A DNA stretch of 64,000 bases, from contig JAHRHZ010000009.1 of assembly GCA_024137785.1 (NCBI GenBank), positions 16,080,793 to 16,144,792 on the forward strand. The letters are read 5' to 3'. Position 1 is the stretch's first letter, and each line of letters starts with the position of its first letter. The notes under the pieces were generated by a model. The model ran no database searches, was not told where the DNA came from, and worked only from the letters and a program-made list of their open reading frames with translations. Shown here piece by piece: positions 1 through 64,000 of the stretch. The DNA is from Ginglymostoma cirratum (lineage: Eukaryota). Position numbers and translations under genes: made by a program.

Positions 1-190
1 CTACCTACACTCACCTTTACTGGCTCCATCCCCGCCTCTTCGACTTGTCTGCCTCCTCTCCACCTATCCTCTCCTCTATCCATCCTCTATCCGCCTCCCC
101 CTCTCTCCCTATTTATTTCAGAACCCTCTTCCCCTCCCCCATTTCTGATGAAGGGTTTCAGCCCGAAACGTCAAGTTTTCCTGCTCCTAT
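1..190 (+). mobile_element. 3' end / pseudo-LTR of a Penelope-like element with a hammerhead-like core
   Basis: Pyrimidine-rich tract followed by CTGATGA-AGGGT..GCCC-GAAAC-GTC (145-172). The same motif family recurs at 42.4, 48.4, 50.9, 53.2, 61.0, 61.3 and 61.9 kb. Confidence 0.6.
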
Positions 191-511
191 CTTACATGCA
201 TTGTCCAACTGTGTGGGATATAATTCCTGGTCACATGCAATCTCGACTATGTCATAGTCATTGCGGATTGATCATAACCATCTCTGCATTGCAGGAATAA
301 TTACAGACAATCTGAGAAGTCTTACCTGAGGGCCACAGTCACAAAGACAATCCAAATGCCAAAGCATGCACAAGGGCATGGAGCTGATTTCCTCTCACTT
401 TGAAGCCAACATGCTTTTAGATGCAATGCCGCCTTTCTTGGGGTGAGAGGAACAATATTTCAGAATTCCTGAGGCATTTACAAGGTCCTGTTGTATTTGT
501 GTGACATGATT

Positions 512-985
512 TAGAGTCATAGTCATCGAGTCATAATGCACAGAAACAGACCCTTCAGTCCAACCAGTCCATGCTGACCCAAATTAATTCCAAACTTAAC
601 TAGTCCCACCTGGCTGCGCTTGACCCATATCCCTTCAAACATTTCTTATTCATGTATTTATCCAAATGTCCTTTAGACATAAATGTACCCCCATCCACCA
701 CTTCCTCTGGACGTTCATTCCACACATGAACCACTCACGGTGTAAAAAAATTTCCCCTTATGTCTTTTCTAAATCTTTCTCCTCTCGTCATAAAAATATG
801 CCCACTAGTCTTGAAATCCCCCACCCTAGGGGAAAGACACTTGCCATTCACCTTATCTATACCCCTCAAGATTTTATAAACCTCTATAATATCACCCCTC
901 CACCTTCTACACTCCGATAAAAAAGAGTCCCAACCTATCTCAAGCTCTCCATTCCCAGCAACATCCTGATAAATCTCTTCGAAAC
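512..985 (-). mobile_element. CR1-clade (HER1-type) LINE 3' fragment
   Basis: ORF 735-998 reads RGDIIEVYKILRGIDKV...RGERFRKDIRGNFFT, a CR1 ORF2 C-terminus. (AGTCAT)n tail on the plus strand at about 513-535. Confidence 0.85.
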
Positions 986-1299
986 CCTTGTGCTGCATAC
1001 ATTCTGTGGTCCATCTAAAGGCATTTCATGACCCTCCTTGTCAAAGCCCTCCAACACAGCATGGTGCACCAAACCATTGTGCATTGTGTTTGATGTGAAT
1101 GCTACGTGTTCACATTATTAAACATCTGTTCTGTTTCTGATATTCCCCACAGAGCTTCATTAAAACCAAAACCAATGGATCTAGCCACAGAAAGTTTTAC
1201 TGTTGCTGTGCCCCCTGCAAAATGAAGGGGCAAACACAGTTGAGGAGTAACAAATGCATCAACAAGCCCAGGACCAGCAACAACTTCCTACAGCTGCTG

Positions 1300-1930
1300 A
1301 ACAGCCATCACATGAAGAAGTCTTAGTTGAAGATCCCCTTAGGATGTGGATGAGGTTCAGGAGATCCAGTGTCCTGGGACACTGTCACAGAACTATGGCA
1401 AATGCTCGAGCAGGACCTGGGACCTGAAGGGGTAGGTGGCAACCCATCCCAATTGCCGTCAAGTTGACAGCCGCACTAAACTTTTATATGACTGACTACT
1501 TCCAAGGATCTCTGGGGGCCCTGTGTGGGATCTTTCAATCTTCAACCCCCAGATGTATCAAGGCCATTGCTGATTAATTTGTGCCAAATCACGCTGTTTC
1601 ATCCCATGCCCCTGTGAGGAGGTCAGTGCTGTAGAATGGGCAGTAGGCTTTGCCAACATAACTCACTTCCCCCAGGTGCAGGGCACTACAGATTGGACAC
1701 ACATCACATTGAAAGCATCATATCATAATGCAGTAGACATCATCAAAAGAAAAGTATTTCATTCCATCAATGTTCACATCATCTGTGATCTTCGATTCCA
1801 TCAATATCTAACTAGTCTGCACTCAGTATCCTGGGAACTGCTGTTATGCTTATACAATTATTTCTGCTTTGTTTCAACATCTAGACACCTTACAACGGTG
1901 GTTGCTGGGAGACAAGGGCTATCAAAATGC
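1300..1930 (+). pseudogene. Decayed PIF/Harbinger transposase (HARBI1-like, DDE_Tnp_4)
   Basis: Interrupted frames give PIAVKLTAALNFY..FQGSLGALCGIFQS..RCIKA (from 1443), FPQVQGTTDWTHITLKA..RKVFHSINVHIICD, YPGNC and WLLGDKGY, which are the Harbinger motifs. Stops and frameshifts are present. Confidence 0.8.
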
Positions 1931-2870
1931 AAGATTGCTGACACATTTAGACTGGGAAAACAAATATGGATAAAGGATTTTAACAGGAACGACAGAGTCA
2001 TCCAAGGAGTTGCAAACAGCAGTGATCATTTACAGTTGAAGGAGTCATAGGAAGGAATTGCAGAAACATCATTTTTTGTAGGTAAATCATCCACCACAGC
2101 TTGACTGGAACAAATCCAATGAATAACTTGATAATGCAAGGAACCTATGGATCTCACACTATCAGAAAACAGATCAAAGTCCTCAGTCTTAACCCAGAGA
2201 TCTACCCATCCTCCACTTTTGATGAGAACACATAGTGGGAGAATAATAAAACTCCAGTATGCCTGATTTAATGAAGTCAGAGGCTTGGGGAGAGATGGAA
2301 TGGTGGTAAATTTAATTTTATATACACAGTTGTATAATATTAATGATGGAAAAAGTTTTGGGGAGATTTTTAATATGGGTGTAAGGGCCTGCAAAAGTCA
2401 ATGCTGAGGACTGCTTAATCTACTAACCATGTTGATGATACTATATAGACTTGTAGGAAGAACAGTTTTGGATATCTAAGGAGTAAGGCCTCATGTTCAG
2501 ATCCTCTTCATAGTTTCAGTAACAATGTCAATCATTTTAATGCAACATGTAACTTGTTACTAGCATGTGGGCAACGATCGCTTTTAAACAGAATAGCCAC
2601 TTTTAGTTAGTCTACTAACTAGTTTTACTCTAAAAAAGTCATTGCTACTGCCAATGATGAAACCTCACTCATGCCAGGTATTCATGAGGAAGAATTATCC
2701 TCAATACAGGGAATTGCCAGTTATGTATTTAACACCAATTGAAATATAATGCCTTGTCAACCTTCTCTATTGTCTCATCAAAGAAATACATTAAAGTAGT
2801 CAGACATGATATAACTTTTTAAAAAATGCTGGTATTCTGAATAATCTACACCTTCCATCTGAGAGGTTAT

Positions 2871-3210
2871 GGGGTGGCATGGTGGCTTAGTGGTTAGTGC
2901 TGCTGCCTCACAGCATTAGGGGCCCAGGTTTAATTCCAGCCTTGGGCATATGTCTGTGTGGAGTTTGTATGTTCCCTTTGAGTGTGTGTGTGTCTGTGTG
3001 TGTGTGGGTGTGTGGGTGTGTGGGTGGGTTTCCACCAGGTGCTCTGGTACCTTGCCCCAGTTCAAAGATGTACAAGTTAGGTGGATCAGCCATTCTAAAT
3101 TACTGGTAGTGTTCAGGGATGTGTAGGTTAGGTGTGGATGGTTTTCAGAGGGTTGGTATGGACTTGTTGAACTGAATGGTCTGACTCCACACTGCGGGGA
3201 TTTTATATAT
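2871..3210 (+). mobile_element. HE1-type tRNA-derived elasmobranch SINE with internal (GT)n expansion
   Basis: GGTGGCATGGTGGCTTAGTGGTTAG A-box head, GTTTAATTCC B-box, body GTGTGGAGTTTGTATGTTC, and a CR1-like tail. Confidence 0.85.
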
Positions 3211-3219
3211 TTAAGTTTG

Positions 3220-3510
3220 ATCCCGGTGGTGATTTCCAATAAAGTCTTCACCATTGCCGTTAGGCTGAATTGGCCTGCAATTTCCTGATTTATCCCTTTC
3301 CCTATTCTAGAATAATAATATAACATACGTGACAATGAAAGGATATTGTATTGTATTCTATTGGTAGTCTTCCAGTCCTCGGGCAATACTTCTTTATCCA
3401 ATGGGAATTCAAAATTACTAAGGGTGTCATATAGATTATCTTTACTTATTACCCTAACAAATTGTACCGAGACATATGTTGTAAAAGTAATGTCAAAGCC
3501 ATTAGTCATT
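3220..3510 (-). mobile_element. Degraded CR1 LINE ORF2 fragment
   Basis: Translation EVLPEDWKT...SLTAMVKTLLE resembles the CR1 RT-upstream motif (VPEDW...SLTSVVGKLLE). Confidence 0.55.
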
Positions 3511-6500
3511 TAGTTTCACACTTGGGTTTATAATGTCACTTAAAATCCCTGATTTTGGTTGTGCTTCCTTAAATTCTACGCCCAGGTATCCACTTTTGCT
3601 TAGGTCTGTATATCGGGAAGTGTATGTCGCATATCAGACTTGAATAGCGATGTCTTTCATCCATCAAATACCATGCTTACTGTCACAAAAAGGGAAACAA
3701 CCAATCTCATTGTACAACGCAGCAAAGTAAAAATTAATGTCCACTGTTGTATATTTGCGGTACAATTGAGCCTCTTCCCACCTCAATTTCCATTCTTGTC
3801 CCGGTCAATTTCTTTTTCTGGTCTTTCCTCCCTCGTGTATTTATCCTCTTGTTTTCTCCCCTTGTATCTGTGCCATTCCTCTCAACCATTCCTTGTTATA
3901 GTGAATTTCCACATTCATTCTGAACTGAACAATGCCAGTTATCACAAATGTTGATATTACCGATGAAGTAACAAAACTATCACTGAACAAAGACCAAGAG
4001 TCAAGAAGCTAAGAATTTATTCTTGCATTCATGTTGGCTTTTGGACTATCAATGATATATAGTACGCCAAAAATTAGATTTGCAACAAGGTAAACACATG
4101 GAAAATGCCATAATTTTGAAACATAGAACTTTCCACATGTAACATTCACCCAACGCTCCACTGGACAATAACCGTAGGGGAAAGAGATAATATAAATTCT
4201 TTCAAAAATGAGCCATCAAGCCAGCAAAACAATTTGCTTTTATTTTTACTTCAATCTGTTCCGCTTCTCTCCCAATGTTGACTTATTGTTCCTTGAGCAC
4301 CAGCCGCTGTCTTGTGCAAAACAGAATTGAGCTTCAATATATAGTGCCGACCAATCTGAAAAAGTGTTGCACTCGACAAGACGTTGGAAAGAAAGGCTGA
4401 AATTATACAATGTAGATTTGTGACAGATTCGGTTATGTTACGAAATATTGGATATCACACAAATTAACATCGTAAAATGATTCTGGATTGTAACTGAGGT
4501 ATTAATATTTATCCGCTAACGAAGCATTCTTACAGTATCAACCACAATAGAATAGGTTTGGAGGCTTCGAAAACGATATTTTATGGTTGCCGTCGAAAAC
4601 TAACTTTATCTCTAAGTTCTGAAGTTAAAAATGAGAATAAAATTGCTGTGCAAATGAAATATGGAAGAGTGTAGATTTGGAACATTTATTTTCTGATAAT
4701 GCTGAAATGGTTGCAATATTCTGGGCGACTACGGAGTCTATCTCATTGAACCGCTGTGAGTAAATAAATATCCATTCGTAGGAAAGAGAACGGGAGGAGT
4801 CAGCATTTCAAACATTAATTCACACAATATGTTACAGTAAAAACTACATTGTATTTTTAAAAAGTTTGTAATTGATGTGTGAGAGAAATACAATACTGAC
4901 AAGTATATATCATTTGTTATTTCAGCATGTCTCCTATGAGAATTCCGATGTAACATTAATTTGAACCTATGACATGTTTCTAAGTTGCTTCCCCATATCT
5001 ACAAATACGACATTCTGTGTCTTGATCGTGGACAAACAAAGAGAAAACAGGTTCAAAAGACAGAAACATCTTATTAAGTTCGGCACAAATACACTGGCCG
5101 CGTTCTATAATAGGAAAGAGAAAGGCATTCCTCCGCACCCACCGCCCAGTCTATCTTTGGGACCGCAGCGTTTTGTTTTTCCACCCCCCAACAACAACAC
5201 CGCAGTGCTCGGGCTGCGAGCGTCAAAGGCATAGCCGGATATACAAGCTTCAGATGGGAGCCGCTGAGCAATTGTGAAAAGTGCGGCAGAATTCTGTCAT
5301 ATGGAATCGCCATTTATATGTGGGGGTCGGGGAATGGGCTGGGGGGTGCGGTGGTGGTGTCAGCCGTTCTATTCTTTGAGATCACTTTGATACATTAAGT
5401 ATAACTTATCATACAAATGATTAGAATCGTGACCCCACACTTCGGCTGAATTTCTGCGCCACCTAACCTTTCCAAGATTTTTTTCTTCATGTCATATACA
5501 AAGTCGTGTACTCAGAGATAATGGTGTACTGAAGCTGCGAGACTGTTCACCGAACCCCGAAGGGGAACTGGTAACCAAACTACTCACAATGGGGAGGGGA
5601 GAGTTTGATCCTAGTAGAGAAACAGCAATCTTTTTTTTAACTTCAGAAAACAACCACAATATATCACTTCCTGATCGAAGGTTTTAGTCACAGGAGTGAA
5701 TGCTTTTGAAACAGCGATAAAGCCAGAACGATTCCCACAAATAACTTTTACTGAACCTGTTGAAATATCACGCGTTTTGTTTTGTTTTGAATTAAGGACT
5801 GATAATCAAAACCGTGGCCAGAGAGAGAAAAAAAAATATATGGGACTTTAGTTTGGACTCTAAAAACGTTGAGAAACTGTGTGTCCGGAGCAGAAATACC
5901 GGGGAAAGACATTTTAAAGCAGTGAGGGGAGTGTGCCTGGACTTTGCCGTACTCGGAACGCCACTGGATCAGATTCGCCGATCCGGTTGGTTCCCGTGTA
6001 TTTGACTTCAAATCGTATAGAAATAAACCTGTACTTCAAATTCCCACACGAAAATAGCGGCTATCATTTAGCCGTTCAAGCAAGAATCTATTAGTAAATG
6101 GTTTAATGTACAAGCATTTTTAATTTAAAAAAAGCACAACACCTTCCCCGACTACTACTAGGTGATCAGAGCATTTTTTTCAGAAAATTCGTTTCTTTAA
6201 AAAAAACACAGCATTCAGAATAAATGTGTCACAGCGAAATTGGAAGTTCAGTGTAGGTTACAATAATAGTCGTTCACAAAGATGTGGCGCACGTCAGTTG
6301 CTTATCATTTACAGAAACGCTGAAACCTACATAACAGAGACCGTTCAGAGCTCAACGTTAGGTTTACTATGTCAAAATCTCCAAATGAAGGAGGCATTCT
6401 AAACGACCATTATAAACAGAGGTAAGAATCCAGGTTGTTTTGTGCATGACTGTATTTCCTATAAGTGCAGAGACACAGCTGACAGACACACCTTATCCAA

Positions 6501-8879
6501 ACTAACAATACCAAGAGTTATGTTTTCCCGCATGTGGCAGTGATTCTGTGTGGGAGTAGTATCCCAATTAAGCTGTGAAGATCTGCTGCTGGAAACCAGG
6601 TAGCGATCCCGATCATTCAACTAACTGCGTTATTTTTAAATACTAGAGCACCACGATGGATAGGTCCATTATTTCAAGGTCAAATTCATACAGAAGTGAG
6701 AGGGATGTGGAAATGACAAAGTATACGTTAAATTTTCAAGTTTTGCAAATACAGTAAAGCTATCTAACTACTGAGCTGTAATCCGTACTAAGTGGGTGAC
6801 AATTGTCCTGACATGTAATTAAACTATAAATTAGTCACAAGATGTTTTTATGAATGGCAAAGTATTCTGACGCATTCTGAGCGTTTTTTCATGATCACGT
6901 GAAATACATTTTTAGAAATATATTCAACATAGCACGTCCAATTGCAAATAAAGATGTTGAGAAGGTGCAGAGAGCAATTGAAGGGTTAAGCTGGACACTG
7001 CATACTGGGGAAGAGACACATTCTAAATTATTTCAAAAAGATGAACAAAGTTGCACACTTCCAAACCACCATATCGTATCGAAACATCAAGACTGCAACA
7101 TTCGAATTGTAGAATAATTTACAGAACTGATGTCCAAAAACTACAAATGTACCTGTTGCAGAATTTGTTATTTTCCTTTTAATATTTACGCCGGTACCAG
7201 TGCACACAGTGCAGCACAATACAAAAAATACAAAATACAAACACAAATACAAAACAATACAAAGTATTATGTTTGGTGTAGGAATTCCCAGAACTGCGCC
7301 CAAGTGCTTACAATAATACTCATTATACCATGTACCTCACACTTTTTGAGTCTTGTGTCGAGTGTTGAAGTGTGGTTACAAATGGGAAGTTTAAAATACA
7401 CTTACAGTTAGTGTTAGGAGGATAATACCAATACAAGAAAGAAAACAGAAATCTGAAACAATCGCTGCAAGAGATTGTTTAATCAATAATACTTTCGGAT
7501 AAAGTAACGCTCCACTAACATTTAAAATCGTCAGAATCTGTATTCACCTCCAGCAGTATAGCTTTTGTGTTCACTTTCTATCTCGGATCGATATCATAAC
7601 AGCGTGTGTCAGAAATGAGCAGATATCTGGACACCGTATGGTGCTGTCCTCTGACCCTTACTGTAGTTGTCAAATCATCATCACGAAATTCGCCATCAGC
7701 ATTATCAGCATGTTCATCTTCATAATTATTTTTGCGTCTCTTAATTTTCTCTGCAGCTGGACTGATAGAGGAGATAGTGGACAGTTTTCCCCCTTTTGAA
7801 AAAAAAGACGAGTCTTATTTTTAAGTCAAGTTATTAACAGAGAGTAATATTTTTTTCCCAGACGAACCTCTGTCACATTTTAATTAACGAGTGGTGATTG
7901 TGTAATAGAGCAGTCAAAGAGATTAATTTATCTTCCAATGAAAATAATTTGCACGCTAACGAACACAAGCCTGTGACCATTTTAATTGGTGAAACTTAAG
8001 TAACCAAATTACTCCCACTCACCCACTTTGATCGACGTAAATGCATGTTAAACCATTAATGTAAAACGGAATGAACCAGCGCTAATCCCCTAATAAATGT
8101 GCTGATTAGTTTATTGTTAATTTAATTAATGAAGTAAGTAACGCGTAGAACTGGGAATATGGATAGAAATAACTAAAACGATTCCTTAAACATTACATGA
8201 ACAATAGAGGGTACTTAGAATTTCAAAGATTGCCGTCAATGTTGTAACTTTAGCGTCTATCTTGCAAGTAAATTGTATTATCGATTAGTATGTGCCCAAC
8301 TTTCAAACCGCTATTGATTTGGTTGTGACCAATTATAGATATGAAGATGCGCTTTTTTAATGTTTGCGAAGGTAAATATTGTGCCTGTAATCACCTTGTT
8401 TTAGGGAAATTAATAAATGTATGACAGGTGTGTTTTTGTACGTGTAATATTGAGGACTTGCAGTTTCTGCTTTGTCCAGGTGCTACAATTTACAGCACTG
8501 ATGCCCGGAGATTCCAATTTCCTGACAGATTTGTTTCCGGTCCTGACGGCTGAGGAAGCACATGTACCACGATATATTAAGAAATTATGTTTTCACAGCG
8601 AATACACGCTCTGCTATTCTTAACCTTTATTCCCGTTAACGAACAGAATGAGGACGCACTGAACGTCAAAAACTTATCCACGATTAGTAAATTACGCTTT
8701 GATTGGTGTACCGCAAGATTACAACATTGGAGAGTATTTTTTCAAAAATATGCATTAACAGAATTTGTTTTGAATTTACATTTTTTTAAACGTCTGTTTC
8801 TTGTTTGTAGCTCTCTCAAATTTATGGTAGAACGCAATATATTCAACCGCAGGATATAAACACATCTATTCCAACCCAC

Positions 8880-9195
8880 AGCTTCAATTGTGATCCTTAC
8901 TGTAACGTCATCGTGGTATTGTTAATCATTAATAGCAGGGTCAATTGAATTATCTCTTAAAATTGTCTTATAACTTTGAATGGTACCATAAAATCTGCCG
9001 ATTTGAAGGCTACAATTGAATGTTTATTGGAGCAGCTTTATAATTTATGAGCTGCCATTTCGAGTGACAGGGACTCGCAATATCCCCCTGTAATTATCAA
9101 TACAGCAGTCACTGTGCCCTCAGGTGGGTCCCTATCTGTAATTTATAGACCATTTAACGGTCCCTTTATAAGATTATATCATAACGTTGTTTCAA
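8880..9195. promoter_or_regulatory. Candidate conserved non-coding enhancer downstream of zic2
   Basis: Non-repetitive block dense in TF-type motifs: CTTTGAA (TCF/LEF), CATAAAA and TTTAT (Cdx/posterior Hox), ACAAT (Sox), TAATTA. Conservation not verified. Confidence 0.4.
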
Positions 9196-10443
9196 TACTA
9201 TCATCACTCTGCTGACTTTGGGGTATTATGACCACATATTGCAACTTGAACACGTTTTTCCTTTGGACTCATCCAAACCTCGAGGTCTATTTATATGTAA
9301 AACCTCACTGACTATATATATATCCACTTCCATTAATAATAGTAACTCCTTAGATAAACAAGGTGCCATTGTAATAGATAGTATGGAATTTGTAACCATA
9401 TTCCTGATGATTTTGTTTTGAGATATGGAGCTGGAAATAACACGCGAGCAGTCCCTTCTAAAATTATTTTTTAAATTTGAACGTGTCCCTATCAAATTTC
9501 CAAAACGTAATTCGCCAAAAAAACTATCCATTTGGTGCATAGTTGTAAATGTTCCATGAAATCAGAAATCGAAGCTAAGGGTACAAGATGGTACTTACAT
9601 TTCATAATAGTTCAAGTTCGTCTTGGCATATTCTCAAAATATTTATTTGGTGGCTATGACAGGCGAGACATGAGGGGTTTTTTTTAGATGGCCATTCTGT
9701 GGAATTCACTTCTGTAAGTTATCTCCATTCGAGCCTCGTTGAAATCGGTAACGGGGACGCCACGAACATGCAAGATAGCAAGGGCAGGGGAAAAATAGAG
9801 ACAACTCCTGAAAACGGTGTTTCATGTTGTAACATGGAGCAAGAGCTGTAAACAATGAACCAGAACCTAGTGCAAGTGACGCAAAGTCAAGTTCAAGTTC
9901 TTCCTTCGTTAGAAAAAGGCGCCGTTTTGCCTGGGTTTGTGGTTCGGCTCATATAAAATTCACACAGGCCACTAAATTTTTTTGAGCCAAATCAATCCGG
10001 TCGAATTTTGGTCGCTCCAAAATTTTGTATTCATGTTTTGGCAAAAAAAATTGGATTTAGCTACTCACTCCCTGCTGCATAATAAATCCGGGTGGATTTA
10101 ATCACATTTCCTTATTTTGTGTATCTTTTGTGCTATTCTTTTCCAGTGGTTTGATTTTTAAAGTTATTTCATTCTAACTGATAGAACTGAATTTGTTCGC
10201 TCATCTAACGGCGTAGAGGAGCCGCGAGGGTTTCGCTTTTCATTGTGAGTTGTGCACAGAGACAAAAAAAAAGCCAGAATATTTCCGCAGTTTTGTTCAC
10301 ATCTGCCCCGCAAGCTGCTGCCATTGCAATGCCTTTATAAATTGGACGTTTTATTTTTCTGTTTGAGTTAGTTAGGAAATAAATTTCATACTTTCAATCC
10401 AGACCGCATAACAAGTAGCAGATGCAGTTTTCAATCAGATTTT

Positions 10444-10480
10444 GTGTGTGTGTGTGTGTGTGTGTGCGTGTACGTATGTG
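10444..10480. repeat. (TG)n microsatellite
   Basis: Seen directly. Confidence 0.9.
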
Positions 10481-11149
10481 TAGAGAGTTTTTGTAGCCTC
10501 CCCCATCTTGGCATTCAAATAAGCGCCTGGTTCTCGCGGTCATTCAAAATGCAAAGGAAGACACCTCTCACACGTGTCAGGTTCGTGACTGCGCGTTAAT
10601 GAATTCCACTTCGGTTTCCATTGAATTGTCTGCACTTTTTTTGAGTTTTACCAATCCCATACACAGCAACTGATTAACATCGACTACTCGCCTCCAATTC
10701 CGACCCACACCATCCACCCCCGCAGATAAGCCCCCAAATGAAAGTTTCACAAGGCTGTTCGACTTGCTGCTTTCTTTAACTTCGCTGGTGCCACTTTCAG
10801 CGCTCAAGAAACCCAGACGAAAGAAAACAACTCGATTAATCGTTTCTAAGCATCGCATGCGAATCATCTGCCAATCACTGCTGTGAAAGATGTGCCTGAA
10901 TATTTACTCTGCACACGTACACAATCAAAACCAAATCTGCCTCAAATATTGTAGGCGCTGCAACTAAAGTGGTTGTCTTCCCTGAGGAGTTAAGTAAACT
11001 ATTTCATCCTTCACCACCACACCCCAACCAAAAAGGGCACAACATTATTGTGAAGAAACCTTGAACAATTCGGCTGGGATGAATTTCAAAAAATGTGACA
11101 GATAAACATCAATGAGATTGTATTTGGAGTTCAATAATAACGATTTCAG

Positions 11150-12644
<1,495 letters not shown>

Positions 12645-14477
12645 TCAGTCAAGCAAAACCACACACCCCTGAATCTTCCGCTGCTTTCATTTCTCTCAGG
12701 TCCAACGCCGCCCAAAGCACCCAGATCTAGACGCTTACAATGTAGAACAGTGGTGTTCCTGACATTCTTAATCTCAACCAAAAAAAATTCAAAATGAGCC
12801 AAATTGAAGTCTTAAGCAGTGGACGGAAATACGTTTGACAACATTGATTCGCGTTTAGATTCGAGTGATTAATGTGAGTGTGCTAAGTATTCGGTTTCTA
12901 AGTCCTGTGTTGTTCGGGTCCCTCTCTCTGAATGGAAATAGTCACATTAAAAGGTTCGCAGCTGCCTTCCTCAGCTGATGGCAACACAGGGAAAGGAAAT
13001 ACTTCATCGCGTTTACACAATGGCAGAATGTAATTAAAGAGTCTGCTGCAACTCGCAGAATGGATTCTGTGAATTCAATTAATTGATCCAAACGAATTCT
13101 AGAAATGAAATAACCGAACAAAGATTAAGCAGCAGCAGTCTCAGTTTACCGCGTTCGTTTCCACGTGTCGGGATCTTTTTTATTAAACCAGTCCCCGGAT
13201 ATTCTTATTTAGGAGACTACACTGAGTGTGTTAAAATGGCATTTGTGTCAGAAACACTGAGCATTTCCCGTCTGAACTTTGCATTTTACAGACTGACGGA
13301 ACTAGGAGGTGGGAATCACACAGGAATACGGAGTAAACAATGTAACATTACCCCTTCCCTATTAGCATTTAAATTGTTTCCGAAAAGATATGTAAACCGC
13401 CTCGAAATCTGAAGTATAGCCACACCAAGCAAATAAATTTCCCAGTTGAAAACCTTGCTAAAGACTTGTCTGACACCTATGACTAATCATACAATCGAGC
13501 GAACAATGGGTCTTGCATTCTGTTACCATTCTCTCCAAAAAGCAAATAGCCTTTGCGATTTTTGAAAAAAAACTTCTTAATTATCGCTTTTGTTTCCACC
13601 ACCTTTAAAGAGCCAGTGATTTGGAAAATACTGTATAAACATGCGGATAAATAATACATGCCGCACGGTTGAAGCTCTGTTTAATTTCTCAGCTGGCTGC
13701 CACGTTTAGCCCAGGACCCTCTGTCCTTAGATTACATACTGACCCATATTCAACGTTTCTGCTCCAAATACTGGCGGCTGCTGATGACATAATTCTGCCC
13801 ACTCTAGAGAAATATTATGCAATGCAGCAGAAATTATAACTCGCAAAGTATTCGTTCAGCAAACTGTCTAACAGCGGATGTGTTTGTCTCGAACCACGTT
13901 CAACTTGTGGGTCGAGGCAGCTTTCCTACACAACACGAAGCAATTTTTCACGTCTTTTACATTTTCGATTCGCTCCTATCAAGCGGCCAGAATTAGTGAA
14001 ATGTGTATTTTTTCTTGAATCTCCACTACGGCGGATTTTTTGCAATTTCATTTTAGAGTGTGCAGTGTGATTCTAATTATTAAGGATCGGAGAGTAATGT
14101 GAACAAATTTGGTGCTAAAACGTGTCGAAATAATTTACAAACTATGACCCCACCGCAAAAAAACCCCCCAAAGAGTTAGATTATTCTCGTATTGCTACTA
14201 GACAGAGCGACGACAATGGGGGTTTCTGGAGTGGTTTGGAGAAGTTTATTAAAGCGGCCACAGCGACGTTAATATCAGTGCTTTTAGCAAGATATAAATG
14301 ATTGAGATGTACGCGGAAAAAAAAACCGAATGAACTGTTAAATGACATGCGAATGAGAAAAGGACCGGCGCTCCCTTCTAACCGGGACACGGTGGAGGGT
14401 TGGGGAGTGGGGGATGGTGAGACATGGTGGTGGGGGGCGGGGGGGGGGGAAGGAGGATTATTGTTTTTTTTTGTTAC

Positions 14478-15480
14478 CTGTATGGGTGCGTTTGTGGATC
14501 TTTAAGTTCTCCGACCTGGCGAAAACTTTTCCGCAGCCGGGGAAAGGGCAGGGAAACGGTTTCTCTCCCGTGTGGACCCTGATGTGGTTCACCAATTTGT
14601 ATTTGGCTTTGAAAGGTTTGCCGTCCCGGGTGCAGTCCTCCCAGAAACAGACATGGTTGGTCTGCTCAGGTCCTCCGACGTGCTCCACCGTGACATGGGT
14701 GACCAGCTCATGCATGGTGCTGAAAGTTTTATTACACGATTTCTTGGGGGTACTCATCTGCTCGGGGTCGACCCACTTGCAGATGAGTTCCTGTTTGATG
14801 GGCTGCCTCATATACCTGAAGAAAGCTCCGGGGCCGTGGTGGTGGTGAGCTGCCATATTCATGCTCATATTCATGTTCATGTGGCTGTAGTTGGGGTGGT
14901 GGAGCTGAGCCGCCGAGTAAGGGTCAGTCCTGGGACACTGATCCGAGCGGCCGAATACTTCCCCGGGTAGACCCAGGCGCATCTGGCCGTTGAGGACGTG
15001 CGCGTTTGGAGACGAGTGGGATCCTCCTTGCTCATGAATCCCGGGGAACAGGAGATGTCCCGGAGGCTCGGAGTGAAGGCTGCCTGGGTTCGGCCCGAAG
15101 ATCCCGTGTTGGCTGGAGCCAGGGCTCGACTCACTGAAGCCGCGGCTCCGGAACAGAAACTCCCGGGTGGAGTTGAAAGCGGCGCCCGAGTATGAGCTCA
15201 CATGAGCGGCGTGAGGAGCCAAAGCCGCCGCGTAGCCCGGCCCGGCTGTCGCTTGCGAGCTGAAAGCCGAGCTCTGACCCGGGGACGACAGGTCGTGGTG
15301 GACTCCGCCGTTCAGTTTGAAAGCTCCCATGTGAGGCGAGTCGACGAAACTGTTCTGAGACAAGCCGAGGTCCCGGTCGGACATATCGGCGCCAGAGTGG
15401 TGGTGGTGATGGTGGTGGTGGTGCCTGGCGAATGTGCCCACCCCGAGGCTCGGGAACTGGGGTCCCGCATCGAGCAACAT
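14478..15480 (-). CDS. zic2: Zic2-like zinc-finger transcription factor, coding exon 1 (N-terminus, ZOC, ZF-NC, ZF1-3)
   Basis: ATG at 15480 reads [28 protein letters not shown], then ZOC motif [29 protein letters not shown] and C2H2 fingers ending KIHKRTHTG. Phase-1 donor ACAG|GTAACA at 14478/14477. Zic family is certain; the Zic2 call rests on the N-terminus, C-terminus and Zic5-like partner. Confidence 0.9.
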
Positions 15481-15542
15481 GCTTTCCACTATATAAAAAA
15501 AGGCAGGGGAGAAAGCCACAGAGATCTCCCCACCCACCGACA

Positions 15543-15945
15543 CCACAACACACACACACACGCACACACACGCACACAGAGGGATCAAGCAGCAACTCAG
15601 AGACGCCTTCCTTTTTTCCCCCTCTTGTTATTGTTGATGAGAGCGATTTCTCAAGAAGCCAAAACACACCGGTCCATGAATTCAACAGCTCGAGTCCAAA
15701 TCTTCGCCTCTTTCTTTTCACAGTTTCTGTCTTTCTTGAGAAATAAATAAGCGATGACAAAATAGATCGAGCCAAACGATCAGGTACAACTTTCTCTCTC
15801 TCTCTCTCTCTCTGTGTCCTCTAGTACAGTTTTTATTGCGATCACGTAGAAGTTGTTGCAGCAGCAATTCCCACGGAGCAGGAACCGTCTTCTTTGAAGC
15901 CTCTTCCTCTCTCTATATGTCTCTCTTTCTCTCTCTCTCTCTTTG
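15543..15945. repeat. (CA)n and (CT)n microsatellites in the zic2 5' leader region
   Basis: (CA)n at about 15547-15578; (CT)n at about 15793-15813 and 15905-15942. Confidence 0.85.
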
Positions 15946-16029
15946 AGCAGATGCACTGTCGTCGGCGATAGCGGTGATCAGAAAGGCAGTTAAATGAGGA
16001 GTTGAGATAAGAGCATCCTTACGAGGAAT

Positions 16030-16330
16030 GTGTGGGGAGGGAGGAGGGAATGGGAAGGGGTTGTGGGGGTGGGGGAGGAAGGGATGGAGTGTATGTTGTG
16101 AAAAGGGGGGGGGTACCTTAAGCTGGTTCCGCAGCTGTCATATGATGCAGAGTGCGAGTACTGACTGCAATGACGGCACCTCTCCCAACACCCCTTTTAA
16201 ACAGGACAGCGAGCACTTTCTAATGGCTTTTCATTGGACAGCTCCGCCTCATCCATCGCAGGTAGCCTGCTCCAAACAGATCGCCATTTTTCATTAATTA
16301 CGCCTACTTTGATTTGTTTTTTTACCCCCT
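16030..16330 (-). promoter_or_regulatory. Zic2-like proximal promoter region
   Basis: Upstream of the GA/GT-repeat-containing leader. Has CCAAT on the minus strand (ATTGG near 16233), a G-tract cluster at 16033-16113, a TAATTA homeodomain-type site and CpG-rich sequence. TSS not determined. Confidence 0.45.
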
Positions 16331-19300
16331 TCAGTTCGGCCATTTCAGAGCCACTCCTTTCCACATCATGTAGGTAGCGACTTTGCATTTTCGCTACGAA
16401 GCGATAGAAGTTCATCGAAACCCGTTATAACGACTTGTACTCAATTTGAGGTACTGGTGGTGAATATAACGTTCACAATGCCATACGTGTTCTCTTCGCA
16501 CACTCCCACCCCCACTATCCTTTCTGAATTGGGGATTTAAAAAAATCAAAGTATATAAAATGATGTTAATCAGATAACTTTTTTAATAAGTAACTTTTAA
16601 CATCAGAAAGATTTGGGTTGAAATTATTTGACACCAGTTAGACAGACATGTCCAATTCTGATCAGATTTCAACTGTGAGAAAATCCTCGACCACGCTGTC
16701 CCCTCTCTCTCCGAGGCGTTGCTTAGGAGGGTTTGTGCCAGAAATAAAGGGGGAGGGGGTTAATCCGATTTGCTACCTACTAAATTGCACTTCATTTTTC
16801 GCAATAAAAGCTGTCTATTTGCTTCTGCTTAAATGAGATTTTCGTTGAAAAGGTAAGCTTCAATAGGAAGGTGTGAAATAAAACCATTTATTAATGCAAG
16901 GACATTTTAAATACAAATAATCCCACTATTTTCTTCTAGTCTTGAACGAAAAGCCCTGATATTTCAACTTGTTACCATTTTCGTTCTGCTTAGAAAAGAA
17001 ATCACTGGTATAGGATCTCTTTTGCTCAGGGAACAGTCTGTATGTATTAAAGGGCAGGTCTGGAACAAGACAGGGAAAAAAACAACCAAACGTCACGGAA
17101 ATAATCCCGTGTGCTACTAAATCATCCATAGTTAATTACAAAATCTGTCCTTATGCTACTGTGTACTGACCCCGCATTTTTCAGACATGTCATCGCCTCA
17201 TCTGTGATGAACAGAATGTATAGAACTTTAACCAGACCGGAAGGTTTCTGGGAAAGTGTAAACAAAACAATGATTTCATTTTATGGATAATGGTATATAA
17301 AGTTTGATTCGGGCACTGCAGCTGTTTGTAACATGCATTCATGTAATACTCTTTTTACTGCTTTCTCAATCATCATCTGTTTGGTGCCTTAATTCTCGAA
17401 TTCCTGTCTAAAGAGCCACAGCATCGTGCTTGCTGCTATTCTTTCACTTATCCAGGGCTACTCTGCAGGAAATACAGAAGCTGATCCAAGTTCAAAGTCA
17501 CGTTTGCCGACTTCTCCACAGAGCAGTATTATTTCTCTGCAAAGCCGCTCCCCCCTCCAAAAAAAACCCTCTGTCCTTGGTCACCGGGTTGGGAGAGAGA
17601 GAGAGAGAGGGAGAGGGACAAGTACAAAAATTCACTTGCATTTCAGTACCATTGTAGCAGAAATGCAGACAAGAGCTGATGGTGGACAGTGTGTAAGGCC
17701 AGCGGCTGATAATCTATTCATTTAATGGGTGCTTCAACAGGTTTGCCGAGGTAAGCAATGAACTTACTATATGAGAGACGGTGCTCTAAGACTGAGAAGA
17801 ATGTCTTTATCCAGTTTTCCAAATCTAGAAACCGCACTCTTTACAGCGACAGCGCTCCTTTTGTTAGCCCTGCAGGCTTGTTTTAACAACTGCCAACAAT
17901 GGCACCCCTACAATATCTTATTTCGCCTCAATCAATCTTGTCACATATTTCAATTTATTTTTGAATAAACTTAGTCAACGCATGATGGAGAAATCAATGG
18001 CATATTTCTGATATGTTTATGTGAAAGATTTTATGGGGGGGCGATTTTTTAATAGAACTTTTGCAGAGTCCAACATCTCTGTGTTTACCGGGGGTAGTTT
18101 AAAGCTTTCCATTCCGTCGTTTGCTAGCTGTCTCGTTAGTTTCGAAAATCGTATGAAAGCAACAAAAATGTCCCTCCTTAATTTTTTTGAGAGAATTTAA
18201 GTAGGGAACAAAGCAGAAATTAATTGGATGGGAGAAGGGATTAAACACCATTGTTTCGAATACGTTTCTCTGAATAAACAACGTCTAGAAATCAGCTAAA
18301 ATGCCGGATGAGTGGTCATATTTTTAGATTTTTAAATTTTTTTCAACGGCTTCTTTAAAAATGATCATTTCTTAGACTTCACAGATAACATAAAGTCAAC
18401 CAAGGTATAGGTGAATATTGCCCATGATCTATCGTTCAATAATATGATTATAAATTCAGGACTGTATTCACCATAGTCACTGCAACAATATAGAAAGAAC
18501 CCAGCGTCATTTAATTGAGATTCTTTAATCATTTTCTTATAGTTGTATTTTGTTCAGATTACAGTGGTTTTAAGGACTGCTGATAAAACTCATAAAATCA
18601 TGTTTTGTAGCAGGAAAAGTTCTCATATCTTGTTAACTGAGCCGATCAAATGTAGAATCCAATTGAGTTAATCAAATAACTATTACAGTACAAATTATCT
18701 CTGGTTTTGCTTACTTTGATTAGACCTAAGGCTCGTGATAAAACACATACGAGCTCTAGTCTTTAAACCAAATCAATAAAAAAATCCCTATTCGGTGCAG
18801 TCAGAATGTTGTAACGTGGTATCTCAGACCGCATGATATTTATTCCAGAGGATTTATGTTATCTTTTATCATCACTGTTGCATAAATATTTTCATTGAGC
18901 AATTTTTAATGCCAATGTACATTCTGGGCTCGCAAAGGAGATTTCACGACATGCAAAAGTCTCAAATATTACGTGCAAAATGTGAATTATTGTGTCCTTC
19001 AGGCACAAAAAGATGGCGTATCTTCTGCACACTGAGATGGAACAACACAGACAACTTTAACAAATGCGATGTTGTTAATTTATCCCATACTTCAAAGAGG
19101 ATAGAATTACACTGGGCATGGTTCTGTTAGTCTGTGGGGGTGGGGGGCTGGTTCGAAGACCTCAGCTGAATGAATTCGCTCACTTGTTCGTGAAATACTG
19201 CCCCACATGTTAATATTAATGGCTACAAATTGCGGAAGCCAGAGAAATTGAACCCAAACTATTCTTATATTCAGATAAAATCAACTGAGGGGAAAAAGGG

Positions 19301-22300
19301 GTCCGTGTTAATGTTAAGAAATGGGCAGAACAAGCCCATCCTCATGTTAAACTCTTCGAGATTATATTTGATACATACAAAGTGGCGAGTTACGGCCTGT
19401 TGCCTACTGTCAAACCGCACCCATCCATTGATATACACATGTACATTACAGCGTTGTACTTACAATGAGTGGGCATGAACGTTTGTTGTTCTTTTGGCAG
19501 AGGGCTTCCAAAATACATTGTCACGATGGCATGTTAGAAAAAGGACAAATGAAAGTGACATGTGTTATCAGTTTACGAGTTGGCGACCTATGAATGTTAT
19601 TCCATAAATTATATCTGCAGTTAACCCCTGTAAAGTCTGTCGCGTTTTTAAACACATTACTAGTGTAATTTATTTCGGTTTTAGTCTGTGGGTGTTCTGC
19701 GTCTTCTTGTTTATCAGTCTCACGATTCAGTTCACATGATATGATCACTGTGTTAAGGTAAGGGTGGCACGCGGCAAGCGTGGGTAGTATTTCCTTTCTC
19801 CCTCTTACAACTGCAACTGTTTAGGTAGTCATCAATAGATCGTTATTTTCGAATGAAGAAGAAAGTAGAGGAAGGAACTTGACAAATAAGGAAGAGGCAG
19901 AAAAATGTGATGGGACGATCAGCGTCAGAAATTATCCAATTAAGAAATGAGTTTGTAAAAGACATTTAATCATCTGTAACATTGACCTTAGTGTACCTTG
20001 CGACACCAAGGGCAAATCAGATCCTATTTTTAAAATAAATGATGTATTAAAATGGAAACAATTGCAATGCAACATTTATCAATACAAATGAGAAAGAAAC
20101 AATGTTGCAATTTGTTAACCTTTGTAATTATTGTATATATGTATGGAAACCTCTCGATAGTGTTTCTGATAAGAATTTTTAACCATAAGATTATACGGTA
20201 TAAATATCTTGTATGAAGGCTTAATGATCTGAACACACCTCCTATGATTTGTACAAATTACCTAGCAAGCATTTACAATTAATATTTATAACACTTAGAG
20301 AACATTGAGCCTTTAATATGCAGCATGAATTCTAGTACCATTTTGCCAATATTTTCGCCAATGACATAGTCTCCCTATATATCTATATACGTATAAATCT
20401 AAATAAATAACCCAACGCGTAAGCAAAACAACACCTGCAGCTGATGTTTGGTACTTTCAGGGTGCGATTGTTTTTCTTTATCTGGGAGGTGTGTCTCACC
20501 AACCCAGGGTGCAGAAATTTGCAAAGAACAACATCGTTTTAAATGAGATATATCGCAAACGTCCACAGAAAATGTGAAACTCCCAAGTTTAGTCATTATG
20601 TATCAGCATAACCTCATCTGTTTAGTTGTGCGACTATCAAAAAAAAGACATGAACACAATACCTCTATTCGCACTCTTTCATATTGACTTGAACAACTAG
20701 AAACACATTATAAACAAACAGTGGTAAACCGCCAGGAAGTGTTGAATTCAGTTTACTGATAGTCTATTAATTACCCCATCCGTTGAAAAGAAACATGTAT
20801 CTGTTCAATAATTAAGGGCGTGCAATCAAGCGTATGGGGATTTTATGTGAATCCAGGCTTACAACGCATGAGGTAATGGAGCGGCGGATTGCTATGAGGA
20901 CATGGCTTGTATGATGTGGCCATTGACAGACAGCGTTGGCTTTGTAGGCAAGTCGTTGTGGTTTACCACCAGTAAGTACAGGAACGGGAAGAAAGAAAAA
21001 TACTAAACACGTACCGCAAAACTTTCAGAAGCTTGCAGTCGATCGCGCTTCTCCTCTCTACAATTATTTCCTTCAGCAATAGTGAAGAGCAACATTTATG
21101 TTTCCGTCCTAATAGTGATACCAGCGAACTATACTACCTACCTTGTTCGTTAGTCAGTATATTCATGTTTCTTGTCGACTTTGCCTTTTTCCACATTTAT
21201 ATAATATATTACAATATTTAGCGTTGCTCTGCACCGTCCAGCAGCGCATTTCCAAAATGTTCCCTTTCTATTAACCTTTTCCCTTTATCCACTCTCTGAC
21301 CCCGATACCTGATCACTTGACTCCTTGCCGCTATCGACTTTCGGACTGTTCAGGTTTATGTTTCCTAAATTTTAACCTATATTTCCCATAATTTATTTTA
21401 CCCAAGCACGTTAATAACAATATATTCTCTGTACATCCGTTCAATATATTAATTGCGCCCCTAAAAGTCGCATTACTATGTTTCTTTTTGACACTGAACT
21501 AACTTGTTTGATATATTTTTAAGGAATTGTTGATATATCATGAAACAGGGCGAAAGGCGAAAAAAAATGAAATTTTGAACTGGAAATACAATTATGCTTA
21601 GAAAGTGTAATAAGAGATAATAAAACCCCGGGAAATCGGAAGCAATTTCCTTAAAAATAACTAAGCCTGGAAAAACAGAAACAGGAAACCAATTCATTAT
21701 AATTATAACGCAAGCACAGTGTTTAATGAGCATTTAGCTTTATGCTTTACACTAAACGGACAGACTGAATACTGGACTATAGCACCTCAGAACCAAATTA
21801 GTGCCAGATATCTGTTATTTTTGAATTGCCTTCCGTACTGATCGAATCGTGAATACAATCCTAATTTACAAGTACCTGGAGGGTTCGGCCAAAGGAAGGG
21901 AACTTTCTTCAGGGTGTTATTTGGATCTACTAAAATGCTCAGTTATACTCTCTGTAAAATCTATTAAAACCGACACAATCAATTGGAGCTTTCGGATTTT
22001 GCAAATAGACGGGTTTTATTTCTCTGTTACATTTTTTGTAACAACCTTAAGCAAAGAAAACACGTGGAAATAAATAAATCGATCACAGAGGTATATATTA
22101 AGACGTAGTAATCGATGACAGATACACATCATGCTGTGTTGATCAAGGACAGCGACAAGGAAAACGTGTAACATCTATACCCCTTTACAGTACAATCAAC
22201 TTACCTCGGCTGCTCAAATCATAAATCCCTATCCTTGTGCAATCGGTAATACGGTGCAAACTTTCCTAACTGGCAAACAGAACTGGAGAACTGAATTCAT

Positions 22301-25300
22301 TTCAGTGCAAGTAGCAAGCACTTGTAGCAGCGAAACTTCCCCAGGAAGCTTTTGTGCTCTTTTAAAATGTGCCTACTTGAAAGGCAAGTCATTGAATTAT
22401 ATAGTTTTGTTTGTTTGGAATTCCATATTACAAGTGAGAAAAAAACTCCTGATACGCAAAATTCTTGCGCCCTTCATAACATACAATGTTTATGTTAAAA
22501 TGTTACTACAGTGGCTCTCGTAGAATGACGTAATCTGATTTGGTATGAGGCTTCAGGAATAAAATGAAATATTCATTTTGCAAATACTATTCACTTAAAC
22601 ATCTTTGAAATCGTTTGAAAGAGCATTCTTAATTTAGACATTTGAATAAAGGTTGGGAAATGCACTACTGTAAACAAGTATCACCTTTTATACGACATTC
22701 CCCCATAACATGACTCGTGCGTTAAAGACTGCACTCATTTTGTGTGCGCTAAAGGTGTGGCATTATTTTTCTACTTGGCTGGTTTTATAGGAAGAAATTA
22801 AATTGCTTCGCCACAAAACGTCAAAAGCACCTGCTGGAGGTTCGTTGGTCACTTGTTCTACTGTTTCCTACTTTATTCAGAGCAAAACTTTACAATTATG
22901 AAAATTAATTATTATTAACGGTAATGCAATTTTGTATTTTCTTTTGTTGGCACAAGCCCTGGTGGAGCTTTGGGGCGATACAAGTACCTGATGCTTGTAA
23001 AGGACGTTTGGAGGACATGCGCCTAGCCAGGCACAGTGAAATGGGACAGTAAATTGAAATTTATGGAAAAAGATGACACATACTGAAAATGAACAAAACG
23101 ATAGTGGGTAAAAAAAAAGTAGCATAAAGCGTTGTCGAATCAACAGACATCCACATACGCACAGCACATGCATGTAGAACTTACACTATGGCTTACAATA
23201 TATACAGGCAAAACAGGTCACAGGCAATAAAGCTCCACAATAATAAATTTGATTAAAGCGGTATGTGATAATATTGGCTAGATGGATGTCAATAATGGAA
23301 ACATGATAAGGTAAAAATATTTCAAACAGTGCATCGTCTAAGATATTAAAGTGACCAGGCAGAGAGCTCTATCCATTTTTCGGATCAAGAAGACTACATG
23401 GAGAGTCACTTGTTTATTATAAGTATAAAAGGACTGACGGACGGAAAACCGTATTCAGTTATATCTAATCCATTCGAACAGCGTGTTCTTTTTCCATTGT
23501 TTTTAAATCCTGAATGCTGTGGAAACATTAAGACAAGAATGAACGGGATCGCATGAATATCTACATCTGAATACCGACATGCTGAATGTAGGAGAAATAA
23601 ATATGTTCATCAGATGTCCATTTTACGCTATTTCACAGTTTAACTTTATCATCTACCGTTATTTTGATTTGCTTGTGTTAGTCTATTTCCAATTATACTC
23701 TTTTCGCAATTTTTGGTTGAGCAACTGGGTAAGAATTTCTCAGGTAGGTTGGTACGCAGTTTCGCATGCAGAAAGACGGATTAAACAAGACAAATAGTTC
23801 ATGAGGGTGTTTCTGTATATTCACTTGTGTTTGTGCTATAATTAATATTTCATCTTATTGATCAATTCCACGGTATTGAAGTCTCAAAACTCATATTAAA
23901 AACTTGACTTTGAAACCAGAAATATTTGCTTACATTCTAAGTATTCCTGTTATTTTCTCTCCACCGAGTTGGTGTGACTCAACATAGCACTATTTCAACA
24001 AACTCAGTGTTTTGTCAAATAAACTTACTTTCTGTAATGGATTGTGTTGCCATCCTTTCACAACGACTCGCCTTTCTCCTTTTGGCAATCTGCGTTGAAT
24101 TATTTCGCTTGGGATGAATAGAAAATCTTATTTCAGCCAAAACCAGCTAATTGTGTTATATTTCACTGACAATTTCCATACCGATACATATTTATACCTC
24201 ACTCGTCCAATTGTTATAAATAACGGTCGCCCACGTTTTATATACGATTAAAATCAACAAAATAAGCAAATAAGAAGTTACATAAAATGTACCGAACCCC
24301 TGGTAAAGAATTACAATGAAAGGAAGCAACGGCAGCAGAAACATAATAAGGGAGAGCATTTTGTGATATAATCGAGCATGCCAATTTAATTAGGTTTAGC
24401 CAGGTTGAAACATTGCCACATCTGCAGAAACCCAACAATAACAAAATCATACAACATAGTCCATGTGATGTCTGGTGGTCGGACTTTTTGAATTCTCTTT
24501 TCCTTCATGTGTCAACGCAAGATGAAGCCCCTGTTCTTTTACCTCGGGATACTACCAACCAAGCCCATCTTAGGCAATAGGTTTACATCACATTGTGATA
24601 TTTAAATGCATTTTCTTCCTGTATGTCAGTTTACACATTTACCTTGCATTTATTTATGTCATTTGATACACCGGTGTAGGTTTAGAATGCAGATTATAAA
24701 ATACAAATTCGAATGTGAGAAATCGTGCATGTATTCTTCTTCCGACAGTTTGGATGATTTATTTATAACAACTTGCTGAAAATACCGCTATTCCGAAATC
24801 CTTCAGTTTATTGTTAAAGGCGTATACATTTTCAGCGTTTTACAAGCGCGTAAACTTTAAATTAGTACGCGAATACAAAAAAAGACGGACCCATCTGATC
24901 TATACATCGATTATTTGTAATTATTGTCACGGGGTCCCCTATAAGCACAGCAAAATTTTCATTATTGAAAGACTCTGTTTGAATTTGAAAGCATGCTGTA
25001 AATACCAACATATAACACGACTTGCGCTGTTTTACACGAGAATCGTAGAATGTGTTTATACATTATTTTTGCAGCTAATTATTCACGAAAAAAATCTACA
25101 AGCAAATCAAAATTCATGCAAATGATACATCATTGATTCCTCACTGCAAAGCGAATTTGAAAACAGTTCATATTCATAAATAACAATTCTACATCAAATG
25201 TCCAAATTCAGCGGGTGGGCTAGGGTGATGTGTGGGGTGTTGTGGATGTGTGGTGATAACGTCGTAATTCGTTAATTCTCAGTTATGTAATGATCAGGAC

Positions 25301-25379
25301 GTATATGCGTCTTTTAAAAGGTAAGTGTCCATGTCCCTAAAGTTTCCAAGTGAAAACTTGAGCAAAATCCACAGGATGG

Positions 25380-25560
25380 GAAGTGCAAGCGGGAGGTGGG
25401 AGGATCCCGCTGCGCCGCTCCGCTGAAAACGGGCAAATTGCCTGAACGGAGCATCTGCCAATCAGCCCAAAGTCGCCAATCGCGGCCTTGCCATCTCTGA
25501 ACTATATTTCCCTACTCTGTCGCCTAACCACTCCAGGTTCTGCCAATCGCTTGAGGACAG
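25380..25560 (+). promoter_or_regulatory. Zic5-like proximal promoter with three CCAAT boxes
   Basis: GCCAATC motifs with CCAAT at 25458, 25476 and 25543; CpG-rich; TATA-like CTATATTT at 25502; 240-330 bp upstream of the ATG. Confidence 0.6.
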
Positions 25561-25786
25561 TGTGAGAAAGGAGAGTTAAAAGTGCTCCAACAACAAAAAA
25601 AGAGAGCAAGTGCTGGAACCGAGCTCAATATTTTCCAGCTTTGCTTTTTTTTGAAAAAAAAAGTTTGGGGGCGGGTGGGGGGAGGGGTGGGGGTAGTTGG
25701 GTGGGTTTTGGAGAAGGGGGGAGGAGAAGAGAGAGAAAACAAACGGTACCACCAACTACTGTGTGGATGGGCAGGCTTGTGTAGTT

Positions 25787-26807
25787 ATGGAAGCGGCACT
25801 AAGCAAGCGGAATCCAGCGTTGAGATTAGCGGATTTGGCAGCTAACAAATACCATCCCCATCAGAATATGTCAGGTTTCCCGGGGCTGGCGAGTCATACA
25901 CACATCCACCCTGGGGAGATGAGCAACGATCCTAGTGTGGCTCTCACCTCTTTCGGGCCTGAACACGTGGCTCAGTCCAGCAGTGCTCTCAAACTCAGTC
26001 CATCTCACCACATGGCCGGACACCCCGAGACGCAGACAGCGGCGATTTTCGGCTCCGCGCAGAACTCGGTCAGTTACTCAGCGGGCCATGCCCACACGGG
26101 CTACGGCAGCGGTAGGGATTACATGCTCAGAAGAGATCTCTCAGCGTCCGCCATGCATGGGCTGACTGAGCAGCACCCAGCGTCTTCCTCTCACCACCAT
26201 CACCATCACCATCACCACCACGGAATGTTCCTGTCAACCCCAGGGAGCTACGGACACCCGGAGGTCTTCCCGGGGCTCCACGAGCAGTCTGCGCCGGGAT
26301 CCCACCACACTTTAAACGGACAGATGCGCCTGGGTTTGCCGGGGGACTTGTACAGACCTGAACATTTTAACCATCGAGCCGAGCACTACCCGGCCTCTTC
26401 CCTGCACAGTTACAACTCCATGAACTTAAACGTTAACCTGGCGGCGGCTCATCACGGAGCTGGGGCATTCCTGAGGTATATGAGGCAGCCTATCAAACAG
26501 GAACTCATCTGCAAGTGGATCGACCAGGAAGACTCTTCAAAGAAATCCTGTTCGAAAACTTTCAGCACCATGCATGAGTTGGTGAACCATGTCACGGTGG
26601 AACATGTCGGAGGACCCGAGCAGAGCGTTCACGTTTGTTTCTGGGAGGATTGCCCGAGAGAAGGGAAACCATTCAAGGCAAAATACAAACTGGTAAATCA
26701 CATCAGAGTTCACACAGGCGAGAAACCATTCCCGTGCCCATTCCCGGCTTGTGGTAAGGTATTCGCTCGCTCGGAAAACTTGAAGATACATAAAAGAACT
26801 CACACAG
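25787..26807 (+). CDS. zic5: Zic5-like zinc-finger transcription factor, coding exon 1
   Basis: ATG at 25787 reads [31 protein letters not shown], a Zic5-type N-terminus. Contains a His10 tract, [15 protein letters not shown] and ZF1-3. Phase-1 donor ACAG|GTTGGT at 26807/26808. Confidence 0.9.
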
Positions 26808-29800
26808 GTTGGTGTTTCTAAGCGGGATCTCGCTTTGTCCCCCTTCAGCAAGTGCGTCTCGCTGGTTTGTCTCGGGCACAGCTTAAGTTAGAAGCAGAAC
26901 GAGAAGTGATTACTTTGGTGGAGTCTAACCAGTCTCATTTTTTCACCATCTCAGGAAACAACCCCCCTAAAGCTAACTGGCCTGCACTCGGCTGCACAAA
27001 AGCCCTAGCATGTGGAATGAAAGTCTCGCGGCTTCATTTTGAAAGGTGTCGGAGATTTCCGTGGGTGGGAAACAGGCCGGGAACATTTTCAAACGGGCTG
27101 GGGAAAAAAAAGAGGGGCCTCCCTTTGTTTCCTGCCCCAGGAATTACGAGTGGAAGATGTCACCAACTTAAAACTGAAGCGACCAGCCGCAATGGGTTGG
27201 AAGTGTTCTCAGGTCTTAGAAAGGGAAGGCTCCACTGAAAGTCCGATATTTCAATCCAAATCTATTTTTAATTAAAAAAGAATTACCCACGACGAAGTGA
27301 AAGGCAAAGAATGATAAATAAGGACAGGAAGGTTTCAATGTAGACTTGTGATAGGCTTAGGGAACAGGGCAAAAAAAAAATCGAAGTTTGTGATCAGATT
27401 GGACCAGTAGCCGGCTTTAGCTGTTGAAATTTAAGACAGAGTCCCTGAGAGAAAGGATATCAATACCCTCACAGACAGCGTGCTATTGTTTGGCTTGATC
27501 ATTGGAATAATGAAGATTTTTTTATGTGACCCACTGGCAGTAAATACGCTACAGGAACAATCGCAAATCCCCCGAGGGTGTGCCCTGTCTAACTTGAACT
27601 AAGTTCACTGCAGATCTTTCGTATATCTTTTTTTGGTTGCTTGCGAAATAAGGCAACCTGGTCAGAATTTATTGTTGCAGACAGATATTATCCCTTGGAG
27701 AATGTTTATTGACGTATGCTTTGCTTAATTGTTTCCACTGATTTATAGCGCGCTGTCACAGGGTATAAACAGATAGTGTTACACCTATTCGTTTAATGCC
27801 TGCTTAATTTGTTGTTTAAATGTTAAAAGCAAATGGTCCATGACTGCTCTGGCTATAGATTTTATCTAAAGAATATGTTGGACTGGTTTTAAAAGACAAC
27901 ATCGGAGAGTGGGAGGGGGCTGGAAGCGAACTGTGGATTGTACTCCAGTTTTGCCCAGGACCCAATTGGAGGGCTAGATTCGCTTGCCCAAATGCTCAAT
28001 CTCTTTCTAAGGGTATTGTAGAAAGAAATTAACGTTTTAAAAACTTCATTCCTGTCCATCTCTCTATAAGTTTTTCAGACCATACTGTTTGCTTTCTACT
28101 CTCCCAGCACCATATTCTGAAGCAGAAATTGTAATTGAGAACAAGACAACTCTCTCTGGAGTAGTCCTTGTGTCTTTTCGGGCCTTCCTTTCATGGTTCC
28201 AAACTCGAGCAATAAAGTGGCCATTTACTGACCTTTCCAATAGTGTCCACTTCGACCTAAAGCAATATGTCCGGGTTCGGAGACAGAACGCTAAATGCTC
28301 GCATCATAATATTTTTAAGTGGGTCATGGATTAAAAATAACACAAAAATGGTAATTAGCGTCATACGGCGAAGCAGAATTACTTTCTTCACTTCAGCGAA
28401 GCTGCAAGGTAAAGCTGTCCATCACTTGGTGTCGATCCCCACAAATGGAACTGATGTTGCTAAAATTCTGTGAACAGACTGGTTGCAGCATACTATAGCC
28501 CGTTGCGGAAACACAGCTGCACGGGCAGAATCAGTTTCGCCGCTGTATTTAAGAAAATATTATATATAATGCACAAGCATTTAAATGTAACCCCAGGCAT
28601 CAACACACACACAATATGGCGATGTGAGCTAAGTGTGTTTGTAAAGTCTATTACCATAATTCTCTGTTTTAAAACACTGCATTCCGTCAGTTCGAAAGTT
28701 TATGTGTAGCCTCTGAGACTTCTGGTGCCAGTCTGCAGATTTGATAAGGTTGGAAACACTTGGTGTTCAGTCGCATAGTATCAATCTGGGTTTTGCTGAG
28801 AAGTTTATGCTGTGTTTGAAACCTGTGTGTGTGGAGGTTTTGCTCAAACCAGACCATTGTGTTTACGAAAGTCACGTCCAGAGAAGAGGAAATCCACTCA
28901 GTCCCTGCTCTGCATTGATCCATGCAAAAAAAAAGAACGAGGCTTAACTGTGCAATATCTGGGGCCAGGAACAAAGATGAGTAGCAGACTGTAAGTTCCT
29001 AATGACAGTGGTACGCTGTCAGGTTCAAATTGGTCCTGTTTTCTGGCAAAGTCATGTGTTTGAGGGCGAATCCATTTTTATCGGTCAAGTTTTTTTTCTT
29101 GGATCCCTAGCTCACGCAAAATGCAATGCAACAATCAAAGGCTGTGAGTGTCTTCCTCCTGACATGCTGCTTGGGGCCGGAAACTCCGACCTAACCGTTA
29201 GGTCAAACACCAGGCACGTTCGAATTGCTAGTTTATGACCAGCCCCTGGGATCCAGGCACTGCACCGAGCTACAGCAGAGCTAAATATAAATATTTACAG
29301 TATACAAATCTGGAAGACGCCTGCGGCCACTGCCATGGGTCCAGCCCCAACTCAAACCCCCGTGTAAGAATATTAACACGAGACAGGATCCAAAATAGGA
29401 ACATCATTTTGCTATAAAGATTCCGCCAAGTACAAGCCAGACAGTCAGTGCAAATAAGGCTCAATGATTCTAAGAAGGACAGTCACCATGTTGTTTTTTA
29501 ATGGTATAAAATGAGTGCTGTTACAAAAGATGGCCACCATGCCTCGTGTTATTGTCCTCATCCAGTTCAACTTCAAGCCTAGGCTCGAAGTTACTGTGAT
29601 ATGAAACCCATTTTCCCCAATCTAAAGACAGGCAAGTAAGCAAGATTGTTGGTCTGGCTGCTTAGTTTACGAGAAGTTGACCTGTATTTATAGTGCTGCT
29701 CCTCGATTGGGAGAATTTAATGCAACAAGACTAACTCTTCATATGGCAGGTCGATTTCAGTTTGCCTAACTTATCGGATTGTTGGTTACCAGATAACAAA

Positions 29801-30450
29801 ATATACAGTGAAAGAATTACATTGAGGAGTTTGGGGAGAAAGCGAGTAATGTCCCGGGGTAATGTCCCGAGCTGCTTAACCGCTTTAATTCGCCAGGTTG
29901 CAGGCTTTTATCTGAACAAATTCTGTCCACAGAAATATCAAATCCCAATATTCTCTTCACGGTTTCCAATAGTCGAAAGACCGAAACAGACTAGCTTGAA
30001 AGAAAAACGTCAATATTAAAACTGGCCAGTGAAATAAGTTTTTTTAAAGAAAAAACGTCTTAAAACTTCTTGCCAAGGAGGTTTGCCAATAATATCAGCG
30101 CCAAATTACTTTCCAAGTGAAATGTTGTGGGATAAAAAAACGCGTTCAGTTGGAGTTTAAAGTTTATCAGTTCTTCAGAGGAAGAATGTGGAATTTGGCA
30201 GAAATGTATCTTATGCAGATTCGCAGCGTTTTCAGGAAAATCAGACGAAAAAGGAGTATTTCTGCAGGAGACGCGTTCACGCCAGACTAAAGTGTGAATT
30301 AAATTATTTACTTTCAATACGAAGAGTTCCATACGCACTCTAAAATAAAAAGCAAAGCTGAGGATGCGTTGGAGAGCACAAAATCTCCGCCAGCAGGTCT
30401 CGTTGTTAAACCTTTTTATTTTATATACGTGCACACTTACAGAAGGACAT

Positions 30451-30555
30451 ATCAATTTGTCTAGCGCTTTTTACGACCTGAGAATCTTATCCCAAAGCGC
30501 AATACAGTCAACGGAGTACTTGTTTTGATGTGCAATCACTGTTGAAATACAGGAA
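30451..30555 (-). mobile_element. Ancient DeuSINE (SacSINE1/AmnSINE1-like) 3' tail fragment in the zic5 intron
   Basis: TAGCGCTTTTTACGACCTGAG..CCCAAAGCGC..TACAG..GAGTACTT..TGTGCAATCACTGTTG is similar to copies at 47.5, 49.2 and 62.5 kb. Confidence 0.55.
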
Positions 30556-30702
30556 CTTACTCTTGCAACTAGGGGTAAAATGGTCATGTTGAATTCGGAC
30601 CAGTGTATACAATCAATTTGTTAAAATAAGCTTGGAAAAAAAACTTACTATATACAACCACTTGGCTTTATTCCCTTATTGTGTTTACTTTATTATTTTC
30701 AG

Positions 30703-31136
30703 GAGAGAAGCCTTTTAAATGCGAGTTCGATGGTTGTGACAGGAAATTTGCCAATAGCAGTGACAGGAAGAAACACTCTCATGTCCATACCAGTGACAAG
30801 CCGTACAACTGTAAAGTTAGAGGCTGCGACAAGTCGTACACTCATCCCAGTTCCCTTCGCAAACACATGAAGGTGCATTGCAAATCTCCCCCACCTCCCC
30901 TCACTTCTGGTTACGAGCTCTCCAACACATCCTTGGGGATAGTGTCTCCAGCTTCAGAGCCCGTCAGGGGCCGCACTGCCAGCGTCTCTTCGCAAGTCAC
31001 CAACCTCAACGAATGGTACGTCTGCCAGGGGAGCGGGGCTGCCAACAGCCTCCACACATCTTCAAGCAACGGTACCTCATCCGACACTGAGGATGAGGAG
31101 GTTTACAGGGACCCAGATCCCAGGACTATGCTCTGA
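30703..31136 (+). CDS. zic5: Zic5-like coding exon 2 (ZF4-5 and C-terminus)
   Basis: Acceptor TTATTATTTTCAG|GA. Reads [65 protein letters not shown]...[12 protein letters not shown]...DPRTML*. The two-exon structure and C-terminus fit Zic5. Total 484 aa. Confidence 0.92.
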
Positions 31137-32570
31137 CAGATGAGTGTTGCAGGAACGTGCATATGGGCACCTTGAAAAGCGTCAATCGAGGGTCTGTGGC
31201 AATGGCGGCCATCCAATAATGCCAACTATGGTGTCCTGTGGCCACTTTAAACCAAGTAGGTTCAATACGCGTCGGAAAACGACTTAAGGGCTACCGACCT
31301 GATCTCATGCAGCTTTGTGGCCTATACGTTCATTTTCTGTGTCAACCAAGATTGTACTGGGACCATCGAAGCTAATGAAACTCACAACTCGATTTATTTT
31401 TAAGAGCTGTAAATACTGATGATCAAACCTGACTTAAAGAAATAAAGCCCATCATTCGACCTATTGCAGTCGAGCAATAGCGTTTTCTCCCGACCAGAAA
31501 ACACCGGTCTTTTTTTTATTTTGAACAGTCAGACAACATATTCCCCTCGAGAGCTGGGAGTGTTTCTTTGAGGGCCCGGTTACAGGGTTACAAGTTGACT
31601 GTTTGAGCGAAGGGCTACCCCACACTTCAGATACAATGGTGGGCAATATGATTCAAGGTTGGCGGTGGGTGGGAGGGTGGCGGAAGTCGCCTTATTTCTG
31701 TGTTCAGCTGAAATGACCCAGTGCTAGGGGTTCGATAATAGAACACACATAAAAGGTATATACCGTTCCAAAAGAAAAGTTGAATTAGGACTTTCCTATT
31801 TGACCCCATAATATCAATACTGATAATTTATCAACCTTTATTGGGATTTTGGAACACCAGCCTCTCCTGTGATTTCCTATCTATCATGGTACAGGCAAAA
31901 ATATTCATAGTTTACTCATAATTATTCAGGCCTTCGTACAAACAAACTAAAGAGCACTAATATGTCCTTAGAGGCCAGAAGACGCAAAAATGACAGGCCT
32001 GTCCCTGTAGGATTTGTACATAATTGTTGTGAGCTGCGAGTCGTTGATATCATCGTTAGCTTCCTTAAGATTGTCGTCCGTAAATGTTCTTTTATTTGTA
32101 AAGTATAATTTATTTGCTGATGTGTAATATCTTTCTGTAATAGTACAGATACACCAAAGAATTATATTATTACGTTTGGTGCAGTTTCGTGGTGTTGATA
32201 AATCTGTGGTCTGTCAGAACATTTATTTTCTGCTTACTTGAATGAAATCTGAAATGTGAAGATGAAGATATGTGATTGTTTATTCCTTCAAGGTGCTGCA
32301 GTTAATCGTTGTAACTACAGTATTGGTATATTATCATTACCATGCATGTGCAGTTATTTTACATTCCATTTCCATTAACAAACACCGCCCAGAATCCCTG
32401 ATTGGAATCTACAAATCTACACCCAAAATGCAGTTGCGAGATGACATTTTCTTCAAAATAATGAATGGTCCACGTGTATTTCCATTAGAAACGTGTTTCA
32501 GTGATGGAGGTTTAGCCGTGTGACATTGTATTTTCAAATTGTGAATAAACAAATATTGTTTTTTTTCTCA
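31137..32570 (+). other. Zic5-like 3' UTR with candidate poly(A) signals at 31441-31446 and 32544-32549
   Basis: AATAAA hexamers; U-rich, TGTA-rich block at about 32075-32150; GU/U-rich sequence after 32549. Confidence 0.5.
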
Positions 32571-35500
32571 GCGTTAATAACTTGTGTATTAAATGTGCAA
32601 ATCCTGACAGTAAAGTCTTGTACTGTGCCTTTGGAAATCTTGACCTCAATGGTACAGACTCAGGTCATTTTAGCTAAAAGATCTGAAGATAAATGACGGA
32701 GGGCGTCAGGTGTAACTTCTTTTTTCTGCTGTTGCATGACACCAGTTGTCTCCATGCAAATATTTACGTGTCTATCGCAAATAGAATGCACAGAGGGACT
32801 TCAGCAAACATTGAAGATGCTACCTACCTGGCTCCAATTGGCAGACGGGAGATGAAACAGTTCCCAATATTGTCTCTAATTAGCATTTCAGTATGAAGTC
32901 AAAGGGTAAGGAAGGAAGTTTATCCTATGGGATCATGCTATCCCAACTCCAGAAATCCAGGTAAGCAGAGAGTTGAAACGTATCCTGTTTATATCACTCT
33001 GTTCACTCCTTTATTTTGAATCCAACCACTTGCACATCCAGATATTTTGTTGCGGCTACTTTTAACAACATCTGTAGCAACGTAGTAGCATCGCAATTGA
33101 TGGATTACATACAAACACATTTGGACGATCCAGTATAAAACAGTCCAGAAACAATACAAGGGGGAAACAATTCAGGAAGTCGAGTTCCATTTCTATATTT
33201 CCCTGCAATCCCACGTTTCCTTATCAAATGCCTCGAAAATTCCACGCCTGTCTTATAACAGCCAAATGTGGCGGAGAATCCACAAGGATACTATGTGCGA
33301 TTCTCGGTGACTAACTTTAAGTGTGACGTTGGTAGTGTTTTCGCCTTCTAATTGGGATTGTAAAACAACTTGACCCATCCGTTGAAATGGTTTTAACATG
33401 GGAGTTCAGTAAGTATGGCCTTTTTAAGACAGACAACCTACACTGTGCACCTGAAGGTTGAGATCTGCAAAAGGCTCGACCAATACAAAAACATACAGCT
33501 TGGGGGATACATCTTTCAGATGCTTTGCTGATAAAATGAACCAACAGGAACATTCCTTTTGGCCAAAGTGTCAAAGAACAGATGGAAATGTGCATAAGAG
33601 AACAGACCCGGGATGCAAGAAAGCAATTCGAAGAATGACTGATATGTCTCCTAAATGAAATAGGTTGTTTCTGTGAGATTCACAATTAAAAGCATATGAA
33701 GCAGAAGAAGACTCATGTAAATGAAGGCGCCAATCAATGGAGAAACTTATAGCTCTCTAATGAAGTTTCTGGTGAAAGGAAGGGCTGTACAAAGGCATCC
33801 AGACATGAATCATTCATGGCAGATATCAAAGATAAAAGATATTCAACAATAAGCAGATCGTTGTAAAGAATGCAAAAAAAAACACGCTTCCCCTCCATAC
33901 TTGCTGCACTAAACCCTACAACCTCGCTCTCCCCGTATTCACTATCGTTTCCTATAGAGTTAAAATGTGACCAGTGCCTGTCCTGCGCCACTTCAAAGCA
34001 ATTTACTCCAGAGCGGAAGACTTGGCGCTTGGACACTCTTCATGCTGTGTTAGGATTTCTATGGCAATTGGCAAACCCGATCTCCACATTTGAATATATT
34101 TACAATAAAGCTCACTTATTAGGTCTAAGCAGCGTATGATTTAAGCGGAGATGGAGTCCATTCTCCCCCTGCACGGTAACACCAGACACCTTGCGCTCCG
34201 GGGAGAAAAACAGACTTTTTAATGTCGGGTATACATCAGTGAAACTTGTCATTTGTTCAAGTAGCGCGTCTCTAACTCAGCCACAAGTAAACAGAAACAC
34301 GAGTCAAAAGAGGACCCGTGCCCATTCCACACAAACACAAACTATTAACCAGCATATTGACGTAAACATGTTAAAACATTGATCAACGCCCTTTTGTCAA
34401 AGCTACAAGGATTTCTAATAAATAATCGGCAGATGACAGCGTATAATTTCGCTCAATCTTTTCAACAGGCGAGCGAGATTGTTTTTGATCAGTGTGCTGG
34501 GAGATTGGATCAGAAATAGGGTTTGAGAACACCATAAACAAGAGGGATTACACTCTCCTCAGTGTATAGTGTGAGCTTGTGCTTAGTTTGATGCGGATCA
34601 TGTTGTCCGTTTGCAGTTTACACGTGGAAGAAATCAACTGCAGAACACTTTAAATAATCACAAGCAAAATATTAGGTTTTAAGGGACAAGTCGTGAGCGT
34701 CCTCCCGTCCACAAGCCAGAGCTGAAGTTTGTTGCTTAACGAAAGTCGAAGAAGCACAACCCAAGACAACAAAAAAAAGCCAAAAAAAAGCGCAAGAGTC
34801 TAATCAAGCAGGGGAAAGTTCAAAGGCAAACCGCTTTGAAATTCAAACTACTGCTTTTACGGTATATCAACATGGCGCGTTAAGATTGCTATGGCAATGA
34901 GTAAGCCCAAAGCAGGCTGCATTCAAAGCAGTCTACCTCGATTCGCGACAGTCTATTAAGATACAGTTGCACTGACCTTTAGTTTCATGCTATGTTAGTT
35001 CAGTCAATTTTCACTGCATCAGAAACGTTCATATTTTGTTCACCCCACCACCTCTGACGGGCTCGTCCCTCTTTACCTTACCTACCCCCCCCCCCATCCC
35101 TTCCCCTCTCCTTTCCAAATATCAGCAACTTTCCTTTTTTTGGATGAGTCTTGAAGTGTTTACTCTGATTTTTTTCCCTCTTTTTTGGGGGTGCTTACCA
35201 ACTATTGTGTGCAATATGTTATCGCCCTTTGTTTATCTAATGCAAGTACTCTCTGAATGGTGAAAAATAAACACGATGAAAAATAACCAAACAGATGATT
35301 CCTCTGAGTGAAAAACCCGGGGACTTAATAAAAGAGCGAAGCAGCCACCGTTGAATGGAAAATCCTTTGAAGTGGAACTTATTATCTGAGGAATACTTTG
35401 CCGTCGTCCTAACGACACAGCTGAATCGAAAAGCGTTCCCTTTTGTCAGCGATTTGTTCTCCTTTACTAGAAAGCCCACTGGAATTACTTACATGAACTG

Positions 35501-38500
35501 CCTTAATATACAGACTGGAAATCAGTAACTTTGCAAGTCAGACTTTCAGACGCCACTCTGTTGAATCTGAGGGGAGGTGGTGTGTTGGTTGGATTGTGTG
35601 TGGGGGTGGGGAGGTGTGGGGTGTGGGGGTGAGACGACAGTGAACGGCTGGCAAGGGTTTCATAAATGTGTTTTGTGTGTTTCTGCGTTGTTAACAGCCT
35701 TCAGTTCAGCTTCACTTCATGTATGTCCCCATAACCAACGCTTGCTTTTAGACACCATTATGACAGATATACAGCCCACATGTTTTCCCCGGCTCACACG
35801 TAGCCTCGCCGCAAGGTTATAAAACGTGAGCTCCATCGCTGGGTGACGTGTTTTCTCCCCTTGGTACAAACCACATCCTGTTTTACCCAAATTTATTCGT
35901 AACAGATGCACGAGATAAACGGGGCGATTTCAGAGTCAACTAGTGAAAAGAGTGGACCTGGAAAGTTGTAAACACTTCTTTTAAGCTTCTCCTCGTGCAA
36001 GCAATTATTTACTTTGAAATAATTGCATTTCATCCGAGACTTCATAGCAGCAATAAAATAATCGGAAGCGGGTCAGTTCACCCGATAACAAGAGTAATTG
36101 TATTCTAAGGGCAGACTTTAGATACAGTCCGTTGTGATTATGGTCCCATATTTTCTTGCTTGTTTCATTTTAATCTAAATGCATTTTTGATTTACAATGA
36201 CCAGCTGTCCACAGCTGAGCTTTTCTTGTTCATAACAGGGATCCCCTAAACACGCCACATTTAGTACAGATGTTTTTTTTTTAATTGAAGTTGTTTCCAA
36301 ACTGATAGCGTTTAATAGATTCTGAAGATAGACTATAGCTTACACATATATATTACATAATATTGCACTTAGCATATTTTGAATTCTCTCCTCGGAGGAG
36401 CTGTCTTTTAGTCTGGGCACCGTGAAAACTAATGCACTTGCTGAGAACCGAGCATCAGTGGCAGCGTTACAAGCAGAGTGCATTAAATATTGAATGACAC
36501 TAGGAAAAAAAGAGCTTGTCAAGGGGCACTCAGCCTGAAAGTCTTTCTTTGACTTTTTTCTGCACTGCCCTGTCCGACTATTTAAGCTGGTGTTAATTAA
36601 GGCTGCTTACGATTCAGCTCGATCTCAGCTTTGTCTATTTCCTCACCACACTTGTCAAACGACATCGTTAGTCCAACCAGCCTTCTTTGCACACACACAC
36701 ATTTAGTTTAGTAAAAGTACACTTCCTGCACTACTGGAGATAGAAAGACAACCAGCTTGTGATGCCCCGCAACTGATTCAGGAGTGTCCCCCTAAAATAT
36801 TGGTTTACATGTTGAAAGACCGACACAGCTGCACTTCATTCTAATGTGTCTTTGGTGTGTATAACTGAACCTTTAAGTTGTGCGTTTACTGCAGATGTAG
36901 GGTGATCAATATGCCCAGCGACAGCAACTTTTTGGTTCATAGTGAACCCATGGTGATTGAAACATTCTTTAAGCTTCCAGTCAAAGACTTCACGTCTCCA
37001 TATTTACCAGAAAGCCCTGTTTAGTCCTTTCTGTCGAGTGTCTGTTGTATAAAGTCGGGCGAATTGAGTCTTTTATGCACTGTGGATTCTCAATTAAATT
37101 GCACGTTTGCAACATTGCAAATGACAGACGAAAGTTACAAAGAATAGATATTATGCAAAACAAACAAAAAACTAAACGCAATCCTGCTTGTACTTGTTTA
37201 GAGACATCTGTGTCCTGATCACCTCTGGAAACATCCTGCTAATTGCTCGAACCCCTGCAACAATTGTCTTGCCCGCAGGGAGAGAAAAATATATCCACCG
37301 CTCGTCGGAAAAATTACCGACAACTTGTCACAAAATCTCTACTTGTTCGCTTCAACATCGAAGCAAGAGTGCTCCAGTAACTGCCTCTAATCTGAATGAT
37401 TTATTGGTAAAATCTGACCTCAGCTTTAAAAGTCTTGTAAAGGAAATAAACGGCGGTCAGAAACCGAGCACGCCTTTCGAAACTCCTAGGCCTCAGCGAT
37501 GGAAGGCGAAAACAGCAACTCACCCTCAACTCAGGAAATTAACCCAAATGTTTCAGTTTAATTGCCAGGATCTTGCAGCCTAAACCATTTGGACTAATTT
37601 ACACAGCCATTCGCAAATACCACTGCATTTAGGACTTGAAAGCGTGAGGATTTGATTGAAATTAATATTTTGTTGGGAAAATGAGCTTTGTGTGTGTGTG
37701 TGGAAAAGTTCAATTTTTTTGCACGAGTTCTAAAATATTACCTGCGAGAGCAGTGAAGGGAAAGCTCGGTGGAAAGTGGGCAAATCCCTGTCCTAGATTA
37801 TAAGGGCTGTTTATTCAAGGTGAAAGGTCCACGTGGTGTTGTAACTGGGCTGGGTTTAACAAGGATACTAAATCATTCGGCATTTCGCCCCAACGAACAA
37901 AGGTACCAGTGCTGCACAGCCTCTCTCTTGTTCGCATGGAAAGGTGATTGAGACGGAATAATTATGCAGTTCCTTGGAAAGATGGCGGACGGAATTTCCA
38001 GCCCCCTGAATAATTCCCTTCACTTCTACCTAAACACATTTAGTTACATGGAGGGTTTGTGTGCAGAGTCCTGTTTCACAGGCGGCCGCCAAACGTTGTG
38101 AATAGTTTAAAACAGAACAGATTGTGCAGGCGGGGGATTGAGAAGAGACAAAAGTTAATTCGCTCTGAAATGAGTAATATGAACGTGCAGAAAATATTCC
38201 CCCCCACCCTCCACATTTAAACGATCTTCGTAACCCACAGGAGCTGACTGAGATCTGCAGATCAGTCTTTTGAAGTTGGCACAAAAGGAAAGACTCGGAC
38301 AACAATAGTATTGTACGAATGGAAAGCCTCAGACAGGTTAGCCATCAATAAAGACGTAAATAAGACACAGTACAATTCAAGGATTCCGTTTTCGGAATCA
38401 GACTTTGCAGCATTCAGCTCGGATCATTTTTAATAAGAGGTTCCTGTAACTTCTTTTGAGAAAACAGCAACGTCTTCAGTTACCCCTTTGTCACTCGAAA

Positions 38501-38787
38501 ACGATCCACATTATCATTAGTTAGGGAAACTTGTGCCAAACTTTCAATCTAACTTCGGATTAGCCCAAGAGCCGCGTTAGCTTTACAGTGGGATTTGGGA
38601 GATTTTTTTTGTTGTTGTTGAAGCCTCAAATATGGTCCTCGGCTCCATTCTCCTTGCTGATTCAAGTGTGAGCTTTTCAGGGTTGGAAATACTTCTTGCT
38701 AATGGACACACATTCATAGTCTGGGCATGGTGCCAAAATCTGCCAAGCACCCTACCTGGCCGCAGAGCTTACACTTCTTGAATAGGT

Positions 38788-38835
38788 GGAGAGAGTGAGA
38801 GAGAGAGAGAGAGAAAGAAAGAGAGAGAGAGAGAA
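38788..38835. repeat. (GA)n microsatellite
   Basis: Seen directly. Confidence 0.9.
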
Positions 38836-40079
38836 AAGCTGGCATCGTGTTATTTTGAGAAACCGATACAGCCGTACTTAGGAGCCAAGTTTTAATTTGA
38901 ATGATGAAGATTTCTCCCTCAGAAGTTGCAGAATTAGAGGGATCTGGCACAGTGTAAGTACACGAATCTCTAGCTCTTTTTGTATTCTAAGCAGATGAGA
39001 GGTTAGTGGTGTGTGCTAAGTGCCGGATCAGGGGCTTTGTCACAGATGGTGGAATTGTTGAAAGTGCAGTGTCTGGTACGTTATGTGCTCTTCTTCGAGA
39101 AGTTTTCATTGCAAGGGGGAAAGAGGCCGGTGTCCTGTTGGATTAAGACCGGTTGAATTGCGGTAAGTTTGGGGAGCGATTGATTTTCCTCCCAGAAGTC
39201 AGGTTCGGGCAGCTGTGACTTCACCCATTAGCCCCGATGTCTTTTCGAAGAGATTGTTGGAGTTAAACATTCGACAATGTGCGCTCTGGGGCGTCTCTTT
39301 GCTGACCCTTACCCGTTTTTAATAGTTTCATAGGAACTTCATTACATCAATTACTTAGTGAGCACGTCATAATTTATTTGTAATTAGCACTGAGGAGCTT
39401 GAATTCAGCAGGATTTGTTGGGTACCACAAGCAGTTTTGTTTTCTATTGACTCGTGGTATTATTTGAGCGAAACAATAAAAGTGTAATCTTATGTCTTAA
39501 TGTAGCACCGAGTCAGAACAAAACAAACAAACTGAACGCGACAATATTTGTCTTCATTTAGAAGTTCTTTGTTACCTGTGGGTCATTCAAAGCATATTTG
39601 TGCGTGGCTTTTGTTGTACGATACAGTAAATATATCTACTTCACTGGGTCTGTTATTATTTTGCCAGACACAGGCAGATGAGGGAAAGGAGAAAGTGTGT
39701 AAGATTGACAGGGACTGGAAGTAATGATACAGGCGACTGGGGCAGACCAAGAAGCTAAAAAGCCTGACTAGTGGATTGTGGGCAAGTGCAGGAGACGGAT
39801 TGTATGTGTGTTTGGGGATGAAGAGCGGAGAGGGGGGGGGTGTGGTGGTGGCGTGGCGGGGGTGAGTGTGAAGGGATATGGTAGAAAAATTATGTAGATC
39901 GTCTTCTGAGTGGGAGAGATGCGAAGTTGCAACAGCCTGAGATTTTGGAAGGTCGAGTTTCGGAATGGACTGAAGTAAAACAATTTTAAACCAACACGCC
40001 CACGGAGAAACTCATGAGATCAGGTGCATCAACGGGTTTATTCGCAAGATTCTATTCTTTGTGTTTGACAGTGAGTGAT

Positions 40080-40535
40080 ACTGGTAACCTCACCAATCTA
40101 CCCGAATGCAGAAACTCAATAGATTCTCTGTCACACCGCGAGGTTACCTTTCTTTTTCCCTTCTGTGCCCGAGGGCAGGTTTGACCCAAACTGCCAAAGT
40201 GGGAGAGGCAGGTCCTGAATCCAGCTCTGCCAGAATAGGAATCGAACCATCTACTGTTGGCACCAATCAGTGTTTTAAGCTCAACCATCTACCCAGCTGG
40301 GTAGAAATGATACAGCCTCCAATTTTCTTTCCATCACGTGACTGAACAAGACTCAGACCTAACACCTATCGCTTTCCACTGGCGATTCTTGGCAGCCTTA
40401 ACAAGTTGGTAATCAACCTGTTTGGTCGTATTATGAGCGGACCTCTGCTGACCATCAAGCTCCAGAGTTTGACAATATCCTGAAGCTGAAGTCTCAGAGG
40501 CAGGGAGACGACCCACTGTTCCACCAGACCTCCCT
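40080..40535 (-). mobile_element. Two degraded tRNA-derived SINE fragments
   Basis: GGAATCGAACC (reverse B-box) at about 40238; similarity to the SINE at 46.8 kb; a second SINE-head-like segment at 40450-40530. Confidence 0.5.
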
Positions 40536-41154
40536 AGAGTTTATCATGAGGTAGTTAAATGGAGGCTGAGTAACTGCTGTCAGCTATTGTAACAATCGTT
40601 AGAATTAACATTCAGGCTTTAACACCCCCTCCCCAGCCCCTCTAACCTTTCAGGCATTGTTTAATTAAAAATTCAAGTTCATCTGTGATGCGCCCTGTTG
40701 AGGAGTAGGCTGCTAAGACCTGATATTGAATATGGGTTCTTTGGTTATGACAATGGAAGGTAATTGCTCCCTACAAACGGTACTTTATAAGACGTCATAA
40801 CCTGAGAGCAGGAAAATACAGCAGAAAATTGGCAAGTGTAGTAAGTGGGAATAGCAAATTGGGTAATTAAAAAAGACCAACAAATAACCACATAGACACG
40901 AAACAGCAAGAAAAGATCAGAGAAAGAAGCAAAGATTCTCCAGTAGGTGAATGAATGAGGTAATCTGGCACAAAACTCATATGAACCAGGAAAGTGCCGA
41001 ATTCCAATTACAGATCTAACAAACAGAGACAGTGAGAAAGCCCATCTTAGGGTTTACAAATTGATTAGAAAGGAAAATTCTTCATATGTTTCCTCAACTG
41101 AAAAATATTCATGTCTGGATATTGGAAGGATTTAATAGATTTAAAGCATAAAGA

Positions 41155-41480
41155 AAAAGGGATTGGAGTAAGCTACACAGTCTCTGAAACCTGTTCTATT
41201 ATTCAATAGCTGAACTTTTACTTCAACTTCATAGTCTCATCCAATGCCATTTCCTTGATTCCCATAGAGCCTAGCATCTATCAATTGCAACCTTGAACAC
41301 ACTAAAGGACTGAGCATCCACTATTCTCAGGGGGAGGTAATCCTGAAGATTCACAATCTTCTGAATGAAGAAGTTACTCTCTTAAATAGCCAAGCCCCTA
41401 TCCTGAGAATATGTCACAGATTCTAGCTTCTCTGGCCTGGGGCGAAACAACCTTTCAGCATCTATCCTGTCAAGCCCTTT
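41155..41480 (-). mobile_element. CR1 LINE 3' fragment
   Basis: Similar to the CR1 tails at 42160 and 49410 (e.g. GATTCACAATCTTCTGAATGAAGAAGTT). Confidence 0.6.
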
Positions 41481-41829
41481 TAGAATTTAAACAAATGTTT
41501 CATCTGAAGCTGTCCATAGTTTAAAAATGTCTTCATATTCAGGTATAACATTCCTGGACTTTTGACAGAATATTGAACTTGTACAGAGCAGAGAACTAGA
41601 ATTTGGGAAGGAATCAATTGAACATATCCTCTGTACTGTACAGAAAAAAAGGTGATTGACAATTAAAAATTAAGTTCTCTGTTTATTTTGGACAGAAACT
41701 GATGTGTTTTTTGCACTAGTTTGCATTTCACTAAGGTGTAATGAATGAAATAAAAGTACCTTCTTGAGACAAACATCACTTCTTTTAGATATCCATTTCT
41801 TCAGAAATAATCTAGTTATGTTCTCAATT

Positions 41830-42110
41830 GATAATACATTTGCCTCTGAATCATGAAGACTTTTGGGTTCAAGTGTCTGGAATAACTTCAGGTACAAACA
41901 TCAATACTGACACACCAATACAGTACCAAATGAGATTGTTCTGTCAGCTCTTTTTTTTTTTAAAAAAAAGGTCCTATTTCCCTGCTTGAATGGATATGAA
42001 AGATTCCATGTCTTTGCTGTGAAGATGACTAGGTGCCCTGGATAATATGAGTTCTTCAATTGCCATCACAAAAAAATAAAATAGATTATCTGGTCATTAA
42101 CACATCTTTA
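41830..42110 (+). mobile_element. DeuSINE (SacSINE1-like) fragment
   Basis: TGCCTCTGAATCA..GGGTTCAAGT head and a Deu-like core (GGATATGAAAGATTCCATG..GAAGA..GATTATCTGGTCATT). Confidence 0.55.
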
Positions 42111-42159
42111 AGATTTTTGCATAGAGTAGGCATTGCTGGCTGGACCAACATTATTAAGA

Positions 42160-45100
42160 AAATAACATATAGGAGCAGATGCGGGTCATAGCCAACTGAG
42201 TCTGCTCTGCCATTCAATGCTGACCTGGTAATTCTCAACTCGATTTTCCTGCCTTTCCCCTATCACCTTTGATTCCCCTATCAATTAAAATCTGTCAATC
42301 GCAGACTTAAAAACCCAGCCTCAATAGCCCTCTGTGGTAAAGAATGCTGCATTGACTGCCCTGTGAAAGAAAAAAAGTTCCTCCTCATCCCAGTCTTAAT
42401 TGGCCAATCCCTTATGCTCTGATGAAGAGTTATCTAGACTCAAAACATTAGCTTGTTCTCTCTCCATGGATTCTGTCTGATCCGCTGTGATCTCCAGCAT
42501 TTGTTATTTTCAGTATAGATTCCAGTATCTGCAGTGATTTGCTCCCCTTGTGCTAACATTAAGCCCTGTGGGCCTAAACTCTTCCAGAAGGGGAAACAAC
42601 ATTTTCACATCCGTCCTGTCACATCCCTTTACGAATCTAAACTCTAATGAGTACAAACCCAACTTGTTCAACTTTTCATCATAAGAAAATCCCACCATTC
42701 CGAAAGTCAACCTTGTAAATCTTTCCTGGATTGAATGCGTTGCCAGTATAGCTTTCCTTCGATAAAAGTCTAAACCTGTTCACAGTATTGCAGCTGCAGT
42801 CTGACGAGTGGCTTGAATAGTTTTATCAAGACCTCACAAGTTTTATACTCCATTCTCTTTGAAATAAAGGCAAACTGTGCACTTGCATCCCCTATTACCT
42901 GCAGAACTTGGATGCTACCTTTTGTGATTCATGCATGAGGACAACCAAATCCCTCTGTGATACAGCTTTCTGCAGTTTTACCCCATTTAAATAATATTCA
43001 GCTCTTCTAAGCTTTCTGCCAAAGTGCATAACCTCACATTTTCCCATATTATTTCCAATCTGCCAAGTTTCACTTAACCCTTTGCAAGACTCTTTGTGTC
43101 ATCCTCACTACTTGCCTGTCCACTAATTTTTGTGTCATCCATTAACTATGAAATAGTGCATTCACCTACCTTATCCAAGACATTAATACATGTTGTGAAT
43201 AATGTGCCTGCTGCGGTAATCCTGTGCCACTCCACTTATTATTGGTTGTCATTCTGAAAATATGTAATATGTAACTTACTGTCCATTTTTATAGCACTTG
43301 CTAGTTTTTCATCATGGCTTATTTTCTCCCTCTATTTGGTTTTTGGTCATATTTTATTGGCTTTTAAAACTTTTGCAATCCTCAGATTTACCAATAAGTA
43401 TTGCTACATTGATTGGCTACATTGTGTGTTTCCTTTCAGTTTGGTACTATCCTTGATTTCCTTGGTTAACCATGGTTAGTTTATTGCCTTCCTAGAGTCC
43501 TTCTTCCTCACCGGGATATATATTTGCTGTCAGTCAAGAACTATTTTCCTAAATATCTGTCATTGTTCCTCAAGCATCTTTTCTGCTAAACTTCTTTCCT
43601 AAAGCATTACAACGAGCACTGCCCTCATCCCTATGTAATTACCTTATTTAAATTTAACACAATTGTTTCTGACCCAAGTTTCTCACTCTCAAACTGCATG
43701 CCAACTCTACCATGTTATGGTCACAGAGAATCTTTTACTCTGAGATCATTTATTAAATCCAGCTGAATCACACATTACCAGATACAATCACTTATTGGAT
43801 CCACAATGTATTGTTCCAAGAAACTACCCTGTATGATCTCTATGAATTCTTCTTCATGTCTACCTTGGCCAATTTGATTTTCCCAATCTACCTGAAGATT
43901 AAAGTCGCCCATGATTAATGTACTGTATTTTTGGCATGGCCTCATTATCACCAGATATATTGTCTGTCAGCTACTGTTACTGGGCCTGTAGACTACTCTT
44001 AACAGTGATTTCTTCACCTTGTTATTTCTTATGTCCATCCATGTGGATTCTACTTCGTTTGATCCTAAATCATTACTTGTTACCTGACATATTCCATCTT
44101 GTATTATCAAATCTACCTTACTATTCTTCCATTCCTGTCCTTTCAAAAACTCACGTACTCCTGAATATTTAGTTCTCGGCTTTGATCACCTAGCAACTAT
44201 TTCTTCATAACTGCTGTTAGATGTTGCTAGTTAATCTCTACTTGCACCAGAATTGATTTATTTTGTTCTAAATACCACATGCATTTATGTAAAGTGTCAT
44301 TAATTATGCTGTTTTCCTTTTTAACCCGCTTTGACCCCATTTGTTGCTGTTGTTTACACTTTTCCATTCTGTTCCTCCCTTTTCTGTTCTACTCTGGGTA
44401 TTATAACCAAAATGGTTGCTCTGCAATGCTGCCATATCTTTTGCTTTATTTGCCTATGTATCCCTCCCTTCTGAATTTCCTCCCGTCTATTTAGTTTAAA
44501 GCCCTCATTACAACTAAATTTATTTGAGTTGACAGGAACCTGGTCATAACACGGTAGAAGTGAAGCCTGTCTGACTGAAACTGTTCCCCTCTACCCCAAT
44601 ACAGGTACAAGTGCTCCACGAACTGAAACCCATTCCTCCCATACCAATCTTTAAACAGTGTATTAAACGCCTTGACTTTATTTATTTTGTTCCAATTTCC
44701 CCATGGGTCAAGTAGTAATTCCAAGATTATTACCTTGGAGGTTCTGTTTTTAGTTTAGCATCTAAATGTTTAAAATCTTTTAGCAGAATTTCCTTTCCGG
44801 TCTGATTAATGTTATAAGTACTAATATGGACATCGACAACTGGATCCCTGTCTTTCCACTTAAAGTCACACCTCAGCCTTGACAAGGTGTCTATAAACAG
44901 GCAGGTAATGCTGCTGCAATTAATATTATCCATTCCCCTAATTATACTGTCCCTAACCAATACATTACTGCTTCGTATCCATACTTGAATGTCTCCCTGC
45001 ACCTTATGGTGTCATGATCAGTTCTCTCGTCCTCCCTGCAGTGCCATCTCTCATCACACATCTTGCAAGAACCTCATCACTGTTGGACAATTGTAGGAAG
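42160..45100 (-). mobile_element. Long decayed CR1 LINE (ORF2 remnants plus ORF1 esterase remnant), interrupted by a Penelope-type insert at 42415-42545
   Basis: ORF 42510-42710 SYDEKLNKLGLYSLEFR matches CR1 ORF2. ORFs 44491-45002 (DSIIRG...VVDVHISTYNI and WYGRNGFQF...DRLHF) match the SGNH esterase of CR1 ORF1. Confidence 0.75.
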
Positions 45101-45139
45101 TGAGTCTCCTTGAGAGCTGCCCCGAGAGTCCTCAGATCA

Positions 45140-46252
45140 TCACCATCACCTTCAACACCATTATCCCCTCCAATCTGATCTTAAAACTCCACAACCTTGA
45201 TCTCAGCTCCACCCTCTGCAACTGGATCCCCAGCTTTCTGACCCACAGACCGCAACCAGTGAAGATAGGTAACTGCACTCCTCCACAGTAACATTCAATA
45301 CTAGAGCCCCCTCCATGGATGTGTCCTCAGCCCCCTACTATACTCACTGTACACCCGCTGCAAATTCTAAATGAATGGCATCTACAAGTTCACTGACGAC
45401 ACCACCATAGTGGGATGGATATCTAACAATGTCAAAATACAGAAGGGACATAGAGGACTTGGTGATGTGGTGCAATGAGAACAACCTCTCTCTCTCTTTT
45501 AACTTTGGCAAAACTAAAGAACATTGACATCAGAAAGAAAGGAGGAGAACATTCCCCCATCTTCAGCAATGGAACTGAGGTTGAGAGGGTGGAGAGCATC
45601 AAGTTCCTTTGAGTGACGACAACCGACAATCTGTCCTGGAATTCCCATGTAGATGCGACAGTCAAGAAAGCACAGAAATGCGTCTTCTTCCTCAGGCGGC
45701 TCAGGAAATTTGGCATGTCCATAAGGTCCCGCACCAACTTCTACAGATGCAACATTGAAAACATCTGTCCAGGTGCATAATGGCCTGATATGGCAACTGC
45801 TCTGCCCAGGACCGTAAGAAACTACAGAAGTTTGTGTGCCCAGCCTAGACCATCATGGAAGCCAACCTTCCAGCCATGGACTCCATTTGCATGGCTCACT
45901 TCTGCAGGAAGAATGCCAACATCATCAAAGACCCATCGCACCCTGGTAATGATCTCCTGCAACCTCTTCCATCACACAGAAGATACAGAAGCCTGAACAC
46001 ACACATCAGTTGGTTCAGGAATAGATTCTTCCCAGCTGTTAGACAGATGAATGGACTCTTGAGCCTCAAATAATGCTGATCTTGCCAACGTTGATCTCAC
46101 CTAGTGCACACCCTGTGGAATGTTACTTGTTTGCCTCTATCTAAGTCTTTTTGATCTGTACATCCTTGCTTGCAATGATCTCCCTGTACGGATCATAAAC
46201 AAAGCTTTTCACTGTACTTCAGTACACATGAGAATAAATCAATCAATCAATA
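45140..46252 (+). mobile_element. 5'-truncated LINE (Rex1/Babar-like) with RT remnant and (ATCA)n tail
   Basis: [55 protein letters not shown] and KKAQKCVFFLRRLRKFG. Ends in AATAAATCAATCAATCAAT. Confidence 0.85.
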
Positions 46253-46769
46253 TCTGCCTCACCAACAATCACACCCTCCTATCCTCAGTCACAGACCAAC
46301 TTTGAATTACCTAATCTAAGGAGTGGGAATACCACATGAACCAAAGTGTCCAGGTAATTTTCAGCCTCCTAATGTGGTTCAGCTTAGACTACACCTTCTC
46401 AATATAGATCCAAAGTTGCTTGAAGTGCAAAACACAGAACACAGATATGTTCACTGTGGATCACCTTAACGTCCAGCAGTTGCAACACATCACCATTCTA
46501 TCTGCTATATACTGTATTATTTAAGTTACTAATTATATCACTTGAGTATTCTTGCTCTTTACACGTGGAAAATCCAACTCTGAACACTTTTTTGTATTTT
46601 CCCTTTTTTCAAATACAGTAGTATAATCTTACACTTAACAAGCATTTTATAAGAAAAAGAGAGAGAAAAAAGACTGGAGAGCTAAACACAAGCTAAAGTC
46701 ATTACTTTTACATGAAAGACTAGAAATAGTTACCAATTAGCTGCTTTTCTTTGATAAAAAGACAAACTC

Positions 46770-46975
46770 GCTGCAGTGGTAACGGACCATAGGACTACTT
46801 TCTCATTAGAGAGAGATGACTGATAGGCACCTTAACCTAAGGATCACCATACCTCAGGCAAGGGGAAGAGATTGAGAAGGGAAACCTCTTATGGTAACTC
46901 AGTCAGCATAGGAATTGAACTGTTATAGTTGGTATCACTTTGCGTTGCAAGCAGCTCTCCAACCAACTGAGCTAC
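46770..46975 (-). mobile_element. tRNA-derived SINE
   Basis: Minus strand begins TAGCTCAGTTGG (A-box) with GTTCAATTCC (B-box) and a roughly 200 bp body. Confidence 0.7.
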
Positions 46976-47469
46976 AGCTCTTGGCTTACTCCAATGAGCT
47001 GCTGGAGACACTCAGCCCCAGCATGTTAGTGTGAGTTGCATTAAGTTGGGCATTTATATATACACCCAGCAGAAAGGTCCGAGCCAGTTAATGAGGATCC
47101 TATTTCAACCAATTCTTGAATCAGCTGCTCTTTCATTGCACCACTTGAAAATAAACGTGTTCAAAGTCCACAAGCACAACACTTTATACCATGGATTTGC
47201 ACAAATTAAAGTTTTAGTTACTTTCTTTCCCATCAAATGCATGCTCTTAGTCATTCCTATTTTCCCTTGAGAAATTAATGAGCCACCTTATTGGTGTAAT
47301 GCAGTACCTGTGATTTAGGAGCACCTACCAGGCTGTTAGGAAGGGACTTTATGGATTTTGACCCAGTGACACTGAAAGAACAGTAATAAAGTTCTAAGTA
47401 AGGATGGATAGTTACTTGGTGGGGTGTTTGCAAGTGTCAATTTGCCACGCAGCTGTTAGTGAGATTTTT

Positions 47470-47595
47470 CTCAGTCCAAATTGGTTGCCTCATTTCCCAT
47501 ATTGCAACAATGACTACACTTCAGAAAGTATTTCACTGACTGTAAAGTGCTTTGAGATTTGTGATGGTAAATGTGTTGTATAAATGGAGGTCTTG
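47470..47595 (+). mobile_element. DeuSINE-type 3' tail fragment
   Basis: CAAATTGGTTGCC..CAACAATGACTACACTTCAGAAAGTATTTCACTGACTGTAAAGTGCTTTG. Confidence 0.6.
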
Positions 47596-48390
47596 ATTTC
47601 TTTTTACTGAAGCAAATGGACTGTATGTAGCAAATCAAAACTTTCTGATAATATGACAATATGCCATAGAAATGCAGGAGTTTCAATTTCTCCTCTTTAT
47701 TCAGATGCACTTAAGCAACAACCTAACTGGGTTCAAATGAAGTGGAGTGGAATCACCAATATCAGAAACTTCAGTATTGCTTCCTAGAAAATACTCGTGA
47801 CTTTCTTGGCATGATTGACAGGAGGTTGAGAATTGGCATTAAGAAATGCCTTAACAAATTGGCAGAATTTAACTCTTATAAACATTCTGAACTGAAAGGG
47901 AATTGTATTCCACCCAGGAAAGGATCCCCACTTCTTTACAACAACGGAAAGGATGCACCCAAATATTTATACTTCCAAGTGAGGAAAGATGAACTGGTTC
48001 TCTTTTTCTTATTCAACCCCCTCCCTCAGCTGTTTCAACAATGTTAGTGTAGAGAGTATCCCTTCCCTCGTGAATATCTCTTGCCAATTCAAATATATTC
48101 ATGATTGAAAAGGAAGCAATTTAACCAGGATTTCTTGAGTTAAAGAAAGAGTGAGTTTATTAGGTACAAAAATGTGGGAAAAGTTAATAAAACATGACAC
48201 ACGGGTTAGAAATGAGAGGTGAGTCCAAAAATAAAAGTAATAGAAGAGAATATACAAACCAGTCTTTGGTCTGTTCATGATGAATAGATTGTGAAACATT
48301 GCAGGAGTGAAGATAAATGATTGTAGTAGCACTGATTTTGGCAGTTGAGTAGTTGGTCCAGTGTCCTTCAACAGTGGCTTTTCTGACTTA

Positions 48391-48480
48391 AGGTGTGGAG
48401 CTGGATGAAGACCGCAGGCCAGGCAACATCAGAGGAGCAGGAAAGCTGACGTTTCGGGTCTGGACCCTTCTTCAGAAATT
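48391..48480 (-). mobile_element. Penelope-type pseudo-LTR fragment with intact hammerhead-like core
   Basis: Minus strand reads CTGAAGA-A-GGGTC-CA-GACCC-GAAAC-GTC-AGCT. Confidence 0.65.
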
Positions 48481-48914
48481 TCAATAATATTTCCAGGGGA
48501 AACACACCTATACACGAGAAAGTATTAGATGCTCAAATTTGGCTTTCTTGAAATCTGTTACAGTAACCAGTAAATATTATCTGAACCTTTAGAGAACTAA
48601 ATGTCATAGGAGTGGAGAGAAAGTGGGGTGGGTGTAGAACTGAAGTGATGTTGCTCATTTTCCATCTATTGTGTCTATAATCTGGAGTATGCAATTATAA
48701 TAAAATGAGCACAATTTAAAAATGATTACCAAGTTAATAAAGAGTTAATAAACCTATCCAGATTTACTTTCCCATTAATGGTAAGAAAGATATTGCAAAT
48801 ATTTATGTTTCATGTCCAAACACCTTGTGAAAAGTTATCTCAGAGATGCACAGAGCACAGAAGAAGGTACTTTGGCCTATCATGCTGGGCTGATTCTTCA
48901 AAACTTGGAGGCTG

Positions 48915-49085
48915 GTACAATTACAACATTCAAATGTCATCTGGATGGGTACATGAATAGGAGGGTTTAGAGGGATATGGGCCAAACACTGGCAAATGGG
49001 GCTAGTTTAATTTAGGATATCTGGTCAGCATGAATTGGACTAAAGGGTCTGTTTCAATGCTGTATAGCTCGATGGCTCTCTGATT
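48915..49085 (+). mobile_element. CR1/HER1 LINE 3' tail
   Basis: GATGGGTACATGAATAGGAGGGTTTAGAGGGATATGGGCCAAA..GGGTCTGTTTC, similar to the 512-985 element. Confidence 0.75.
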
Positions 49086-49194
49086 ACAACGAAGTGCCAG
49101 TGTTTTTGCTCCATTGTATTCAATTAACATGAAGGTTCAGCACCTCAGGATGGGCTAGAGGAGTTAGGCAGCAGTTGAAAAGGACTACAGAGAG

Positions 49195-49370
49195 AACCTA
49201 TACTTGCATAGTGCCTTTCACAATCTCAGGAAAGTCCAACGTTTCTTATTGTAGATGAAATATATTTTATGTATTTAATGCAGGAGATATAGCAGCCAAT
49301 TAGCACACAGCAAAGATCCCACAAACAGCAATATGATAATGATCAGATCATCTGTTTCAGTTGGTTGAAC
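49195..49370 (-). mobile_element. DeuSINE-type fragment
   Basis: TAGTGCCTTTCACAATCTCAGG..GCAGCCAATTAGCACACAGCAAAGATCCCACAAACAGCAAT. Confidence 0.6.
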
Positions 49371-49409
49371 TATGAATACGGGTGAGGCTAAGAGAGAGAA
49401 AATATTTCT

Positions 49410-51530
49410 GTTCTGAGCATAAGAGTTGGGAAGAGAAATAGGCTATCTGGCTCCTGAAGCCTATTCCGTCATTTGAGAAAATCAGGCCTGACCTGCTTAT
49501 GAGTGGAACTCGACATTCCTGCCTACTCCTGATGTCATTTTGAGTCCCGTGTCAGTCAAGAAGCAATCTAACTCAGTCTTAACAATATTCAGACCCAGGC
49601 ACTGCTGCTGTCTGGAGAAGAATATTCCACATGCTAAAGACCCTCTGAAGAACAAATTTCTCCCTATTTCCATCTTATCTAGGAAAGCCCTTTTTTTTAG
49701 ACAGTATTCCTTAGTTCTAGTCTCTCTTATAAGGAGAAACAAACTTTCAATAACCACTCTGTAAAGTTCTCTGGGATCTTATATGATTCAATAAAATCAT
49801 TTCTCATTCTTCTGAGCTCAAGCGGAGTCAGGTCTGTGTTGTTCAACCTTTTCTCATAATATAATTTCATCAATTCAGCAATCAGTTGAGTGAAACCTCT
49901 CTGTACTGTTTTAATTGAATCCTTTCCTAACTAAGGACACCAAAATCATAACTGGTACTCCAGATGAAGTTCATCAACAATTATAGCAAAACTCCCCTCT
50001 TATCATATTCCATTTCCCTTGCTGAACCTGTATACTAGCTTTCTGTGATCCCTCTGTGCAACGTTCTGCAATCTCACTCCATTTAAACGATATACTGCTT
50101 TTCTATTCTTCCTGCCAAAGTGGCAGGTTCACGTGTACTATTTTATACTTTATCTGCAAATTTTTTTGCCCACTCATTTAATGCATATATATCTTTTTGC
50201 AGACTATTCATGTTCTCATCACAAGCCACTCTCTCTCCTACCACACTTTGTGCTGTCTGCAAATTTGTCAACCATACATTTAGGCTCTTTATCCAATTAA
50301 ATGATAGAGATTATAAATAGTTGAGGCCACAGAGCTGACCGAACTGGTTACATCTTGCTAACGCAAAAATGACCCACTTACTCCTACCTCTGCATCCTGT
50401 TATCTTATTAATACTCTATACACGCTGGCATGCTATAACCTATACCATAATTCTGTGTGATAATTTTTGATATAGGAAATAATGGGAGAATCTCAAGATG
50501 GCAGGCTGTGGTTAGTGGTGTACCACAAGGGTCAGTGGTTAAGCTTCAGGTGCTATTAAACTATACCAATGATGTGGGGACAAAATGTAACCTTTCCCAG
50601 TTTGCAGATGATATGAAACTAGCTGAATACTTGTATGTAAGGATGATTCAAAGACATTTAAAGTGGATTTGGACAGCGGAGTGAGTGGGCAGGAACACAG
50701 CAAGTGGAACATAAGGTGAATTAAGTGAGAAGTTATTCGCTTTGGAAGGAGGAACACAGGTGCAGAATATTTCTTAAGTGATGAGAGATTATATACAGAG
50801 TCTATGTTGAAAGGGCCTGGGTGTCCTTTCTTAACAGTTGCACAATCCTGAATGAGATAGCAAGTACTGCTGATGCTGGAGTCAGAGATAACACAGTGTG
50901 GAGCTGGAGGAACACAGCAGGCCAGATAGCATCAGAGGAGCAGGAAAGTTGAGGTTTTGGGTCAGGACCCTTCTTCAGAAAGATCCTTTTTCTGAAGAAG
51001 GGTCCCGACCCGAAACCTCAACTTTCCTGTCTTTCACAAAACCATATTGACTCTGCCTAATAACATTATGATTTTCTCAGTGCCCTGCTTTAACCTCCAG
51101 CATAACAGATTCAAGTATTCTCCTGTGACAGATGGTAGGCTGACTGCTCTGTAGTTTCATGCTATCAGTTTCCCTCTTTACTTGAATAGAGGAGTTGCAT
51201 TTACCATTTTCCGACATGAAAGGATATTTCCAGAATCTAGGCAAGTTTGGAAAATTTCTATCTACCATCTAAAAGAAATTTATTTCATGGTCCTGGAATG
51301 ATATCCATCAGAGACTGGCCGCATGTCAGCGTTCAGTTCTAATAATTTTCTCAGGCCCTTGCCCTGTAATTGTTTTAATTCCTTTCCTTTCAGCTGTTGA
51401 TTTTTAAGTATTTCTGGGATGTGCTTTGTTTATTCTCGCATTCCTTTGTTTCTCAAGATTATTACCCCAGATTCACTTTCTAGAGAACTAATGCTCACTT
51501 TGATTAATCTTTTCCGATGTGCCATGGCAC
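49410..51530. mobile_element. Nested CR1 fragments on both strands, with an inverted Penelope-type insert at 50861-51029
   Basis: Minus-strand ORF 49497-49757 is CR1 C-terminus-like. Plus-strand ORF 50457-50684 WQAVVSGVPQGSV..QFADDMKL is RT core. Minus-strand ORF 51077-51268 is CR1-like. Confidence 0.75.
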
Positions 51531-54189
51531 TTTTTTAAATCCACCCGATAAGGCGTCTTCTTTTGAGACTTGGTTCTAGTTGGGATAGGGCCGACAGCGA
51601 TTTGAAGCTCAGTTGTACTGAAAATGTAAGGTTTTTTCTAGTGCATATCTGGAAGTGCTTTTGAGAAAACTAAGAAAACATACATGATAGTGTATAAAGT
51701 GAGTGTTACGCAGAACTTGTTTCAGTGTATACAAGTGTGTGTTTGACAGTTGTAAGAAAAGACTGCATGTGAGACATTATGGCATGCTGTCATTCAATGC
51801 TGGCAGTGCAAATAAAATGAAATGAAACCAAGAGAGGATAAAAGAGGTTCTAAACAAACAGATGTTCAGGGGCAGATGGATTTTAGCACAGAGTGCTGAG
51901 AGAAATTGGAGTGGACATTGTTAGGGACTGACAATCTATCATGAGAGAATCATTTTGGACGCAGGGAACAGATCAAGTTGGAATGCATATTCAAGAAGAA
52001 TGACCAAAAAAAAGATGCCAGCAATTTACATGCCCTTTCCTGTGTAAGATATTGCAATTTAAAATCATGGGCAAAACTGAGGATAATTTTTTCAATAATA
52101 ACAGAGTAAACAGCAGCCAACTTGGTTTCACAATGAAAAGATCCTAAGAAATCTTCTTAACTTGTTTGAAGGATTGACGACTCATGAATAGTTGGAAATC
52201 TTATGATATCCTATGCACAGGCTTCCAAAAATTGAGGCAATTCAGCGTAAATCTTGGGAATGGAGAAGAAAATAGCTGAAAGAGTAGAAAACAGCATTTT
52301 AAAATAAAATCTGAAGATGCTGATCATTGCAGCAAAGCCATAATTATTTTTATTACCCTGAAAAGATGGTGATGTGCCTTCTCCTTTAACGACAGTTGCC
52401 TATTGTACTTACTGTGCTTCACATGGGGGAGTGAAATATGGAATTTTAGAATCCAGATGCAATGAAGGAAACATAATGTGTATCCATATCAGGATGTTGT
52501 ATGACATTGAGATGACAGTATTCTCTGAGTCCTGTTATGCATGATATTCTTGGTGTTAGAGATCTTACAACTACGAAACGCTCTTGAAATTAGCTTGGTG
52601 AGTTGCTGCAGTGCATCTTGCAGCATGGAATTTGATGGAGGTGAAACTTGATAGAGGAGTTGTATTGGATGAGATTTGTTGTGGTGAATTTGAGTGCAGT
52701 ACCCAAGGGACTAGCATCAGAACCACCACTATTGATAATACATGTTAATTAATGACTTGGATTCTGAAAACAGAATACAAATTGGTCAAACATGCACCAA
52801 ACAAGCACCAAACCAGACTAGCAGTGGAGTCAAGGGAGACAGCTCAAAAATTACAGGGTTAATTAAACAAAATTCATAAGTGAGTAGATTCATGGCAGAA
52901 AAAGGCAAAATGTAAATATAACAAACATTAGATGTCAATCAGACATATAACTTAAGTTTGTTTGCTTTTGAATTGATGGATTTGGCACAATCGTCAAGGA
53001 AACCAATCATTGATTTCTTTGAATGTTAAAAAGACTGTATGGGGGCAACTTTTACAGAATGCAGTAGGAGGACACCCATTGGATCAGGTGGAATGCTGAT
53101 TTTAAATTTCATCAATTGTGCCAAAGCTATCTGACCAGTCAGGAAACCAACAAGATTGGAAGGGTTTAGGCCCGAAACGTCAAGTTTTCCTGCTCCTATG
53201 ATGCTGCTTGACCTGCTGTGTTCATCCAGCCCCATGCTTGTTATCTAAGATTGGATGCACTATTGGCTTTACACATCCTTCTGATTTTTATCAACATTGA
53301 AACCAATGAGTAACATTGGAGAAATAGAAAATCTGTTGCACTTGATACTGTATGTTTTGCTGCAGTGAGTTAGGGTGAAACTTTTTCTATATGTCAAGAG
53401 TATAACAGTGTGTCTTTGACCAAGTCTTAGATCATCTGGTCTAATATCTTTGAATGTGGTTCAGTGTCAAATTTGACTTTTTAAATCTCCTGTGAAGTGC
53501 CTTGGGTCATGGTTTTGTAATAAAGGCATATTATAAATGCAACCTGTTGTTGTTGCATATTGGCAGTGTGCATGATAGAGTACAAGTAAGACACAGTACA
53601 AAAACATGCAAGTGAAAGACCATGGGTGTTTCAGAAAATGGGCAAGAAAGTGAATGTGAGAGGATGTACGTGAGAGGAAGAGTGTGAAAATGAAATATGA
53701 ATGTATGCCAAAAAGGATGCATCCAAATAAAGTAATGAAGTCTCAGAGTACATGTTAAAGAATCTGAGGGCATGAGAAAGTGAGTGAATTGTGATAATCA
53801 GAAAGTGTGACAGAGAATATATACCCGTAAGTGTGCCTGACAGTGTGTGATTATCAGTGTCTGTATTAATGTCTGTAACTGAGACAGTATGAGAGAAAAG
53901 GACTATGTAAAAGAGCATATATGTGAGAATATATCTATAAGACACAAGCCTGAACATTCCAGTCGCACATCCACTCTGGAAGGTACACAGAGATCCAGCT
54001 TCTGCCCAGCTGACTTTGGGAATGCTGTGTTAGAGAATGTGCAAAAGAGCATTTGTGAGTGAATATGTGTATAGGAGAATAGAGTGCAACTGTGAGTGAT
54101 ACTGTTAGAATATATTCTATTTTAGAGGACAGCACAAGGTGATCTGAAAATAAGTGTATGAGACCATGTACACAAGTGGGATAGGGGAA

Positions 54190-54578
54190 CAATGGTAAGG
54201 TCATTGGACTAGTAATCCAAAACCCCAGATTAATGCTCTGGGGTCACTGGTTCCAATCCCACCATGGCACTGAGTGGAATATGGAATCAATTAATAAAAA
54301 TCAATTAAAGGGCAGCACGTTGGCTCACTCGTGCCTCACCGCATGCAGGACCCAGGTTTGACTCTAGCCTTAGGTGACCATCTGTGGGGAGTTTGAATGT
54401 TCTTCCCTTTTCTGTGTGAGTTCCATTGGATACTCAGGTTTCCTCCCACTGTCCAAAGATGTGCAGGTTAGGTGGATTGGCCATGGCAAATGTCGGTCAG
54501 AGTGAGATGATTTTTGAAGGTGTTGGTACAGACTTGATGGGCTGAATGGCCTCTTTCTGCACTCTAGGGATTCTATGA
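54190..54578 (+). mobile_element. Tandem SINEs: a tRNA-derived head (54190-54300) followed by an HE1-type SINE (54309-54578)
   Basis: GGTTCCAATCCCACCATGGCA B-box region; then GGGCAGCACGTTGGCTCA..CCCAGGTTTGACTC..GATGTGCAGGTTAGGTGGATTGGCCATG, matching the 2871 copy. Confidence 0.8.
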
Positions 54579-54879
54579 ATGAAAGAATATATGTAAGTTT
54601 CTTTGACAGAATTTGTGGATCTCTGAAAATTTGAAGGTGTGTGACAGCTTGTGAAAAACAGTTCATGTAAGAGTTTGAAAGTGCATATGTGAGAAAGAGT
54701 GTGAGCAAGAGTTTATATGCATGGGGGAGTGAGTGTATGTATGTAACGGAGTATTTCAGGTAGCTGACTATGTAAATGTGAGTACAAATGAGTTGCACGT
54801 AGTCATGTTTCAATAAAGTGTTAACTGTGTCAAGATTCACAGAGGGTTTCTCATCATAAGGCCCAGGGAGGTTTCTTCC

Positions 54880-56580
54880 CAAATCATCCCAAACTCACCT
54901 ATAGCGATGCTTTTGTTTGATGCCAGCCTGATTTTACCTTTCACTGTGCCTGGAGGAATTCACCACTGCCAACATATCCCATTGTCCCTGGCATCGCCAC
55001 CATCTTTAAAAGGCCAATGTGCACCAAGACAAGCAGTGTCGGCCTGGAACTGCCTTGTACAGTGACTGACATATGCCCAGGACATTGCAGCGCAGGGCAA
55101 CCTAATGCCTTACTTTGTGAGTAGGGACGTAGACGTCCTGGTGGATTGGGGGTGGGTGGGGGGTGGGGTGAGTGGTGCAAAAGAAGGATGTCCTTATCCA
55201 TCAGGACTGCTAGTGAAGGCCATGACACCAGACACTGCCAACCTGGGCCAGAGTTGCTAACTGTATCAGTGCAGTCTCCACCAACTGGAGGAATGTGCAG
55301 CAGTTTAGGAAGAAGGTCAATGACCTTCTCCATTCCTCTAGGGTACGAACCATCATCTTCCATCTGCTAGCTCACACTTAATTTATCTCTGTTATTGCAA
55401 TCACCTCCCAATAAGGCTCATGTTCTACCACTCTCATTTTTGCATACAACATCTTCCCTCACTCATTCTCACACACCCCAACATCACCAAGCCTCCATTG
55501 TCTCAGCACTTCCTACTCATCCATTGCTTCCCCCACCCCCACCTGCACTAACTGTGCCACCAACTTCCATCTCACTCAATTCCTCTTTTTCTTTCATTCC
55601 AGAGGACAGTCCACAATGGGGCAAAAAGAATCGAGACAGTTGGTGGGGTGTCCAACGTTTAGCTACCTAACCCTCACAAAGAGATCATGACTCTCACTAT
55701 CACAATAGCTGACTGACTTGTCCAAGGCCCTGGAATGAAATCAGAAGCTTCCCTTGTCTTACTGAGTCTGGACCCTTGACTGATAGCTGTTTCCCTTGAC
55801 ATGACTGAGGTCTGCTGAAAACATGACAAGTTTCCTGACTTTTTGTCTGCATTAATCAACAGTGCACGACAGAATACTGTGAACCTGGAAGCTCTGGCTG
55901 AGGGAGCAAAGTGCCAAAATGTGGGACAAGACAAGGCATGGCAGAGATATTGTCAGCATCCAGGTAGACTCAAAGTGAGAGTGTTAAGACAGTAAGTGAA
56001 ACAGCGCTGAGATACATCCTGATCTACCTAGTGAACTTGGGGTCTGTCCCTGTGTACATGGTGTCCTTGCAGTAGCTTTTCAATGCTAGGTTCTTAGGTA
56101 AGCCAGTGTACAGCATTGAAGTCAAAAGTATCCTGCAAGAGGGATCAGAGAGGGGCCATGAGATTTCTGAGAGGCTGGGCAGCTGTCTGAGCAAATTCTG
56201 TGAATGAGGTGTGTGTTTGTGTCTGGATCCCTGGAGCATGCCCTGAGATGTTGCTGTGATGTCCTAGGTGGTGGCCCAGAGAAGTAATCATCAAGCTGGA
56301 GTTGCCAGGTACCTGTGCTGACTTTCATGTCAGGAATTGTAAATGTCTAGTTTTCTCACAATCAGTGGTAGGATAGGAAGCTGTAAGGGAGATTCAGTGT
56401 TAATTAGGAAAATAACAAGCAATACTTCCCATTAATATATCTAGCATGCATCTCATCTCAATGACCAGAAGTTAGTTGGACAATGCAGTGAGTTGTTCCA
56501 ATTTTGAGGTAGGCCTCATTGGACTTCCCACGCAATGGTCCCAGGTTTCTCACCATAGCCAATGTTGTTCAGGCTGCTAA
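54880..56580 (+). mobile_element. Decayed Harbinger element with a Myb/SANT-like ORF remnant (55175-55342, continuing at about 55603-55660)
   Basis: Frame from 55175 reads VQKKDVL...HQTLPTWARVANCISAVSTNWRNVQQFRKKVNDLLHSSR with internal stops. After a GT..AG intron-like gap it continues RTVHNGAKRIETVGG. Element boundaries are approximate. Confidence 0.6.
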
Positions 56581-57024
56581 AAATTCTATCCCAAGAGTGA
56601 GAATGTGTGCAAGACTATATGTGAAAGTGTTAGTGTGAGTGAGGAACAGCTAAGTGTGTATGAGATTGTGCAAAGATCAAAGGGTGACAGTACAATAGAC
56701 AGAATATCTGTGACAGTGTGGGACAGAAATATGTGAGAGAATTTAGGGTTGACAGAATGTGTAGGGGGGCAACAGTCAATGTAAAAGAACATGAGTGTTT
56801 GAGTAATATGGTGAGTGTATGAAGAAAAAGCATACAAGACTGAATGTAAGAGTGTAGGAAGAGGAGACTGAAATTGAGCAATGTACACCCAACATCCAAC
56901 TTCCAACATCACTTCCCAATTGGTTTAATTTTAGTTACTAAAGTTTCAGCAGTTTATGTAAACATACATGTGAGTGAGATTGTTGCAGTCAGAGTACTGT
57001 GATATTTCCAGAGAGCTTTCAATT

Positions 57025-57420
57025 TTATTAATTCCAAAAACATACTTTATTCATAAAATATCTTCAGATACATTCATAGTCCCTGAATAGCAGTTTAGTC
57101 TGTACAGTAGCATATGAAGAAAGAAACAAACATTGGAGTTTGACTCTATCCAGCAAACAAACCAAAGGCATTTCTTACTAGTACAACATTATATTTACAT
57201 ATATTTGAGGCATTGGGAGTACCCAATAACTGAACAGATCCCTATTTAACTTTGGCAGATGGTGGTCTTTCCCCAATGTACCTTGGTGGCAGCTGTCCCA
57301 AGCTTTAGCACGTTCCTCAGCATGTAGTCCTCAGCCTTGGAAACTGCCAGTCTGCAACACTTGGTCGAGGTCAACTCCTTGCTCTGGAGGACGAACAAGT
57401 TTTGGGCAGACGAAAGAGAA
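57025..57420 (-). mobile_element. Tx1/L1-clade LINE 3' end
   Basis: ORF SAQNLFVLQSKELTSTKCCRLAVSKAEDYMLRNVLKLGTAATKVHWGKTT resembles Tx1-type ORF2 C-termini. AATAAA on the minus strand at about 57046. Confidence 0.6.
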
Positions 57421-60400
57421 TCTGGAATGCTCCAACACTCCATCGATACTTACCCAATTCAACTTAGTCAAGGATTGGAGCTGAATGCCAGGTATGCACT
57501 AGGATTCCTAGAGATCATCACTTTGTGTATATGTTCTTGACTCTGAGAAGCATCAATCAGTGAGTTTCCAGCCACTGACTGAAACATCTTTGTTTGCACA
57601 GTAAAACCACTTAATAATTTTGATTTATGATAAATCCACATTGTTCTGGAATAATTTACTATAGCATAGTTCAGTTTAACATGCTTTTGCATATCAGCAG
57701 TGAACCCAGAAACACGATAAGATTCACTGAGTCAAAAATAGTGAAAATTACTCTGCAATCCGGAAGTAAAGTTCCGGTTAAAAAAGAATCTGCTGGCCAA
57801 ACCCAAGGCAACACAGGAACAGTTGGCCCTCAATTCACAAGGCAGAGAATAAACCACTCCCAAGTCTATGAACGTGAGACAGTGAAATTGGGAGAGTATT
57901 GTCTGCGGGTGCAGAGTTCATGAACATGTGAAAGGTAATGTGTAAACCAATATATGTTGCGCATCTGTGTGTTGGAAGGTAAGGTTGTGGAGTCTATTTT
58001 GGAATGTGCGTGTGTAAGTCTGAGTGGGTGGAGTTTTTCAGTGTGTGTTGCAGTGTATGTGCAAGTTTGAGAGTGGATGTGTGTGTGGGAGATCGCGTAT
58101 GAGTGTACGTTAGTGTGTATGTTGGACTGTGTGAAATCGTCAGTAATGTGAGAGTGTATGTGAGCATATGTTGGATTCTGAGAGTGGGAGTTTGCGTGTG
58201 TGTGTAAAATGTGTCACCTTAACTACATAACGAATCCTTCGTAAAACCGGTTCAAGTATTGGTCTCGTCAAAGAATTGAAATCCACAGAGTATCAAAAAT
58301 TCATTCTTCCATCTGCTGACCAATCCCTGTCACTCTGAGCTTAGCTGATTGGGATAAGGGACAAATCCATTCGTCCATTACCCTACTGAACCAAAACGGG
58401 TACATGGTACTGGGGCTATTTGTTTGCATGTGGTACAAGAAGACCAGAGAGAGGGACTCAGCCTTTGCACTTGATGCTCGTTACATTACACGTTTCTCCA
58501 AAGGGGTTGTTTTTGCAAGCTCCTTGTATTCAGAGCCCAGTGAAATTTGGGCCCGTTAGAGACGAGAGAGCTGATCAGGCCTTAAAAAAACTAACAGCTG
58601 ATACTTCATACAAGCATAGTTCTCAAATGTAAATGCTTTATTAACAGTGAAAATAATCCACGACGGGTGGTCAACGTAATTCTTTCTGGCCTGAGGTTAA
58701 TAGAATTCTGATCGCTCAGAATCTCTCCATTCACTTTCAATGTGATATTAACATTGTCCGAGGACAGCTAACTGTGTAAACAGTATTTCCAATGTCTGAG
58801 TAAACACCACTGAAGCAAACAACGTAGAAACATTAGGTTTTTTTTGTTTTGAAAGAAGGGTAGTTGAAGTGGAAACAGCCACACGGTGAAATACAGTAAG
58901 ATGTAAGGTTTGATGAGGAATTCAGTTCGAGGCTCTCATTGTTCGAGTTGTCAGTGGAGCACGCGTTGTATTTACATTGAAATCTTTGGCGCCAGAGGTG
59001 GGGGAAATGTAATCTGGTTCCGAATCAGGTTTGTGAGCGGAAAGTGCGCGCGGCATCGGTTTTGGGTTTAATTAGACCTTATCGATACAAAAGACCATTT
59101 CTCCTTCACCCAGTAACAGTGCATGTATTCCAACATTTCCAAAGATTCTGAAGTTTAAAAAATCATTTTACACAAGCAGACGCATAGAATTAACAACCTA
59201 CAGAAATTCACGTTCAATTTATAACACGGTTACAGGATTATTATTGGAAAGCCAAATAATGATCGATTCGATAAAACTACTAAGGGTGGAATAGGATATT
59301 TTGGAATAGATTTGGTTGTAAATATTCAGCCAGCAGTCCAATTCTCACCAAAACTACATGCTCCTGCGTTCTTCATAAACGGTGTATATAACTGCTATCA
59401 TTCACTCTGAAAGACACAATAGCACCTTTATGTTAATACAAGAAAGCGAAGAATTAAAATCCAACTTTACCCTTCATTACAAGAGTAATTAAATGGAGTC
59501 ATCGCGTATCTAACTCGTGAGTGTCGAAGTAAAAGTCTTTATTGCCGAACTGTCCGTTAAACAAAAGAAGTTTCACTCTGAAAGTAGAAAAAAAATCATT
59601 ATTTAAAGAATTGTTTTAAAATATTCTTAACGTGCGAAATGGTTGCACTAAAATGGAGTAATCTGGGTCCCACCAAATAAAGCTTGGGCGTCATAACCAA
59701 TGAGCTTCCTTTATTGCACTGAATCTATATCTCTCACTTAATACGCTCTTTAGAGATTATTCCAACTCGTTCTCCTTTCCCTGCTCTGCAATACATGGGG
59801 ACTGCTTGCCTATCTTAACCCTTTGGTATTTAGTGACACAGGCTCAATACTGGACATAGGGCGTACTGGGTGCTGGTTGGATCTGACCATGAACAGAATC
59901 AGGTAGATGGGAAATTCACACCGGCCCTTTGGTCTGGTCTAATTGGTGTAATAAAAAACGAATCGAAGAAAAAACCGGCATCCTTTCTTTTTACCTCGAT
60001 TGGCAGAAATCGAAATTAAATCCCATTTTTCGAAGTGGATCAAGTTTATGATTAGAACGCTTGCCCAAATTTGACAAACGGATTATGACAACATCCCTAT
60101 CAATAGTAGAAACTCGTCCCAGTGTTGTTCCTATCCCTGTTGCTAATCCTGGAAGGTGTGCGGTGCGGAATGTGGTTTTTACAATTGATACAAACACAGG
60201 AAAAGATTGTTCCGTTAAAGTACATGGACGTCTCAGTCGTGTACTTCTGCTTTCGGTTTTACTTGGCACTCTTTAAAGGGCAACTTCAATTTTGATCGAC
60301 CTGAGAGGAATAGTGAAATCGCCCGACTACTCTTTGGATTTAAAATATCACCCCCACCCTCGAATAAAACATGCCCCAGCTCCTGATCAAAACCCGCCGC

Positions 60401-60921
60401 TTGTTCCCCAATTCTCTCACGCTTTAAAATGCAATTTTATACACGGCCACCACCTGACCCCCTCACTACTCAACCTAATGCCCCTCCTCCTCCCCCCTCC
60501 CCTCCAACACAAGGAAAAACATGCTGGTGTACATTATCCCACTGGCATCAAACAATACCATCCAAATGAAATGGACAATTGTGATTTAACAAGCCCGAAG
60601 CATTCAACATTGATTAGCCTTACGTGAGTGCAAAGAATTCCAATCTTTCCCATCCTGCCGGGAAGTGAAACCACTGAGTTTGATCAACTCTCTCCGTTCC
60701 TAATGCAGCAAAAGGCCGCCCAGATTTCACAGCCGCAGGATTCCTTCTCTCGCACTTTTGCAGGGCACTGGAAGAGTTCACTGGAATCAGTCGCATTTCG
60801 CAACATTGTTGCAACTCCATACCTTCAGAATAATGTTTCATTCGTAAACGTGCCCCGTGAATGAATGCACTCAGCAGCATTGGAAAATGATTCGATTGGA
60901 AAATGGACGTAAATTAAATTC

Positions 60922-62081
60922 AGAACAAAAACAGAGGTTGCTGGAAAAGCCCAGCAGGCCTGGCAGTATTTTGTGAAGGGAAAAACAGGGTTAACGTTTC
61001 GGGTCCGGAGACCCTTCCTCAGAACTAAATTAAATTGATCCCTAACGAATAATGGCAGCAAACGAGAGCGGAACATTTACCTTGAGTGAAAGGCATTTGG
61101 AGAGAACGAAGGGTCCAAAATGCCCGATAAAATTTCAACTTTACTTGTGACTGAGTCGATCTATCGAACCATAGTTGGGCGTCTCCACCTTTAAAAAAAC
61201 GTCATTCCGTCAAGGTAAGGTTCCCAAGGGTGATGGTAGAAATTCAGAAATGGGCAGTTTAGGAGGAAATTACTGCAGATGCTGGAATCTGTACTGAAAA
61301 CAAAAAGAAAATGCAGGAGATCACAGCAGGTCAGGCAGCATCCATGGAGAGAAAGCAAGCTAATGTTTCGAGTCCAGACGACTCTTGTTCATAGTTGGTG
61401 AAAGAGGAGAGGGGGCAGCATTTAAGCAATAGTCGGGGGGAGGATGTGGAGCCCTGGGGGAGAAAGTGTGTTGATAGTGCATTCAGTTTTCAGTTTTGCT
61501 TCTTTGCTGTGTTAGGATAGATGGTGACAGTGGCATAAGTCCACTTTCATTCATACAGCGTCTTTTACATGAAACTTCCAGAGGCAGCAGTAACACGGCT
61601 TGCAACAGGTCATCGACCACCTTACTAGCTTCGTGATTCAGAAATGAACACCAATTTAGCCATGAGTTTAAGAACAAACCAGAGGTGGTTCGAAAACTGT
61701 CGATTTTCAATCCTCATTTGCAAGTAGATACTTAAAAGATATTAATTCCTGTCGGTCGGGTCTTAGCACATCAATAGTAACGGTGACACAAATATTGAAT
61801 TCAAATTGTCTCAGGTCAAATAATCGTCAAGACAAATCTGCTCATTATTTACCGAAAGAACTGCGGATGCTGTAAGTCTGGAACTAAAACAGAAGTTGCT
61901 GGAAAAGCTCAGCGGGTCTGGCAGCATCTATGAAGAAATAATCAGAGTTAACGTTTCGGGTCCGGTGATCCTTCCTCAGGACCATCCTGAGGAAGGGTCA
62001 CCGGACCGGAAGCGTTAACTCTTTTTTTTAACAGATGCTGCCGGACTTGCTGAGCTTTTCCAGCAACTTCTGTTTTTGTTG
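60922..62081. mobile_element. Cluster of Penelope-type pseudo-LTR elements: 60922-61026 (-), 61261-61395 (-) and an inverted pair at 61851-62081
   Basis: Shared CTGC(A/G)GATGCTG..GCTGGA..CAGC(A/G)GG.C.GGCAG.AT..GTTTCG(G/A)GTCC consensus. The last copy is a long inverted repeat with a 3-nt loop at 61982-61984. Confidence 0.7.
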
Positions 62082-62499
62082 CATATTATTTACTCTATAT
62101 TCACGAGGTGAATGATTCGCATATATCACTGCCACTCTGTCGTTTACCCCTTTGAAACCATAGTACGTGATAATGAGTACCCTACTGTAAAGTGGTGGGT
62201 GTGATTCTGTATAAGAGATCCCAGATTTTCACCTCCAGCTATGCGTTGCTTAATAACTGATCGTAGTTTTGTAACATCATACTGAGTGTAGTGGCGGATA
62301 AATCATCGTCAGGGAATAGCATAGCCCTCGGGAAAACCTCTCAGAAACTGAATAAGCAAATAGACACGGTGCCGATGTTTTTGTAATGACGAGGTCTGAG
62401 GAAGGTGCGTGGAAAAACTTCAATTCCTCAAAACAAGTCCCGTACTCTAGACAGCGAGTGCAGAAGTGAGTCTCGCATTCGTGGCCAACTTCAATAGAA

Positions 62500-63110
62500 A
62501 GAACTAACATTTAAATAGCGCCTTTCACTATTTCAGGGTTCACCGTGTTATAGAAAATGAAGTGTTTCTGAAGTTTAGTCGCTGTTGTAAATGAGAATGG
62601 GTCCATCGGGACCCCACAAACAGCACAACGTTAATGATGTAGACATTTGTCAAGGCATCAGAAAGAATGCAGCCAATTTACCGAATATATTGACCATGGG
62701 CTTGTATATGTCCATCTGAGATAGTAGATGGGGATTAAAGATCTCAAACTCCTGTAAGGAAATATTCCTCTTTATCACGTAACCCCCTCCAGCTATACAA
62801 CCCAGTGAATTCTTCTGATGGAGTCTGTGGAGCATACCCAAAATTTCATCCCTCCATCATAGTTGGCCGCACCTTCGGCTCTTTAGGCTTTAAGTTGTGC
62901 AATTTCCCCCCTTAAACTCATCTAACTCTCCCTCCTCCTTCAGGACACCCATTAAAACCCACCTTTTCCATTAAGCTTTTGGTCAGCTGTCCGAACGTCT
63001 CCTTCTGTGGCTCACTTTCAAATTTTATCTACAAATGGTCCTTTGAAGTCACTTGAAATGTTTGACCATGTTAAGGTCCTTTAATAAATGCAAATTGTTG
63101 CTGTTGTACA
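62500..63110. mobile_element. DeuSINE-type tail (62500-62650, -) and L2 LINE 3' end (about 62850-63110, +)
   Basis: TAGCGCCTTTCAC..CCCCACAAACAGCA; then CTCCTCCTTCAGGACACCCATTAAAACCCACCTTTT..GCTTTTGGTCA..ATAAATGCAAATTGTTG. Confidence 0.55.
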
Positions 63111-64000
63111 AGAGTTTAACTTTACCAAAGCTCTCCACACGATGGAAAATCATAAGCAGCTTATGTTCTATTTATTCATCTTAATGGATAGAAAATATTG
63201 TATAGTTTATACTCAATACGACCATTAGGCCTTCTGCCCCATCAAGATCTTACTATGCTCATGTTGAAAATTCAGTCCTAGATGTTTAAAGTAACATCTT
63301 TAATTTGTTATAAAATACTGTATATAAAATAAAATATTGGTATAGTGACATGAGTGAAAATTCTCAACAAAAGACTAATTTGTCTTTCAATTATTACTTG
63401 GTAATACTGTTCACATTTTTTTCTCCAGCTACTTCATCTTTATTAATGTATTTACTGTGTACATAATACTCAATTATTTTGGTCATTTGGGTCACCATAA
63501 TACTTACATTACTAAAAATTATAACAGAACTTTTAAATTTACCAAGTACATTCTCACCTGTCTCGAAGATACACACGTATGGTATGCTTTGACTTCATGG
63601 TTGCAGGCAACCCACCAGCATCTCATCAAAGGCATCTCAAGAAGGATCACTCGATAACAATCAGGAGCAGGGGTTCTGGCTAGTCTCTGCACCTTCCAGG
63701 TACTGGGGATCTCGTCTAAATTTACAAATTTAAATGGCTCCCTGGCTGTGATCAGCTAAGTTGGTGTGCATCTCTGATGGATCCTTGGGGTCTGCATAAT
63801 CAGTCTCATTGAATATCGTACTGGGTATGGGATTTGTCCATTAAATGGCAAGTTGCACCTCTAAGCAAGAGAAGGTATGGTTTGATATAGATTCTTTAAG
63901 ATAATCAATGGGTTCAAAAGGATAGATGTAGGGAGAATATTTCCATTTGTGCAGCTATCATTTAATTAGGGGTCTTAAATATAAGCTAATCACAAATGAA

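Follow-up and report, generated by a model that had tools for sequence, protein, structure and literature searches.

The closest described relatives of the motifs analyzed here are the minimal hammerhead ribozymes of metazoan Penelope-like elements (PLEs). As reported by Cervera and De la Pena (2014, PMC4209133), these ribozymes lie in both pseudo-LTRs (pLTRs) of the element and share with our copies a type I core with an extra base between positions 9 and 10.1, a G10.1-C11.1 pair, a loopless palindromic helix III and, in three of our four subfamilies (A2, B and C), a short helix I. Thousands of solo copies and opposite-strand pairs are likewise common to both, and the hammerhead-ORF-hammerhead arrangement is already published in that work. 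Its fugu row has CUGAAGAA and C-GU-C, as in the copies described below; a shark row is absent from the supplement files searched (all but one file). By contrast, helix II is 4 to 5 bp here compared to 7 to 8 bp there, and in the accessible text of that study no copy ends are reported and the start of transcription is not located at the motif.

Other PLEs offer further points of comparison. The Poseidon element PAc of Anolis (Frangieh et al. 2024, PMC11167929) resembles the elements studied here in that two reverse transcriptase (RT) start sites define an optional tail, both strands are cut and extended, and uncut RNA is the main template. It differs in that its ORF begins inside the hammerhead, whereas the likely start codon here (putative MPTLKK) is found about 130 nt past the core of the full-length element L132; a Neptune-type zinc linker is present here, and no ends at the cut were found for Poseidon in the accessible account. 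Neptune- and Nematis-type EN+ PLEs (Craig et al. 2021, PMC8557442) are similar in having an RT, a CX4CxxC linker that is a mark of these two groups, a C-terminal GIY-YIG domain and a DKG motif, as well as an inverted 5'-truncated copy and a tail at one end, the likeness in clade being drawn from the linker only. The Penelope pLTRs of Adineta vaga (Arkhipova et al. 2013, PMC3846280) also carry a putative TATA box and initiator and occur head to head, with target duplications of 8-10 bp; unlike here, the accessible text makes no link to a hammerhead and ascribes the head-to-head arrangement to antisense self-priming. Non-LTR retrozymes (Li et al., bioRxiv 10.64898/2026.07.22.740005) are similarly non-coding hammerhead repeats derived from PLE pLTRs and are reported also from one cartilaginous fish, but form head-to-tail tandem arrays, whereas the copies described here are solo or head to head. 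The role of the hammerhead for PLEs has been termed unclear (PMC8557442, PMC11167929).

Hammerhead motifs of the window and their elements

The window is a 64,000-nucleotide stretch of the Ginglymostoma cirratum genome (contig JAHRHZ010000009.1). A first-pass annotation of its letters had described a recurring hammerhead pattern, and each place that it named was found to carry the motif or a decayed form. A search of the window with a minimal type I descriptor (CTGANGA, a 4-bp helix II, GAAA and NNTH) returned four matches, compared to a mean of 0.01 and a maximum of 1 in 100 dinucleotide shuffles. These complete cores with a 4-bp helix II are located at 145-172 (+), 48448-48475 (-), 50992-51019 (+) and 60993-61022 (-); CUGANGA, GAAA and UH are present in all four and in the majority sequences of all four subfamilies (A1, A2, B and C) that were identified from the cores, where at least three had been claimed. 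An Rfam search of the window detected no hammerhead family among 13 matches up to E 10. The mir-1296 matches of that search at 50944-51026 correspond to an A1 inverted pair and not to that microRNA.

One copy is the 3' end of an A2 element at 1..190 (+), which comprises 3' UTR, TATA-like box and hammerhead and is 98.4% identical to the 3' end of L132; its tail breaks off 18 nt past the cut site and its upstream part runs beyond the window. The box, TATTTAT at 110..116 (+), is a putative promoter element; helix I begins 31 nt below it, a spacing as in B and C. The hammerhead itself (141..176, +) has a 4-bp helix I (ATTT/AAGT), its core at 145-172, a 4-bp helix II and an ACGT palindrome, with a predicted cut after 172. 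The focal copy at 48390..48479 (-) is a solo A1 copy with a short tail that begins at the first base of helix I. Its core (48448-48475) is complete as the annotation had stated, but the GGGTC/GACCC stem assigned to it encloses only 2 nt, so that 4 bp can form, and its helix I (ATTT/AGCT) has a U.C mismatch. A solo B copy at 60915..61026 (-) also begins at the first base of helix I; its core (60993-61022) is complete, with a 5-bp helix II, three of four helix I pairs and a target duplication of about 11-13 bp.

The remaining copies are paired or decayed. An A1 head-to-head pair at 50854..51029 (both strands) joins a left arm (50854-50981, -) with a long tail and G12 changed to A to a right arm (50989-51029, +) with hardly any tail; the arms had been listed as degenerate, and this holds for the left arm and for the lost palindrome of the right (ACCT for ACGT), but the core at 50992 is complete. 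A B head-to-head pair at 61851..62083 (both strands) has a long-tailed left arm (-), a short-tailed right arm (+), damaged cores in both arms and the target duplication ATTATTTAC. An A2 copy at 53159..53252 (+) is broken inside the core (no CTGAT) and has a short tail and an 8-bp target duplication, AAGATTGG. A solo C copy at 42416..42545 (+) starts within helix I and has a dead core (G12 to A, ACAT) and a decayed target duplication, CCCTTRTGCT, and an old C copy at 61260..61495 (-; upper end approximate) retains about 100 nt of upstream sequence, with a decayed TATA-like box and a core decayed near 61365-61395. Four cores had been claimed as intact: those at 145-172, 48448-48475 and 60993-61022 are complete, but the left arm at 61950-61979 has an A.C mismatch at helix II pair 3 and, in helix I, a C.A mismatch. 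In general, single copies had been taken to be more intact than they are. The copies of the window are inert relics: intergenic, 5'-truncated and mostly decayed. All of them lie outside a head-to-head gene pair (12-31 kb) which, from the translations, we take to be a Zic2-like gene at 12027-15627 (-) and a Zic5-like gene at 25697-31136 (+), the zinc-finger exons of which form the longest inverted repeat in the window. Other dispersed repeat pairs at 521-674/48932-49077, 2904-3100/54178-54491 and 42949-43026/50048-50122, one with a weak tRNA match (E 7.3), are probably SINE or LINE pieces.

The association with PLEs that the annotation had proposed was confirmed beyond the window. Genome-wide searches with three window copies yielded at least 1291, at least 4124 and at least 2364 candidates, and long frames were located by a genome search with an RT piece. 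Among 20 long-frame regions, L132 and L139 were found to have a hammerhead on both sides of the long ORF, in direct orientation and about 3.5 kb apart. Long A copies extend upstream into a GIY-YIG-like frame, B cores stand behind GIY-YIG remnants (L324, L325), and C cores stand behind RT and GIY-YIG remnants (L327, L328). When five ORFs were scanned, RVT_1 was above cut-off in two and GIY-YIG below cut-off in three; in L098 and L107 a single ORF has RVT_1 above cut-off together with GIY-YIG at E 0.001, under cut-off. A Pfam scan of decayed ORF pieces gave no match in five of seven. A DKG motif is present in the protein, and a CX4CxxC linker (CNRRKCYTC in the L098 ORF) stands between RT and EN; from this linker, which fits the CX2-5CxxC form of the Neptune clade, the clade would be Neptune-type. 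The pLTRs, an optional tail of 30-40 nt, an inverted 5' copy and a target duplication are all features of PLEs. Taken together, these findings support that the motifs are minimal type I hammerheads in the pLTR of PLEs. We consider it probable that the copies are 5'-truncated pieces of the pLTR and that the hammerhead likely forms the first 36 bases of a capped RNA, with cutting predicted for the dimer only.

Subfamilies, dimer folding and starts at the predicted cut site

The fold was examined in an alignment of 22 copies hand-chosen across the subfamilies, with 500 shuffles as control. The unpaired A between 9 and 10.1 is invariant, the 10.1-11.1 pair is G-C in 21 of 22 copies, and the loopless palindromic helix III (15.1-16.1) is ACGT in the subfamily majorities, with C-G kept in 16 of 22 rows. 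Helix I has 4 bp in A2, B and C and two contiguous pairs only in A1, the focal copy included. Pairing was observed in 86.1% of cells and two-sided changes in 11 cells (1/500 shuffles). The stem covariation suggested earlier is borne out by compensatory changes at 3 of 11 pairs (U-A/C-G and G-C/U-G in helix I, G-C/A-U in helix II), but these are few events between related subfamilies, and two of five covariation measures, which count pairs or types, were no higher than in shuffles (391/500 and 455/500). The support for covariation is real, although based on few events. An older subfamily (CTGAAGAAGGGTCACTGGACC) was seen at L146:2137-2165 and in L050 and L025; some of its copies have the same CATAAA box, located roughly 30 nt upstream.

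Because helix III is a loopless ACGU, and in line with PMC4209133, the active fold would require two copies, and dimer cleavage is predicted. Computed energies of the double hammerhead were -19.1 kcal/mol (L035, B), -12.4 (L078, C), -5.1 (A2) and +3.9 (A1). The double-hammerhead fold was the lowest-energy dimer in none of the 13 copies computed, as the most stable dimers pair strands other than these, in many cases those of the palindromic helix II. In L132:5790-5816 and related A copies helix II comes close to a palindrome (GGGTCTAGACCC in some) and pairs between molecules in the lowest-energy dimer; in these models it is a possible dimer signal separate from ACGU. Most genomic copies are dead, and core and ACGT are both kept in 17 of 78 copies reaching the core in the survey described next.

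Copy ends carry most of the information. They were surveyed in 1,064,000 bases (the window plus ten stretches, about 752 kb readable) with a query of tails only, such that a hammerhead was not required; the 312,137 unreadable bases frequently adjoin long or inverted copies. By this approach 164 copies were recovered, A1 being the commonest (68 copies). After leaving out 11 copies with an unreadable 5' edge or at a sequence end, 153 5' ends were scored: 46 at -4 to 0 before the core, 52 in the core, 27 in the tail, 2 at -40 to -7 and 20 farther upstream (the bins miss or overlap by a few). Target duplications were detected in 18 of 74 solo survey copies compared to 15 of 365 controls, by a search that missed those with untemplated bases. 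In A2 genome-wide, 1502 copies begin at the first base of helix I with three non-matching bases before it, and the base directly before this start is G in 784 of them (52% compared to 25.5% expected). A G precedes the start in 13 of 17 solo A2 loci inspected by eye, and in L273 it is the single base outside the target duplication. Among B copies G before the start was counted 335 times compared to 270 for A (T and C not counted). In the ATG-ATTT class the G can come from the inverted partner arm.

A second class of A2 copies begins at the first base after GUC, the predicted cut site. Genome-wide, 329 such starts were counted, whereas the positions three bases before and three bases after have 70 and 101, respectively; when chance matches in the flank are roughly corrected for, the ratio is 526:139:181. 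G precedes the start in only 6 of 30 of these loci. The junction is exact in L240 and L321. L321 begins at the cut of the 5' hammerhead, enters the start of the ORF and, after an internal deletion, terminates within the 3' repeat, which contributes a second hammerhead; the whole lies inside an exact 14-bp target duplication. L322 is built alike, with no clear target duplication. Since A2 copies also begin at the cut site in excess, a minority of the RNAs may have been cut by the hammerhead, a weaker reading than the route of insertion proposed below, and copies of this class may be a record of ribozyme cutting in the animal.

It is also conceivable, if unlikely, that the hammerhead is kept in these PLEs by descent and does not cut here, being an RNA structure or dimerization signal or a passenger, with the cut-site starts arising from microhomology joining. 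At least 4 of the 30 cut-site loci are artefacts or microhomology joints with the inverted arm (L231, L235, L241, L260), A-rich microhomology can raise the A2 count, and the 337 cut-site matches of A1 are mainly TCAG microhomology with the inverted arm plus small deletions. No cut-site peak was detected in the survey, the copies of which are mainly older A1 and B: 4 of 153 starts are within 2 nt of the cut, at 0.8 compared to 2.0 per nt inside the core. A1, with its share of 68 in 164, combines the helix I mismatch with a positive double-hammerhead energy, and the preference of the computed dimers for other strands, often helix II, fits a non-cutting motif as well. In the lizard system hammerhead mutants were unchanged for insertion in vitro and the accessible account has no reads from the cut (PMC11167929), and Naiad PLEs spread without the motif (PMC8557442). 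Against a non-cutting motif, the core is conserved between subfamilies that differ by compensating changes in helices I and II, and the A2 starts at the cut exceed both neighbours about threefold, have no excess of G and include the two exact junctions.

Unstranded poly(A) reads gave deep coverage of the repeat in both orientations, about 30 times that of the 5' part of the ORF (X22, X23; contigs X1, X3). These reads, mostly from copies embedded in host transcripts, had no pile-up of starts or ends and no listed splice joint. Being unstranded and without a pile-up, the RNA data have no bearing on start or cut.

Head-to-head pairs and a proposed route of insertion

Head-to-head pairs account for 68 of the 164 survey copies (34 pairs), and one pair is tail to tail. 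Tails terminate at two fixed points, and a long and a short tail are joined in 32 of the 34 survey pairs and in 71 of 76 pairs from all loci. A target duplication of at least 10 bases is present in 52 of the 76. In 10 of the 34 survey pairs the short tail belongs to the arm that is complete at its 5' end, and the long tail to the arm that is trimmed there, such that neither arm contains the other; neither can therefore have been copied from the other. This structure suggests that each insertion is made from two cDNAs. In vitro, a lizard PLE has both target strands cut and extended, with RT starting at two tail sites (PMC11167929), and the pairs of long and short tails fit this behavior.

By the route that we propose, the endonuclease would cut both target strands and each cut end would prime one cDNA at one of the two tail sites. 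For cDNAs primed in the 5' tail, synthesis would stop at the capped terminus of the RNA after roughly 100-135 nt, and these products would then be joined head to head or to the target. Both arms are from one family in 73 of 76 pairs, with which the use of one RNA twice would also be compatible. As a single mixed case, L062:1500-1745 has a long-tailed C arm head to head with a short-tailed B arm within one target duplication, and this insertion is possibly from two different RNAs. L024:1490-1740 and L070:1640-1760 were rejected as mixed pairs from a single event, as they are PLE copies nested in the duplication or body of other PLE copies.

Head-to-head pairs could instead form when a single cDNA snaps back or primes itself, or when the template is antisense, as has been proposed for rotifer PLEs (PMC3846280); snap-back has been seen for R2 (PMC11371274), and the arms are of one family in the 73 pairs noted above. 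We regard this as improbable for the shark pairs, as it is at odds both with the ten pairs in which the short tail is on the 5'-complete arm and with the union of a C and a B arm in L062.

The fixed 5' end of the copies and its significance

Long copies indicate what stands above the common 5' end. A TATA-like box is found above the first base of helix I at -31 in A, -29 to -31 in B and -31 in C, and that first base lies within an initiator-like CCATTT, TCAGTT or TCAGCT. In A1 and B, copies most often begin one base further into helix I, just after CA. In other retroelements the cap can be copied as an extra G. From the excess of starts at helix I, the spacing of the TATA-like box and the excess of the extra G, considered together, the most probable reading of the sequences is that a capped RNA begins with the hammerhead's first base. 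Literature searches, outside which Repbase and subscription papers fall, revealed no report of capped or untemplated PLE ends and none with this analysis of PLE copy ends.

The fixed 5' end might alternatively be a processing site, formed by poly(A) cleavage after CA below TATAAA or CATAAA, both weak variants of the poly(A) signal, or by a 3' splice site, B and C having CAG there. The modal start of A1 and B is directly after CA. An intron of Drosophila Penelope ends at helix I (PMC4209133). We find this origin distinctly improbable, as family A has TATTTAT and no AG at the site, the spacing of -29 to -31 is common to three upstream sequences that are unrelated, a cap would be expected to leave an extra G and an endonucleolytic cut would not, and no common upstream exon was seen in short copies. 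As separate observations, the B tail (60950-60995, -) has TTAAC at the cut site, a pyrimidine run and then, in the family majority, CAG-ATG, an arrangement that resembles a branch point followed by a 3' splice site shortly past the hammerhead. Likewise, the core CUGAUGA contains an AUG in A2 and C (window 148-192, +), and in the A2 majority this AUG opens a 14-codon upstream frame that cleavage would remove. It is hardly credible that the motif arose by chance or represents regulatory ribozymes adopted by the host near the Zic genes, as, despite the gene pair in the window, shuffles give 0.01 descriptor matches and the copies are intergenic, in both orientations, of a density as elsewhere, decaying at CpG and intact in core and ACGT in only 17 of 78.

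Returning to the capped start, we tentatively propose a fuller model, to which we give slightly less than an even chance: the hammerhead would be the leader of a capped mRNA under the TATA/initiator of the pLTR, two separately primed cDNAs would be made per insertion, and the genome would record both uncut (G) and cut (no G) templates. The motif itself is known; what the copy-end statistics add is a testable model of RNA start, mirror-pair formation and ribozyme cutting. The short copies, which by extrapolation from 164 in 752 kb number hundreds of thousands, provide a free read-out of template ends, from which a transcription start, a route by way of two cDNAs to the head-to-head form and the proportion of templates that were cut can be read. 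If true, the record of uncut and cut templates would count as evidence for in vivo cleavage by a minimal hammerhead of a metazoan.
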